Shown: positions 1 through 56,824 of the stretch, piece after piece
Numbering within the stretch: the stretch's first letter is position 1
Layout of the letters: each line of letters starts with the position of its first letter
From: Thermoplasmata archaeon
GTDB lineage: Archaea; Thermoplasmatota; Thermoplasmata; Lutacidiplasmatales; JAMCUS01
DNA: 56,824 nucleotides
NCBI GenBank assembly: GCA_049966015.1
Contig: JBMFVL010000002.1
Span: forward strand, 1 to 56,824
Reading direction: 5' to 3'
Program-made: the position numbers and the translations under genes
The notes under the pieces: generated by a model
What the model was told of the DNA's origin: nothing
The model's database searches: none
The model's input: only the letters and a program-made list of their open reading frames with translations

Positions 1-696
1 AAGGTTACTTATGTTAAAGATTTAACAGAAGAGTATGCATCTGTTACTGTTTGTGGTTTAATTAAAGGCGAATTAGGAAACATGTTTAGTATTGACGATG
101 GGACAGGAAGCATAGAGATTTATTCCTCTGTTCCTGTTGTAGAAGGGAAATATGCTAAAATAATTCATGCTAGGACAATATTGAACGCCAATTATCATAC
201 AATAAGGTTATCTGTAGAGAGATATACAAAAATAGAGTATGATTCCAGTTGCAAACCAGGAAATATTATGGATATAAGCAATTTGAAAGATAAAAAATAT
301 TTTCCAAAATATATTGTTTTGAAAGGGGATATCATAAAAATTGAAAACATTGTTTCATATTATTATTGTTCTGTATGCAGAAAACCATTATCAGGGTATT
401 ATAAATGTGGGCAACATCCAGATAGTGAAGTTGTATCAGAAAAACATGTTAAATGTGTGTTAAATGACAATACCTCAGAAGTTAATGTTACCATACCCTC
501 TAAGCTTATTGATGAACATGAACTTGATGTAAAGAAACTTTTTTATGAAAAAGTATTGTTTAAGAGCACATTAGCAGAATACAGGGTTAGATTAGGTAAC
601 AACATGGAACTTTTTGCTCATAAAATCAAGGTTTTAGATGACGGCGAAGAAATTTCCAACAAAGTTGATATGTTAAGCCAGATTGAGGAGGACTGA
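1..696 (+). CDS. RPA-like ssDNA-binding protein (OB fold + zinc ribbon), 5' end cut by window edge
   Basis: Frame 1 is open from nt 1, with no stop before the Met at 82, so the gene starts upstream of the window. OB-fold-like strand pattern VTVCGLIKGELGNMFSIDDGTGSIEIYS. Zinc ribbon CSVCRKPLSGYYKCGQH, as in euryarchaeal RPA41-type proteins. Confidence 0.6.
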   Translation, partial: KVTYVKDLTEEYASVTVCGLIKGELGNMFSIDDGTGSIEIYSSVPVVEGKYAKIIHARTILNANYHTIRLSVERYTKIEYDSSCKPGNIMDISNLKDKKYFPKYIVLKGDIIKIENIVSYYYCSVCRKPLSGYYKCGQHPDSEVVSEKHVKCVLNDNTSEVNVTIPSKLIDEHELDVKKLFYEKVLFKSTLAEYRVRLGNNMELFAHKIKVLDDGEEISNKVDMLSQIEED

Positions 697-700
697 CTTT

Positions 701-1537
701 ATGAATTTTGTAAAATGGGTCTTAGCAAGGGAATTGAATATCAGCAATAAATATTACATTAAAGACGGATCTACATTTATACTTACACCCTACGGTTCTG
801 TTTTAAATGAAGTATATATTTCTGGAAATATTTCTAGATTTTTAGAAAACCATGACAACAATTTGAATTATACAGGAATTGTAAACGATATAACAGGAGG
901 TGTGTTTTTCAAAATTATACCTTCTAAAATAGATAAAGATATCATTAATGCGCTTATGGATTATAGCGCAGGTAACATTTTAGTTTCAATGGTGGGGGAG
1001 TATATATTGGAGGGAAAGGTTTTTAGTGAAGGCAATGGATCACCGGACTCCTATATTAATGTTAAATCATTAAAAATAATTGATGAAAACCATTATTATT
1101 CATGGTTGTTAAGCGCAATTTTAGACCTTATTAAAAGGATAGATTATTTAATAGATAAGAGCAAGGATAGTACATTAGATAATTTTATTTTTAATGGTAC
1201 TAAACCTAATTTGATACCAGTTGATATAGCAAGAGCAACCTTAAAGGAATATGATGTTAACCCTGACGAAATCCTTTCAATTAAAAAGCAACTTATTTCA
1301 GATACAAAAGAAAAGATTTATGAAATATATTATAACCGCAATGAGGACAAGATACTTGCAGTCAGGGATGCTATTAAAAAAATACATATGGCAGGTGAGG
1401 ATATATCAATAGAGAATTTGAAGAAAATAATTGATTTAGATGATAGGGATTTAAACTTTTGTTTAAAAGTACTTAATTTTGAAGGGGAGATTTTGATTAC
1501 TAAAGCAGGTATTAAAGTAGTTTCAGTTACGGATTAA
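701..1537 (+). CDS. hypothetical protein, possible RPA32-like partner (OB-like N-half, winged-helix-like C-terminus)
   Basis: ATG at 701 is preceded by GAGGAGG (685-691) at 9-nt spacing, so the ORF-track TTG start at 683 is probably an extension. It begins 5 nt after the stop of the RPA-like gene. The C-terminal segment ISIENLKKIIDLDDRDLNFCLKVLNFEGEILITKAG looks like a winged helix. The functional call is context-based only. Confidence 0.4.
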   Translation: MNFVKWVLARELNISNKYYIKDGSTFILTPYGSVLNEVYISGNISRFLENHDNNLNYTGIVNDITGGVFFKIIPSKIDKDIINALMDYSAGNILVSMVGEYILEGKVFSEGNGSPDSYINVKSLKIIDENHYYSWLLSAILDLIKRIDYLIDKSKDSTLDNFIFNGTKPNLIPVDIARATLKEYDVNPDEILSIKKQLISDTKEKIYEIYYNRNEDKILAVRDAIKKIHMAGEDISIENLKKIIDLDDRDLNFCLKVLNFEGEILITKAGIKVVSVTD

Positions 1538-1866
1538 TCTTTTGTATCATCATTATTTTCATTTTCTTCAAGTTCTTCAGGTGGTATGTTTTGGAATAAA
1601 TCCAGGAATGGGGGAAGAAGTTTTCTTCTGCTTAGATAATTTGCTTCTGTTTTCGTATACCTGTACACAATTTCAGCTTTTTCATCTTGATAGGACCATG
1701 GCTTTAATATAACTAGGTCACCATCCCTAACCCACATACGTTTTTTCAATCTACCTGGAATCCTTGCTAGCCTGGTTTTGTTGTCTTCACATATAACCCT
1801 TACCCTTGCACCGCCCATTAATTGTTGAGTAATACCGAATAACTCGTGCTCCTCTTTTTTGGGCAT
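1534..1866 (-). CDS. eif1a: translation initiation factor aIF-1A
   Basis: Near full-length match to the aIF-1A/eIF1A S1-like OB pattern: GGARVRVICEDNKTRLARIPGRLKKRMWVRDGDLVILKPW...YRYTK. Confidence 0.9.
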   Translation of the reverse strand: MPKKEEHELFGITQQLMGGARVRVICEDNKTRLARIPGRLKKRMWVRDGDLVILKPWSYQDEKAEIVYRYTKTEANYLSRRKLLPPFLDLFQNIPPEELEENENNDDTKD

Positions 1867-2033
1867 TGGGACCCTTCTAAGGTTCTCTTCTTTATCATTA
1901 TTATAATTTTTACTCAGTTTACAACACCTTTGTGTCTTTATATATAATCTAATGATATAATAATTTATCTAAATTTTTAAGTAAAATTAATAAAACAAAA
2001 ACAAATGGGTATAATTGGAAGTGCGATATTTGT

Positions 2034-2534
2034 ATGAAAAGTTCAGCAAAAATATCATTTATATTGTCAATGGGTTGCATACTTGAAGCAAGCCTCTTGT
2101 ATGTAGGAATTCAATTGAACACATTTCATTTTAACAACGAACTTTATGTGATTGCACTTTTGGTTATAATTGGGATCGTTTTTGCAGTTTTGGGTTCTAC
2201 TAAGTTTAGTGACCGTGTAAATGCAAAAGATATGATATTAAACATACTTAAAGAAGTTAATAACAATATACAAATTCTGAACACTAATACAGATATGTAC
2301 CCTATGCTTAGTACAGAAGCATACATTTTTAACAAGAGCAACGGTATGCCATCTAACAGAATAATAGATGATGCATATGCAATGGTGTATGATTGGAATC
2401 ATAAATCAGAATTTTCAAAAACACAAAATGCCGTTACTCTTAAAATGCTGAAACCTACTGAAATGAAAGAAAGAAAAATACTTTTGGATAAGCTCAATAA
2501 ATGCAGTAACTTTTTATCAAGGTTAAGATTGTGA
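2034..2534 (+). CDS. hypothetical membrane protein (2 predicted TM helices + soluble C-terminal part)
   Basis: Hydrophobic stretches ISFILSMGCILEASLLYVGI and LYVIALLVIIGIVFAVLG. Ends 5 nt before thyX, so it may be co-transcribed. No recognisable domain. Confidence 0.45.
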   Translation: MKSSAKISFILSMGCILEASLLYVGIQLNTFHFNNELYVIALLVIIGIVFAVLGSTKFSDRVNAKDMILNILKEVNNNIQILNTNTDMYPMLSTEAYIFNKSNGMPSNRIIDDAYAMVYDWNHKSEFSKTQNAVTLKMLKPTEMKERKILLDKLNKCSNFLSRLRL

Positions 2535-2539
2535 TCTAA

Positions 2540-3850
2540 ATGAATAAAAAAATGCGCATATACCTACTAAAGTCACCCTCTATTGAGCATACTGCCGTAA
2601 CTTTTGCAAAATCTTCTAGAAGCCCTGAACCTTTCGATGTTATACTAAAAAGCTTGAGCAACGATTCCGTAGAAAAATTTGGAGAAAAATGGATCGTAGG
2701 TTATGGCCATGCTTCTGTTGCCGAACATGCAGTATTATCAGTTGCTATTGAAAATATTTCTAGGTTGGCAGGGGAACACATTGAATCTTCTAGGCTTGCT
2801 TCGTATACAGAAAAATCCACTCGATTCCAGCATATTGATAAGGATGGTTTTTTTGTACCTGATTACGTAAGTGAAGATTTTTTGTCTGGATATATCAAAA
2901 TATGCAACTCGTTGATGGATTTTTACCAGAAAGCATATAATGTTTTTATTGAACATTTATCGATTAATTCTGAGGATGAAAAAAAAGTTCAAAAAAAAGC
3001 ATTGGACAATGCAAGATATGTACTTCCACTGGCAACCTTGACCAATATAGGGATGACCATAAACGCAAGGGAGATGGAATATTTGATATCTAAACTTTTA
3101 TCTACAAACATTAAGGAGATGGAAAATATTGGGCAGAACCTTAAAACAGTTTCATTGGAAAGTGCACCAACTTTGTTAAAATATGCAAATAAGGATACAT
3201 ATTTGGAATCATTTTCTAAGCTTGATAGTCTTGAAAGCATTAAAGAGCCAGTTTTTTATTCTACTGATTCATTACCGGAACCAAAAATTTTGTTTTATGA
3301 CAAAGAGAAAGTTGGTTATATCAACAATTTTTTGTTATTTCCTCATAACCATGATGATTTTTATGGTCATAACGAGGACGTAATTAAATATGTTTTAGAC
3401 AATATGTTAGAGCATTCAGAATATCCTAGAGAAATGGAACATTTGTATTTTACTTTTGAAGCATTAATTGATGAGGGGGTGTTCTATGAACTCAAAAGGC
3501 ATAGGATGTGTACAATAAGTTCACAAAAGCCTACAATAAGCAATGGTTTTCATATACCGATTTTATTTGAAAAAGCAGGTTTGAAGAAAGAATTTGAAGA
3601 CATATTAAAGGAAGTGAAAACTTTTTATTATTCTTACTTACATAGTTATCCTAACGAAGTGAAGTATGTTATTCCAAATGCTTCTTTGAGAAGAGTTATA
3701 ATTACCTCAAATTTGAGGGAATGGTACCATATAATAAAATTAAGAAGCAAGGTTAATGCACATTTCTCAATTAGAATTTTTGCAAATCAAATAAAGAACG
3801 AGATTTCTCAATTGAACCCTTCTTTAAAGTTTTTATTCGAAAAATTATAA
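2540..3850 (+). CDS. thyX: FAD-dependent thymidylate synthase ThyX, tandem-duplicated (two ThyX-like halves in one chain)
   Basis: The N-half has HASVAEH and SSRLASYTEKSTRF (RxxSxxxxSxR part of the ThyX motif, nt 2786-2827). The C-half has EHLYFTFEALIDEGVFYELKRHRMCTIS (RHR at nt 3497-3505). At 436 aa it is about twice a normal ThyX. Confidence 0.8.
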   Translation: MNKKMRIYLLKSPSIEHTAVTFAKSSRSPEPFDVILKSLSNDSVEKFGEKWIVGYGHASVAEHAVLSVAIENISRLAGEHIESSRLASYTEKSTRFQHIDKDGFFVPDYVSEDFLSGYIKICNSLMDFYQKAYNVFIEHLSINSEDEKKVQKKALDNARYVLPLATLTNIGMTINAREMEYLISKLLSTNIKEMENIGQNLKTVSLESAPTLLKYANKDTYLESFSKLDSLESIKEPVFYSTDSLPEPKILFYDKEKVGYINNFLLFPHNHDDFYGHNEDVIKYVLDNMLEHSEYPREMEHLYFTFEALIDEGVFYELKRHRMCTISSQKPTISNGFHIPILFEKAGLKKEFEDILKEVKTFYYSYLHSYPNEVKYVIPNASLRRVIITSNLREWYHIIKLRSKVNAHFSIRIFANQIKNEISQLNPSLKFLFEKL

Positions 3851-3874
3851 AATTTAATAAAAGGTTTAAATTTT

Positions 3875-6800
3875 TCAAGGTTGCTTTGGCTGGTTATTAA
3901 AGAAGTTGTTGCTTTGCATCTGGTCTGTAGTGCTTTGCTGGTTTACCATTTGTGGGACTTGAGAGTTAGTAACAGGCGTTTTTGGTTTTCTTAACATATA
4001 CATAGCAATTAAACCAAGGATTATTCCTACTACCAATCCCACAATGATGTACATAACAGATGAACTTGAGGATGAAATCGTGCTAGCAGTTGTAGATGTA
4101 GGAATTTTTTGATTGTTTACTGTAATTGATACAGAAGTTGACTTAGATTGCTTAGCATTGCTTACATTATAGTAAATTGTATATGCACCGTTTGGAACAG
4201 AATAGGTGTTGAACACTATATTGGTCATCCCTATTACACTTTTGTTTAATACTGTGCTTCCATTGGAAGATATTATAACCAGATTTGCACTTGTTGCAGA
4301 TCCTGTGTAACCGAACCCAATTGTTACATTACCTGTCAATACACTCCCCGATGTAGGAGAATATAGCGTAGCAGTTAATGCACTTACACTGTTATCTATT
4401 GTTACACTAACACTTGCTGTTTTGGTACTTGTAGAGTTGGACACAGTATACGTTATAGTATATGCACCGTTTGGAACATTGTACGTATTGAACACAACAT
4501 TAGTCATTCCAAGTACATTGGAACTGTATACTGTGCTTCCACTTTGGGAGTTAATGCTCAATGTTGCACTTGTTGCAGAACCAGTATAATTGAACCCTAT
4601 TGTCACATTCCCTGTCAATACTGCTCCCTGTGCAGGAGAGTACAGAGTAGCAGTTAATGGTATTATTGGGGGGGAATACAGTTTAATTAAGGTGACATTA
4701 TTATAACTTGTTTGTCCTGGATTTACAGTGACGCTTGCTGTGGATGATGTATACCCACTTTCACTTACTGTGACAACATACATATATGTAGAGGGGAGAG
4801 ACACACTATAAGCCCCACTAGATGAGACCGTTGGTGAATAGGTTGCTCCTGTTACAGTATTCTGTATATAAACTGTTGCACTTGATGGGGATACTACACC
4901 ACTGATCCACCCATTTATAGGAGTGAGCGATATTGTAGCAGAGTATGCAAATGTACTTATATCAATATTGTTGACCCATGGATTATTGTATGGCATTGAA
5001 ACAGATAAGTTGTATGTTCCCCTTGTTAATGTGTAACTCGTAGTATAAACTGTTTGTTGAGGAGAAAGTATATATGGAGTTGTTGGCACTGCTAACCAGT
5101 TGTCCAACATTACAGTTGGCTGCATTGTATATCTAGATTCAATTGTTAAACTCAATGTGCTTGTTGTTTGTGGAGAATAGGTAAGATTTTCGAACAGGTA
5201 TTGTATTGTATTTAAAGACAATGTTATGTTGATTATTTTTGTTATGTAGTATTGTTCAGAAATTATAATGGTATATGTGCCAGATGGCAAATAGTAGAAC
5301 TCAGAGGTATATAGGTTTTCAGAACCGTTTGGATTGAATATTCCAAGATATGGCAATGTTAAATAGGGTTGTCCATAGAGTGCGTTAATAGCACTGCTTT
5401 CTATGTATACGTTGGCATAAGGGACATTAACGATAGGTACTACCACTTCCGGTACCATATACAACCCAACCCCGCTTATACCCATTAAAACATCTCCACT
5501 ACCATTGTAAATTGCACGATACAATATAGCTGCACCTACCATGTATTGACCTTCAAGCATTGTTTGCCAGTTGTTTATATTGAACAATGGTGTAGATTTT
5601 GTATTTGTACCTTGCCATACCATGATGTTATTGAACCCATTTGTCCACATGGAAAAAGTAACTATATCATTTATGTTTTTTGTAACGTTAAGGACAGTCC
5701 ATGCGAGATTTACATATGGGTTTCTATATACAAGTTCAGTCCAATTACCAGTGGAATTCCTGACTTGTGCTAGACCAACTTCTATGATTCCAAATGAGTT
5801 TACATATACACCTTCACTATCGTAAAGATACACCATATTCATTGCATAATGAGTGCCAGTAAAGGCAGAAGTTGGACCGGTTGGTATTGATAAATTATCC
5901 ACACTCAATATTACACCGTTGTCTGCTAACAGCGGTTGCATTAATTGAGAGTTGCCTAATTGAGACCCCATTACACTATCCTGATAATCAAATATTGATA
6001 CACCATATGGCAACAATACCCATCCGCTTCCATATAGCCCTGCATCAGTATTAGAGTTATTTCCATAGAACATTGTTTCGTACCCGCTTTGCGTTGTGAA
6101 TGAGGAATAATTTGCACCTGGAATAATGTATTGGGTTGGAATCCAGTCCCACGCATCAAAGATAGTAGATGAATTGGTCATGTTATTGTAATAGGAAAGA
6201 TATCCTATTTCAGGTTGCATAGCGCTATATACAGGGGATATCCCTATCCCATTTTGTGGATTAGAACCAGTGCTAAGATTTACATATATAACTTTTGTAG
6301 TACCAGATGATACACCAACCATTATATTTTGGGTTTTATAACCAGATGCATTTACAGTTATTGTGTACTGCCCGGATTCTAATGAAGCATTGAACCATTC
6401 AGTACTTGAAGATGCATAGCTCTTAAACATGTACATACCATTGGCTGTTACTGTAGAATTAGCAGGAGATGTCCTTATCGACACATTTCCGTATGCGTAT
6501 ACAACAACGTATGAGTTTGTATAGGAAGCTATTGTACTACCATTCCACACTTTTACAGTATAATTATATATTCCTGGTTTCATCTTGCCAGTATTACCAG
6601 AATAAGTATTTGAGGATGTGTTTTGCACCGTTGTTCCATTTTGTAAAAATTGGTAACTAATGGTTGTTGGACTGTAATTAAAGGATACACCTAATTTATA
6701 TGTAGATATGCCCGTTGGTGCAAATGAAACAGATGGATACATCAATGCAATTGCAGGGTTGAATCCAGGGATAATATCTCTGGATAAGTTATACATAATA

Positions 6801-8590
6801 GGAGTACCCCACCCGTTTGTAAGGGAATAACCTGGTTTAGCAAAATATTCACCATTTGATCCTATGGTTATTTGATTAAATGGATTATATTTTACAATAT
6901 TACCAGATGGCCCCGTGACATGATTGTTGAAATCGTATGAGAGATTGTATAAGTAAGGTGCTTCATCACCCAAAACATTCTTGGTATATTTTTCAGATAT
7001 TTGGTTTAAAACTGCCCACATACCTGCACTTGCAGGGGAGGCATAACTTGTACCTCCACCACCAGCTACTAGTGCACCCTGGAATACTAATCCATATCCT
7101 GTATATGGATCAGCGTTCAGAGATATATCGGGGTATGCCCTATTAGGGTTTGTAAATCCTAATCCAGCACCATTGTTTGCCAATACCTGCCAAATCGGAG
7201 CGGGGAAATAATCACTGAATCCTCCACCGGAACCAGAGGTATTAAAGTATTGACCTATTATTCCGCCACCCCATGTAGTTTCCATTGCCCTTCCCAGTGC
7301 AATTGAAGTAGGATTGGAACTGTTGATGTACATTAACAATCTTGTACCACCTACAGCTGTAACCCATGGATAACTGGAAGGGATATCACCTACAGGGAAT
7401 GGAGAGAATTCATTTGATCCCCAATCACCAGTTGCTACGAATACAGCTATACCTTCAGTAAACATTTGTTTGAATAATACACTTTCATATGCCATCTCAG
7501 ATTGACTCATTTCTATATCAGGCAATCCATAGGATATTGAAAATACTTTGGCATAAGATTGGGAAGCAGCGTATGCAAACGCATCATCCCATGATGTAGG
7601 AACCGATTTGTTGGTATTTATCATATCTATTTTTGCACCAGGAGCCATGGCACTTGACCATTCTACATCAAGAGTGTTTTCGGTTAAGTCTCCCCCAGAC
7701 TGGTAACCAGGTGCGGTTCCACCATCGATTGGAGTTATGTTGTATTGTGCCTGTGGCAAATTATTGTACTTTTCCCATAACCTCAGATCACTTAAACTTG
7801 GAGTGGATTGTCCATATAGTAAGATTGTTTGACCTGATCCGTTATATCCTAGCTGGTATAACCTGTCCATACCATACGCTTTTGCGATATCATTTTGCAT
7901 GTAATTTAAGGTACCTTGGGCAGGAGCTAGCTTCCCATGATTTTCCAGCTGCTTATCTATATTTCCAAGATAAGGCGTTATCATTGGTATAGGTTGGGTA
8001 AAGTTGGAGAGCCCATCTATTGATTCGATCAATGGGGCATACACTGTTGATAAGCTTGGGTTCTGGGATAGAGAATAATAAGTATGACCCCTGTATGAGT
8101 ATTCATTCATTGTTATTTTGAAATTTTTTTCGAATAAATAAACCGAACCAGAGATCTTTATGCCTAAATTGTTTGGATAAACACCAACAATTGAAAATCC
8201 TTCACTTTTAAAATAACTTTCAATTTGGTATATTTGTGCGTTAGACAGCCCGTACATTGCTTTAAATTGGGTTGGGCTTAACCATTTATGATAATAGGGA
8301 GATTTTTGGTTTTGCAGTTCATTAATATATTGGTTTAATTCACTTTGGTTTTGCGGGTAAAATCCAATAACAACTGTGATTTTTTGGTTGGAAGGCATTG
8401 CGCCTGTCATTTTGGCATATTTCAACACTGGTGGTACCATGCCTTTGAGCTGCATGAATGTAACACCCTCTGGTACTAGAAGAGTATTACTATTGTTTTT
8501 TTGAGTTTGTATAATACTTCCTGTTGTTGAAAATAGCATTACTATCACTACTAAAATGCTTATAATGGATATCCATCCTAATTTCCTCAT
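3875..8590 (-). CDS. membrane-anchored sedolisin (peptidase S53, pro-kumamolisin-like) with a very large beta-rich, sequon-dense surface region
   Basis: N-terminal signal/TM ISIISILVVIVMLF. Pro-kumamolisin-type activation segment (LSPTQFKAMYGLSNAQIYQIESYFKSEGFSIV). Catalytic-serine motif GGGTSYASPA (Ser codon at 7046-7048). Roughly 900 aa of Thr/Ser/Asn/Tyr-rich modules with many N-x-S/T sequons. C-terminal TM VMYIIVGLVVGIILGLIAMYML followed by a basic/Gln-rich tail. Confidence 0.85.
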   Translation of the reverse strand: MRKLGWISIISILVVIVMLFSTTGSIIQTQKNNSNTLLVPEGVTFMQLKGMVPPVLKYAKMTGAMPSNQKITVVIGFYPQNQSELNQYINELQNQKSPYYHKWLSPTQFKAMYGLSNAQIYQIESYFKSEGFSIVGVYPNNLGIKISGSVYLFEKNFKITMNEYSYRGHTYYSLSQNPSLSTVYAPLIESIDGLSNFTQPIPMITPYLGNIDKQLENHGKLAPAQGTLNYMQNDIAKAYGMDRLYQLGYNGSGQTILLYGQSTPSLSDLRLWEKYNNLPQAQYNITPIDGGTAPGYQSGGDLTENTLDVEWSSAMAPGAKIDMINTNKSVPTSWDDAFAYAASQSYAKVFSISYGLPDIEMSQSEMAYESVLFKQMFTEGIAVFVATGDWGSNEFSPFPVGDIPSSYPWVTAVGGTRLLMYINSSNPTSIALGRAMETTWGGGIIGQYFNTSGSGGGFSDYFPAPIWQVLANNGAGLGFTNPNRAYPDISLNADPYTGYGLVFQGALVAGGGGTSYASPASAGMWAVLNQISEKYTKNVLGDEAPYLYNLSYDFNNHVTGPSGNIVKYNPFNQITIGSNGEYFAKPGYSLTNGWGTPIMYNLSRDIIPGFNPAIALMYPSVSFAPTGISTYKLGVSFNYSPTTISYQFLQNGTTVQNTSSNTYSGNTGKMKPGIYNYTVKVWNGSTIASYTNSYVVVYAYGNVSIRTSPANSTVTANGMYMFKSYASSSTEWFNASLESGQYTITVNASGYKTQNIMVGVSSGTTKVIYVNLSTGSNPQNGIGISPVYSAMQPEIGYLSYYNNMTNSSTIFDAWDWIPTQYIIPGANYSSFTTQSGYETMFYGNNSNTDAGLYGSGWVLLPYGVSIFDYQDSVMGSQLGNSQLMQPLLADNGVILSVDNLSIPTGPTSAFTGTHYAMNMVYLYDSEGVYVNSFGIIEVGLAQVRNSTGNWTELVYRNPYVNLAWTVLNVTKNINDIVTFSMWTNGFNNIMVWQGTNTKSTPLFNINNWQTMLEGQYMVGAAILYRAIYNGSGDVLMGISGVGLYMVPEVVVPIVNVPYANVYIESSAINALYGQPYLTLPYLGIFNPNGSENLYTSEFYYLPSGTYTIIISEQYYITKIINITLSLNTIQYLFENLTYSPQTTSTLSLTIESRYTMQPTVMLDNWLAVPTTPYILSPQQTVYTTSYTLTRGTYNLSVSMPYNNPWVNNIDISTFAYSATISLTPINGWISGVVSPSSATVYIQNTVTGATYSPTVSSSGAYSVSLPSTYMYVVTVSESGYTSSTASVTVNPGQTSYNNVTLIKLYSPPIIPLTATLYSPAQGAVLTGNVTIGFNYTGSATSATLSINSQSGSTVYSSNVLGMTNVVFNTYNVPNGAYTITYTVSNSTSTKTASVSVTIDNSVSALTATLYSPTSGSVLTGNVTIGFGYTGSATSANLVIISSNGSTVLNKSVIGMTNIVFNTYSVPNGAYTIYYNVSNAKQSKSTSVSITVNNQKIPTSTTASTISSSSSSVMYIIVGLVVGIILGLIAMYMLRKPKTPVTNSQVPQMVNQQSTTDQMQSNNFFNNQPKQP
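4100..4657 (-). repeat. two tandem 279-nt (93-aa) Ig-like repeat units inside the sedolisin gene
   Basis: The protein units LTATLYSPAQGAVLTGNVTIGFNYTGSATSA... and LTATLYSPTSGSVLTGNVTIGFGYTGSATSA... start 279 nt apart, with Leu codons at 4657 and 4378. The nucleotide copies have diverged but are clearly alignable, e.g. ATATGCACCGTTTGGAAC at 4181 and 4460. Confidence 0.85.
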
Positions 8591-8602
8591 ATAAATACCT
8601 CT

Positions 8603-8628
8603 ATTGGTTATCGAATAATATAACCAAT
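8603..8628. promoter_or_regulatory. perfect 9-bp inverted repeat (ATTGGTTAT-N8-ATAACCAAT) just upstream of the sedolisin RBS and start
   Basis: Arms at 8603-8611 and 8620-8628 are exact reverse complements. On the coding (-) strand the element sits immediately 5' of AGAGGT (SD-like) and the ATG at 8590. Confidence 0.35.
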
Positions 8629-8888
8629 CGTTTTATTAAAATGTTATGTTAAGATTGTATGTGTTAACTTTTCTCTTGCTTATTGAGTAGATAGTATTCC
8701 AACACCGTAAGATATATACATATTGAAATTTTTTGTTTACACAATCATTTTACTATGCCTATATCGTGTAAATCAATATAATACATATGTATCTCTATTT
8801 TTGAATAATATCACATTTACCTTGCAAATAAAAATGTATGAAAATATTTTAAACTAGTTTGCGTATAAAGAGGATGGGATTGATTTTA

Positions 8889-9743
8889 ATGTCAGAAAAA
8901 ATTGAAGAAATAATTAGTAACATTCTTGATATTGGTATAGAAATAAGACATAAAATACCATATTATACTACACCGACTAACAAAAAAAATATTTTTGGTG
9001 ATGATCAAAAAGCTTTGGATGTTATATCAAATGAGATATTTATTGAAAAATTCAAAAATAGCAAAATTGTGGGAAAGTTGGCGTCAGAAGAGATGGAGGA
9101 TATTAAGGATGTAGGACTTGGGGAGTACTATCTATCTTTCGATCCACTAGATGGGTCGTCCAATATCGAAACCAATAATTTGATAGGCACCATTGTGGCA
9201 ATATTTAAAGGGGATTATAAAATAACTTCCCTTGTCGCTTCTATGTATATACTATATGGACCATCTACAACAGCAGTAATTGCAAACAACAATGAAGTCA
9301 ATGAATACATATTAGATGAATCAACTAAGGAATGGAAACTAAAAACAAAAAATATGAGGTTTCCAGCCAAAGGATGGGTTTATGGAATAGGTGGATTGAA
9401 AACTTCATGGCCATTATGGTTATCACGATTTGAAGCTAGCGTTCTTTCAAAATATAAACTAAGATATGGGGGGGCATTGGTAGGAGATTTTAATCAGGTT
9501 ATGCATTACGGAGGTTTTTTTGCTTACCCTGAACTGGTAGATAAACCCAATGGCAAGTATAGGGCATACTTTGAGTCCATACCTTTAGCACTCATTTCTA
9601 AATACGCAGGAGGCACTGGAACAGATGGAAACATTGATCTGTTGAACAAAGAGTATAAAAGTGTTAACGATGTTGTCCCTACCTATCTGGGCAATATAGA
9701 ACTTATTAACGAAATGGTAAAATATAAAAATCAGTATAAATAA
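8889..9743 (+). CDS. fbp: fructose-1,6-bisphosphatase, class I type
   Basis: Class I FBPase motifs FDPLDGSSNIETNN and GKYRAYFESIPLALISKYAGGTGTDG. The start is ambiguous: ATG at 8889 is chosen, with in-frame ATG at 8874 and TTG at 8859 also possible. Shorter than typical class I enzymes. Confidence 0.75.
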   Translation: MSEKIEEIISNILDIGIEIRHKIPYYTTPTNKKNIFGDDQKALDVISNEIFIEKFKNSKIVGKLASEEMEDIKDVGLGEYYLSFDPLDGSSNIETNNLIGTIVAIFKGDYKITSLVASMYILYGPSTTAVIANNNEVNEYILDESTKEWKLKTKNMRFPAKGWVYGIGGLKTSWPLWLSRFEASVLSKYKLRYGGALVGDFNQVMHYGGFFAYPELVDKPNGKYRAYFESIPLALISKYAGGTGTDGNIDLLNKEYKSVNDVVPTYLGNIELINEMVKYKNQYK

Positions 9744-9766
9744 AATTATCAATAAAGAATCTAATG

Positions 9767-10483
9767 TCAATGACCCATATGCTGGATAATAAAAACAGCA
9801 AGGTTGTAGCTGATTATTGTATTCATAATTGCGCTGGAAATTAACAGAGAAAAAAATGAATAGTACAACCAATGTTTTATTTTTTTGATTCTGAGTTTAT
9901 ATATAAACAACAATACGAAAGAAAAAATTCCAAGAATAGGAACGTATAGCTCTACAAATCTAATTGAATATGGTGGATCCCATATTGCCCGTATCGATGG
10001 CAAATACATGAGCAGGTATGTTCCAGTTATTAGGGATATGAATAAATAAAGCAGAAGGGTGTGGGATTTTTGCTTGAATAGTAATATTATTATTAGTAAT
10101 GAAGTAAAACTTAGTATTGCTATTGCTATGATAAGTGCAATATTCACATAATTATTAAATTGAGGATAAAATTTTACAGCCATATTATAGGGTAGTAGCA
10201 ATATTAACATAACAGTCCATAGGAACATTGTGGATAGCATTAAATATGGCTCATATACCAATTTTATTGGTTTAATAATGCCATCAAATTTTATTTTAAT
10301 GCTTAGCATAACATCTTTTTTGAATTTCAATGCTTTCAGCAGCTGTTTTTTCCCAGTATTTAATATATCTAAGCTTTTAGTAAATAATTTAAAGTAAAAA
10401 ATATATACAAAAATGGAAAGCACTGTGGCAATGATTATTTGAGGTATTGCATCGAACAGGTTTTTCCACACAATTATTATCAT
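9767..10483 (-). CDS. hypothetical polytopic membrane protein (about 6-7 TM)
   Basis: Repeated long hydrophobic segments (IIIATVLSIFVYIFYF, MFLWTVMLILLLPY, IALIIAIAILSFTSLLIIILLF, LLLYLFISLITGTYLLMYL, VPILGIFSFVLLFIY). Starts 15 nt after the stop of the 538-aa gene, so likely the same operon. No catalytic motif recognised. Confidence 0.55.
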   Translation of the reverse strand: MIIIVWKNLFDAIPQIIIATVLSIFVYIFYFKLFTKSLDILNTGKKQLLKALKFKKDVMLSIKIKFDGIIKPIKLVYEPYLMLSTMFLWTVMLILLLPYNMAVKFYPQFNNYVNIALIIAIAILSFTSLLIIILLFKQKSHTLLLYLFISLITGTYLLMYLPSIRAIWDPPYSIRFVELYVPILGIFSFVLLFIYKLRIKKIKHWLYYSFFSLLISSAIMNTIISYNLAVFIIQHMGH

Positions 10484-10498
10484 CTTTCCCCCTCCTTT

Positions 10499-12115
10499 TT
10501 ATATTTTTATGAAAGAAAAATGGTTGATCATTGTTATGTCTAGTATATATACAAACTGGACATCGATATAGCCATTACTGTTGAGATGGTAGATGTACAA
10601 ATAAAAATTAATGGTTGTATTGTAGGCCATGTTAACTACAAATGATATGTTAACGCTTACATAATAAATGCTTGTTATGGTCATTGGATTTTCTGGATTA
10701 TGAACACTTGTTGGCAATGAAAAAAAGAAAAATTGCTGCTGTCCACTATTGTTGCTGTTGTTGAACCACATTTGCCATGACTCAAAGTTCCAGGTAGTAG
10801 ATAGATATCTTTTCTGTGCATAAATGTTGAATTTGAAAGCGCTTGTTAAATCCACTACACGTAAAACATCGTTGTAATGGTAGGTGTAATATCCTGCTAG
10901 TGGGGTAATATGGAACCATGCTGTGTTGTTAATATTATCTGTAATCGCAAATGACCCATTTGTTTGCAATACAACCCATCCCCACCATACTGCAGAATCC
11001 ATGTTGAATGCTATTGCTTCGTTGGTACCGTAGGTATCTACATACTCGGCACTGGGAAAAAAAGTTTGACGTGCTGGTGTAATACCATTAGTCGTGGTAA
11101 CGGTAATTTCAGTATCCGTATATATGTATGTATCGTTGGCAACCATCACTACGTAAAGCCAGAACCCCAATTTAGAGGTATCAGCACGCAGGGTTATTGA
11201 TCTTGCACCATTGGGAATCCCGAAGCCAGAGTATGCCCAGCCATTCGCAAATAATCCTAAAACAGAACCATTGAAAGATAATCCATAAATAACATAATAA
11301 GCACTGCCACCATTTGTGATCCATTCATAATCTACTATAGATATTATGGAAGAAGGGGATTGTTTAGATGTAGTTACATATTTACCTGTGCCATAGTTTG
11401 CTACATAGTTGGTTATATATCCTGTTGAGGTAGAGAAGTAATAATCCATGTACATATAATACTTGGGGGATGTGACAGACTGTGTATAAATACTTGCTTC
11501 ATCGTTGGTTATGCTTGTCCAGTTCGACCATCTGTTGGTAAGACCTGCGTTCATAAGCCATACCCATTTTGCTGTGGTAACACCAGAGGTGTAGTTGAAT
11601 TCAAAAACACTGCCATTTCGGCTTAATAACATAACAATGGATCCACCGTATGTTAGGTAGTTTGCACTTGAATTTGATGCAGCAATGCCTACAATCAATC
11701 CATCTTTTGCAGTTGAATTAGGACCACCTGGATAGTAAGGAGACCCCAGTGAAAAGGTTTTGTTTTGATCTTTCGCCCACTCTACCCATGTACTTCCATT
11801 TGTATCAACAAAAAAAGTATTACCCTGTTCGTCGCAATATGTACCAGTCCATCTATGGGATGTTATGTTCATATATACCTGATCATGATAACTGTTCTGG
11901 TGCGTATTGTTCCATAAATTGGGGTATGAATGGTTTTGGTATATGACCATCGGAGATTCAGACGACCCGGATGTATTATAATTATATCCAGTAACCACAG
12001 AGCCCTTGCCAACACCTTCAAATGAAAGGAGTAAAAAGATTGTTACCAACCCTATTGTTGCAATCTTGGTATATAAGATTCCTCCATTTTCATTTGTTAC
12101 TTTCATACTCTTCAC
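10499..12115 (-). CDS. hypothetical signal-anchored extracellular protein, Asn/Tyr/Thr/Trp-rich, many N-glycosylation sequons
   Basis: N-terminal anchor IATIGLVTIFLLLSF. Recurrent NGS-hydrophobic strand motifs (NGSTWVEW, NGSVFEFNY, NGGSAYYVIYG, NGSVLGLF, NGSFAITD) suggest repeated beta units. No enzyme motif seen. Confidence 0.6.
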   Translation of the reverse strand: MKSMKVTNENGGILYTKIATIGLVTIFLLLSFEGVGKGSVVTGYNYNTSGSSESPMVIYQNHSYPNLWNNTHQNSYHDQVYMNITSHRWTGTYCDEQGNTFFVDTNGSTWVEWAKDQNKTFSLGSPYYPGGPNSTAKDGLIVGIAASNSSANYLTYGGSIVMLLSRNGSVFEFNYTSGVTTAKWVWLMNAGLTNRWSNWTSITNDEASIYTQSVTSPKYYMYMDYYFSTSTGYITNYVANYGTGKYVTTSKQSPSSIISIVDYEWITNGGSAYYVIYGLSFNGSVLGLFANGWAYSGFGIPNGARSITLRADTSKLGFWLYVVMVANDTYIYTDTEITVTTTNGITPARQTFFPSAEYVDTYGTNEAIAFNMDSAVWWGWVVLQTNGSFAITDNINNTAWFHITPLAGYYTYHYNDVLRVVDLTSAFKFNIYAQKRYLSTTWNFESWQMWFNNSNNSGQQQFFFFSLPTSVHNPENPMTITSIYYVSVNISFVVNMAYNTTINFYLYIYHLNSNGYIDVQFVYILDITMINHFSFIKI

Positions 12116-12196
12116 TCTCTGTATTTTCCACCATCTAATTTAGATTCACATGCTGTAATAGCAAATTTAAAATAAAAAATCAAAAGGTTTTTGTGA

Positions 12197-12811
12197 TTAT
12201 CCGCGTATGTTGTATTGGATTGTTACTGTATCAGATCCTGAACCAGGTACTAGGTAGAAACCTATGTAAAGTGCAGTACCGGTGGTTAGTAATCCTATTC
12301 TGCCAGAAGAGCTACCTGGAGTTGATAATGATATCCCGCTTGCTGTCGAGGTTCCATTATCCCATGTACTACCGCTCACAGACAATGGATTGGTACCGTA
12401 ATAAAGTTCATCTCCACCTGGCAATCCTGGTGTACCAGTTACATTGATCCAGACGGATACTGCATGTTTTAATCCAGATGTACCATTGTAAATCACATAA
12501 ACGTTTATAAGGTCTGTGTATGTACTACCTGCAGTTCCATTAATATAAATTGGTGTTACTGCATATATACCCCCACTAGTCTGCTGGTTCGCATAGGTTA
12601 ATCCCATGCTGTGTGCAGTTGCATAATTTGGGCCCTGTTCTAAATAAACCTCTGCGGTTGCACTACTACCTGTTAACGTATACTCGTATGATATGACCAC
12701 TGTTGCTATTGTCATTGCTGGCAACATCAATGCCGTTACTAAAACTACTGCCCATAACAACTTCTTTTTCTTTCCCTCGTTCATTCTTTCTATTTTTTCC
12801 AAAAGCCTCAT
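12197..12811 (-). CDS. hypothetical small signal-anchored extracellular beta-rich protein
   Basis: KKKKLLWAVVLVTALMLPAMTIATVV signal/anchor followed by about 165 aa of Thr/Ser/Gly/Tyr-rich sequence with sequons (NGT, NVT, NGT). An alternative start at Met10 (12784) is possible. It is the first gene of the putative 3-gene unit. Confidence 0.55.
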   Translation of the reverse strand: MRLLEKIERMNEGKKKKLLWAVVLVTALMLPAMTIATVVISYEYTLTGSSATAEVYLEQGPNYATAHSMGLTYANQQTSGGIYAVTPIYINGTAGSTYTDLINVYVIYNGTSGLKHAVSVWINVTGTPGLPGGDELYYGTNPLSVSGSTWDNGTSTASGISLSTPGSSSGRIGLLTTGTALYIGFYLVPGSGSDTVTIQYNIRG

Positions 12812-12920
12812 TCGCTATCACCCTCTAATTAATAAATGGTAATACAATATATATATATTATTATAAATAGTGGACAATATCCAGCGTTCATAAAAATTTC
12901 GCAATAGATGAATTATTCAT

Positions 12921-12971
12921 GCTTTACTTTTTTTATATCAAAAGGGGTTAATATGTTTTAAAAAGTAAAGC
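12921..12971. promoter_or_regulatory. perfect 12-bp inverted repeat (GCTTTACTTTTT-N27-AAAAAGTAAAGC) in the divergent region upstream of alaS
   Basis: Arms at 12921-12932 and 12960-12971 are exact reverse complements. The element ends 45 nt before the alaS ATG (13016) and lies about 110 nt from the start of the divergent 204-aa gene. Confidence 0.35.
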
Positions 12972-13015
12972 GTAAAATAGATAACAAATATTAATGATAT
13001 AAGGTATTGATCATT

Positions 13016-15547
13016 ATGGATTTGAAATACTTTACAGATAATGGTTTCGTTAGAAATCAGTGTGTTAAATGTGGGGCATTCTTTTGGGCAAAGGAAAAAA
13101 GGGAGGTTTGTTCTGAAAATCCATGCATGCCCTATTCTTTTTCTGATAACCCGCCTACAAAAAAGGCGTATAACATAGATGAAATGCGTTCTGAATTTAT
13201 TGAATTTTTTAAAAGAAACAATCATACGTATATTAGGAGATATCCAGTTGTTGCTAGATGGAGGGATGATGTTTTTTTTACCCAGGCTTCTATATACGAT
13301 TTTCAACCCTGGGTAACAAAAGGTATTATAGACCCACCTGCAAACCCACTTGTTATTTCACAACCTTGCCTAAGATTCAATGATTTGAATGAGGTGGGTT
13401 ATTCAGGAAGGCATTTCACCTTTTTCGAGATGATGGCCCACCATGTATTTAATACAGAAAAGGAACAGATTTATTATAAAGACAAAACTGTTGAACTTTG
13501 CCATACTTTTCTAACGCAGGATCTGGGTATAGACGAAAAAGAGATATCATACAAAGAAGAATGGTGGGAAGGAGGGGGAAATGCTGGCAATTCACTTTCT
13601 GTTGGCGTTAGAGGACTTGAAGTTGCCACCCTTGTTTTCATGGAATTCATCAAGGATCATGACAACCTTATTCCAATGCCCATAAAAGTTGTGGATACAG
13701 GATATGGATTGGAACGCCTTACGTGGATATCCAATGGGGGGAATACCGCATATGATATTGTTTTTAAGGAATACTTATCAGGATATGAAAACTTATTAGG
13801 AAAAATGCAGGAAAGCAACAAAAATCTCTATTATATTCTGGCAGATCATACAAGGTCACTTATTTACATGCTTTACGATGGTGTTGTTCCTTCTAATGTG
13901 AAAGAAGGATATTTTGCCCGTTTGCTTATCAGAAGAATGATCAATGCCATAAATAAAATCAATCCATCATGTTCCTTGAAAGAGGTTGTAAAGATAGGTA
14001 TTGCTATTGAGTCCAAAAAGGAGGATTTTAAATCATTTGAAAAAGAAATTTTGGATATGATTGATTATGAAACACAGAGGTACAATGAAACCCTGAAAAA
14101 AGGCAAATCGATCATTAAAAAAATAGAGGATAACATGGTAAAGGAAGGAAAAAATTTTGATGCTGAAACCTTGGTTATGCTATATGAAAGCAATGGATTG
14201 CATCCAGATATTGTTAAGGAAATTGCAACGATTCCTGTAAATATACCAGATAACTTTTTCGATTTGGTATCCAAAAAGAGTGAAGGACAAGAACATAAAT
14301 CCAAAAACGAGGTTATCAATTTACCAGATACTAAAATACTTTATTACAATAATCCATACGTAATGGATTTTACTTCGAAAATTGTTGCCATACACGGAGA
14401 TGCCGTTGCTCTTGATGAAACATATTTTTATCCTACAGGAGGGGGGCAAATCACAGATATTGGTTATATCAATGGGCATGAAGTGTTTGATGTTGAAAGA
14501 TACGGTAAGACTGTGCTCCATCATTTAAAAGGGGATGTTAACGAATTTCATGTAGGGGATGTGGTAAAATGCACTATAAACAGGGAACGCAGGTTGAGGT
14601 TGATGCGCCATCATACCGGTGCCCATTTGATCAATGGTGCAGCACGTAGAGTTTTAGGAAGACATATATGGCAGGCAGGTGCATTTAAGGGAGTTGATAA
14701 TGCTAGAATCGATCTTACCCATTATAAACCTTTGACAGAGAAAGAGATCATGGATATCGAAGGACTTGCTAATAAAATCATATTTTCCGCAATAAAAATA
14801 GACAGTACATTTATGGAAAGGACATTGGCTGAGGAGAAGTATGGATTCTCTATATATCAAGGAGGAGCTGTTCCTGGTAAAACTTTGCGCATTATAGATA
14901 TTGAAGGCTTTGATGTAGAAGCTTGTGGAGGCACACATTGCACAAATACCTCTGAAGTATCTTTAATTAAAATTACTAATGTCAAAAGGCTACAAGACGG
15001 AATCGTTCGGATTGAATATTGCTGTGGAGATCTGGCATATGAAAAAATTTTAAAAGAGGAACATAATTTGAAGGAAATAGCGCACCTTTTGGAGGTAGAT
15101 GAAAGCCAGTTATTAAGTAAGATAATAACTCTTAAGGAGAGTTTAGAAAAAATTCATATTAATTCTGATGAAAAGGCTAGATCGATAGAGGCTCGGATTA
15201 TTGAAACAATAGAAAAGAACGTTATAAGCATAGGAAAATCAAAGCTTTATGTCTATGATTTTGAGGACGGCACAAACATTAAAAAGATGCTTAAGCGTTT
15301 TACATCATCAGATTACTCCGTTGCCTTGTTTGGTAACAGAAATACCATTTACATTGCACAATCCTATAACAATAACATTGATTTTAAGCAATTGGATGAA
15401 TCAAAGAACAGATGGAAACTTACAGGGGGAGGAAGCAGAACAATTGTATCTTATTTAATTCCAGACGAGAGTATGCCTAAAAAAAATGAAATATTCAATG
15501 ACTTTATCCATACGTTGAAGAGTTTAATGGGTAATGCTTGGGATTAA
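13016..15547 (+). CDS. alaS: alanine--tRNA ligase (archaeal type)
   Basis: Archaeal AlaRS N-terminus FVRNQCVKCGAFFW. Class II core FFEMMAHH. Editing-domain zinc motifs HTGAHL and EACGGTHC. ATG at 13016, whereas the ORF track uses TTG at 13007. Confidence 0.93.
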   Translation: MDLKYFTDNGFVRNQCVKCGAFFWAKEKREVCSENPCMPYSFSDNPPTKKAYNIDEMRSEFIEFFKRNNHTYIRRYPVVARWRDDVFFTQASIYDFQPWVTKGIIDPPANPLVISQPCLRFNDLNEVGYSGRHFTFFEMMAHHVFNTEKEQIYYKDKTVELCHTFLTQDLGIDEKEISYKEEWWEGGGNAGNSLSVGVRGLEVATLVFMEFIKDHDNLIPMPIKVVDTGYGLERLTWISNGGNTAYDIVFKEYLSGYENLLGKMQESNKNLYYILADHTRSLIYMLYDGVVPSNVKEGYFARLLIRRMINAINKINPSCSLKEVVKIGIAIESKKEDFKSFEKEILDMIDYETQRYNETLKKGKSIIKKIEDNMVKEGKNFDAETLVMLYESNGLHPDIVKEIATIPVNIPDNFFDLVSKKSEGQEHKSKNEVINLPDTKILYYNNPYVMDFTSKIVAIHGDAVALDETYFYPTGGGQITDIGYINGHEVFDVERYGKTVLHHLKGDVNEFHVGDVVKCTINRERRLRLMRHHTGAHLINGAARRVLGRHIWQAGAFKGVDNARIDLTHYKPLTEKEIMDIEGLANKIIFSAIKIDSTFMERTLAEEKYGFSIYQGGAVPGKTLRIIDIEGFDVEACGGTHCTNTSEVSLIKITNVKRLQDGIVRIEYCCGDLAYEKILKEEHNLKEIAHLLEVDESQLLSKIITLKESLEKIHINSDEKARSIEARIIETIEKNVISIGKSKLYVYDFEDGTNIKKMLKRFTSSDYSVALFGNRNTIYIAQSYNNNIDFKQLDESKNRWKLTGGGSRTIVSYLIPDESMPKKNEIFNDFIHTLKSLMGNAWD

Positions 15548-16073
15548 GTAAGGTGATTATAGAATCCAGTAAACTTTTTTCTTTTTCGTTAAAAGCACGT
15601 TCATCTAGAAAAGATATGAATAAAGACCCGTAGATGTAGGAATCGTCAGATATGTTTCCTATAAGTTTGAACACTTTTTCAAATCCATTGTAAAACATCA
15701 TATATTCCAGGTTATCTAAAATTATTAAAGCACTTTCGTTGTACTTTCCCATAAACTCCTCGATTTTCATGTGCATTATAGTTGTCTCTGTCGGTTTTAT
15801 AATATCCTCGTCGTCACCTTTTTCTGAAAGCCAATATACATTGCTTATTGAATACTTTACCAATTCGCTCAATATAGAGGGATGGGTTCTTGTGATAAGA
15901 AATATATTTTTTTTATCATGTGCTATGCTGGTTATTGTTCTCAGCATATCATTTTTATCTTTTACTCCATGACATAGCAATGAAAATGAACCTTTATGGC
16001 TGGATATCACATCCTCAATACTTATGTCGTTGTAAATAGTGCCCATCGATTCTTCGCCTAACCCTTCTTGCAT
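15504..16073 (-). CDS. hypothetical cytoplasmic protein, DUF835-like
   Basis: Pattern IFLITRTHPSIL...VYWLS...IIKPTE...ALIILDNLEYMMFYNGFEKVFKLIGNISD resembles the archaeal DUF835 domain. Recognised by eye only. The 3' end overlaps the alaS 3' end by 44 nt (convergent). Confidence 0.45.
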   Translation of the reverse strand: MQEGLGEESMGTIYNDISIEDVISSHKGSFSLLCHGVKDKNDMLRTITSIAHDKKNIFLITRTHPSILSELVKYSISNVYWLSEKGDDEDIIKPTETTIMHMKIEEFMGKYNESALIILDNLEYMMFYNGFEKVFKLIGNISDDSYIYGSLFISFLDERAFNEKEKSLLDSIITLLNPKHYPLNSSTYG

Positions 16074-16160
16074 TAATAATAGGATGATTTTTTAGCAATA
16101 TATATTTTGTTAATCTTTTATCCTTATAGAGATTTTTGTATTGTAGCAACATTACACTGT

Positions 16161-17015
16161 TTAAAGTTTAGTTGAATATTCGTATGCCATGTCACCCTCC
16201 CGTTTATTGCCAAGAGAATAAGCCATTTCAGCTTTATTAATCCATGCTTCTTTCAATTGTGGATTGCTTTTAGTTGATTTATCGTAGCAGGCATAGGCTT
16301 CACTTTTTCTTCCCATTTTTTCCAATATGACGCCCATGTTGTTCCATGCTATCCCGTTATTGGGATTGGCTTTTATCGAATCTTGATAATTTGCTAATGC
16401 TGTACTGGAGTTCGTTTCATGATTGATAATTCCTTTTAGTAATAAATTCATATAATAGTTGGGAACAAGTTCATCTAATAATATAGCTCTCTCCATTGCT
16501 CCATTTACGTTGTTGATGTTTTTAAAACATATTGCCTGGTTAAAAATAGAGGCATATGGATTGTAGCCATAATCAAGAGATAAATTGAATGCAATTATAG
16601 CGTTCGTAAAGTCACCTTTTAGCATTAAATTCATCCCGTTATTGAAAAAAAGGCTCCCCTTTTTTAAAACGTATTTCATTGCTTCATATCCAGATAAAGC
16701 CGCTACAATAGCTAAAAATATACCTACGTACCACATATTGAAAAAATAAGGGATTACTCCAATAATTGGTATTATTACAGCTATTACAAGGATATAGTAA
16801 AATTTGTTTTTGTATGTAAACGGAGAGATTTCAAACTCATTGATATTGTATGTTTGACCTTGTACAGGTGCAGTTGGTTTGGGAATAGGTGCGTTGATAG
16901 GGGTAGGTGAATATATTGTGTTAGGTGGGAGAGGCCTGCCACATATAGAACATTTCTCGTTTTCTGCGGGGTTTAGGCTTCCGCACGTTGGACATTTTTT
17001 GTATTGCATAGACAT
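16161..17015 (-). CDS. zinc-ribbon / transmembrane / TPR-repeat protein
   Basis: N-terminal double zinc ribbon CPTCGSLNPAENEKCSICG. Two TM helices (FYYILVIAVIIPIIGVIPYFF, VGIFLAIVAALSGY). C-terminal TPR-like repeats (ANYQDSIKANPNNGIAWNNMGVILEKMGRKSEAYACYDKSTKSNP). Start taken at the internal ATG 17015; the ORF-track start at 17060 would overlap the tiaS promoter. Confidence 0.6.
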   Translation of the reverse strand: MSMQYKKCPTCGSLNPAENEKCSICGRPLPPNTIYSPTPINAPIPKPTAPVQGQTYNINEFEISPFTYKNKFYYILVIAVIIPIIGVIPYFFNMWYVGIFLAIVAALSGYEAMKYVLKKGSLFFNNGMNLMLKGDFTNAIIAFNLSLDYGYNPYASIFNQAICFKNINNVNGAMERAILLDELVPNYYMNLLLKGIINHETNSSTALANYQDSIKANPNNGIAWNNMGVILEKMGRKSEAYACYDKSTKSNPQLKEAWINKAEMAYSLGNKREGDMAYEYSTKL

Positions 17016-17078
17016 TATGCATTCTAAAAGTATATCGTATAATATAAGTATTTCTAACATATTGTTTTTTGTTAGGCA

Positions 17079-18413
17079 ATGTATATTGGCATTGATGATA
17101 CAGATTCAGGGAAGGGCTCATGCACTACCTACGTACTTACGGAAGTTATTAGGAGCATGAGCTTGGAATATGATATTATAGGGTATCCTAGGCTTGTAAG
17201 GCTCAATCCTAACATACCATGGAAAACGAGGGGGAATGGTGCACTTTCATTGCGTATTGGGAAAGGGTCAGGTAAAAAAAAGTTATGTGGTATGATAGGG
17301 GATGTAGAATATTATTGTTATGAGAGGGGAATTAATGCAGAAAATAAAGAGTTGGTTTTGGGTAAAATAAAACCGATTGTTGAAAAATTAGCAAGGGTTG
17401 AAGACCCTAATACAAATCCTGGAATTGTTGTATCAGAAAAAAAATTTTCTCAATCCCTTTATTGGGATGCAGTAAGAGATGTACTATCCATAGATTATGT
17501 TAAGAATGTTGTAGAAACACAGAATGCATTGTATAAAATGTACAAAAATGGAAGAGGGATTATAGGTGCAAGTGCTGCAATATCATGGCGTCCTTTGAGA
17601 AAAACATATGAATTGATTTCTTATCGTGATTCTTCAAGATGGAATGAAACTAAGAGGGAGGTTGATGAATCTACAGTAAAATGGCTTGAATACAATGAAG
17701 ATTTGCTTTTTAATACATATGATGCTTTTAACCATCATTCATGCATTTCTCCACATACTACCTGTCCTATTTTATATGGTGTTAGGGCATTGAATCCAAA
17801 AAAATTGTTAGAAATCAGGAATACCATTAAATCAGAAAAGGTTGATCGCTGGTTTATATACGAAACCAATCAAGGGACAGACGATCATATTGTAAAATCC
17901 AGTATTAAAAATTTAAGAGCTTTTGGTTCTTATAAAATTCATGGCCATGTTGTGAAATATCCTGTAAAAATCAACGGTGGACATGCCTTTGTTGAAATTG
18001 CAGATAATACAGGTTCAATAATACTTGCATTCTATAGTGAATCAGGGCAAATGAATAAAATTGCTACACTGCTTATTCCAGGGGACTATGTTTGTGCCTA
18101 TGGCAGTGTAAAAGAGGGGCTTCATGGATACCAGATGAATGTAGAGAAACTTATCATTAAAAAATTAGCTTTGAAAAATATAAAAATTTCTAATCCAGTA
18201 TGTGATATATGTGGAAAGAGGATGAAATCATACGGTAAAGGAGGATATAGATGCAAAACATGCCATACTAAAAAGCCAAAAGATAAGGCATCTTTTTCAT
18301 ACATCGATAGAGGGATAAACATAGGGGTTTATGTTCCGCCTACTTCAAGGTTTAGACATTTAGCCATGCCACCTAAAATTGCACCTTTTTTGAGAAGGAT
18401 TGTTGATTGTTAA
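17079..18413 (+). CDS. tiaS: tRNA(Ile2) 2-agmatinylcytidine synthetase
   Basis: Diagnostic N-terminus MYIGIDDTDSGKGSCTTY, an OB-like middle region and the C-terminal zinc ribbon CDICGKRMKSYGKGGYRCKTC. Confidence 0.85.
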   Translation: MYIGIDDTDSGKGSCTTYVLTEVIRSMSLEYDIIGYPRLVRLNPNIPWKTRGNGALSLRIGKGSGKKKLCGMIGDVEYYCYERGINAENKELVLGKIKPIVEKLARVEDPNTNPGIVVSEKKFSQSLYWDAVRDVLSIDYVKNVVETQNALYKMYKNGRGIIGASAAISWRPLRKTYELISYRDSSRWNETKREVDESTVKWLEYNEDLLFNTYDAFNHHSCISPHTTCPILYGVRALNPKKLLEIRNTIKSEKVDRWFIYETNQGTDDHIVKSSIKNLRAFGSYKIHGHVVKYPVKINGGHAFVEIADNTGSIILAFYSESGQMNKIATLLIPGDYVCAYGSVKEGLHGYQMNVEKLIIKKLALKNIKISNPVCDICGKRMKSYGKGGYRCKTCHTKKPKDKASFSYIDRGINIGVYVPPTSRFRHLAMPPKIAPFLRRIVDC

Positions 18414-18418
18414 TATGT

Positions 18419-20887
18419 TTAGTTTGTGTTTTCTTTTGTGTTTATGATCAACCTTATTACTTCGTCACCTTCATCTACTGCCTTTAATTTTGTACCCATA
18501 GTGTTTCTGGATATTATTTTTATTTCGTCGTCTTCTATCCTTAAAACTTTGCCCATTTTGGTGAAGATGAATACTTCGTTATTGTCATTTACAACATCAA
18601 TGCATGCAATTTCACCAGTTTTAGGTGTTATTTTCATCGCCTTAACTCCTTTTGCACCTCTATGTACTTTCCTATAGTTAGTAATCATAGTTCTTTTCCC
18701 GAATCCCCTAGTGCTAACGGTCAACAAATAATCACTTTCCTTAACTACCTTCATTGCTACCACATAATCATCTTTGGATACTGTTATACCTTTAACCCCA
18801 CGTGCACTTCTTCCCATTGTTCTCAATGTATTTATAGCAAACCTTACAGCCATTCCTTTACGTGTTACTAACATTGCATCTAAATCTTCATTTTTGTTAT
18901 AGGGTATAACATATACCATTTCATCATTTTCTTGAAGGGTTATTGCCTTGATGCCATTTGACCGTATATTGAGAAACATTTCTAATTTTGTAACTTTTAC
19001 CAACCCTTTTTTAGTTGCAAAAAACAGGTTTATGTTAGGGTCATGAGTAGCAGGTAATGCCACTGCAGATCGTATTTGCTCGTTTGGCTGTAAAGTGGGA
19101 AGTAACTGTATAATCGGTTTTCCTCTTGCCTGCTTGGAACTTTCGGGAATTTCAAAACATCGTATTTTATAAACTTTGCCTAGGCTTGAAAATAGTAAAA
19201 TATAATCGTGGCTATATGCTGTTAATGTAATCACAATGTTGTCATCTACCTTGCTATCCATTACGCTTGTGCCTTGACCACCTCTATGTTGTGTTTTGTA
19301 CATAACAAGAGAATTCCTCTTGATGTAGTTTTTTTCGGTTATGAATATCATGTTTTTTACGTTGGGAATAAGGTCTTCATCTTTCTGTTCTATTTGGCTT
19401 TCTATTATTTCAGTTCTCCTTTCATCGCCGTATTTAGATGCTAGCTCTTTCAATTCCTTCTTTATAACGTTTTTTTGCTCTTCCTCGCTTGCAATGATCT
19501 TTTCTAGCATGGATGATTCTTTTAACAATTCCTCTTTTTCATTTATTATGGAACCAACTTCTAATCCAGTCAACCTTTGCAGTTTCATATCCAGTATAGC
19601 CTTTACTTGTGGGTCATTTAAAGAGTATTTGGATTTTATTTTGTTGAATGCTTCTTCTGTATCATTGGACCCTTTTATAAGGGAGATTATTTCATCAATA
19701 TTCTGTATTGCAACTAACAGACCTTCCAGAATGTTCAAGCGCTCTTTGTCTTTCATTAAAGTGTATCTGTACCTTCTAACAATAACCTTTATTCTATGCT
19801 TTATATAAAGGTCAAAAAGGTCAAACATTGATAACAATCGTGGGCGGTTATCTACCAGTGCAACATTGTTTACCCCTATGATGGATTCCATCCTTGTATG
19901 CTTATATAACTGGTTTTTGACCACTTCTGGATTTGCATTTTTTTTCAATTCTAAAATAATATTTATACCGTCTCTATCAGATTCATCCCTTATGTCCTGT
20001 ACATCATTAACTTTTCCATTCTTTATTGCATCAACAATGCTTTCAATTAACTTGCTTTTGTCTACCATGTATGGGATCTCTTTTACAGCCAATATTGTTT
20101 TTTCTTTAACTTTTTTTTCTTCTGTTCTAGCCCTTATGGTTATACTGCCTTTACCTGTTATGTAATAATTTTTAATTCCTTGACTGCCGTATATAATACC
20201 ACCGGTTGGAAAATCAGGGCCCTTAAGTATTTCCATTAGTTCATTGACACTCATGTTTGGATTATCGATATATGATAAAATCGCATTGACAACCTCAACC
20301 ATATTATGCGGAACCATCATGGTAGCCATAGCAACGGCTATTCCAGATGACCCATTTAGGATCAAGTTAGGTGCTTTAGATGGCAAATATAAGGGTTCCT
20401 TCATTGTGCTATCAAAGTTGTCTGCCCATTCTACAGTATCTTTATCTAAATCTTCTAAAATTTCCTCTGCATATTTAGTCAATCTAGCTTCAGTATATCT
20501 CATTGCTGCAGGGCTATCTCCATCTATGGATCCAAAGTTCCCTTGCCCTTCTATTAAAGGGTATCTCATGTTAAAGGGTTGTCCCATTCTAACCAGTGCA
20601 TCATAAATTGCTATATCCCCATGTGGATGGTATTTACCTAAAACTTCTCCTACTGTTCTTGCAGACTTCTTATATGGCTTGTCGTGGGTAATATTGCTTT
20701 CGTACATTGTATAAAGAATCCTTCTTTGAACAGGTTTAAGACCGTCAAGCACACTGGGAAGGGCCCTTCCTATGATTACACTCATTGCGTAATTTATATA
20801 GGAATATTTCATTTCCTTTTCAATTGATTGGATTTTTATTTCTTCCCCGCTTGATTCTATTTTTCCAGAGTCCATTTGATTCACCAT
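18419..20887 (-). CDS. gyrA: DNA gyrase subunit A
   Basis: [20 protein letters not shown] and the active-site [10 protein letters not shown], plus a C-terminal beta-pinwheel repeat region. 822 aa. Confidence 0.95.
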
Positions 20888-21062
20888 GTAAATTGATTTG
20901 CCAATTACCTTTAATCATTACCTGCTTTTTAATTTTATCTTAACTTTAAACGGTATAATACACAAGCCAATAGATTTCTATCCATTGTATAGTATAGAAT
21001 AGTAAAGAATACAAAAATTTAAAGAACCATTTAAATAAAATTTTTGTCATATAAAAATATAC

Positions 21063-22049
21063 TTATTGTGTTTTTTTACTATGAAATAAGTAATATTTAG
21101 CAACACCGTATATTACAGCATATCTTCTTATGATTTCAATCCATCCATATATAAGGTAAGGGTATTGTTTCCTCAATTTGAACGCTTTTATTTCTAGAAA
21201 ACAGAATATTCCTGCGTAGAGTACTATAGACAATATCAAAAATATAATACCTATTGGGACATAGAATAACATTGTTGTTGAAAGCAATAAAAGTATTGGT
21301 GCTATAACATAGGGCAGAATATTGTAATACGTAGATTCATAGGATGAGGAATATCTGGAATATACTACCACACCTTCCATGGCATACCTAGACTGCTTTT
21401 TCCATAATCGCTTCAATGTTACATCAGAATAATCGTGGTATACAATTGCTTCTTTTATATACAATCCTTTCCATCCATTGAGTATGGCTCTATTAGCAAA
21501 GTCGTGATCTTCACCACTTGAGATTGTTTCATCTAAATATCCTACTTCATCAAAAACTTTTTTTCTCCATAACGAATTTCCCATGGGAAGTTTTCCAGGA
21601 CTTTTTGCAGCTTTTGTATCATAAAACCAATCTAGATATGAACTGTAATACAAAGCAGTAGTTGTATATTTTTTTCCTGGTAAAATAGGGGTAGGTCCAG
21701 CAACAAACCCTATTTTGTTATCCTTTGATATTCCTTCTATAAGGTAATGCAACCATTTTGGGGTGGGCATTTCATCTGCATCTATAAATGATATAAACTC
21801 ACCCTTTGCAGATTTAATCGCAATGTTTCTGCTTTTTGCAACATTACCTTTTGCATTGAGTGGAACCACATTGGAATATTTTTTGGATAAGTTCAATGCT
21901 ATTTCCCATGTACCGTCTTTTGACCCCCCGTCTGCAATTAAAATTTCAATGTTAAGGTCCTTGTAATACTCTTCAAGAGTATCTACAAGGTTACTGATCC
22001 TTTTGTCGTTTAAAACAGTGATTATAATAGAGATTGATTTTTCTGCCAT
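21063..22049 (-). CDS. family 2 glycosyltransferase with C-terminal TM helices
   Basis: GT2 pattern ISIIITVLND...ADGGSKDGT...FIDADE (DxD). C-terminal hydrophobic helices (ILPYVIAPILLLLSTTMLFYVPIGIIFLILSIVLYAGIFCF). Confidence 0.8.
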   Translation of the reverse strand: MAEKSISIIITVLNDKRISNLVDTLEEYYKDLNIEILIADGGSKDGTWEIALNLSKKYSNVVPLNAKGNVAKSRNIAIKSAKGEFISFIDADEMPTPKWLHYLIEGISKDNKIGFVAGPTPILPGKKYTTTALYYSSYLDWFYDTKAAKSPGKLPMGNSLWRKKVFDEVGYLDETISSGEDHDFANRAILNGWKGLYIKEAIVYHDYSDVTLKRLWKKQSRYAMEGVVVYSRYSSSYESTYYNILPYVIAPILLLLSTTMLFYVPIGIIFLILSIVLYAGIFCFLEIKAFKLRKQYPYLIYGWIEIIRRYAVIYGVAKYYLFHSKKTQ

Positions 22050-22108
22050 AACATTGATGCTATAACAAACAACTTTAAAAATTTATGTAATTTTCTAATA
22101 TTAAAAAT

Positions 22109-23344
22109 TTATAGCAATGTTTTTTGCTGAAAAGAGGCATTTGGTCTAGATTCGACATAATTCTTTAAGGTTTCATCTGTCTCAACCATATTGATCACAT
22201 TTGGCTTTGGTACCCATAGATCTATTTCCTTAATCCTGCCTTTTCTTCCATAGTACCTTAGCTGGGTATTAATCAACCCCAGTGTAGATAGGTCATTGAT
22301 AAGATCGTTTATCCTTCTGGGGGACAGGGGTGACATACCCATTTTTAAAGTTGTGCTTATGTAATATTCTATTACATCTGGGGTTTTAACTATCTTTGAA
22401 TTGGTTTTTTCCATTACTTTAACAATGCTGTACATGATAAGCTTCTGGTGCAATGGCAACCCATTGAGTATTTGTTCTATATAATCAGATTCTATTGTTT
22501 TTTTTGCAGTATATACATCTTCTACTTCTACCTTGCTTTTTCCATTTCTTTCTGCGATCTGTGTAGCCATTCTCAATAAATTAAGGGCACGTCTAGCATC
22601 CCCGTGTTCATGTGCACCTATAGCCGCACATACAGAAATTACATTTTCATCTAGAGAACCTTCCTCAAAGGCTATTTTTGCCCTCTCAGTTAATATTGTA
22701 ACTAATTGAGGGGCATTGTATGGAGCAAAAGTGATTTTTTCATCGTTTAATCTGCTTTTTACTCTTTCATCAACTATAATAGAGGGCAGATTAACATCGT
22801 TTGTTATACCTATGAGATTCACCCTATAGTTTGGACTTTCATTGGATAAATTTATTAGTGTATATAGAGGGCTATCCCCAATACGATGTATCATCTTGTC
22901 AATTTCATCGAGTATAATTATAAGACTTTCATTTCTTTTTTTTAATAATTCCTTGAATTTTTCTATTACTTTATCAAATGCCCACCCAGAAGGGGGAATA
23001 TGTATACCCGTATCGCCTTCCAATTTACTGGATAATGAAGTAAATAAACTCATTATATTGTCAATTTCAGAACAGTTGATATATTGCACGTTCAAAGGCC
23101 TGCCTTCCTTTTTGCTTTTTTCTTGGATGTTAGCACAAACTTTTTTGACTACAACTGTTTTACCCGTACCGGTTTTACCCATAACAATAATGTTGGACGT
23201 TGGATTATTGTATATTATTGGATAAAGGATTCCTTCTATCTTTTTGATTTCTTCTTCTCTATAAGGTAGCTTATCAGGTATATAGGATTCTAAAAACACC
23301 GACATGTTTTTACCTATGACTTTATATACATCTGAATCTGCCAT
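22109..23344 (-). CDS. cdc6: Orc1/Cdc6 replication initiator
   Basis: YREEE motif region, Walker A GKTGTGKT, Walker B IIILDEID, sensor region GDARRALNLLR, and a C-terminal winged helix. Confidence 0.9.
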   Translation of the reverse strand: MADSDVYKVIGKNMSVFLESYIPDKLPYREEEIKKIEGILYPIIYNNPTSNIIVMGKTGTGKTVVVKKVCANIQEKSKKEGRPLNVQYINCSEIDNIMSLFTSLSSKLEGDTGIHIPPSGWAFDKVIEKFKELLKKRNESLIIILDEIDKMIHRIGDSPLYTLINLSNESPNYRVNLIGITNDVNLPSIIVDERVKSRLNDEKITFAPYNAPQLVTILTERAKIAFEEGSLDENVISVCAAIGAHEHGDARRALNLLRMATQIAERNGKSKVEVEDVYTAKKTIESDYIEQILNGLPLHQKLIMYSIVKVMEKTNSKIVKTPDVIEYYISTTLKMGMSPLSPRRINDLINDLSTLGLINTQLRYYGRKGRIKEIDLWVPKPNVINMVETDETLKNYVESRPNASFQQKTLL

Positions 23345-23529
23345 TTCCCCATCCCTTTTTATGCATTTTACTTAACATTATATCCGATATTTAAAATATC
23401 TTATTGTCAAAACATCCCTTTTTTTCAGTATTTACAATAAATATTAATTAATATGGCTAATATGATTTTATGTATATAATAATGTATTACATCATAAAGA
23501 TTTATATTCTTAAAAAAAATAGGAGTTTT
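23345..23529. other. AT-rich divergent intergenic region next to orc1/cdc6 with an 11-bp direct repeat (possible origin-associated or promoter region)
   Basis: CATCCCTTTTT occurs at 23350-23360 and again at 23413-23423, in otherwise almost pure A/T sequence. Confidence 0.25.
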
Positions 23530-24702
23530 ATGTCATCGTACATTGTTTCTTTTGTTAGAACACCATTAGGAAAATTTGGAAAATCACTCCAGCCTTTTTC
23601 ACCCTCTGATTTGGGTGCCCATGTGATTAGAGAATTAATAAATAAAACAGGCATGCTAGGAAAGGATATAGACCTTGTAGTGATGGGCAATATTTTAAAA
23701 GGAGGGCATGGTCAGGATCTTTCCAGGCAATCATTGATCAAGGCTGGATTGCCTTTTACTGTTGATGGATACAATGTAGATATGGTATGTTCATCCGGCA
23801 TGATGAGCATAATAAATGCCTCCCAAATGGTTTCTCTTGGAGATGCAGATATTGTTATTGCAGGTGGTATAGAAAGCATGAGCAATTCTAACTTTATAGT
23901 TTCTAGTAAAATCAGGTATGGTGTAAAATTCTCTATGAAATCGGACCTGTTTTTAACCGATTCCATGTATTATGATGGATTAACAGACCCTATTAATGGT
24001 ATGGTGATGGGAGAGGAAGCGGATAAAGTTGCTAAAGAACACAATATAAAAAGAGAAGAACTTGATGAAATTGCATATTTGAGTCATAAAAAAGCGTTAG
24101 ATGCCCAAGAAAAAGGGTATTTAAAAAAAGAAATCGCCCCGATTACGAGTGGAGAAGGTGTTGTTTATAATGATGAAGGTATACGTCCGAATTTGAAATT
24201 AGAAGATTTGTATAAACTTAAACCAGCCTTTGGAAAAGATGGTCTTCATACAGCAGGTAGTTCTTCCCAGATTTCAGATGGAGCTTCAGCTTTATTAATT
24301 ATGAATGAAAATGGATTGAAAAAAACTGGATTGAAACCAATTGCAAAAATAATTGGATATTCTTGGAAAGGAGTAGAATCATGGAGATTTACAGAGGCAC
24401 CAGCTAAAGCAATAGATATTTTGTTACAAAAAACAAAAATTAATAGGAAAGAGATAGATTATATAGAAAACAACGAAGCTTTTGCCGTGAGTAGCATTTT
24501 ATTAGAAAAAGATGGTTTTGACAGGTCTATTACCAATGTTTTTGGTGGGGCTATTGCTCTTGGGCATCCTATAGGAGCAAGTGGCGCTAGAATAACAGGT
24601 ACGTTGATCAATGTACTTCAAACCAAAGGAGGAAATTTGGGGATTGCTGCTCTTTGCCATGGTACAGGGGGAGCAACATCGATTGCTGTTCAACTGATAT
24701 AA
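23530..24702 (+). CDS. acetyl-CoA C-acetyltransferase (thiolase)
   Basis: ATG at 23530 is preceded by AGGAG (23521-23525). Active-site Cys context VDMVCSSGM, plus NEAFA, GGAIALGHPIGASGARI and CHGTGGA. Confidence 0.85.
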   Translation: MSSYIVSFVRTPLGKFGKSLQPFSPSDLGAHVIRELINKTGMLGKDIDLVVMGNILKGGHGQDLSRQSLIKAGLPFTVDGYNVDMVCSSGMMSIINASQMVSLGDADIVIAGGIESMSNSNFIVSSKIRYGVKFSMKSDLFLTDSMYYDGLTDPINGMVMGEEADKVAKEHNIKREELDEIAYLSHKKALDAQEKGYLKKEIAPITSGEGVVYNDEGIRPNLKLEDLYKLKPAFGKDGLHTAGSSSQISDGASALLIMNENGLKKTGLKPIAKIIGYSWKGVESWRFTEAPAKAIDILLQKTKINRKEIDYIENNEAFAVSSILLEKDGFDRSITNVFGGAIALGHPIGASGARITGTLINVLQTKGGNLGIAALCHGTGGATSIAVQLI

Positions 24703-24714
24703 TTTAAAAATTTA

Positions 24715-25215
24715 TTAATTCTGTAAAAAGGTTTGTGCTTTAGCTGGTTCTAAATCAATTGCCATTAAAAAGTAGTTTAAGGCTTTCTTTTTTATTTCAT
24801 CTAGTTCTTGTTGTGTCGAATCATCATCTAATCTTGCAATGCTGTTTGAATAATATTCTATAGCTAGTTCAGAGAGATATAAATGTTTATTCTGTTCGTC
24901 GATTTTTGTTGCTTCTATGTATACATGTTCAGCTTCATTTATCATGTTGTTTTCAATGTAAAAAGCACCCAACGATGTATAATACAGTGGTTCCTTTTGA
25001 TTTAGCTCTATTGCTTTTTTGTAATATCCTATTATCTCATTAACATTTATTTTAGGAATACCTCTTGCAGCTTCTGCCATTCCGAAAAAGGATTTATCTG
25101 ATTTTGGATTTAGTTCTGAAGCTTTTTTATAATGCTTAAAAGATTCCTTGTAATTGTACTGATCTAAATATCTATCACCTAAAGATAATTCTTTTTCCCA
25201 CTCGTTGCCTGCCAT
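24715..25215 (-). CDS. TPR-repeat protein
   Basis: Three to four TPR-like units (YKESFKHYKKASELNPK, IIGYYKKAIELNQKEP, AEHVYIEATKIDEQN, ALNYFLMAIDLEP). Starts 11 nt after the upstream coiled-coil gene and has its own GGTGA SD-like element. Confidence 0.6.
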   Translation of the reverse strand: MAGNEWEKELSLGDRYLDQYNYKESFKHYKKASELNPKSDKSFFGMAEAARGIPKINVNEIIGYYKKAIELNQKEPLYYTSLGAFYIENNMINEAEHVYIEATKIDEQNKHLYLSELAIEYYSNSIARLDDDSTQQELDEIKKKALNYFLMAIDLEPAKAQTFLQN

Positions 25216-25226
25216 TTGATTTCACC

Positions 25227-26546
25227 TTATTTTCCGATTATTCGTTTTTTACTTTTGTCAAATATAGAGGTTTTACTATCTAAAGAATGCGGTGGAGACT
25301 TGGGGGAGGTACTTCTAAATCCACAACTTCTGCAATATCCAATTCCAGCAGAATCAATAACATAATCTGTGCTTCCACATACAGGGCAAGATATTTCTTT
25401 ATCTTTTGGTTTTGGTTGATCCTTTTGTACACGCTGTGTAGGTTGGGGGATAGTATATTGCTGTGTAGATTGTTGCGAAGATTCTTGAACAGGAGAGGAT
25501 GCTGCTTTTGACCATAATTCTTTAACAGCTTCTTCAGCCATTTCCTCATCCTCTTTTGATGAATACAGACTCCTTTTTTGTATGTTTTTGCTTAAAATTT
25601 CTTTTGCGCCTGCTAATAAATTAATTGCCTCATACTCAGTAGAGGCTTTTGCTGCCTGATCTTTCAGTTGCTGTGCAGATGACAAAACATCTTGTGCAAT
25701 TCCTATAGAGATTGCCTTCTCTTGCAACTTTTGTACCTCTGTAAAAAGTTCCATTAATTCCTTATCATAATCATTTGTTTCATCTTTTTCTTGAACATTT
25801 GTGCTAACAGGGATTTCTTCCTTAACTTCTATTTTGGGAGGTTGTGCTTGTACGACCGGTTTAGGTTTAGGGAGATTCAGTTTCGGTTCTTTTATATCTT
25901 TTTCTTCAACTTTGGGGTATATACCTTGGTTAATTTTAGAGATTTCTTGCTCACGTATTGAAAGCTCTTTTTCCCTTTCTAACAATGATTTTCTTTTCTG
26001 TATGAGGTCTTCTTCCTGCTTTAATAACTCGGCTTCTTTTTGATTGAATTTTTCTTTAAGTGATTTGAGTTGCGATTCTAATTGTAGTAATTCATTTTCT
26101 TTTGATGAATAATCCTGGCCTTTTCTATCTAACTCTTCTTGCATTTGGATTATTCTCTGCTTTTGCTCATCAAGTTCTTTTTCCATTTTTTTAAGTGATA
26201 TTTCTTTATCAAACAATTCTTTTTCTTTTGCGGTTAATGCATTTTCTTTGTTATTTAGTTCTTTCTCTTTTTTAATAATGTTATTTTCACGTTCCTCTAA
26301 ATATTTTTCACCTTCTTGTAGCCTATGCTCTATATCCTCGTTTTCCTTTATTTTCTGTTGTATTTTGTTTTTCTCATTTTCTAGGTCCGTTAACGATTTC
26401 TCAAAAAACGACTGCTTCTCATACACTGTAGAAATGAAATTTTTTATTTCATTTATTTGTAAATTGAACTGGTTTTGTAGTTCCTCAAATCTATCTAAAT
26501 AACTTTTGTTTTTAGATTCCTCTGAGGATTGTGGTGAATCTGCCAT
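25227..26546 (-). CDS. long coiled-coil protein with Pro/Lys linker and C-terminal zinc ribbon
   Basis: About 190 aa of heptad-like Lys/Glu/Leu sequence (KEKELNNKENALTAKEKELFDKEISLKKMEKELDEQKQ...). Linker KEPKLNLPKPKPVVQAQPPK. Second helical region. C-terminal CPVCGSTDYVIDSAGIGYCRSCG. Confidence 0.6.
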   Translation of the reverse strand: MADSPQSSEESKNKSYLDRFEELQNQFNLQINEIKNFISTVYEKQSFFEKSLTDLENEKNKIQQKIKENEDIEHRLQEGEKYLEERENNIIKKEKELNNKENALTAKEKELFDKEISLKKMEKELDEQKQRIIQMQEELDRKGQDYSSKENELLQLESQLKSLKEKFNQKEAELLKQEEDLIQKRKSLLEREKELSIREQEISKINQGIYPKVEEKDIKEPKLNLPKPKPVVQAQPPKIEVKEEIPVSTNVQEKDETNDYDKELMELFTEVQKLQEKAISIGIAQDVLSSAQQLKDQAAKASTEYEAINLLAGAKEILSKNIQKRSLYSSKEDEEMAEEAVKELWSKAASSPVQESSQQSTQQYTIPQPTQRVQKDQPKPKDKEISCPVCGSTDYVIDSAGIGYCRSCGFRSTSPKSPPHSLDSKTSIFDKSKKRIIGK

Positions 26547-26700
26547 TATATATCCCTCTACAAAAACATTACAACATAATCTTACTTAAATTTTTGGTTA
26601 TTATATAAGGTCATATGATAAATAATTTTTATACTGTTCTCACATTGACACAAAAAAGTTCATATTAGTATTACTCGTATGAGTACTATAGCTATCCTTT

Positions 26701-26940
26701 ATGACGGTCGTTGTAAGAAAGGATAAAAGAAAAAACAGTAGGGTATATTACAGATTATATGATGTGAGAAGAATCAATGGAAAGGTAAAATCAAAATACG
26801 TTGGATATCCGGGAAAAAATCCCCAGTCCAAAAATGAGATATCTTATAGGGATATGATAAAGTATGTACATAGGCTCATGGGTATAGATTCTAACATAAC
26901 ACCAGTAACAACGATTGTCCTTGAAAATGCCGAAAGTTGA
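26701..26940 (+). CDS. small basic hypothetical protein (79 aa)
   Basis: An ORF with a basic beta-hairpin-like N-terminus (RVYYRLYDVRRINGKVKSKYVGYPG). It sits in an otherwise non-coding 580-nt gap, and its coding status is uncertain. Confidence 0.3.
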   Translation: MTVVVRKDKRKNSRVYYRLYDVRRINGKVKSKYVGYPGKNPQSKNEISYRDMIKYVHRLMGIDSNITPVTTIVLENAES

Positions 26941-27128
26941 AAAAGACATTTCTGAAGATAAAATGAGAGTACATTAAAAAACTACAGGGAAGAAATATCT
27001 TGTATGTGGATCAAACATGAAAGTCTACAAGTCAGTATTAATGAATGTAAAAATTTATTCTCATAACTGTGTATGATATACATAGAATAAAACAAAGATT
27101 TAATATTGTTGAGGTTCATAAGGATTTT

Positions 27129-27599
27129 ATGGTACAAGTAAGCGTTATAATGGGAAGTAAAAGCGATTACGAAACAATGAAAGATGCCATAGACATTTTA
27201 AAAGAATTTGGGGTTTCATATGAAGCCAAAATTGTTTCTGCTCATAGAACTCCAGATTATGCTTTTCAATATGCTAAAGAAGCTGAAAAGAATGGAATAA
27301 AAGTTATAATAGCCGCTGCTGGTGGAGCTGCTCATCTACCAGGTATTGTAGCATCTTTAACACCTTTGCCAGTAATAGGAGTTCCTATTCCATCTAAACA
27401 TTTAAATGGTATAGATTCACTGCTGTCTATTGTACAGATGCCACCAGGAGTCCCTGTGGGGACAGTATCAATAGCAGGTTCAAAAAATGCTGCTCTGCTG
27501 GCATTGAGAATTTTATCATTATCAGATAATAAAATAATGGATTCAATGAAAGCCTTTATAGATAACCAAACCAAAAAGGTGCTTAACGAAAAATTATAA
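27129..27599 (+). CDS. purE: N5-carboxyaminoimidazole ribonucleotide mutase / AIR carboxylase catalytic subunit
   Basis: [21 protein letters not shown] and [13 protein letters not shown]...PVIGVP. The start is placed at the internal ATG 27129; the ORF-track GTG at 27069 adds a non-conserved leader. Confidence 0.9.
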
Positions 27600-27605
27600 T
27601 TAAAC

Positions 27606-28550
27606 TTAAAATGAAAATGTATCAATACGCCTTGGGAATGGTATAGTATCTTCTATGTTTTTTGTTCCTGTTATGTATCTAGTAAGTCTCTCTACACCTA
27701 TTCCGAAACCGGCAGAACGTGGCAATCCTTTTTTAGCAAATTCAAGATAGTAAGCGAATTGTTGAGCATTTTGCCCTTTTTTCTTTATCCTTTCAATTAT
27801 GCGTTCGTATTGATATTCCCTTTCACCACCAGATATCGCTTCCCCGTATCCTTCAGGATAATACATATCCATATCAACGAGGATGTTTTCTTTTTCATCG
27901 CTTTCCCTGTCATAAAATTCTCTATCATATAGAGGTATATTAACTAACCAAAAAGGCTCTTTTTCTTCTTTGGAAATTTGCATATCAAATCCATCTCCAA
28001 GCTTTTTTCTGTACTCACTGTAATCAAATTTTTTAAATGGTTTGTGTGGTAGTGAAATTTTTCTATCAAAATATTCTAACTCTTCTTTAGCCCGTTCATT
28101 TACTTTTTTTATTACATAAATATACATATCCTCTGCAAGATTCATTACATATTCTCTCGATGCATCCTTGATTTCTATATCCACTTGGGTAAATTCAGCT
28201 AAATGCCTCCCTGTACTTTTTCTGTCAATTGGCTCCAATCTTACATTCGGTGAAAAGATGAAAATTTTATCATATGAAAGCAAGGCTATTTGCTTATGGA
28301 ATATCATGCTTTGTGTTATACCGTACTTGTATCCATAAAAATCCACGTATGTCTTATATACTGGATGGTTGAGTGGATCAGTAATAGGTGCTATTATTAC
28401 TGGAGGGATTTCACAAAAGCCGTTTTCTACTAAAAATTCATGTAATGCACGCCTGATTTCACTGTGCATCTTGACCATGTGCTTCATCTTTTCAGATTTT
28501 AGCTTTTCATATAATTTTTCTATATGTTCTATTTCACTCATTGTTCTCAC
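27606..28550 (-). CDS. archaeal asparagine synthetase A-like enzyme (class II AspRS/AsnRS catalytic-core paralogue without anticodon-binding domain)
   Basis: Class II aaRS core features: FCEIPPVIIAP, RHLAEFTQVDIE, and motif-3-like GFGIGVERLTRY. About 310 aa with no N-terminal OB domain. Start could also be Met4 (28541). Confidence 0.7.
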   Translation of the reverse strand: MRTMSEIEHIEKLYEKLKSEKMKHMVKMHSEIRRALHEFLVENGFCEIPPVIIAPITDPLNHPVYKTYVDFYGYKYGITQSMIFHKQIALLSYDKIFIFSPNVRLEPIDRKSTGRHLAEFTQVDIEIKDASREYVMNLAEDMYIYVIKKVNERAKEELEYFDRKISLPHKPFKKFDYSEYRKKLGDGFDMQISKEEKEPFWLVNIPLYDREFYDRESDEKENILVDMDMYYPEGYGEAISGGEREYQYERIIERIKKKGQNAQQFAYYLEFAKKGLPRSAGFGIGVERLTRYITGTKNIEDTIPFPRRIDTFSF

Positions 28551-28654
28551 ACTTTATTCATTTGTATATTGTTATTTATAATTGACTAATTTTTATTGAT
28601 AAAAATGATAATAATAGAAAAAAATATAGGTATAATATTGTTATTATTACAATT

Positions 28655-29101
28655 ATGAAACAAAAAATTGATAAAATAGACGATAATATTCTATATATTT
28701 TGGAAGAAGATTCTAGATTATCTGCTACGAGGTTAGCTGATAGATTGGGGATTCCACGAACAACAGTAGTTCATAGATTAAAAAAATTAGTTGATAATAA
28801 AATTATTAAAAAATTTACTATTGTTAGGAATCATGAAATTTTAGGGGATGATATCGTTGCTTTCGTCCTTGTTTCATTTGACAATTCTAAAAAATTAACC
28901 CAGAAAAAGGTAGCAAATGCAATTTCATTTGTAGAAGGAGTTGAAGCTGTTTATATTATTTCCGGGGAATACGATATTTTGGTTAAGGTTAGGGCTAGTA
29001 GTGATAAAGGCATAGGGGAAATTGTTGTAGATAAGATCCATTCCATAGAAGGAGTCTCTAAGACACTTACACTTTCATGCTTTTTTACAATAAAAGAATA
29101 G
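28655..29101 (+). CDS. Lrp/AsnC family transcriptional regulator
   Basis: HTH IDDNILYILEEDSRLSATRLADRLGIPRTTVVHRLKKL plus a C-terminal RAM/ACT-like domain (AFVLV...VEAVYIISGEYDILVKV). Confidence 0.85.
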   Translation: MKQKIDKIDDNILYILEEDSRLSATRLADRLGIPRTTVVHRLKKLVDNKIIKKFTIVRNHEILGDDIVAFVLVSFDNSKKLTQKKVANAISFVEGVEAVYIISGEYDILVKVRASSDKGIGEIVVDKIHSIEGVSKTLTLSCFFTIKE

Positions 29102-29105
29102 ATTT

Positions 29106-29768
29106 TTATACCGCCTGCAATAAGTGCTCTATGAAATGTTCTTCTGGATATGCACCTTCCATTTCTACTTTATCATTTATAACAACTTTAGGAACACCTT
29201 CCACCATGTATTTCTCCCCCAATTCCGGGAATTCAATTACCTCAATCATTTCTGCTTTTATATTTTCAGATTCGATAGCAAGTTTGTGAGATAATTTTAC
29301 TGCCAAAGGACAGTAAGGGCATGTAGGGGTAACAAAAACTTGTATGTGAACAGGTTTTGAAATTTTAGATACGATTTTTTTTGTTTTTTCAGTTAAATCA
29401 GTATTGCCCTTTGATATGTTTATTATACCTTCTATTAATGACATGAATTCATATCCTGATGGGAGACCGTAAAAGTGCACACCATATTTTTTGTTGGACG
29501 ACGCAAGTTTTATTGCAGGTGCCTTGTCCAAATCGAGTTCTTTTACTTTATCATTATCATCATCAAAGTCATACTCAACCACACTGATTTTTTCAGGATA
29601 TATTGAGGCCACTTCAAGGCATATTTCTTTAACCTCAGGAGAGTAATTGTTGTTATCATCTGCGCCTTTCTTTTTCTTTGTAACCACATATATTATAACA
29701 TTATCTTTCATTGATTCTTTGAAGGTCTTTTTCAACATTTCTTTATCCTTAGCTTTGATCAATTCCAT
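29106..29768 (-). CDS. protein disulfide oxidoreductase (two thioredoxin-fold units, single CPYC site)
   Basis: C-terminal unit VFVTPTCPYCPLAV...GVPKVVIN. The N-terminal unit has the thioredoxin-like layout but no CxxC. Confidence 0.7.
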   Translation of the reverse strand: MELIKAKDKEMLKKTFKESMKDNVIIYVVTKKKKGADDNNNYSPEVKEICLEVASIYPEKISVVEYDFDDDNDKVKELDLDKAPAIKLASSNKKYGVHFYGLPSGYEFMSLIEGIINISKGNTDLTEKTKKIVSKISKPVHIQVFVTPTCPYCPLAVKLSHKLAIESENIKAEMIEVIEFPELGEKYMVEGVPKVVINDKVEMEGAYPEEHFIEHLLQAV

Positions 29769-29944
29769 ATTTGCACCTCGTTTTTATAGCGTATAGTATA
29801 GATTTATGTTAGATATAAAATTTTAGCATTTATCATATTACATGAATATATTACTTTTAAAGAAACAAAACAAAGGAGGTAAAAAGGATAATATAGTAAA
29901 AATATGATTTTATTAACGTATTGCATTGATGTATTTATTTTGAT

Positions 29945-31591
29945 GTGAAAAGGGGGATTAAGTTGAGTGAGGTTGTTGATAGGTCAGAATATGATCAATT
30001 GGTATTGAAAGATAAATTGATGATTTATTTGGTGAAGAGAGGAAAGGGATATAGGTCTATTAGTAGGGATGATATTATTAAAGATCTAGGCAGGGATTTT
30101 AGGGGTTCAACATATAATGATATTAGAGCAGTCATAAATAGCCTTAATACAGAAAAATTGATCAAAATCAACTATGTGGGAATGGATGATTTTTCAATCG
30201 ATATAGATAAAAAAGGCATTGAATATGTAAATGAAAAATTTTACAATACTAATTTGATTGATAAAAGTATTTTAGATAAATTGTTGAATGATAAGAATAT
30301 ACATGCCCCTAAAAGTGTACCGGTTGAAGGGGACTTTTTTAACGAAAATAAACCTGCAAAAAAGGAGTATAAAGAAAAAACAGGTTCACAATCAATTGAT
30401 GTTTCTTCACTTCAATCCAGTACAGTTGTTAATTCAGTAGTTTCAGAAGTTATGAAAACTCTTTTAGAGAAGGAAAAGGAAATAGAAGAGAAGGACAAAG
30501 CACTGAAAGATAAGGAGAATGAATTAAATGAGAAGTATAAAGAGTTTTCAGAAAAATTAAAATTACTTGAAAATAAAGAGGAAAAAAATAACATACAGGA
30601 AGGGGAACTTAGTGACTTAGATAAGGTGCTAACTACTGTAAAAACGGAAGAAAGTGCATACAAAAAACAACTCGATGACCTCAATGCTATGATTTTGAAT
30701 AAAGATAACGAGATCAAAGCTTTAATCGATAAAACCAATGCCATCCAGGCAGAACTAGATGCTAAAATCAAAGAAAACAATGAGCTTTTGGAATACAAAA
30801 AACAAATTGATGCACTTATCGCAGAAAAAGATTCCTTAGCTAAGCAATTGGCTGATAAAGATAATGAATTGCAATCAATCAAATCCCAAACACAATCTTC
30901 TCAATCAGATTTGGAAAGTGCATACAAAAAACAACTCGATGACCTCAATGCTATGATTTTGAATAAAGATAACGAGATCAAAGCTTTAATCGATAAAACC
31001 AATGCCATCCAGGCAGAACTAGATGCTAAAATTAAAGAAAACAATGAGCTTTTGGAATACAAAAAACAAATTGATGCACTTATCGCAGAAAAAGATTCCT
31101 TAGCTAAGCAATTGGCTGATAAAGATAATGAATTGCAAATTCTTAAAAACAATTCTATTGAATATAGTGCTATATTAAATGAAAAAGAGGAGTTGAATGC
31201 TATAAGGGAAGAACTAAATATCATTAAAAAAGAGATAGAGAAGGAAAAAGAACTTAACCTTCAACATGAGATAGATTTATCTGCTAGAGAAGCAGAATTA
31301 AGTGAAAACAGGAAACAACTAGCAAAAGAATTTGAAGAATTGAATTCAGAGAGGGCTAAACGTGCAGTAATAATTAAAGCAATAGATGAAAAAGAAAAGC
31401 AATTAAATTCACTTGAAAAATATTTGAAGAATGAAAGTAAAGCTTTAAGCAACGATAGAGAGTTGTTTAACATGCTTGTATCCAAGTGGCTGGAAAAAAT
31501 AGAAAAATTAGATAATTCTATACATTCTATTCAATCTTCAGGTGAAGAAATTTTGCAGGAAATCAAGAAGAATTTTCAGCACCCTGGATAG
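29945..31591 (+). CDS. winged-helix-like N-domain + long coiled-coil protein with internal 88-aa duplication
   Basis: N-terminal about 90 aa with wHTH-like pattern (LMIYLVKRGKGYRSISRDDIIKDLG...AVINSLNTEKLIKINYVG). About 400 aa of Lys/Glu/Leu heptad sequence follows. GTG start at 29945, so the start is uncertain. Confidence 0.6.
   Translation: MKRGIKLSEVVDRSEYDQLVLKDKLMIYLVKRGKGYRSISRDDIIKDLGRDFRGSTYNDIRAVINSLNTEKLIKINYVGMDDFSIDIDKKGIEYVNEKFYNTNLIDKSILDKLLNDKNIHAPKSVPVEGDFFNENKPAKKEYKEKTGSQSIDVSSLQSSTVVNSVVSEVMKTLLEKEKEIEEKDKALKDKENELNEKYKEFSEKLKLLENKEEKNNIQEGELSDLDKVLTTVKTEESAYKKQLDDLNAMILNKDNEIKALIDKTNAIQAELDAKIKENNELLEYKKQIDALIAEKDSLAKQLADKDNELQSIKSQTQSSQSDLESAYKKQLDDLNAMILNKDNEIKALIDKTNAIQAELDAKIKENNELLEYKKQIDALIAEKDSLAKQLADKDNELQILKNNSIEYSAILNEKEELNAIREELNIIKKEIEKEKELNLQHEIDLSAREAELSENRKQLAKEFEELNSERAKRAVIIKAIDEKEKQLNSLEKYLKNESKALSNDRELFNMLVSKWLEKIEKLDNSIHSIQSSGEEILQEIKKNFQHPG
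30650..31138 (+). repeat. near-identical direct duplication: two 225-nt units (30650-30874 and 30914-31138) separated by 39 nt
   Basis: Copies are offset by exactly 264 nt (88 codons, in frame). I found one mismatch, C at 30769 versus T at 31033, which is synonymous (Ile). Confidence 0.95.
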
Positions 31592-31707
31592 ATGAAAATA
31601 CCAGATGCACCTATATTTTCACAACATAACTGTATTAACAATATATTTTATTTATAATAGCGGTTTAGACAAAAAACTTTATTAAATAGAGATTTACTCT
31701 ATCATTT

Positions 31708-31929
31708 ATGGATGAGGATGAGCAACCGTATGAAGAATACCATACCCCTATAGGTAAATTGGTAATGTTTATTTTGGCTACTTTGTTTTTCCTTGCTGGT
31801 TTATCGTTATATATAATATGGGCAGCACTTTACAATGCATGGTTTGATATAGGGTTGTATTCAGTATCATTTTCTATGATGTTAATAGGGCTTGTAGAAA
31901 TGTATATTCACTTTCCTACTAATAAATAA
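31708..31929 (+). CDS. small acidic-headed 2-TM membrane protein
   Basis: MDEDEQPYEEY head followed by two hydrophobic helices (LVMFILATLFFLAGLSLYIIWAAL, GLYSVSFSMMLIGLVEMYI). Confidence 0.4.
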   Translation: MDEDEQPYEEYHTPIGKLVMFILATLFFLAGLSLYIIWAALYNAWFDIGLYSVSFSMMLIGLVEMYIHFPTNK

Positions 31930-31998
31930 AAGTTTTGAAAATAATATTCAAAAAATTTATTTAATTTGAACAACTTTAGGGTAATAGATGGTGTAGAG

Positions 31999-32337
31999 AT
32001 GAAACCGGATGAGATTGAGGGTTATTTTAAAAAATTAGATTCCACCAATATTTTTAAGGGATATTATGTTGTCTCTAGAGATGGTATGCATGTGGCATCT
32101 AAGTCGTTTGATAATATAAATACAGATACATTTAGTGCCATGTCTGCGGTTATACTTGGTGCAGCTGAAACAATATTTACTATGGTGAAGGATAAGGTAA
32201 AGGTTATCGAATTGAAAGGTGTTGATAATATATTTTTTGTTGTTTCCACTGATGACAGGAGTTTGTTTATAGCAGTAACCAATAGTAAAAAAGAGAAGGA
32301 AGCGTTGGATGTTCTTTTTAAAACTTTTTCTAAATAA
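31999..32337 (+). CDS. Roadblock/LC7 (MglB-like) domain protein
   Basis: Pattern GYYVVSRDGMHVAS...DTFSAMSAVILGAAETIF...VKVIELKGVDNIFFVVSTDDRSLFIAVTN fits the Robl/LC7 alpha-beta-alpha fold. ATG at 31999, whereas the ORF track uses TTG at 31966. Confidence 0.6.
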   Translation: MKPDEIEGYFKKLDSTNIFKGYYVVSRDGMHVASKSFDNINTDTFSAMSAVILGAAETIFTMVKDKVKVIELKGVDNIFFVVSTDDRSLFIAVTNSKKEKEALDVLFKTFSK

Positions 32338-32349
32338 ACAGGGATTATT

Positions 32350-32586
32350 ATGGGTGAAGTATGGGAAGTTAATAGTGATGGGGAGAAATGTGTGCAGATT
32401 TCTATTCCTGAAGACATTTACAACAAAATGAAGTCAAGGATTGCTAATACAGGTTTTGAAAATGTTTCTGATTTTGTAACTTTTATTTTACGCACTGTGA
32501 GTGAATCTAAGTCTAACGAACCGTTTAGTGATGAAGACGAAAAAAAGGTTAGAGACAGGCTTAGGTCAATCGGATATATTGATTAA
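32350..32586 (+). CDS. ribbon-helix-helix (CopG/Arc-like) small protein with acidic C-terminal tail
   Basis: Beta strand plus two helices: VQISIPEDIYNKMKSRIANTGFENVSDFVTFILRTV. The tail is SNEPFSDEDEKKVRDRLRSIGYID. Confidence 0.5.
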   Translation: MGEVWEVNSDGEKCVQISIPEDIYNKMKSRIANTGFENVSDFVTFILRTVSESKSNEPFSDEDEKKVRDRLRSIGYID

Positions 32587-32595
32587 GGTGTTGTA

Positions 32596-33726
32596 ATGAA
32601 CCTAGTTAACAGGATGGTTACTGTTGATGACCTTTACTCGAGAAGAGATTATGCACGTACACTGCCTAAGCTTAAGGTTAGAACTCAACTGCTTATAGAT
32701 ATGGATAATATAGCCAATGGTGTTTTTAGTCCTTTAACCGGTTTTATGACCGAAGAGGAATTAAATAGCGTAGTAGATGAAATGTATTTACCTTCTGGTT
32801 ATCCATGGACTATACCAATACCACTTACATTGGACCAAAGTCAATGGGATAATGTAAAGGTTGGGGAGGATTATGTAATTTCAGACATGGAAGGTAAGAA
32901 AGATTATGGGATAATAAAAGTGCGTGACAAGTACGCAATGAATTTGGAAAATATTGCTGTTAAAGTTTTTAAAACAAGTTCCAAAGAACATTATGGCGTT
33001 AGCAGGATGTATGACTGGGGCAAATATGCGATAGGTGGGGAAATAGAGGTTTTCAATAGATATGTTGATGAATATTCTTCACATATGCTTAGCCCCAAGC
33101 AAACGAGAGAAATTTTTAAAAATATGGGATGGCGTACGGTTGTTGCTTTTCAAACAAGGAACGTTCCTCATAGAGGACATGAATGGATACAAAAAACAGC
33201 CCTTTCCTCAGTAGATGGGTTGTTCATTAATCCTTTGGTTGGCGACAAGAAAAAGGGGGACTACAAAGACCGTATTGTATTTGGTTCCTATGAAATATTG
33301 GTGAAAAATTATTTCCCTAAAAATACTGTTTTACTTGCTCCTTTGAGAACGATGATGAGGTATGCAGGTCCCAGAGAGGCAATATTCCATGCACTGATAA
33401 GAAAGAATTACGGTTGTACTCACTTTATAGTCGGGAGAGACCATGCAGGTGTGGGGAATTATTATGGCCCATATGAGGCACAGGAAATTTTTACATACTT
33501 CCCTGATTTGGGTATAACACCTGTATTTTTTAAAGAATTTTACTGGTGCAATAAATGTGATTCAATGGTTACTGACAAAATTTGTCCTCATTCTATAGAT
33601 GATCGGATTGTCATTAAGGGTACGCTCATAAGGGATTTGATAAACCACAACGAGGAAGTTAATACTAAGATTATGAGAAAGGAAGTTGCCGAATATTTAA
33701 TAAAAGAGCATGACATATTCATTTAA
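32596..33726 (+). CDS. sat: sulfate adenylyltransferase (ATP sulfurylase)
   Basis: FQTRNVPHRGHE and HFIVGRDHAGVG motifs. AAGGTG SD-like element upstream. Confidence 0.9.
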   Translation: MNLVNRMVTVDDLYSRRDYARTLPKLKVRTQLLIDMDNIANGVFSPLTGFMTEEELNSVVDEMYLPSGYPWTIPIPLTLDQSQWDNVKVGEDYVISDMEGKKDYGIIKVRDKYAMNLENIAVKVFKTSSKEHYGVSRMYDWGKYAIGGEIEVFNRYVDEYSSHMLSPKQTREIFKNMGWRTVVAFQTRNVPHRGHEWIQKTALSSVDGLFINPLVGDKKKGDYKDRIVFGSYEILVKNYFPKNTVLLAPLRTMMRYAGPREAIFHALIRKNYGCTHFIVGRDHAGVGNYYGPYEAQEIFTYFPDLGITPVFFKEFYWCNKCDSMVTDKICPHSIDDRIVIKGTLIRDLINHNEEVNTKIMRKEVAEYLIKEHDIFI

Positions 33727-33734
33727 TGATTTAA

Positions 33735-35099
33735 ATGAGCAATAAGCTTTTTGTGCTTGGTTTGGATTGCGCAGAACCAAGCCTTGTTTATGAAAAATTC
33801 AAATCCGACCTGCCTAATATCTCTTCATTGTTTCCCGCCAATGCCAAGAGTTTTATGAAAAGTACTATACCACCTATTACCATTCCTGCTTGGCTTTCGA
33901 TGGCAAGTGGTAAGGATCCTGGAGAAATAGGTTTTTATGGATTTACTCATAGAAAATTAGGCACATATCCTGGTATAGACCCTAAGTCAGAATGGAAAGC
34001 AGATGCTAGTAGAGTAGACATCGAAACAATATTTACCCATGCCTCTAGAATGGGTAAAAGGGTTATTAAAGTAGGATTTCCCCCTTCATATCCCCCACAA
34101 CCAATAAGAGGGGAATCTGTAGGGTGTTTTTTAACTCCTGACTCTAAAAGTGAATATACATACCCCAGTTCTTTGAAAGGAGAGGTTGAAAAGGTAGTAG
34201 GGGATTATATATTTGATGTAAAGGGATTTAGATCAGAGGATAGAGAAAATACATTAAAACTTCTTTACAATATGGCAGAAAAACATTTTGAAGTTGTAAA
34301 ATATTTGATTAAAAACAAAAAATGGGATCTTTTTTGGTTTGTCGAAATTGGGATTGATAGGCTACATCATGTATTTTGGAAATATATGGATAAGGATCAT
34401 CACTTATATGAACCAGGAAATAAATTTGAAAATGCGATGAAGGATTACTATATATTTATAGACCACAAAGTAGGGGAACTATTGGAATTGCTTAAAAATC
34501 AACAAACGTCCATTATGATCGTTTCTGATCACGGTGCTAAAAGAATGAAGGGCGCTTTTGCTTTAAATCAATGGCTGGTAGATAAAGGGTACCTTGTACT
34601 TGATGAACCCCCAAATAGCGATAAACCTGTTACATTAGATAAATTAAAGGTTAATTGGAAAAAAACTACTGCGTGGGGAGCAGGTGGATATTATGGCAGG
34701 ATTTTCATAAATTTGGAAGGCAGGGAGCAATACGGAGTTGTCAAAAAAGACCAGTATGATAATATGTTAGACCAATTAAAGTATGACCTAAACACCATTA
34801 AAGATGATCATGGAAATCCAATGAAAAATTTTATTTTTGCACCAAAAGAGATTTACAAGCAGGTAAGGGGGGACTATCCAGATTTAATGGCGATATTTGA
34901 TGATCTTTACTGGAGATCAGCAGGTACTGTAGGCCATAAAAGTATATATTTAAAAGAGAACGATACAGGACCGGACGATGCGGTGCATGCACAATATGGA
35001 ATTTTAGGTATAACGGATTATGAAAAGAGGTTAACCCTGCCAAACATTGTAGATATTAAAGATATATATACACTGGAAAAAACATTGCTAGGGCTTTGA
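33735..35099 (+). CDS. alkaline-phosphatase-superfamily enzyme (type I phosphodiesterase / nucleotide pyrophosphatase-like)
   Basis: LFVLGLDCAEP, nucleophile region STIPPITIPAWLSMASGKDPGEIGFYG, IDRLHH and IMIVSDHG. Starts 8 nt after sat. Confidence 0.7.
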   Translation: MSNKLFVLGLDCAEPSLVYEKFKSDLPNISSLFPANAKSFMKSTIPPITIPAWLSMASGKDPGEIGFYGFTHRKLGTYPGIDPKSEWKADASRVDIETIFTHASRMGKRVIKVGFPPSYPPQPIRGESVGCFLTPDSKSEYTYPSSLKGEVEKVVGDYIFDVKGFRSEDRENTLKLLYNMAEKHFEVVKYLIKNKKWDLFWFVEIGIDRLHHVFWKYMDKDHHLYEPGNKFENAMKDYYIFIDHKVGELLELLKNQQTSIMIVSDHGAKRMKGAFALNQWLVDKGYLVLDEPPNSDKPVTLDKLKVNWKKTTAWGAGGYYGRIFINLEGREQYGVVKKDQYDNMLDQLKYDLNTIKDDHGNPMKNFIFAPKEIYKQVRGDYPDLMAIFDDLYWRSAGTVGHKSIYLKENDTGPDDAVHAQYGILGITDYEKRLTLPNIVDIKDIYTLEKTLLGL

Positions 35100-35813
35100 A
35101 TCTTTAATTGTTAATAATTCCATTGCTTTTTCTATAGCCTTTTTTACATTTGGAATGCCCATTGAAAAGCTATTTACACCATATTTTAGCAATGTCTGTG
35201 CTGTAGGGGTACCTATTGAGATTATTAATTTGGGCAATAAGTTGATAGGTTTTTCATATTTTGAAAATATTTTAAAGAAAACATTTACAATCATACTAGA
35301 AGTAAAAATCACTGCATCAATATTTGTTTTTTTAATTTCTTCGTACATTTTTTTTGAGTTCTCATCGTTTATTTTAGCATGATATAAATTCAATACTTTC
35401 AAATCTGCTTTTTTTGTTAATAGCTTTATTATGATATCTGGATTGCCATCTAGGCTCCTAACAAGCAATATTTTTTTATTTTTATCTATTATTTCAACAA
35501 TCCCTTCAGATGTTTGTTTTTTAGGTATTGTTACATTGCTTATCCCTTCAGCAGTCTTTTCACCTATTGCAATGATCTTTTTTCCGTTGATAAAATTGCT
35601 GAATTCACTATCGCTAAAAAAATTTTTGAATGTCGAATATCCAAATCTACTAGTAAATATTATGTATTGATAAGATTCACTTTTTAGTTTGTCAATCTCC
35701 TCTTTGCCCACATCAACCACTAATTTTGTTAGTGGGATGTTTATTATCCTAACCCCGTTTATATTGATGTTTTCATTTTTTTCTTCTGGCCTGAATAACA
35801 ATATGTTATACAA
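35088..35813 (-). CDS. hemD: uroporphyrinogen-III synthase
   Basis: Weak HemD pattern (YIIFTSRFGYSTF; DAVIFTSSMIVNVFF; ISIGTPTAQTL). It is the last gene of the hemL-hemC-cobA operon, overlapping cobA by 8 nt. Confidence 0.6.
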   Translation of the reverse strand: MYNILLFRPEEKNENININGVRIINIPLTKLVVDVGKEEIDKLKSESYQYIIFTSRFGYSTFKNFFSDSEFSNFINGKKIIAIGEKTAEGISNVTIPKKQTSEGIVEIIDKNKKILLVRSLDGNPDIIIKLLTKKADLKVLNLYHAKINDENSKKMYEEIKKTNIDAVIFTSSMIVNVFFKIFSKYEKPINLLPKLIISIGTPTAQTLLKYGVNSFSMGIPNVKKAIEKAMELLTIKDSKP

Positions 35814-36522
35814 TAAAATTCACCACTTTACCTATTACAATAACAGCCGGAGCTTTTATATCATTTTTTTTTGCAATATCTACCATTGATTTTATTTTCC
35901 CATTCACGATTTTTTGCTTTTTGGTTGTTCCATTCTGTATTATGCAAAAAGGGGTTTCATCATTCATTCCGTTATAAATTAAATGTTTTTTTATATCCCC
36001 GATTTTGCTTACACCCATGAGTATAACAAGTGTGCCGTTGAATGTTGCCATAGATTTCCAGTCTGGTTCATAATTATCCTTAAGATGAGCAGAGACTATC
36101 ATCACGGAGGAAGATACGTCCCTGTGGGTTAAAGGCAATCCTACATTGGTAGGAACACCTATGGCAGATGTAATCCCGGGAATTACTTCATATTTTATAT
36201 TTTCCTTTTTCATGAATTCTATTTCTTCGCCACCCCTTCCAAATAAAAAGGGGTCACCGCCTTTTAATCTTGATACATTCTTTCCTTCGTTGTAATATTT
36301 TTTTATTAACTCATGTATATTTTCTTGCATGACATCAGTATCTTTTCCTTTGATCTTTCCCACATTAATTTTTTTTATATTTTTAGGGAGCTTCTTTAAA
36401 AGGGTTGTACTTACTAAGCTATCGTATAGAATAACATCTGACTTTTCTAGTGCATTCATTCCCTTTATAGTGATTAATGTAGGATCTCCAGGACCAGCAC
36501 CTATAAGATAAACTTTATTCAT
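35806..36522 (-). CDS. cobA: uroporphyrinogen-III C-methyltransferase (SUMT)
   Basis: VYLIGAGPGDPTLITIKG, LKGGDPFLFGRGGEE and IPGITSA. ATG at 36522 is preceded by AAAGGTGGT; the ORF track uses TTG at 36537. Confidence 0.85.
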   Translation of the reverse strand: MNKVYLIGAGPGDPTLITIKGMNALEKSDVILYDSLVSTTLLKKLPKNIKKINVGKIKGKDTDVMQENIHELIKKYYNEGKNVSRLKGGDPFLFGRGGEEIEFMKKENIKYEVIPGITSAIGVPTNVGLPLTHRDVSSSVMIVSAHLKDNYEPDWKSMATFNGTLVILMGVSKIGDIKKHLIYNGMNDETPFCIIQNGTTKKQKIVNGKIKSMVDIAKKNDIKAPAVIVIGKVVNFIV

Positions 36523-37378
36523 GATACCACCTTTCAAAGCGTTTTAAAAATTCTTTTTTTTCTTTTAAATCGAATAATTGCCAGAAATCATTTCTTTCAT
36601 TACCTTTTATAACTGCCGAATGGAATAATATTTTCTCTCCCACTAACCTTGCAAGTATTCCAACAGATGAATGGCATCCTGCATTAATAGTTTTTAAGGC
36701 ATCTCTTTCAATAGAAGTTACCATCAGAGATTTTTCATCGTTTATGTTTTTGGATATATAGTCAAACGACTTCTTTCTAGAAACCACTGCTATTGCACCT
36801 TGATTGGCTTGAGGAACGAATATGTCGGGATTTAACATTTCCCCTGTAATATTTAATCCCAATCTGGATATCCCTGCATATGCTAACACAATTCCATCCA
36901 TTTGCCCATTTTTTAGTTTTTTAATTCTTGTATCTATGTTTCCTCTTATATCTACCACTTCAATATCGTTTCTAAAAAATTTTAAAAAATTCCTCCTTCT
37001 TTCACTTGATGTTCCTACTTTAGAACCTTTTGGCAATGTGTTCAATGTGTATTGGCTATAAAAAAAATCTTCTATTGGACCCCGTTCAAGTACTGCAGAA
37101 ATTTCTAATTCGGGTTCCATTTCCGTAGGAAGGTCTTTCATAGAATGGACTGCAATATCTATATTATCATTAAGTAGGTTCTCGTTTATTTCTTTGGTAA
37201 AGAGTCCATATTCTTTAGACATTCTTAAAGGTGTTGTCGTATTATCACCTGAACTTGTGATTTTTATTATTTCTGTTTTAATTCCCAATTTTTCAATTTT
37301 TTGTGCTACCAGGTTAGCTTGGTATAGGGCCAATTTACTCCCTCTAGTACCAATCCTTATTTTTTCATAAGCTTTCAT
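36515..37378 (-). CDS. hemC: porphobilinogen deaminase (hydroxymethylbilane synthase)
   Basis: IRIGTRGSKLALYQA, DIAVHSMKDLP, RGNIDTR and AGC (cofactor Cys context). Confidence 0.9.
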   Translation of the reverse strand: MKAYEKIRIGTRGSKLALYQANLVAQKIEKLGIKTEIIKITSSGDNTTTPLRMSKEYGLFTKEINENLLNDNIDIAVHSMKDLPTEMEPELEISAVLERGPIEDFFYSQYTLNTLPKGSKVGTSSERRRNFLKFFRNDIEVVDIRGNIDTRIKKLKNGQMDGIVLAYAGISRLGLNITGEMLNPDIFVPQANQGAIAVVSRKKSFDYISKNINDEKSLMVTSIERDALKTINAGCHSSVGILARLVGEKILFHSAVIKGNERNDFWQLFDLKEKKEFLKRFERWYHE

Positions 37379-38609
37379 ATATTACCTGCCCTGTATATTC
37401 TATTTCTTTACTTGTATGACTGAAACTTAAGAATAATGTTTCGTATTGAGATGGGGGGATGTATATACCTTTTTTTAATAATTTTTGGAACAATTGGTAA
37501 TATTTGTGACTATCGGATGTTAAAGCGCTGGCATAGTCTTTGACTTTGTTGGCAGTAAAAAATATTTGAAACATACTTACTATACCGTTAAAGGATATGT
37601 TTATTTTTTTATCGTGTGACGCGTCATCTATATATTTTATAAGGAGGTTTAATTTCTTTTCTAATTCTTTATAATCAAGATTTTTAAGTTTTTTCAAAGT
37701 TGCTATCCCAGTTGCAATGGATAAAGGGTTCCCTGAATACGTCCCTGCTTGATAAACACTTCCACTAGGTGCTATGTTTTTCATTATTTCTTCCTTTCCT
37801 CCAAATACTGCTAATGGCAATCCACCCCCCACAATTTTACCTAATATTGTTATATCCGGATTTATATCAAAATATTTACTAGCTGTTCCATAATGGAATC
37901 TAAATCCAGTTATAACTTCATCGAATATTAACAGAGATTTATATTTTTCAGTTAGGTTTTTCAATTCACTCAAAAAATCTTTTTCCGGTATAATTACCCC
38001 TACATTACCCAATACAGGTTCCAATATCAAAGCGGCTATATTTTCACCTTCTTTGCTAAACACTTCTTTGATGCCTTTAATGTCATTGTAGTTAGCAACA
38101 AGTGTATTTTCCGCTATCTCTTTAGGTATGCCTGGAGAAGAGGGCGTTCCGATTGCCCCACTTCCAGGGGATATAAGAACCGAATCGTGTGATCCGTGAA
38201 ATCCACCGTATAACTTCAAAATTTTATTCCTTTTTGTGTACGCCCTAGCTAGCCTTATTGAATGCATTGTTGCTTCTGTGCCAGAACTAGTAAAACGCAT
38301 CATTTCCATATTAGTTGCTTCTTTTAGCATATTTCCGTAAATTATTTCGAGCTCTGTTGGAGCACCATATATCCAGCCGTCTTCCAATTGCTTTTTAATT
38401 TCCTTTTTTATATCTTTATCTGCATGCCCCAGTATAAGTGGGCCATATGCAAGGCAATAATCAATGTACTCTTTATCATCTACATCGTATATCCTAGACC
38501 CTTTCCCTTTTTTTATGAATATAGGGTACGGCTTATAATATCTTACAGGGGAATTAACACCACCAGGGAATATATTTAAAGATTCATTGAATAATTTTTC
38601 TGATTTCAT
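37365..38609 (-). CDS. hemL: glutamate-1-semialdehyde 2,1-aminomutase
   Basis: FPGGVNSPVR, FTSSGTEATM, IFDEVITGFR and a PLP-Lys region LGKIVGGGLP. Confidence 0.9.
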   Translation of the reverse strand: MKSEKLFNESLNIFPGGVNSPVRYYKPYPIFIKKGKGSRIYDVDDKEYIDYCLAYGPLILGHADKDIKKEIKKQLEDGWIYGAPTELEIIYGNMLKEATNMEMMRFTSSGTEATMHSIRLARAYTKRNKILKLYGGFHGSHDSVLISPGSGAIGTPSSPGIPKEIAENTLVANYNDIKGIKEVFSKEGENIAALILEPVLGNVGVIIPEKDFLSELKNLTEKYKSLLIFDEVITGFRFHYGTASKYFDINPDITILGKIVGGGLPLAVFGGKEEIMKNIAPSGSVYQAGTYSGNPLSIATGIATLKKLKNLDYKELEKKLNLLIKYIDDASHDKKINISFNGIVSMFQIFFTANKVKDYASALTSDSHKYYQLFQKLLKKGIYIPPSQYETLFLSFSHTSKEIEYTGQVIYESL

Positions 38610-38952
38610 GAAGTGTTATACATTTTATAAAATATATAAATCATTTTGAGTTAAGTGCGGTATTATGATATCTGCACCATATTTAGAACTTTATAGGTTG
38701 TTGTTAATTTACCTTATCAAAAATGGTTAGAATTTTAAATATGAAAACGTAGGGTAGGTATTTTATATTAAGATTCAAAGTTTCAAAACCATATAGAAAG
38801 TAAAGACAGTTATTTTTAAAATCTAGATGGCAAAAAGTCATTCTACAATGAGGGATATATAAATAGTAGACAGATTATACAATCTCTGAATGTTTAGAAT
38901 TAGCTGACAAATTCTTATATATTGTTTATTACATTGATTATAATGTTTTGTT
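38610..38952. promoter_or_regulatory. 343-nt divergent control region between the hemL operon and the ahb/hemA/hemB operon
   Basis: No ORF longer than about 10 codons. It is unusually long compared with other intergenic gaps in the window and separates two operons of one pathway. Confidence 0.4.
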
Positions 38953-40140
38953 ATGATAGCATATAATCAACTCCTGTTTAAGGCAGGAACTGTGAGCAAG
39001 AATATAGATGAAGAACGATTCAAATATGAATCTAATCCCGAACTTTTAAGGTATACAAGAAATAATTTGGCAGTCCTTTTTTGGAATTTGACTGCTCAAT
39101 GTAATTTAAACTGCATTCATTGCTATGCAAGTGCTGAACATAAAAAAACGCCAGGAGAATTGACAACGGAACAGATTTTATCTACTTCAGACGATCTTGC
39201 GAACATGCGCTTACCTGTTGTAATTTTGTCAGGAGGAGAACCCACTTTACATCAGGATATATATGCCATTTCTAAATATCTGGATTCCAAGGGAATCAGG
39301 GTTACACTTTCTTCTAATGGCACTACAATAACTGAGAACGTTGCCAGTAAACTTGCAGAAAGTGGTGTTAAGTATGTAGGGGTAAGCTTGGACGGATTTG
39401 GGGATAGCAATGATTTTTTTAGAGGAATGAAAGGTGCTTTCGATAAAGCATTGCAAGGTTTAAAAAATGTAAAAAAAGCAGGTATGATGAGCGGAATAAG
39501 ATTTACTGTAACAAAATACAACCTCAAGGACTTACCGAAAGTTTTTGATTTAGGAATAGAACTAGGAATCGATAGATTTTGTTTGTACCACCTGGTTCCT
39601 GCAGGGAGGTCAGAGAAAGAGCAGGATATTACAAATGTAGATAGGAGAAAAGTTATAGACTATCTAGTAGAAAAAACTTTTGAGATTCACGACAAAAAAA
39701 TAGATATGGAAATTTTAAGTGTAGACAATCCAACAGATGGGGTATATTTATTACTCAAGTTGATAAGAGATAATGATCCACGGGCCAAAGAAGTTTATAA
39801 ACTTTTGAAAAGGAGGGGAGGAGATAATTCTGGAATAAAAGCTGGAAATATTGATCCGTGGGGCAATGTGCATCCTAACCAGTTTTGGTGGGATTATTCT
39901 CTAGGCAATGTAAAAACCCAGAAATTTAGTGAAATATGGAACAATGAAAGTGGAGATATATACAGCTTGAGGCACGATAAATCCAAGCTTTTAAAAGATA
40001 AATGTCAGAGATGTAATTTTAAAGATGTTTGTGGTGGATTTAGATTGCGTTCGTTGAGATACAATGGTGATGTTTGGTCTCCTGACCCAGATTGCTATCT
40101 TACAGAAGAGGAAATAAAAACAGAGGTACCTGGTGTATAA
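38953..40140 (+). CDS. radical SAM enzyme of the alternative haem pathway (AhbC/AhbD-type, NirJ-like)
   Basis: CX3CX2C motif CNLNCIHC, GGEPTL, and a C-terminal SPASM-like Cys cluster CQRCNFKDVCGG...DPDC. Which step it performs (AhbC or AhbD) cannot be decided by eye. Confidence 0.75.
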   Translation: MIAYNQLLFKAGTVSKNIDEERFKYESNPELLRYTRNNLAVLFWNLTAQCNLNCIHCYASAEHKKTPGELTTEQILSTSDDLANMRLPVVILSGGEPTLHQDIYAISKYLDSKGIRVTLSSNGTTITENVASKLAESGVKYVGVSLDGFGDSNDFFRGMKGAFDKALQGLKNVKKAGMMSGIRFTVTKYNLKDLPKVFDLGIELGIDRFCLYHLVPAGRSEKEQDITNVDRRKVIDYLVEKTFEIHDKKIDMEILSVDNPTDGVYLLLKLIRDNDPRAKEVYKLLKRRGGDNSGIKAGNIDPWGNVHPNQFWWDYSLGNVKTQKFSEIWNNESGDIYSLRHDKSKLLKDKCQRCNFKDVCGGFRLRSLRYNGDVWSPDPDCYLTEEEIKTEVPGV

Positions 40141-40142
40141 TA

Positions 40143-41222
40143 ATGGATTTCAATGAATCACCGATAATAATGTTCATTGAAGTAACCAAAGCGTGCTTGT
40201 TGTCTTGTAGGCATTGTAGAGCTAATGCAATCCATAAAAGGGATCCGAGAGAATTAACCCTAGATGATTTTGAAAAACTAGCAAAAAATATATCTGAATT
40301 CAATCCAAAACCAATGATAATAATTACAGGTGGAGACCCTTTAATGCGCAATGATTTATTTGATATTATAGACCTTTTTAATGAACATGGACTTAATGTA
40401 TCCATTTCTTTTAGTGGAACCAAACTTGCTACTAAAGATGCACTTGAAAAAATTATAGGTAAGGTCAAAAATGTTGCCATTAGCATTGATGGTAGCAATG
40501 CAGAGGTCCATGATAATTTTAGAAAAGTAAACGGAACTTTTGATACTTCCATAAATATTCTGAAATATCTTTCAGGAAAGATTAGTTTGCAAATAAATAC
40601 CACTGTAGGAAGACACAACATTGAAGATTTTCCAAATATATTGAATTTAGTAAAAGAATACAAAATAAGAACATGGGATTTGTTTTTCATAGTTCCTACA
40701 GGAAGAGCAACTTCTGAGTTATCTTTAACTAAGGAAGAAGTTATGGATACCATGAAATTTTTGTATTATGTGCAAACATCGAGTGATTTTAGGATAAAGG
40801 TTACAGAAGCACCTTTCTACAATCGCATGAAGTTAGAAGGTCCAGACAACATAAACACACCTCTTTTCAATAAGCTTGTTAATAATAGTAAAATAAATTT
40901 TGAAAAAAAGATACTGCCTGTTACCAGGGACAAGAACAATTTGGGAGTTACAGATGGGAGAGGAACTATTTTTGTTTCTCATATAGGGGATATCCAACCC
41001 ACTGGATTTTTGCCCCTTACTGCTGGAAACGTGAAAAAGGATAGCATCGTAGAGGTTTATAGAAAATCTAAACTTTTTATTGATTTGAAAGACCCTTCAA
41101 AGCTTTTGGGGTATTGTGGGATTTGTGCATATAAAGATATTTGTGGAGGTTCAAGGGCAAGGGCATATGCTGTTTATGGCAATTATATGGCAGAAGACCC
41201 AGTGTGTCCTTATGTAGGGTGA
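40143..41222 (+). CDS. second radical SAM enzyme of the alternative haem pathway (AhbC/AhbD-type, NirJ-like)
   Basis: CLLSCRHC, TGGDPL, and the C-terminal cluster CGICAYKDICGG...DPVCPY. ATG at 40143 lies 2 nt after the upstream stop; the ORF-track start at 40092 is an extension. Confidence 0.75.
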   Translation: MDFNESPIIMFIEVTKACLLSCRHCRANAIHKRDPRELTLDDFEKLAKNISEFNPKPMIIITGGDPLMRNDLFDIIDLFNEHGLNVSISFSGTKLATKDALEKIIGKVKNVAISIDGSNAEVHDNFRKVNGTFDTSINILKYLSGKISLQINTTVGRHNIEDFPNILNLVKEYKIRTWDLFFIVPTGRATSELSLTKEEVMDTMKFLYYVQTSSDFRIKVTEAPFYNRMKLEGPDNINTPLFNKLVNNSKINFEKKILPVTRDKNNLGVTDGRGTIFVSHIGDIQPTGFLPLTAGNVKKDSIVEVYRKSKLFIDLKDPSKLLGYCGICAYKDICGGSRARAYAVYGNYMAEDPVCPYVG

Positions 41223-41684
41223 ATGTTTATGGATGATTTGGATGGCAAAATATTAACTTATATACAGAGCAATTTTCCTATTGAAGAAGACCCGTATTCT
41301 AAGATGGCAGATGATTTGAAGGTTGATAAAGAAATATTAATAAAACGCCTCAAGGATTTGTATAAAAATGGGTACATAATAAAGATAATCCCTAAATTTA
41401 CGGAGAGTTATTATAGCAACCATTCACGGGTTTTGGTAGGAATGTGTGTAGACCATTCCAGTATTATGGATATTGCCAAGGTTATTAATAGTTATGATAA
41501 TATTTCTCACAATTATGAACGTGATCATTATTTCAATATATGGTTTACAGTAATTTCAGATGATTTGGATAAGATTAAAAAGATCGTTGATGAAATAGCT
41601 ACCAATAAAGGGGTTAGAGATTATGTTGTGTTACCATCTAAGAAATTGTTAAAATTAGATACGGAATTTGAGGTAAAAGTATGA
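41223..41684 (+). CDS. sirohaem decarboxylase subunit (AhbA/AhbB, NirD/L/G/H family)
   Basis: Lrp/AsnC-like N-terminal HTH (LDGKILTYIQSNFPIEEDPYSKMADDL) plus NISHNYERDHYFNIWFT, typical of the NirDLGH/Ahb family. Starts immediately after the upstream stop. Confidence 0.7.
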   Translation: MFMDDLDGKILTYIQSNFPIEEDPYSKMADDLKVDKEILIKRLKDLYKNGYIIKIIPKFTESYYSNHSRVLVGMCVDHSSIMDIAKVINSYDNISHNYERDHYFNIWFTVISDDLDKIKKIVDEIATNKGVRDYVVLPSKKLLKLDTEFEVKV

Positions 41685-42097
41685 TTGTGATTAATAAATT
41701 AAAAAAAGGGATTGGAATTAATGATGACCCATATGGGGAATTTGCAAAAAATTTGAATATGGACAAGAAAGAGTTTATAGAATATTTACATGATATGAAA
41801 AATACAGGAAAAATATTGAAAATGAGAGCCCTGCTTAGCCATAGTAAGTTAGGGTATAAAGTTAATGCAATGATTGCAATGAAGGATGTGCATAACATAG
41901 ATTTTTTTATAGGTATGCCTAATATTTCTCATTTTTATATAAGAGAATCCAATGAAAAATTCCCTTACAATTTTTATGCAATGGCTCATTTTAGAGATGA
42001 AAACGAATTGAAAAAATTTTCAGATATTCTGGATGATATGCATATTGAATATGAGATTTTGCGCACTATAAGGAATCTGAAGAGGATAGAGATATGA
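41681..42097 (+). CDS. sirohaem decarboxylase subunit (AhbA/AhbB partner)
   Basis: Paralogous to the previous gene (DDPYGEFAKNLNMDKKEFIEYL...NISHFYIRESNEKFPYNFYAM). 4-nt ATGA overlap with the previous gene. Confidence 0.7.
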   Translation: MIVINKLKKGIGINDDPYGEFAKNLNMDKKEFIEYLHDMKNTGKILKMRALLSHSKLGYKVNAMIAMKDVHNIDFFIGMPNISHFYIRESNEKFPYNFYAMAHFRDENELKKFSDILDDMHIEYEILRTIRNLKRIEI

Positions 42098-42717
42098 CAT
42101 TCTGTCCAGTGGTTATCAACCTGGAAAAAGTAAAAATAACAATATTTGGAGGGGGTGAAGTAGCCAATAGAAAGGTAAAAAACTTATTAGGAAGTAATAT
42201 AACAATAGTTTCAGAAAAGGTAATAGATGAAATAGAAAGGTTGAGTCCCATTACAATTATAAGAAAGAAGATAGAACAAGAAAACGACGTGATAGATTAT
42301 ATAAGGGATTCAGATTTTGTAATAATAGCAACAAATGATTCTAAAATAAACACTATGATAAAAAATATTTGTAAAAAGGAAAATAAAATTTATAATTCAG
42401 TAGATGACAAGGATAGCAAGGTAATATTCCCTGCATTTATTTATGATAGAGATTTGATAATCGCTGTGTCAACCTCAGGAAAAGCACCGGCTCTTTCTTC
42501 ATACATAAAAGAGGACGTTATGCAACATGTTAATAAATACACCAAAGCAATAAATATTATAGAAAAAATAAGAAAAAATATAGGGCATGGAGAGGATAGG
42601 AGAAAGAGGTTTTTTCGTATGCTTTTTAAAGATGAACATTTTTGGGAATTGCTTGATAACGAAAAGGAATGTATTGATTATGCTATAAGCAAATGGAGGG
42701 AGTATGCAGATCATTAA
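42094..42717 (+). CDS. sirC: precorrin-2 dehydrogenase (SirC/Met8p/CysG-N type; possibly also sirohydrochlorin ferrochelatase)
   Basis: Rossmann motif ITIFGGGEVANRKV, followed by ISTSGKAPALS typical of the sirohaem synthase N-terminal domain. Confidence 0.75.
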   Translation: MTFCPVVINLEKVKITIFGGGEVANRKVKNLLGSNITIVSEKVIDEIERLSPITIIRKKIEQENDVIDYIRDSDFVIIATNDSKINTMIKNICKKENKIYNSVDDKDSKVIFPAFIYDRDLIIAVSTSGKAPALSSYIKEDVMQHVNKYTKAINIIEKIRKNIGHGEDRRKRFFRMLFKDEHFWELLDNEKECIDYAISKWREYADH

Positions 42718-43852
42718 CTTACAGGCTACATACAAAAATATGGATTTTTTGGATTTAGAGAAATGGAATTCTTTAGATGATAAAGATATTGTTGGTTTCC
42801 TTAAATTGTACGCTGATGAGTTTGTCATTTTAAAAACTTGCAATAGATTTGAAATTTACATTGTTTGCAACGATGAAATTGCAGGGAAATTGTCGGAATA
42901 TTTGTTATCTTTAGGACCTAAAGCAGAAATAGCTACCAACAGGGATGCTATAATACATCTCATGAGGGTTTCTGCTGGCTTGGATTCCATGATTCCTGGT
43001 GAGCATGATATACAGAGGCAGGTAAAAGAAGCTTTAAATAATGCTTTGAAAAATAAAATTTCTGGGAAAGTGTTGAATTATGTTTTTATGTCTGCCTTGA
43101 ATGTTTCTAAAGAAATAAGGACCAATACAAAAATCAGCAATGGTGTGATTTCCATACCTCAAACTTCTGTAAGAATTTTAAATGAAATTAAAAAAGAGGG
43201 AAAAGTGGCAATATTGGGTACTGGAAGAGTTGCACATTCTTTGCTAAAATATTTAGGTAACCAGTATGATATAACTGTTTTTGGCAGGTCTATGGATAAA
43301 TTGGAAGATATTTCCAATAATTTTCATGTGAAAACAAAACCGTGGACTCATTTAGGAGAGATTAGCAACTTTGATGTTCTTTTTTCTGCTTTGAAGGTTA
43401 ACGGGTATGTTTTAAATAATGAGGACTTAAGCACCAATAAACCAGAAATAATAATTGATTTGGGGAATCCCAGGAATATTGAACCCAGTAGTAGTAGATA
43501 TTATATAGATTTAGGATACCTGAAAACCTATGTAGAAAAAAACCTAAACAATAGAAAAAAAGAAATGGATAAGGCCATGCTTATAATAAACGAGAGGGTA
43601 AAGGAAATTGAACATAAAATATTCAATGAACGGATAGAGAAAGTTATTTCAAGCATATACCAAAAAGCAGAAAATATAAAAAAGGAGGAGATTGATGAAT
43701 TAATTAAAATTATCGGAGACAAACATAAAGAGGAAATTGAGCTTTTTGCCAATTCTCTGGTAAAAAAGTTGCTTAATAATATTGTAAAAAATTTACAGGA
43801 CGATAAGTATGACAGCGATAAAATAAAAATTATTGAAAAAATTTTCAGGTGA
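42704..43852 (+). CDS. hemA: glutamyl-tRNA reductase
   Basis: LKTCNRFEIY (catalytic Cys), GLDSMIPGEHDIQRQVK, and the NADPH motif VAILGTGRVA. Confidence 0.85.
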   Translation: MQIINLQATYKNMDFLDLEKWNSLDDKDIVGFLKLYADEFVILKTCNRFEIYIVCNDEIAGKLSEYLLSLGPKAEIATNRDAIIHLMRVSAGLDSMIPGEHDIQRQVKEALNNALKNKISGKVLNYVFMSALNVSKEIRTNTKISNGVISIPQTSVRILNEIKKEGKVAILGTGRVAHSLLKYLGNQYDITVFGRSMDKLEDISNNFHVKTKPWTHLGEISNFDVLFSALKVNGYVLNNEDLSTNKPEIIIDLGNPRNIEPSSSRYYIDLGYLKTYVEKNLNNRKKEMDKAMLIINERVKEIEHKIFNERIEKVISSIYQKAENIKKEEIDELIKIIGDKHKEEIELFANSLVKKLLNNIVKNLQDDKYDSDKIKIIEKIFR

Positions 43853-43854
43853 GT

Positions 43855-44829
43855 ATGATGTACCCTATAACAAGAATGAGACGATTAAGGTATAACCAGA
43901 CTTTAAGAGAGATGGTGGAGGAAACCGAGGTGAATGTGAATGATCTTGTATATCCGATATTTATAGATGAGAATATAAGTGAAAAAAAACCTATAGAATC
44001 TATGCCAGGGATATACAGATTACCTTTAGAGGAGGTTTTGGATGAAGCTAGAGAAGTTGAATCTTTGGGCATTAAGGCGTTACTATTATTTGGTATACCA
44101 AGGCATAAAGATGAATTAGGAAGTGCTTCTTACTATGACAATGGAATTATTCAAAAAGCTGTGAAATTGATCAAAAAAGAAACAAAGTTACTTGTTATTG
44201 CGGATTTGTGCTTATGTGAATACACAAGCCATGGGCATTGTGGGATTGTAGAACAGGGCTGTGTACTTAATGATAGAACACTTGAACAGTACCGGAAAAT
44301 TGCAGTTAGTTATGCAAAAAGTGGGGTTGACGTAATTGCACCTAGTGGAATGATGGATGGCCAGGTTAAGGCGATAAGAGAGGCTCTTGACATGAATCAT
44401 TTTGAGGATATTCCTATTTTGGCATATAGTGCTAAGTTTCAATCTTCATTATATTCACCATTCAGGGATGCGGCAGAATCTTCTCCTAAATTTGGGGATA
44501 GGAAAACATACCAGATGAATTATGCAAATGCGCGTGAGGCCATGAGGGAGATTCAACTAGATGTAGATGAGGGGGCAGATATTATAATGATAAAACCGGC
44601 AATGATGTATTTGGATATCATACGCATGGCAAGAGAAAAATTTGACCACCCTATAGCTGCTTATAATGTGAGTGGAGAATATTCCATGGTGAAAGCAGCT
44701 AGCTTAAAGGGATATGTAGATGAAAGTTCAGTGGTAAAAGAGATTTTAACTTCTATTAAAAGAGCTGGGGCGAATATAATAATAACGTATCACGCAAAGG
44801 ATTTTGCAAAAAACTTTGCAAAATCGTAA
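43855..44829 (+). CDS. hemB: porphobilinogen synthase (zinc-type)
   Basis: RMRRLR, zinc-binding Cys cluster DLCLCEYTSHGHCG, Schiff-base Lys regions IMIKPA and YSAKF. ATG at 43855, with GTG at 43849 in the ORF track. Confidence 0.9.
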   Translation: MMYPITRMRRLRYNQTLREMVEETEVNVNDLVYPIFIDENISEKKPIESMPGIYRLPLEEVLDEAREVESLGIKALLLFGIPRHKDELGSASYYDNGIIQKAVKLIKKETKLLVIADLCLCEYTSHGHCGIVEQGCVLNDRTLEQYRKIAVSYAKSGVDVIAPSGMMDGQVKAIREALDMNHFEDIPILAYSAKFQSSLYSPFRDAAESSPKFGDRKTYQMNYANAREAMREIQLDVDEGADIIMIKPAMMYLDIIRMAREKFDHPIAAYNVSGEYSMVKAASLKGYVDESSVVKEILTSIKRAGANIIITYHAKDFAKNFAKS

Positions 44830-44846
44830 TATTGCTAATATGCAAA

Positions 44847-45401
44847 TTAGGATAATTCATAAGCTTTTTCTGTAAGTTTTTTAACATAATCCCTGGACCT
44901 AATTTCTTTTGAGGGATTTATAATGTAACATAGCAATGCCCCAATAAACATCCTTAACTTTAGGATTAAATCTTCATTTTCGTCTGAAAAAACTTTTTGT
45001 GATATTCCTTTCAATCCGTTGTAACATAAGTTTTTTACTATTTCACCAATTTCGTCGTATTGGTTTATATAAGACAATGTGTAAAGAAATAAATTTTTAT
45101 ATATAGGATCAGAGTATTTTTCTATGAAGTTATTTCCTAGTTCAACCAGTGCATTTTTTCCATTTTTCTTGCTTTTTACACATGCATCATATAAATCAGT
45201 TGGCAGGCATTTTATGGCCACTTCAAGTATAAGTTCCTCCTTAGTCCTGAAATACCAGAAGATCAAGCCTTTAGATAAACTAGCTTTTTTTGCAATAGAT
45301 TCAACCGGTGCATTATAGCCATATTCTGAAAAAACGATCATTGCATTTTTTATGATTTTTTCTTTTACATCATTAACTCTTTGTTCCTTTGGAGTCGGCA
45401 T
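44847..45401 (-). CDS. TetR family transcriptional regulator
   Basis: HTH VESIAKKASLSKGLIFWYFRTKEEL. Confidence 0.85.
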   Translation of the reverse strand: MPTPKEQRVNDVKEKIIKNAMIVFSEYGYNAPVESIAKKASLSKGLIFWYFRTKEELILEVAIKCLPTDLYDACVKSKKNGKNALVELGNNFIEKYSDPIYKNLFLYTLSYINQYDEIGEIVKNLCYNGLKGISQKVFSDENEDLILKLRMFIGALLCYIINPSKEIRSRDYVKKLTEKAYELS

Positions 45402-45525
45402 ATGTATTTTCTAATATCATACTTCTATTTAATACTACCATTTTATTTTGACCTATTGGATTGACCATATAGACAATATTTTTATAGTAATATTGCGTTA
45501 CCATAAAACACAAAAGGGGTTTGAA

Positions 45526-46569
45526 ATGGATAAATCAAATGTCAATGAAAAAATTGTTACAGGAGCTGAGTGGTTTGGCATTCCTATCGCTACACTAGCT
45601 TTGGCCGAAATATACATATTGCTTTTTCAACATTATGGAACATTAATTTACAAAAATATAGCAGAATTTTTCACCATTTTAGGGTTCATTATTTTTGTAT
45701 TCATATTTTTTATATGGATATATACTGTTTTCGAAAGTCATGAAAAGATTTTAACTCATTGGGATAATCTAACAAGGTTGAGTTTTATTGCACTGATACC
45801 AATAATTGGGTTTGTACTAAATTTTCAATTGTTATACTATTATGGATCCACTCAGTTCACTGCTTTCTTTTCATTGTTAAATTTTGGTTTTGAATATGCA
45901 TTGGCTTTGTTAATAGGGATTTTACTTGGATACAGGTTATATACAAAGGAAATAGAACCTTCGGAGATTAATTATGTTATTGCTATACCGCCCCTTTCCA
46001 TAGGAACCAGTGTATTTTTGGGTGCGTATTTAATAAGTATTTCACACAAAATGGAATGGCCAATTATATGGGCGCATTACATATATTTTGTATTGTTGAT
46101 GGGGCTAGGAATTTTCTTTTTCCTTTACATTTTCATAGGATCTTTAGCATTATCAGGGCATGTAGAAACAAAAATTCACGAAACATTGCCAACTACAATG
46201 CTTCCAGTTGGGATAGCGAGTCTTATCATAATAAATTTGACTACTTTTGTCAGTCTGAATAGCATAAAAATGTTTTATTTCAGTCCTGATGCGGTAGGTA
46301 TGATTTCTGTTATGCTATGGGGTTTTGAAGTATGGAACTTTTTGGTAGCTTTAGCTATAATTATATCTAAGCACCATACAGAAAGCATATCTGTGTGGGC
46401 ATATGGCTTTCCCTTGGGTCTTTTTGCGGTATCAACCATTAAAATAATGCAACTTACAAATTTTGGTTTCATTTTTGATGTGTTTTTGTTTATAGCTTTT
46501 GCTCTTAATGTATTATGGCTGTACGGATGGTTTAATACCGCAAATTTTTTAAAAAAGTTGAAAAAATGA
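45526..46569 (+). CDS. TDT-family transporter (TehA/Mae1/SSU1/SLAC1-like)
   Basis: About 10 hydrophobic helices, with WAYGFPLGLFAVSTI resembling the conserved TDT motif near the C-terminus. ATG at 45526; the ORF-track TTG at 45448 adds an implausible leader. Confidence 0.6.
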   Translation: MDKSNVNEKIVTGAEWFGIPIATLALAEIYILLFQHYGTLIYKNIAEFFTILGFIIFVFIFFIWIYTVFESHEKILTHWDNLTRLSFIALIPIIGFVLNFQLLYYYGSTQFTAFFSLLNFGFEYALALLIGILLGYRLYTKEIEPSEINYVIAIPPLSIGTSVFLGAYLISISHKMEWPIIWAHYIYFVLLMGLGIFFFLYIFIGSLALSGHVETKIHETLPTTMLPVGIASLIIINLTTFVSLNSIKMFYFSPDAVGMISVMLWGFEVWNFLVALAIIISKHHTESISVWAYGFPLGLFAVSTIKIMQLTNFGFIFDVFLFIAFALNVLWLYGWFNTANFLKKLKK

Positions 46570-46856
46570 TGTAGTTACCATACAGTTGGTAATACCTATA
46601 AACCCCTTAAATTCAAACATGAGAATAAACCTTTATATCCCCTAATTTTTTACTAAAAGTTGAGTCCTACATTTTTTGAAATCCTTGGTGATTTGATACC
46701 ATCCATTCACATTAACCATATAATTATGAAAATTAATCCTATAAAATAAGGCGATAAAATCTACAGATACACTCCCTCTATGTTGAAGATATAATGGTAA
46801 AAAGATAACTAAATTAGGGATGAGTAATAGGGAGATATGCTATGATGTTAGAGGTT

Positions 46857-47432
46857 TTAATTCTTTAAATATTTTTGTTTATAGCTTTCTTTGCAAGTAT
46901 TGCAACAAAATATCCGTGTACCATAAACAGTTTTTAATTTAACAGGATCCTTGTAAATTTCTTTTCCGCAATATGAACATTTTGCTTTAATGTTGTTTTC
47001 TAAATTTTCACTTATGTTTACATCATTTGAAAGTACTGGATAAATGGATATAATATCACCATATTTTTTAATTTTGTTTTGTATAATACTTAGCTCATCT
47101 TTATTGCGTATTTTGATGTGAATTATCAAATCACCTTGCCCCATGGTTTTGTATATTGCATAAATACCTTTGATATTGAAAAGTGTTTTTTTTATGTTTA
47201 TATTTTCATTATATGTTTTTGAAATCAAAAAAAAATCAAAAAGCCAATCTTCCTGCCCTATTTCTACAGTATATCTTTTTATTATTCCATTAATCTCCAT
47301 CTTTTTGATATGGTCTGTTATAGTAGGTACAGATACAGAGAGTTTTTTTGCTATGGTTCTATTTGATATCCTGGAATTAACTTTAAGGATTTTTAATATT
47401 TCAAAATCAAGTTCATCCAATGATGTTTCCAT
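46857..47432 (-). CDS. Lrp/AsnC-type HTH regulator with C-terminal TRASH metal-binding domain (CopR-like)
   Basis: HTH LDFEILKILKVNSRISNRTIAKKLSVSVPTITDHIKKM. TRASH motif CSYC-X20-CCNTC (C-X2-C...C-X3-C). Confidence 0.8.
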   Translation of the reverse strand: METSLDELDFEILKILKVNSRISNRTIAKKLSVSVPTITDHIKKMEINGIIKRYTVEIGQEDWLFDFFLISKTYNENINIKKTLFNIKGIYAIYKTMGQGDLIIHIKIRNKDELSIIQNKIKKYGDIISIYPVLSNDVNISENLENNIKAKCSYCGKEIYKDPVKLKTVYGTRIFCCNTCKESYKQKYLKN

Positions 47433-47532
47433 ATTACTTTACAATTGTAATCAAATATATTAAAATAACTTACATTTGTAAACCTATATGCTGATATATT
47501 TACCTTCATATAGTGTAAAATGGTGTAATAAA

Positions 47533-47673
47533 ATGGTAAAAGACCCCGTATGTAAAATGGATGTGGTGGAAAGTAAAACAAAGTATATCACTGAATTCGA
47601 TGGAAAGAGATATTATTTTTGCTGTGAAACATGCAAAAAAACCTTTGACAAAAATCCTAAAAAATATGTTTGA
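47533..47673 (+). CDS. small YHS/TRASH-domain metallochaperone (CopT/CopM-like)
   Basis: The 46-aa protein is essentially one YHS domain, [35 protein letters not shown]. Its stop lies 5 nt before the copA ATG. Confidence 0.75.
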
Positions 47674-47678
47674 TTCAT

Positions 47679-49733
47679 ATGGCAAAAGATCCTATTTGTG
47701 GAATGTATGTGGATGAAACCACAGCAACTTTGAAAAGTGTCAGAAACGGCACTACATATTATTTTTGCAGTGCTGGATGCAAAGAACAATTTGATGCACC
47801 GGAAAAAAGCTTGAAAAGAAATAAATTGCTTACTTATCTTGCATGGATTCTGGCAATTCCAGTTGTAATAGGTACGTACATTGTGCCTTTGCCTTTTAAT
47901 CTTTATACAATGCTAGTATTGGCAACCATCGTGCAATTCACATCCGGTTTGAAATTTTACCAAGGGCTTTACGACGGCATAAAAAGCAGATCTACCAATA
48001 TGGATACGCTTATTGCAATAGGCACTACTACAGCTTATTTATATAGTGCGTTCATTGTCTTATCTGGCAAAGGTACCCTTGTTTATTTTGATGCTTCAAT
48101 GCTCATTGTTGCATTAATAAGGACAGGTAATTTAATAGAAGAATGGACAAAAAATAAAGCCTCTGACGCAGTGAGAAAATTAATGGATTTAAGACCAGAT
48201 AAAGCGAGGGTTATTAAAGATGGCATGGAAACCATGTCTCCTGTAGAAGAAGTTGAAGCAGGGGATATTATCCTTGTAAAACCAGGGGAAAAAATACCTG
48301 TTGATGGCATTGTTATTGAAGGAATTAGCGAGGTAGACCAATCTATGCTAACAGGGGAAAGTGTACCTGTAGTAATTGAACAGGGTAGCAAGGTTGTAGG
48401 AGGAACAATAAATGTAACTGGAACTTTTAAAGCAAAAGCAACAGATGTGGGGTCAGATAGTACATTATCAAAAATTGTAGAGATGGTAACAAATGCCAAG
48501 GAAGGAAGGGCACCAATACAAAAAATTGCAGATAAAGTGTCATCATATTTTGTCCCTATAGTTGTTAGCATTGCATTGGTTTCTTCAATATTTTGGTATT
48601 TTTACGGACACGTCGGTGTTTCAATTGCTTTGTTAGTTTTTGTGTCGGTTATTGTAATCGCTTGCCCTTGTGCACTGGGCATTGCTACACCAGCGGCTTT
48701 TCTTGTCGGTGCAGGAATTGGGGCACAAAATAATATTTTGATAAAAAATGGGGATGCCTTGGAAACATCTAAAAATGTAGACATGGTCGTTTTCGATAAA
48801 ACAGGAACTCTTACATATGGAAATATGGAAGTTGTAGGGGCGGAGCATTATATTGATGAAAAAAAATCTTTAGATTTGTATTATTCATTAGAAAACCTTT
48901 CAGAACACCCTATTGGTAAGGCAATTGTTTTATACTGCAAAAATAAAAAAGCTAACGCATTAAAAGTAGTAGATTTTACTTCAATACCTGGAAAAGGAGT
49001 AAAGGGTGTTATTGACGGGGAGCTATACCTTGCAGGCAATCTAAAAATGATCAAAGATTTTGGCATTAAAATAAGCAATGAACAAGATTTATTGAAATAT
49101 CAACATACAGGAAACAGTGTTGTTATACTCGCTAACAGTAGTGAGGTTTTATCTATTATTCTTTTACAGGATAAAATAAAAGATAACGCAGAAAAGGCTA
49201 TAAAGGCTTTGAAGTCTATGAATATAACTACTGTAATGTTGACAGGGGATCATAAATACGCTGCTGAGAACGTGAGAAAAAAAATAGGAATAGATATCGT
49301 TTACTCTGAACTATTGCCAAACGAAAAAATGGAAATTATTCAGAAACTAAAGAGGGAGGGTCATATAGTAGCAATGGTAGGGGATGGAATAAATGATGCA
49401 CCTTCTATGGCAACGGCTGATCTTGGAATAGCAATTGGTACAGGTACTGATGTTGCTAAAGCATCAGGGGATATTGTACTTATGAAAGGAGATCCGTATG
49501 GGGTTGTCATTGCGCTTAAGTTGGGCAGGAAAACAATATCTAAAGTAAAGCAAAACCTATTCTGGGCTTTCGGTTACAATAGTGCATTGTTGCCTATTGC
49601 TGCAGGTGCATTAGTCCCTTTCTTGGGCATTGGCATATACCATTTTTTGCCTATTTTTGCCGCCATGGCCATGGCATTTAGCAGTACTACAGTAGTTTTG
49701 AATTCTATGACACTTAAATTTTTTAAAATTTGA
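47679..49733 (+). CDS. copA: copper-translocating P1B-type ATPase with N-terminal YHS/TRASH domain
   Basis: N-terminal [42 protein letters not shown] ([12 protein letters not shown]), FDKTGTLT and GDGINDAP. No HMA (CxxC ferredoxin-like) domain seen. Confidence 0.9.
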
Positions 49734-49740
49734 GGATATT

Positions 49741-50076
49741 ATGGGAGATAGGGAGCTAATAAGGATAGAGGTTAGTGATAAGTTAATAAAATATATTATT
49801 GATAAATACGGCAAATGGGTTCCTATTGTAATAACATATACTGAAACCAAGGGACCTTGCCAGGACAACTGGTGCCCATTGATTAAAAAGCTGGAAGTAC
49901 ACCTATTTACCTCTAAAGAGAATTTACAACAATTTGAACCGGTTTATTATAAAGGATTGTTGATTTTGATTGAAAAAAATATATTTTTATCGTCAGTTAA
50001 ACATAGAGACGAGATAAAAATACTAATGGATTACAAGCATAAGATAAAGGTTTCTGGTTTAAGTTTTGTTTCTTGA
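49741..50076 (+). CDS. hypothetical small protein with CX5C motif, downstream of copA
   Basis: Starts 7 nt after the copA stop. GPCQDNWCP lies in a strand-loop-strand context (IRIEVSDKLIKYI...VPIVITYTETKGPCQDNWCPLIKKLEVHLF). No family identified. Confidence 0.45.
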   Translation: MGDRELIRIEVSDKLIKYIIDKYGKWVPIVITYTETKGPCQDNWCPLIKKLEVHLFTSKENLQQFEPVYYKGLLILIEKNIFLSSVKHRDEIKILMDYKHKIKVSGLSFVS

Positions 50077-50144
50077 TATTAATGGTTTTGTTATAGCAAT
50101 TTTTAATAAAAAATATTTTAGTAGTAAGAAGATATATTAGATTG

Positions 50145-50822
50145 ATGGATTCATACGTTATTTCTTTGGGAGGATCTGTTTTCAATCAGGAAAACATAGA
50201 AAATATTCTGGGAGAATATTCCAATATAGTTAATAGCCTCATCGAGAAGCATGTCATGTATTTTGTTATTGGTGGGGGTATGTTAGCGAGAAGCTATATA
50301 GAAAAAGCATCGGTTTTCAATCCCAATAAATATTTTCTAGATGAAATAGGGATTATGGCAACAAGAATCAATGCAATGCTTTTTGTAACTTCACTTAAAA
50401 TCAATAATTTGAAGGTTTCTTATAGCATTGATGAGGCGTGTAAATCTGCTAAAGATTACAATATTGCCGTGATGGGTGGGATTATGCCTGGAATTACTAC
50501 AGACGGTGTATCTGCTTTGCTTGCTGAAGCTTGCAATGCAAAAATGGTTATAAACGCTACTAATGTCGACGCAATATACACCGACGATCCAAAAATCAAT
50601 AAAAAAGCTAAAAAAATTAGCAAAATGTATTTGGATGACTTGATAACCCAGGTAGGTAAATCTGAAAGTTACCCTGGTAGAAGTGGTGTATTCGATTTGT
50701 TCGGATGCAAAATTTTGCAACGGAGCAAAATACCTTTGCGTGTAATTAACGGGACTATACCGAAGAATGTATACGAAGTTATAGAAGAGAATAGGGATAT
50801 TGGAACGGTTGTGGTTTCATGA
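50145..50822 (+). CDS. pyrH: UMP kinase (archaeal type)
   Basis: VISLGGSVF, FVIGGGMLAR, and GGIMPGITTDGVSALLAE. About 225 aa. Confidence 0.85.
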   Translation: MDSYVISLGGSVFNQENIENILGEYSNIVNSLIEKHVMYFVIGGGMLARSYIEKASVFNPNKYFLDEIGIMATRINAMLFVTSLKINNLKVSYSIDEACKSAKDYNIAVMGGIMPGITTDGVSALLAEACNAKMVINATNVDAIYTDDPKINKKAKKISKMYLDDLITQVGKSESYPGRSGVFDLFGCKILQRSKIPLRVINGTIPKNVYEVIEENRDIGTVVVS

Positions 50823-51379
50823 AGGTTTATAAATTTTATTTGTTGATTATACTGTTTCTTTTTTTAATGCCTGTTTCATATTCTCACAGAGTACAGATTC
50901 TTCCTGGAGCGGATACATATATCAGCGGTGTGGTGCTCAACTCTAATAACAATACTTCTATCCAGGGAGCTTTAGTTGAAATTTTATATAACGGGACAAT
51001 CGTAAGGCAGGGTAATACCAATTTTACAGGTGGTTTCGAATTCGCTGTTCCTACAGGAATTTATGTAATACAGGTTTCAAAACCCGGGTTTCAATCAAAT
51101 AGTACTACTGTTGCTGTATCTGCACAGCAACCAGGTACAGGAATAATTATATATCTTACTCCTTCTCAAAGTACATCTTATACACCAATTTACTTTATTT
51201 TATTGGGGTCTGCGGCAATCATTGTTGTGATTGTAGTATATATATGGTATGAAAAAGAAAAGAAAAAAACTAAAAAAGAATATAAAGAATCCACCAAAAG
51301 CACTAAAATATGCCCTATATGTAAGCAACCATATACAGGAAGTTTAAAGGTTCATATAAAAAAGGAACATAGGAAGTGA
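50819..51379 (+). CDS. single-pass membrane protein: extracellular CarboxypepD_reg-like beta-sandwich + cytoplasmic Lys-rich tail with C2H2-like zinc knuckle
   Basis: Signal FYLLIILFLFLMPVSYS. ISGVVLNSNN..GALVEILYNG...TNFTGGFEFAVPTGIYVIQVSKPGFQS. TM IYFILLGSAAIIVVIVVYIW. Tail CPICKQPYTGSLKVHIKKEH (C-X2-C-X10-H-X4-H). ATGA overlap with pyrH. Confidence 0.6.
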   Translation: MKVYKFYLLIILFLFLMPVSYSHRVQILPGADTYISGVVLNSNNNTSIQGALVEILYNGTIVRQGNTNFTGGFEFAVPTGIYVIQVSKPGFQSNSTTVAVSAQQPGTGIIIYLTPSQSTSYTPIYFILLGSAAIIVVIVVYIWYEKEKKKTKKEYKESTKSTKICPICKQPYTGSLKVHIKKEHRK

Positions 51380-51386
51380 TTATAAT

Positions 51387-52529
51387 ATGATAAAAAGTGA
51401 AAGATTGAAAGAAGTAGAGCTTTCAGGGATAAGAAGATTGTTTGAATTGGCTAACAAAAAAGGAGGAAATATCATTAATCTGGGGCTAGGTGAGCCTGAT
51501 TTTAACCCCCCTGAACCAATTGTTGAAGAACTTGCCATAGCAGCTAAAAAAGGGTTAAACAAGTATGGTCCTACCAATGGAATAGATAGCTTAAAGCAAA
51601 TAATAGTAGATAAATACAAAGATTATGACCCAAACATAAAATTGGATAATGTTATAATAACAGAGGGTTCTACCCAAGGGCTGTTTAGCGTGGCACTTTC
51701 CATTTTTAATAGAGGGAACGAGGTTTTAGTGCCTGATCCAGGGTTTGTATTGTATAGTGCACATGTAAAGATAGCAGAAGCAACCCCAATTTTTTACAAT
51801 TTAACCAAGAAAACATCTTATTTGCCAGATATAAAAGAGTTGGAAAAGATCGTAACTGAAAAAACCGTTGCTATTTACATAAACAATCCGTCTAATCCTC
51901 TTGGAACAGTATATCCTGAAAGTTTGGTTGATAAAATTGTGGACTTTGCAAAAAAACATGATTTAGTTATAATTTCAGATGAAGTTTATGATAAGATAAT
52001 ATATGAAGGAAAATTCAACAGTTTCTGGGGGAAGTATGATAAAGTGATCTTAACCAATTCATTTTCAAAAATCATTGCTGTGCCAGGATGGAGAATAGCA
52101 TATCTGCTTGTTCCAGATGAGTTTTTAGACCCCATCAAAAAAATGCATTATTACACAGTGGCTTGCCCTTCTACTCCATTTCAGCATGCTATAGTCAATG
52201 GCTGGGAAAGGTCTCAAAGCAGGATTGAAGAGATGGTAAAGATATTCAAAGAACGTAGAGACCTTGTCGTTAAAATGTTACACGATATGGGTGTTGATTA
52301 CATAACTCCCCAAGGCGCATTTTATGTTTTTATGAAAATTCCGGAAAACATGAAAAAGAGCTCCAAACAAGCAGCGGAAGAGTTAATAAATTATGGAGTT
52401 CTAGTTACTTCAGGGGATTCTTTTGGAAGTAATGGGGAAGGATATTTAAGGATATCATTTGCTAACTCTTCTGAGAATATAAAGAAAGGCCTTAACCTTA
52501 TAGATAGATGGATCAAGGACAACACATAA
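51387..52529 (+). CDS. class I/II pyridoxal-phosphate aminotransferase (aspartate aminotransferase-like)
   Basis: LGLGEPDF, NNPSNPLG, ISDEVY, and the PLP-Lys motif SFSKIIAVPGWRIAY. Confidence 0.85.
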   Translation: MIKSERLKEVELSGIRRLFELANKKGGNIINLGLGEPDFNPPEPIVEELAIAAKKGLNKYGPTNGIDSLKQIIVDKYKDYDPNIKLDNVIITEGSTQGLFSVALSIFNRGNEVLVPDPGFVLYSAHVKIAEATPIFYNLTKKTSYLPDIKELEKIVTEKTVAIYINNPSNPLGTVYPESLVDKIVDFAKKHDLVIISDEVYDKIIYEGKFNSFWGKYDKVILTNSFSKIIAVPGWRIAYLLVPDEFLDPIKKMHYYTVACPSTPFQHAIVNGWERSQSRIEEMVKIFKERRDLVVKMLHDMGVDYITPQGAFYVFMKIPENMKKSSKQAAEELINYGVLVTSGDSFGSNGEGYLRISFANSSENIKKGLNLIDRWIKDNT

Positions 52530-52539
52530 ACAATTTTTT

Positions 52540-53028
52540 TTATTTTGTTTCGAATTTCCAGATTGCATCGCCTACATGGTAAATAAGAATAGCGCATTTC
52601 CCAGGTGGCCGCGATTTCATTTCATTCCCGCTTTTTATGGCGTATGCAATGGCTATGGGGCGCTTATGTTTTATGTCCATGACCCATACTAAGTCATTTT
52701 CCTTTATAGATTCATCACAATCAGCTACGCCTTTACCCATTACATCCGCACCATCTGAAATGGGGATTATAGCACCTTCATCTACAGCTATATATTTTTT
52801 GTAAATTGGATTTTCTAATAGATTGGACAATGAAAACATATAGAAATTACCTTTTTCAATAAAAGATACTTTATTGTCTGTAAGAATCAGGGCAATATCT
52901 TCATTTATGGGGATCTTTTCTACGTTTAAGGAAGTGAATTTGTATTCAATACCCAGGTAGTTTTTTATATCTTCCTCTATTTTTTTTATTTCTTTTTTTC
53001 GCATTCTAATGCGATTCTTAAAATCCAT
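52540..53028 (-). CDS. PUA-domain protein
   Basis: C-terminal PUA pattern DEGAIIPISDGADVMGKGVADCDESIKENDLVWVMDIKHKRPIAIAYA. ATG at 53028, with an alternative GTG at 53037 overlapping the scpB stop. Confidence 0.65.
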   Translation of the reverse strand: MDFKNRIRMRKKEIKKIEEDIKNYLGIEYKFTSLNVEKIPINEDIALILTDNKVSFIEKGNFYMFSLSNLLENPIYKKYIAVDEGAIIPISDGADVMGKGVADCDESIKENDLVWVMDIKHKRPIAIAYAIKSGNEMKSRPPGKCAILIYHVGDAIWKFETK

Positions 53029-53033
53029 AATAT

Positions 53034-53525
53034 TCACTTTTTGTTTATCATTTCCATCATTTTGTCTTTTCCGCTTACGCCGTAAAGTTTGTAAAATTTA
53101 TTTGAAACAGATAGAATATTGCTGTTGTTCACTTTTTTTACTTCAATGTATTTCATTTTTTTGAGTTCATTGAGGTCATCTCTATATGATTCACCTAATG
53201 CATTGATAACATCGCTTTGCTTTACTGGCTCTTTGAACATAATGTAAACGATTATTTTCAATTGCTTGGCGTTGAACGGTACGTCACTAAAATTTTTTAT
53301 TAAATGCTTATACTCATCTTTCAATCTTAGAAATACAATATTATCCTGATAAACTACTTCTAATGCACTATTCCTAGATTCATAATCATTTTTTAGCGAT
53401 TCCAAAATTTCAATCAGCGAGGACTCGTTTTTAATATCTAGCTTTTCCATAATTTCTGAATAGCTGCATGGAGAGGGATACAGGAACAATATTGCTTCTA
53501 CCTTTTTTGCATTTTCACTCAACAT
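53034..53525 (-). CDS. scpB: segregation and condensation protein B
   Basis: VEAILFLYPSPCSYSEIMEKL plus a second winged-helix-like half. Located directly after scpA, with an 11-nt overlap. Confidence 0.7.
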   Translation of the reverse strand: MLSENAKKVEAILFLYPSPCSYSEIMEKLDIKNESSLIEILESLKNDYESRNSALEVVYQDNIVFLRLKDEYKHLIKNFSDVPFNAKQLKIIVYIMFKEPVKQSDVINALGESYRDDLNELKKMKYIEVKKVNNSNILSVSNKFYKLYGVSGKDKMMEMINKK

Positions 53526-54360
53526 CTTTCTTAACCTTCCTCAACAGGATATCGTTTGTATCTTCAGATATTAACAGTATATCCACTATACCTTTAGATA
53601 CAAGGAACAATAATGCAACGAAATATTTTATGGTATTGTCTAAATTGTTTTTGCATAGGGCATTGAAGTATACAGGTTTGTCATCTATCAAAAGTTCCAG
53701 TAATTCATTCATATCATCGGATATTGTTTCTTTATGGACTTCTATTTTATATTCGATTAATGGCTCAGCTTCTTTTTTTATTCCCCTATGGCGTTCATTC
53801 AACTTTACGGTGTTTTCAATAACTGGCTCTAATTCATTTAGAAGTTCAATCAATCCGATGGTTTTGGGAGTATAATATGGGCTGGGTAATACAGGTGTTT
53901 CACCTTCGTTCAACACATCATACCATTCATCTAATAAAATATCTTCATTTTTCATTTCCTTTTCTTTTAGCCTGTTCAATACAGATTCACATTGCATCTT
54001 TAATATTCCCCATGACATCTGTATTATCATCCCTGCATGTATAAAATCAAATTTTTCCTTTTCAATTTTAGACAGGTACATTTCTGTGAATTTGGTCAAG
54101 TCAATTTCCCACGGATCTATCCCTTCAGATATTATTACATCGAAGAGAGATAATAATACCTTGTCTGTCAAATCTTCAACATGAAAGTAATTTCCATCCG
54201 CAACTTTTTTTACTAGTTCTATGTATTTTTTGATTTTTTCATTATTACTTTCGTCATCGATTAGGGATTGGTTGAACATAAGATAATTGAGAACTTTTTC
54301 ATAGTTGCTTAGTTCCATATGGTCTACTAATTGAAAAATGTTGTTGGATTCTGTAACCAT
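53515..54360 (-). CDS. scpA: segregation and condensation protein A (kleisin)
   Basis: The ScpA-like N-terminal region LLSLFDVIISEGIDPWEIDLTKFTEMYL and a C-terminal winged-helix-like region (IKYFVALLFLVSKGIVDI). Its start codon shares 1 nt with the smc stop. Confidence 0.7.
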   Translation of the reverse strand: MVTESNNIFQLVDHMELSNYEKVLNYLMFNQSLIDDESNNEKIKKYIELVKKVADGNYFHVEDLTDKVLLSLFDVIISEGIDPWEIDLTKFTEMYLSKIEKEKFDFIHAGMIIQMSWGILKMQCESVLNRLKEKEMKNEDILLDEWYDVLNEGETPVLPSPYYTPKTIGLIELLNELEPVIENTVKLNERHRGIKKEAEPLIEYKIEVHKETISDDMNELLELLIDDKPVYFNALCKNNLDNTIKYFVALLFLVSKGIVDILLISEDTNDILLRKVKKDVE

Positions 54361-56824
54361 TAGGCTTCACCTCCTTCTACCGCCATGTTGGACTCTTTCC
54401 CCATTAATTTAAGGTTGGATAGGTCTTTGGTAAGTACTATACTTTCACCTTTACCGTTATGGGTTATGCCATATATCTTATCTGTTTCTTTCAGAGAGGC
54501 TTTCCTCAATGATATCATGATTATCTGTATGTTTTTTGATATTGATGATATCATTTTTGCAACGCGTTCTGCAGCAACTGCATCTAAAAACATATCTACT
54601 TCATCCAGAACGTAAAAAGGAGAAGGCTCAAATTTCTGTATAGCCATTATGAAGGTTAATGCTACCAAGCTTTTTTCTCCCCCTGATAATGCTTCCAGCC
54701 TTAACACTTTTTTACCAACTGGTTTTGCTTTTATTATTAAACCACCCTCAAAAACATCATCTGAATTTTCAAGCATTAACTCGGCGCTTCCACCCATGGA
54801 CAACTGGGAATACAATTCAATGAAGTTTTTGTTTATTTGATTGAAGGTTTCCATAAAGCGTTCTTTCTTATGCTTGTTTACTTCCTCTACAACTTTCTCA
54901 ATGCCCTTTATTTCCTCCTCCATCTTGGACATGGATTCTTTTAGAGACTTCACAGTACTTTCAATTTCTGCGTATTCTTCAATTGCCTTCATATTCACAT
55001 TTCCGAAGTTGTTAAGTTCCTTTTCATGTTCCGATATTAATTGATCCAGTGCAGACATTGACATATTGGTCAAAGATTCATTTGCAACAACATCAAGCTC
55101 TAGTTGTGCTTTGTTGATTTCTGTTTCAGTTTCCTCAACTTTCCTTTGCATTGTATCCAGTACAAGTTTTTTAGATGTCAGTTCATTATCATAATATTTT
55201 ATCTTTGCAGTTAACTCTTTTATTTCCTGGTCAATTCCCTCCATCTTTCTTGAAATTTGTTGGTAACTTTCATCGAGTTTAGATAAAACTTGATCAGCAG
55301 AATTTATTTTATCATTAGTAATCCTTAGCTCTTCTGTATAATCTAGCATTCCTTTTTTAGCAACTTCGTTTTCTTCTATTATTTCTCTGCTTTTTATTTC
55401 AAGGTCATTTACACGTTCCTCTGTCGAGGATAATTCTGCCCCTTTTTTGGATAATTCTTGCTTTAGTTGTTCAATATTGTTTCTCAATATTTCAATACTC
55501 TTTTCCAACTCTGTATATGGCTTGCCAATTTCATTTGCATTTAACTTAGACATCTGCTTTTCTATTTTTTCTAATTCCACTTTTATTTTTTCATTTGACG
55601 TGTTTAGGTCCATCAACCTTTTGTTTATTTCAGATGTTTTATCATTTAGATCTTTTATTTCCTCTTCTATTTCTTTGTACCTTTTTACAAAAGATTCTTT
55701 CTGTTCATTTAAAAGAGAGATGTTATTCGCATTGTTTGATTTTTTCGCTTTGGCTTTTTCTATTTCTACTCCAATTCTGTTGAGGTCTTCTTGTATCTTT
55801 TTAAGCGTCTTTTCAGCCATATCATATTCATACGAGATATTATCTTTTTCCTCTGATAATTTTGAGATTTTTCCAGTTATTTCGAAAAGTTCATTGTTTT
55901 TTGATGAAAATTGGTATTGCTCTTTTTGTAAATGCCCCCCAATCATTGCATTGTTGGCTTCTATAAGGTCTCCCTCAAGAGTTACTATTCTTTTCCCACC
56001 CATTATAGATTTGGCATTTTCTATTGTATCTACAACAATTGTGTCACCTATGGCGTAATCCAACGCCACTTTATATTGGGGGCTGATTTTTATTAAATCT
56101 CTGCAATATCCTAATACAAACTCTTTTTTCAATGTATCTAAAACCTCTTTGGGTTTGACGTTTATTTTATTTAACGGTATGAATGTTGCCCTTCCTATCC
56201 TGTGCTCTTTTAAATATTCTATGCTTTTGGCTGCTACATTTTCATTAGTAACAATTATGGAATTCATTCTTGAACCCATGGCAACGAAAACTGCCTTCTG
56301 GTACTTTTCGTCTACACTGATTAAATCTTTTAAAGCACCTATAATGCCATCTTCTCCACTTTTCTTTAGATCGTATATTGCTTCTATTACAGTATTTGAT
56401 TGGGTTTCCTTTCTACCTTCTAGTTTTCCCTTTTCCCTTTCTAAAGTATAAATTTCATTTTCGATTTTCTTTAATTCATTGCTGAGTGTAGATACATATG
56501 CGTGTTGGTTATAAAATGCGTTGGATAATTCTTTATTTTTCTTAATTAAATTATCTAACTCAATGTCTTCGTTTTTAGAACTTTGTTCTATTTTAAAATC
56601 AATTTCCTTTATGGAGTTGGCAACACTGTTTTTTTCTATTACATACTCTTCAATTTTTTTTGATATTTCCATTTTCTGATCATTGATCATTTTAATTTGT
56701 TCATTATTTCTTTCAGCATCTTTTTGTAATGCAATTTTTTTCTTTTCCAATTCATTGTATTCATCACTAGATTCTTTGATTTTTTTCTTGATGTTTTCAA
56801 ATTCACTATTATTTTTTGATAATT
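54360..56824 (-). CDS. smc: chromosome segregation protein SMC (5' end beyond window edge)
   Basis: The reading frame stays open from 56750 to the window end. Hinge region (GIIGALKDLISVDEKYQKAV...GRATFIPLN), long coiled coils, ABC signature LSGGEKSLVALTF, and Walker B FYVLDEVDMFLD. Confidence 0.9.
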   Translation of the reverse strand, partial: LSKNNSEFENIKKKIKESSDEYNELEKKKIALQKDAERNNEQIKMINDQKMEISKKIEEYVIEKNSVANSIKEIDFKIEQSSKNEDIELDNLIKKNKELSNAFYNQHAYVSTLSNELKKIENEIYTLEREKGKLEGRKETQSNTVIEAIYDLKKSGEDGIIGALKDLISVDEKYQKAVFVAMGSRMNSIIVTNENVAAKSIEYLKEHRIGRATFIPLNKINVKPKEVLDTLKKEFVLGYCRDLIKISPQYKVALDYAIGDTIVVDTIENAKSIMGGKRIVTLEGDLIEANNAMIGGHLQKEQYQFSSKNNELFEITGKISKLSEEKDNISYEYDMAEKTLKKIQEDLNRIGVEIEKAKAKKSNNANNISLLNEQKESFVKRYKEIEEEIKDLNDKTSEINKRLMDLNTSNEKIKVELEKIEKQMSKLNANEIGKPYTELEKSIEILRNNIEQLKQELSKKGAELSSTEERVNDLEIKSREIIEENEVAKKGMLDYTEELRITNDKINSADQVLSKLDESYQQISRKMEGIDQEIKELTAKIKYYDNELTSKKLVLDTMQRKVEETETEINKAQLELDVVANESLTNMSMSALDQLISEHEKELNNFGNVNMKAIEEYAEIESTVKSLKESMSKMEEEIKGIEKVVEEVNKHKKERFMETFNQINKNFIELYSQLSMGGSAELMLENSDDVFEGGLIIKAKPVGKKVLRLEALSGGEKSLVALTFIMAIQKFEPSPFYVLDEVDMFLDAVAAERVAKMISSISKNIQIIMISLRKASLKETDKIYGITHNGKGESIVLTKDLSNLKLMGKESNMAVEGGEA

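Follow-up and report, generated by a model that had tools for sequence, protein, structure and literature searches.

Archaeal filaments built by strand exchange, of the TasA-superfamily kind, have been recognised only since 2022 and are described, in the papers considered, for the Thermoproteota, the haloarchaea, the Archaeoglobales and the Thermococcales. In this superfamily (PF12389, AbpX, CanA), as in the Bacillus subtilis TasA/TapA/SipW system, a secreted jelly-roll subunit polymerises by an N-terminal donor strand; the minor protein TapA gives the matching strand that starts the fibre, and the TasA system has a role in the biofilm matrix. The Sulfolobus thread is represented by the subunit Saci_0406 (7PNB), accompanied by the putative cap Saci_0405, which shares the fold of the subunit, and the cleavage A23|D24 of Saci_0406 is experimentally known (PMC9715654). 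In Pyrobaculum calidifontis, the abp locus encodes successively the pilin AbpA (7UEG), a lineage-specific, signal-peptide-bearing and beta-rich protein, and small multi-TM proteins (abpA-abpB-4TM; PMC9245690). The same work on bundling pili noted PF12389 homologues in the Methanomassiliicoccales (PMC9245690). The haloarchaeal Tafi loci include a tip protein (TafC) and an anchor protein (TafF) besides the pilin (TafA/E) and the peptidase (TafD/G), and assembly proceeds by strand donation (PMC12337348).

Filaments of this type from Thermoplasmata go unmentioned in the small set of papers on archaeal donor-strand filaments that was considered. Many Thermoplasmata are devoid of a cell wall. We describe here three genes (A, B and C) of a Thermoplasmata archaeon which, in our assessment, rather probably form an operon for a non-type-IV surface filament of the donor-strand-complementation (TasA-superfamily) kind, as are Sulfolobus threads and Pyrobaculum bundling pili. 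In gene order, A-B-C matches abpA, abpB and the multi-TM gene, the pair saci_0406-0405 parallels A-B, and the Tafi loci display the same logic of pilin, tip protein and membrane anchor. As in the TasA superfamily, a beta-sandwich core and a predicted signal peptidase I (SPI) signal are accompanied by an adjacent protein carrying the matching tail, a candidate strand. Like the thread locus, the A/B/C locus is devoid of chaperone, usher and class III peptidase. Several differences are nevertheless observed. The Tafi pilin has a Tat signal whereas that of A is of the Sec type, the TafD, TafG and DUF5305 homologues are absent at the window locus, and a jelly-roll domain is part of TafF, C being polytopic throughout. 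Unlike the TasA locus, the window locus has no dedicated signal peptidase gene, and none of 58 A-family members matched Pfam (including PF12389/TasA) or NCBIfam.

Gene order and distribution of the locus

The window (the whole stretch of 56,824 nucleotides that was analysed) contains A, B and C as three minus-strand ORFs located between the genes of class-1 fructose-bisphosphatase (fbp, 8859-9743, plus strand) and alanyl-tRNA synthetase (alaS, 13007-15547, plus strand). In the ORF listing, gene A extends over 12811..12197 on the minus strand (204 aa, ATG start), gene B over 12115..10499 on the minus strand (538 aa, GTG start) and gene C over 10483..9767 on the minus strand (238 aa, ATG start). 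The coordinates confirm the intergenic gaps of 81 and 15 nt and the position between housekeeping genes reported in the initial annotation. For gene B, the ATG in position 12106 (MKVTNENGG) is a more probable start than the GTG in position 12115; the gene would then encode 535 aa, as in the database protein P0005.

The Pfam and NCBIfam searches gave no match for A, B or C, nor did the PDB sequence searches, where the full-length profiles of the three proteins found nothing significant. No confident homology of the trio to unrelated characterised families was detected by these profile searches; such homology would have spoken against a new system. A, B and C are real genes: orthologues sharing 70-98% identity keep the gene order, and A adopts a confident fold when modelled from a deep alignment.

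The trio had been called an orphan module. This status was wrongly suggested by word-index homologue searches, which matched only proteins of the same lineage, until an exhaustive profile search recovered an A family of 91 cluster representatives. A homologue of B was found directly downstream of A in about 30 Thermoplasmata loci, usually followed by a polytopic membrane protein, and the order A then B occurs in all the closer-branch loci with sufficient downstream DNA. Conservation of the gene group extends to divergent loci of the Thermoplasmata, in favour of the proposal made at first. The scan of genomes and metagenomes for related loci was made with 14 closer sequences as query, so it is biased to the branch bearing ATVVISY[TE]Y. 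At least five cassettes were detected in one MAG.

An origin from a virus or a mobile element, such as an integrated element whose jelly-roll proteins would form a capsid or fibres, appears extremely improbable. Fold matches to phage tail-fibre and structural proteins were obtained in BFVD, with E-values of 2.6e-4 or weaker, and transposases adjoin some cassettes. On the other hand, the TM-scores to viral proteins are low (at most 0.36), the trio has kept its place between fbp and alaS in three lineages (70-98% identity), and the composition of the three genes is similar to that of their neighbours. Genes for integrase, packaging or replication are absent.

Signal peptide, tail and fold of the A family

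Residues 1-36 of A (12704..12811, minus strand) comprise a Lys-rich n-region and a hydrophobic helix, and end in a site of the SPI type. The protein has a single hydrophobic segment (residues 22-40) behind its Lys-rich start, and its body contains 12.7% Gly, 12.7% Thr, 9.8% Ser and 7.4% Tyr, in agreement with the composition initially described. The AlphaFold2 model built with an alignment of 58 sequences (pLDDT 83.9, pTM 0.68) reveals a signal helix (residues 12-36), a conserved and unpaired tail of 18 residues and a beta-sandwich, the chain being all-beta after residue 55. A model made from five close homologues alone was discarded (pLDDT 39.3).

The predicted cleavage site of the A family follows the pattern P at -6, V/A/T at -3 and A at -1: Pro is found at -6 in 54 of the 58 sequences, Val or Ala at -3 in 54/58 and Ala at -1 in 53/58. 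The N-terminal segment looks like a cleavable signal peptide and not like an anchor, its removal by SPI being a rule-based prediction. The predicted site aligns with A23|D24 of Saci_0406 and is collinear with the donor strand of this protein; Saci_0406 is likewise a subunit of about 200 aa with a Sec/SPI signal, and AbpA has an SPI site and the same length as A (204 aa). A class III signal (type IV pilin or archaellin), which the initial annotation had not seen either, is not recognised in A, where the conserved small-residue site is placed behind the hydrophobic helix. The pilin and archaellin families gave no match with A, B, C or the 58 A-family members, and the fold matches of A are not type IV pilins.

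Residues 37-54 (TVVISYEYTLTGSSATAE; 12650..12703, minus strand) constitute the N-terminal tail of the predicted mature protein and are the candidate donor strand. In the monomer model they form an unpaired coil where the pLDDT is lowered (blocks of 75 and 56). The tail is more conserved than the core (2.18 versus 1.64 bits), and this conservation alternates along the residues V38, I40, Y42 and Y44. The thread subunit also displays a conserved strand directly behind its cleavage site, a position that is predicted in the case of A. The two differ in that the +1 residue of the thread is an isopeptide-forming Asp whereas window A has T37 (Asp occupies +1 in 8/58 members of the A family), and in that the YYY motif of the thread is replaced by SYEY (within VVISYEY). 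AbpA uses the B strand of its jelly roll as donor. An alternating-hydrophobic N-terminal extension is also known in bacterial chaperone-usher (type 1/P) pili, to which A and B can be likened for the proposed beads-on-a-string arrangement and the concept of a tip adhesin; however, the systems are not homologous, there is no outer membrane here, and genes for a periplasmic chaperone or an outer-membrane usher were found neither in the window locus nor in the related loci.

The beta-sandwich core corresponds to residues 55-204 (12200..12649, minus strand; DSSP strands of the AlphaFold2 model with pLDDT 71-95). It contains the family motifs YL..GPNY..A and LLNVLEI.N and two conserved N-glycosylation sequons, at position 123 in 38/58 sequences and at position 109 in 35/58. 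The body of the thread subunit is also a beta-sandwich, and the thread is heavily N-glycosylated as A and B are sequon-bearing. When the model of A was compared with the PDB by Foldseek, the two best matches were AbpA (7ueg_A; E 4.4e-5, TM 0.43/0.48, prob 1.00) and the thread subunit Saci_0406 (7pnb_A; E 7.6e-4, TM 0.41/0.44, prob 1.00), a result which supports the resemblance to threads and bundling pili put forward at first. Their TM-scores are above those of all generic jelly rolls, the remaining PDB matches having a TMq of at most 0.33 and the BFVD matches at most 0.36. These scores are below 0.5, for a query that contained 54 residues of signal and tail, and the E-values of generic jelly rolls are worse by only about 50-fold. 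The Thr/Ser/Asn-rich composition in common may help the 3Di+AA score.

At the sequence level, the profile of the N-terminal half of A had 7pnb_A as its sole match below E = 1 among PDB sequences (E 0.003). Without the signal peptide this match is lost: the mature part alone gives 5.8 bits, and a P of 0.006 with hhalign. Sequence homology of A to the thread is therefore not claimed. AbpA is not among the best 60 of the 77 PDB sequence matches of the A profile (E up to 10). Nanobody sequences also matched A and were rejected as noise of the beta-strand pattern. From these data, A is predicted to be the major subunit of the filament, a secreted protein with a jelly-roll or beta-sandwich fold that belongs to a new family.

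The B and C families and the shared tail

B has one N-terminal hydrophobic segment and is rich in T, S, N and Y. This segment also looks like a cleavable signal peptide and not like an anchor, so that of the anchors or signal-anchors initially attributed to A and B the hydrophobic N-terminal segments are confirmed, whereas the conserved site points to cleavage. B contains 19 N-x-S/T sequons, whereas shuffled sequences predict 10.4 (P about 0.001); this enrichment, which bears out the many sequons noticed at first, is similar to that of the neighbouring surface protease, and the cytoplasmic neighbours are depleted. Concerning the repeated beta units suggested for B, only a weak internal repeat was observed (self-hhalign of residues 89-176 with 199-291, E about 1e-3). 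The B family, which matched nothing in Pfam or the PDB, is divided into three size classes that differ by inserted modules. This variation by inserts resembles that of adhesins.

Directly behind its signal peptide, B carries a tail motif in common with A (residues 39-57, SVVTGYNYNTSGSSESPMV; 11945..12001, minus strand), with the consensus [TSN]VVISY.Y. The alignment of the A and B families by hhalign (prob 70.8%, E 3.8e-5) covers only the signal and the tail, and no A-like core was detected in B by this comparison. An HMM of 21 residues restricted to the tail was run on 607 ORFs. Among the proteins outside the A family, its 35 best matches comprised 34 members of the B family and one more neighbour located downstream; every B was retrieved, and each match lies directly behind the protein's own signal peptide. 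To judge from these sequences, a common post-signal strand, which had escaped the initial annotation, is what the major and minor subunits of a donor-strand pilus should display, and the thread too has a neighbour gene product with a similar N-terminal tail. In size and body B departs from its counterparts: it is far larger than Saci_0405, with hosts from different phyla, and its body differs from that of the TapA-like AbpB (410 aa) and is larger. We infer that B is a secreted, sequon-rich beta protein, predicted to be a tip, nucleator or minor subunit.

The same features can be read, with less likelihood, as those of non-filamentous envelope glycoproteins forming a coat, a lattice resembling an S-layer or a heteromeric complex at the surface. 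Uncleaved N-terminal anchors or C would hold them on the membrane, and the tail would be a motif for sorting or processing or a membrane-proximal stalk. We regard this as possible, although on balance unlikely. A and B are both sequon-bearing beta proteins with a single N-terminal hydrophobic segment whose cleavage is a prediction, and many surface proteins and carbohydrate-binding proteins contain a jelly roll. Yet the two best fold matches of A are filament subunits specifically, cleaved signals typically show a motif like the near-invariant P(-6)/A(-1), the conserved tail of A lies outside the monomer fold, and multiple divergent cassettes per genome with a modular B are more in keeping with adhesive pili than with one structural coat.

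C displays about six hydrophobic/TM segments, no Cys and a Lys-rich loop (residues 35-78) by hydropathy and charge. Its family gave no accepted match in Pfam or the PDB, and the CCSMST1 matches of three C homologues were judged compositional; C can still be described, as it was at the outset, as a polytopic membrane protein, and it has no recognisable function. C-family genes follow B in at least 11 loci (in the window, L004, L001/2/16, L005/17, L008, L009, L024, L026, L032, L037 and L039), and in others the slot is taken by different membrane proteins (L031, L033-35, L028 and L044), including a second family unrelated to C. From synteny, C is predicted to be a membrane anchor or assembly platform. 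The invariant N-terminus of C (MIII...) gave no match with the tail HMM, and its use as a donor strand is a speculation.

The membrane protein also bears on the idea of a substrate-capture or nutrient-acquisition unit, where A would be secreted and act as a lectin or as a jelly roll that binds carbohydrates, B would be a binding protein or enzyme resembling a propeller, and C a small membrane transporter or receptor. Carbohydrate-binding modules and glycosidase domains are among the lower-ranked fold matches of A, the weak repeats of B are compatible with a propeller, and glycosyltransferase genes are located near the cassette in L044 and L046. We give this idea little chance, as no catalytic or transporter family was detected in A, B, C and their homologues, C is devoid of the conserved polar residues typical of transporters, and the common tail of A and B is left unexplained.

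Proposed assembly and meaning

In the filament reading that we favour, A and B would be exported by Sec and cut by SPI after Ala36 of A and approximately Gly38 of B, as predicted from the strongly conserved motif P(-6)/V,A(-3)/A(-1), and both would be N-glycosylated, in view of their conserved or enriched sequons. The mature strand TVVISYEY of A, with its alternating hydrophobic side chains, would insert into the following A subunit, within its beta-sandwich, to give a beads-on-a-string fibre; this step is proposed from the fold match, the tail unpaired in the monomer model and the conservation of this tail. Since B has the strand of A in front of a different, large and modular body, it could dock in a single A subunit at one end of the filament and serve there as nucleator and/or adhesive tip, in the manner of TapA, AbpB or Saci_0405. 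On grounds of synteny, the end nearest the cell would be held or assembled in the membrane by C, or by an unrelated small polytopic membrane protein in other lineages. For Thermoplasmata of acidic hot springs, the filament would probably serve in adhesion, in the formation of biofilms or in contact between cells.

A bolder form of this proposal is a self-contained, Thermoplasmata-specific three-gene pilus working without chaperone, usher or sortase, where C or its non-homologous substitutes would anchor and perhaps template the donor-strand filament in the cytoplasmic membrane, and where interchangeable modular B tips would set the adhesion target, among which may be partner cells, for instance episymbiotic archaea. 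We consider it doubtful in this full form. If true, it would represent a new solution for the assembly and anchoring of strand-exchange pili.

If A polymerises, an unannotated family (91 cluster representatives without a Pfam or NCBIfam model) from acidic hot-spring Thermoplasmata is added to these filaments, accompanied by two new accessory families (B and C). The locus would offer a simple case of how strand-exchange pili are nucleated and anchored, and, from the tail common to A and B, the residues that drive assembly can be predicted in a form open to direct testing. The multi-copy cassettes with a modular B suggest a repertoire of adhesins, relevant to the biofilms and cell-cell associations of Thermoplasmatales. 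Dozens of metagenomic "hypothetical proteins" would gain names and a hypothesis.

Putative expression signals were read from the sequence around gene A. A putative TTTATAA box is located at 12861-12867 (minus strand) and a Shine-Dalgarno-like motif GAGGGTGA, whose function is likewise putative, at 12818-12825 (minus strand), 6 nt before the ATG of A. The scan of the locus for bacterial-type terminators found none. A T-rich tract TTTTGATTTTTTATTTT is present at 12169..12185 (minus strand), 12 nt past the stop codon of A; it could act as a partial terminator of the archaeal kind, putting A in excess over B and, speculatively, keeping the levels of both B and C lower.

Genes of the locus and their neighbourhood

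ORF calling recovered three consecutive genes on the minus strand between the class-1 fructose-bisphosphatase gene (fbp) and the alanyl-tRNA synthetase gene (alaS), in agreement with the initial annotation: A (12811..12197, 204 aa), B (12115..10499, 538 aa from a GTG codon) and C (10483..9767, 238 aa), with gaps of 81 nt (A-B) and 15 nt (B-C). None of the three proteins matches Pfam or NCBIfam. An alternative ATG start of B at 12106 yields a 535-aa form that corresponds to the database protein P0005. If A started at its second in-frame ATG, at codon 10 (MNEGKKKK..., window 12784-12811, minus strand), its n-region would be as long as that of most A-family proteins; the position of the Shine-Dalgarno-like site speaks for the first ATG. 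By inspection of the sequence alone, a TTTATAA box and the Shine-Dalgarno-like GAGGGTGA are located upstream of A, and a T-rich tract 3' of its stop codon could reduce read-through into B and C. Scans of the locus for bacterial-type expression signals were uninformative.

The trio region adjoins a gene for a sedolisin-like protein of 1571 aa (window 3875-8590, minus strand) that contains an activation domain of the Pro-kumamolisin (sedolisin S53) type, beta domains of the PEGA and CarboxypepD_reg types, a pair of near-identical repeats near the C-terminus, a C-terminal TM anchor and an enriched number of sequons (41 observed, 28 expected). Its position beside the trio is kept in the related loci L001, L002 and L004, and a relative of 1452 aa is encoded 6.6 kb away from the A-B-membrane cassette of L044; a functional tie between protease and cassette, such as surface-protein processing, is possible. 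Beyond alaS, a DUF835 protein gene (15504-16073, minus strand, convergent, with a 44-nt overlap with the alaS 3' end) and the adjoining gene of a zinc-ribbon/TM/TPR protein (16161-17060, minus strand) occupy the same place in relatives and appear to be outside the filament module. No glycosyltransferase cluster is found beside the trio in the window; one GT2 gene is present about 8 kb away (21063-22049).

The A family and its predicted fold

Composition and hydropathy of A agree with the protein first described, with one hydrophobic segment and a body rich in Gly, Thr, Ser and Tyr. A fast homologue search detected relatives at 70-98% identity in the same lineage only, all from "Thermoplasmata archaeon" MAGs or hot-spring metagenomes, plus one 43% relative of A. 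The exhaustive HMMER profile search, on the other hand, recovered 91 cluster representatives of the A family at E <=1e-3 (41 at <=1e-10), almost all of 170-215 aa, so that the module can no longer be called an orphan. Of 58 aligned members, not one has a match in Pfam or NCBIfam, including PF12389/TasA; the family escapes the PF12389 model used in surveys of such filaments.

The AlphaFold2 model of A depends on alignment depth: five sequences gave a pLDDT of 39.3, and the 58-sequence alignment a pLDDT of 83.9 and a pTM of 0.68. In the latter model, residues 12-36 form a helix, residues 37-54 are unpaired and of lowered confidence (10-residue pLDDT blocks of 75 and 56), and an all-beta body begins at residue 55. 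The initial annotation had proposed a subunit like those of threads and bundling pili, and the two best Foldseek matches in the PDB are precisely of this kind: AbpA of the Pyrobaculum calidifontis bundling pilus (7ueg_A; E 4.4e-5, prob 1.00, TM 0.43/0.48) and Saci_0406 of the Sulfolobus acidocaldarius thread (7pnb_A; E 7.6e-4, prob 1.00, TM 0.41/0.44). As 54 query residues (26%, signal and tail) cannot superpose, the similarity of the core is better than these raw TM-scores. The next matches are generic jelly rolls (carbohydrate-binding modules, ephrin-receptor domains, picornavirus capsids) with E >=2.4e-3 and TMq <=0.33, and a library of viral structures gave only generic jelly-roll and tail-fibre matches (TMq <=0.36). 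The separation of the modelled A from generic jelly rolls is moderate, not overwhelming. Carbohydrate-binding modules stand among these lower matches, and the trio might be a binding or uptake module, a reading that we consider unlikely.

When a profile built from the N-terminal half of A-family proteins was compared with the PDB, 7pnb_A was the sole match below E = 1 (E 0.003). This alignment runs collinearly through residues 1-90 and places the A36-T37 junction on the experimentally defined cleavage site of Saci_0406 between A23 and D24 (PMC9715654). This match is lost when the signal peptide is removed from the profile. The local score of A against Saci_0406 is 24 bits for the full comparison, 7.9 for the signal alone and 5.8 for the mature part alone, the latter giving P 0.006 in the same register with hhalign. 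For these reasons sequence homology between A and the thread subunit is treated as unproven and is not claimed here; the main evidence is the fold and the operon logic. The isopeptide-forming Asp of the thread is replaced by Thr in the A of the window, and eight of the 58 family members have Asp at +1. The latter form a distant branch with the motif AVAVA/DVMITG (slash, predicted cleavage position), where the Asp, in the alignment column of residue 37 of the window's A, corresponds to the isopeptide-forming Asp24 of the thread.

The N-terminal tail common to A and B

The end of the A helix shows the canonical signal-peptidase-I pattern, with Pro at -6 (54/58), Val or Ala at -3 (54/58) and Ala at -1 (53/58), which suggests that the signal peptide is cleaved; mature A would then begin with TVVISY. 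The eight residues after this motif are more conserved than the core (2.18 vs 1.64 bits). Conservation alternates along the tail (V38, I40, Y42, Y44), a pattern characteristic of strands that bury one of their faces, yet the monomer model leaves this tail unburied.

The B proteins carry the same motif directly after their own signal peptide (A ...VATVVISYTYPTS..P.IYL; B ...SKSNVVISYNYP.S...P.I.YNN). In the profile-profile comparison of the two families only this N-terminal module aligns (prob 70.8%, E 3.8e-5), and nothing resembling the A core was detected in B. All 607 ORFs from the collected loci were also screened with an HMM of the 21 tail residues, built without the signal peptide. The best 35 non-A matches are 34 B proteins and the gene downstream of A at L007, each located immediately after the signal peptide of its own protein; the following matches score <=4.1 bits. 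By analogy, an assembly strand common to a small abundant-type subunit and its larger neighbour is the pattern of strand-exchange major/minor pairs such as Saci_0406/0405 (PMC9715654), TasA/TapA and AbpA/AbpB (PMC9245690).

B, with a single hydrophobic segment at its N-terminus, has no match in Pfam or among PDB sequences. Its sequon richness, noted initially, holds against shuffled sequences (19 N-x-S/T sequons vs 10.4 expected, P about 0.001). The repeated beta units suggested for B correspond to a weak internal duplication (residues 89-176 vs 199-291, E about 1e-3); each half contains two D..G..F..D..G.V-type units, compatible with propeller-like blades. The C-terminal motif YILDI.IINHFS[YF]IP is strongly conserved. 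The family comprises three size classes; in the medium one about 150 aa are inserted within the core, and in the long one a module of about 352 aa separates the tail from the core. With such sequon enrichment B is probably glycosylated, and the locus could instead encode a non-filamentous envelope glycoprotein complex; beside the fold of A and the tail common to A and B, we give this alternative clearly less weight than a filament.

The best-supported reading of the trio is a donor-strand pilus of the TasA-superfamily type. The proposed non-type-IV donor-strand filament with a subunit, a secreted partner and a membrane protein is backed by the fold matches of A, the A-B tail and synteny. Under the presumed strand insertion and filament polarity, A would be the major pilus subunit, B a modular tip or nucleator whose tail plugs into the first A subunit, and C a membrane anchor or platform. 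The prediction from the A-B tail is sharp, as it names which strand and which partners. DSC filaments are described in Thermoproteota (threads, ABP, cannulae and AbpX; including PMC9715654 and PMC9245690) and Bacillota (TasA), Tafi DSC filaments in haloarchaea, Archaeoglobales, Thermococcales and Sulfolobales (PMC12337348), and PF12389/TasA homologues occur in Methanomassiliicoccales of the phylum Thermoplasmatota (PMC9245690). Further TasA-like pili in archaea are no longer surprising. The proposed principle is the same as in known DSC pili and the operon logic is parallel; the subunit family, the accessory families and the host class are new. The accounts of DSC filaments consulted here contain no Thermoplasmata filament or cluster of the A-B-C type, although an earlier description elsewhere is possible.

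Conservation of the cassette and its membrane proteins

Synteny was analyzed in 44 further loci, collected by genome and metagenome scans seeded with the motif ATVVISY[TE]Y and by exact-protein look-ups; ORFs were called anew on these loci and searched with HMMs. Contigs of this kind occur in hot-spring samples from Yellowstone and Taupo. Wherever a closer-branch locus extends far enough past A, the next gene belongs to the B family (482-855 aa; E 1e-115 to 1e-230 where complete or nearly so), with an A-B gap of -11 to +118 nt (<=45 nt outside the window's own lineage). Among these loci are the GC-rich lineage of L044 (B E 6.5e-92) and L046 (B E 2.3e-64). The distant member P0076 stands alone. 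The expected conservation of the trio across Thermoplasmata is observed, with a membrane-protein gene usually near A and B: conservation centres on the A-B pair, whose constant but replaceable companion is a small polytopic membrane protein.

C itself was confirmed as a polytopic protein of no recognised family, with no match among protein families and the PDB. It has about six hydrophobic segments and a Lys-rich loop (residues 35-78), lacks Cys and sequons, and is predicted to be N-out by the positive-inside rule. Only a few residues, of non-polar type, are invariant (I2, I4, Y27, W89, F105), plus a PSI..IW loop, and C looks structural rather than enzymatic from its sequence. A C-family gene comes after B in the window and in L004, L001/2/16, L005/17, L008, L009, L024, L026, L032, L037 and L039; it lies 4 kb downstream at L015, and a weak C-like gene is on the opposite strand at L046. 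A different small polytopic protein, C2, occupies this neighbourhood at L031 (3296-3838, plus strand), L033 (2434-3015, minus strand), L034, L035 and L028, either upstream and divergent or downstream of the A-B cassette. Identity among C2 copies is 32% (E 4e-14), and no relationship between C2 and C is detectable. At L044, a third multi-TM type of 205 aa (10192-10809) is in C's place.

At L033 a transposase gene follows B. Close relatives of the window retain the gene order alaS / A-B-C / fbp / giant sedolisin-like protease, and the composition of the trio block is not distinct from that of the neighbouring genes; it is highly improbable that the trio encodes mobile-element proteins. In the Thermoplasmatota MAG TVZ.SD19.226, at least five A genes are present on separate contigs (L008-L012, short contigs with one A-family gene each). 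Several of these genes lie at contig ends, which suggests repeated cassettes breaking the assembly and a multi-copy, adhesin-like repertoire.

Transposase genes lie beside several cassettes (L005 1238-2386; L033 6652-7382; L047 3666-5000); they comprise a DDE_Tnp_1 gene, an IS256-like fragment and, within the gene upstream of an A-like gene, an inserted IS66. In one sub-lineage, truncated or short A-like ORFs of 144, 71 and 68 aa just upstream of intact A (L033 3248-3682; L034 3004-3219; L029 78-284) may be minor-subunit genes or decaying duplicates. One A-family gene comes from a 1055-nt contig (L014) binned as Minisyncoccia bacterium (CPR MAG), most likely a binning error and not a bacterial homologue. 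Finally, GT2 and GT4 glycosyltransferase clusters are located directly beside the A-B cassettes of two distant lineages (L044 10955-15153; L046 275-3276), which fits with glycosylated products.
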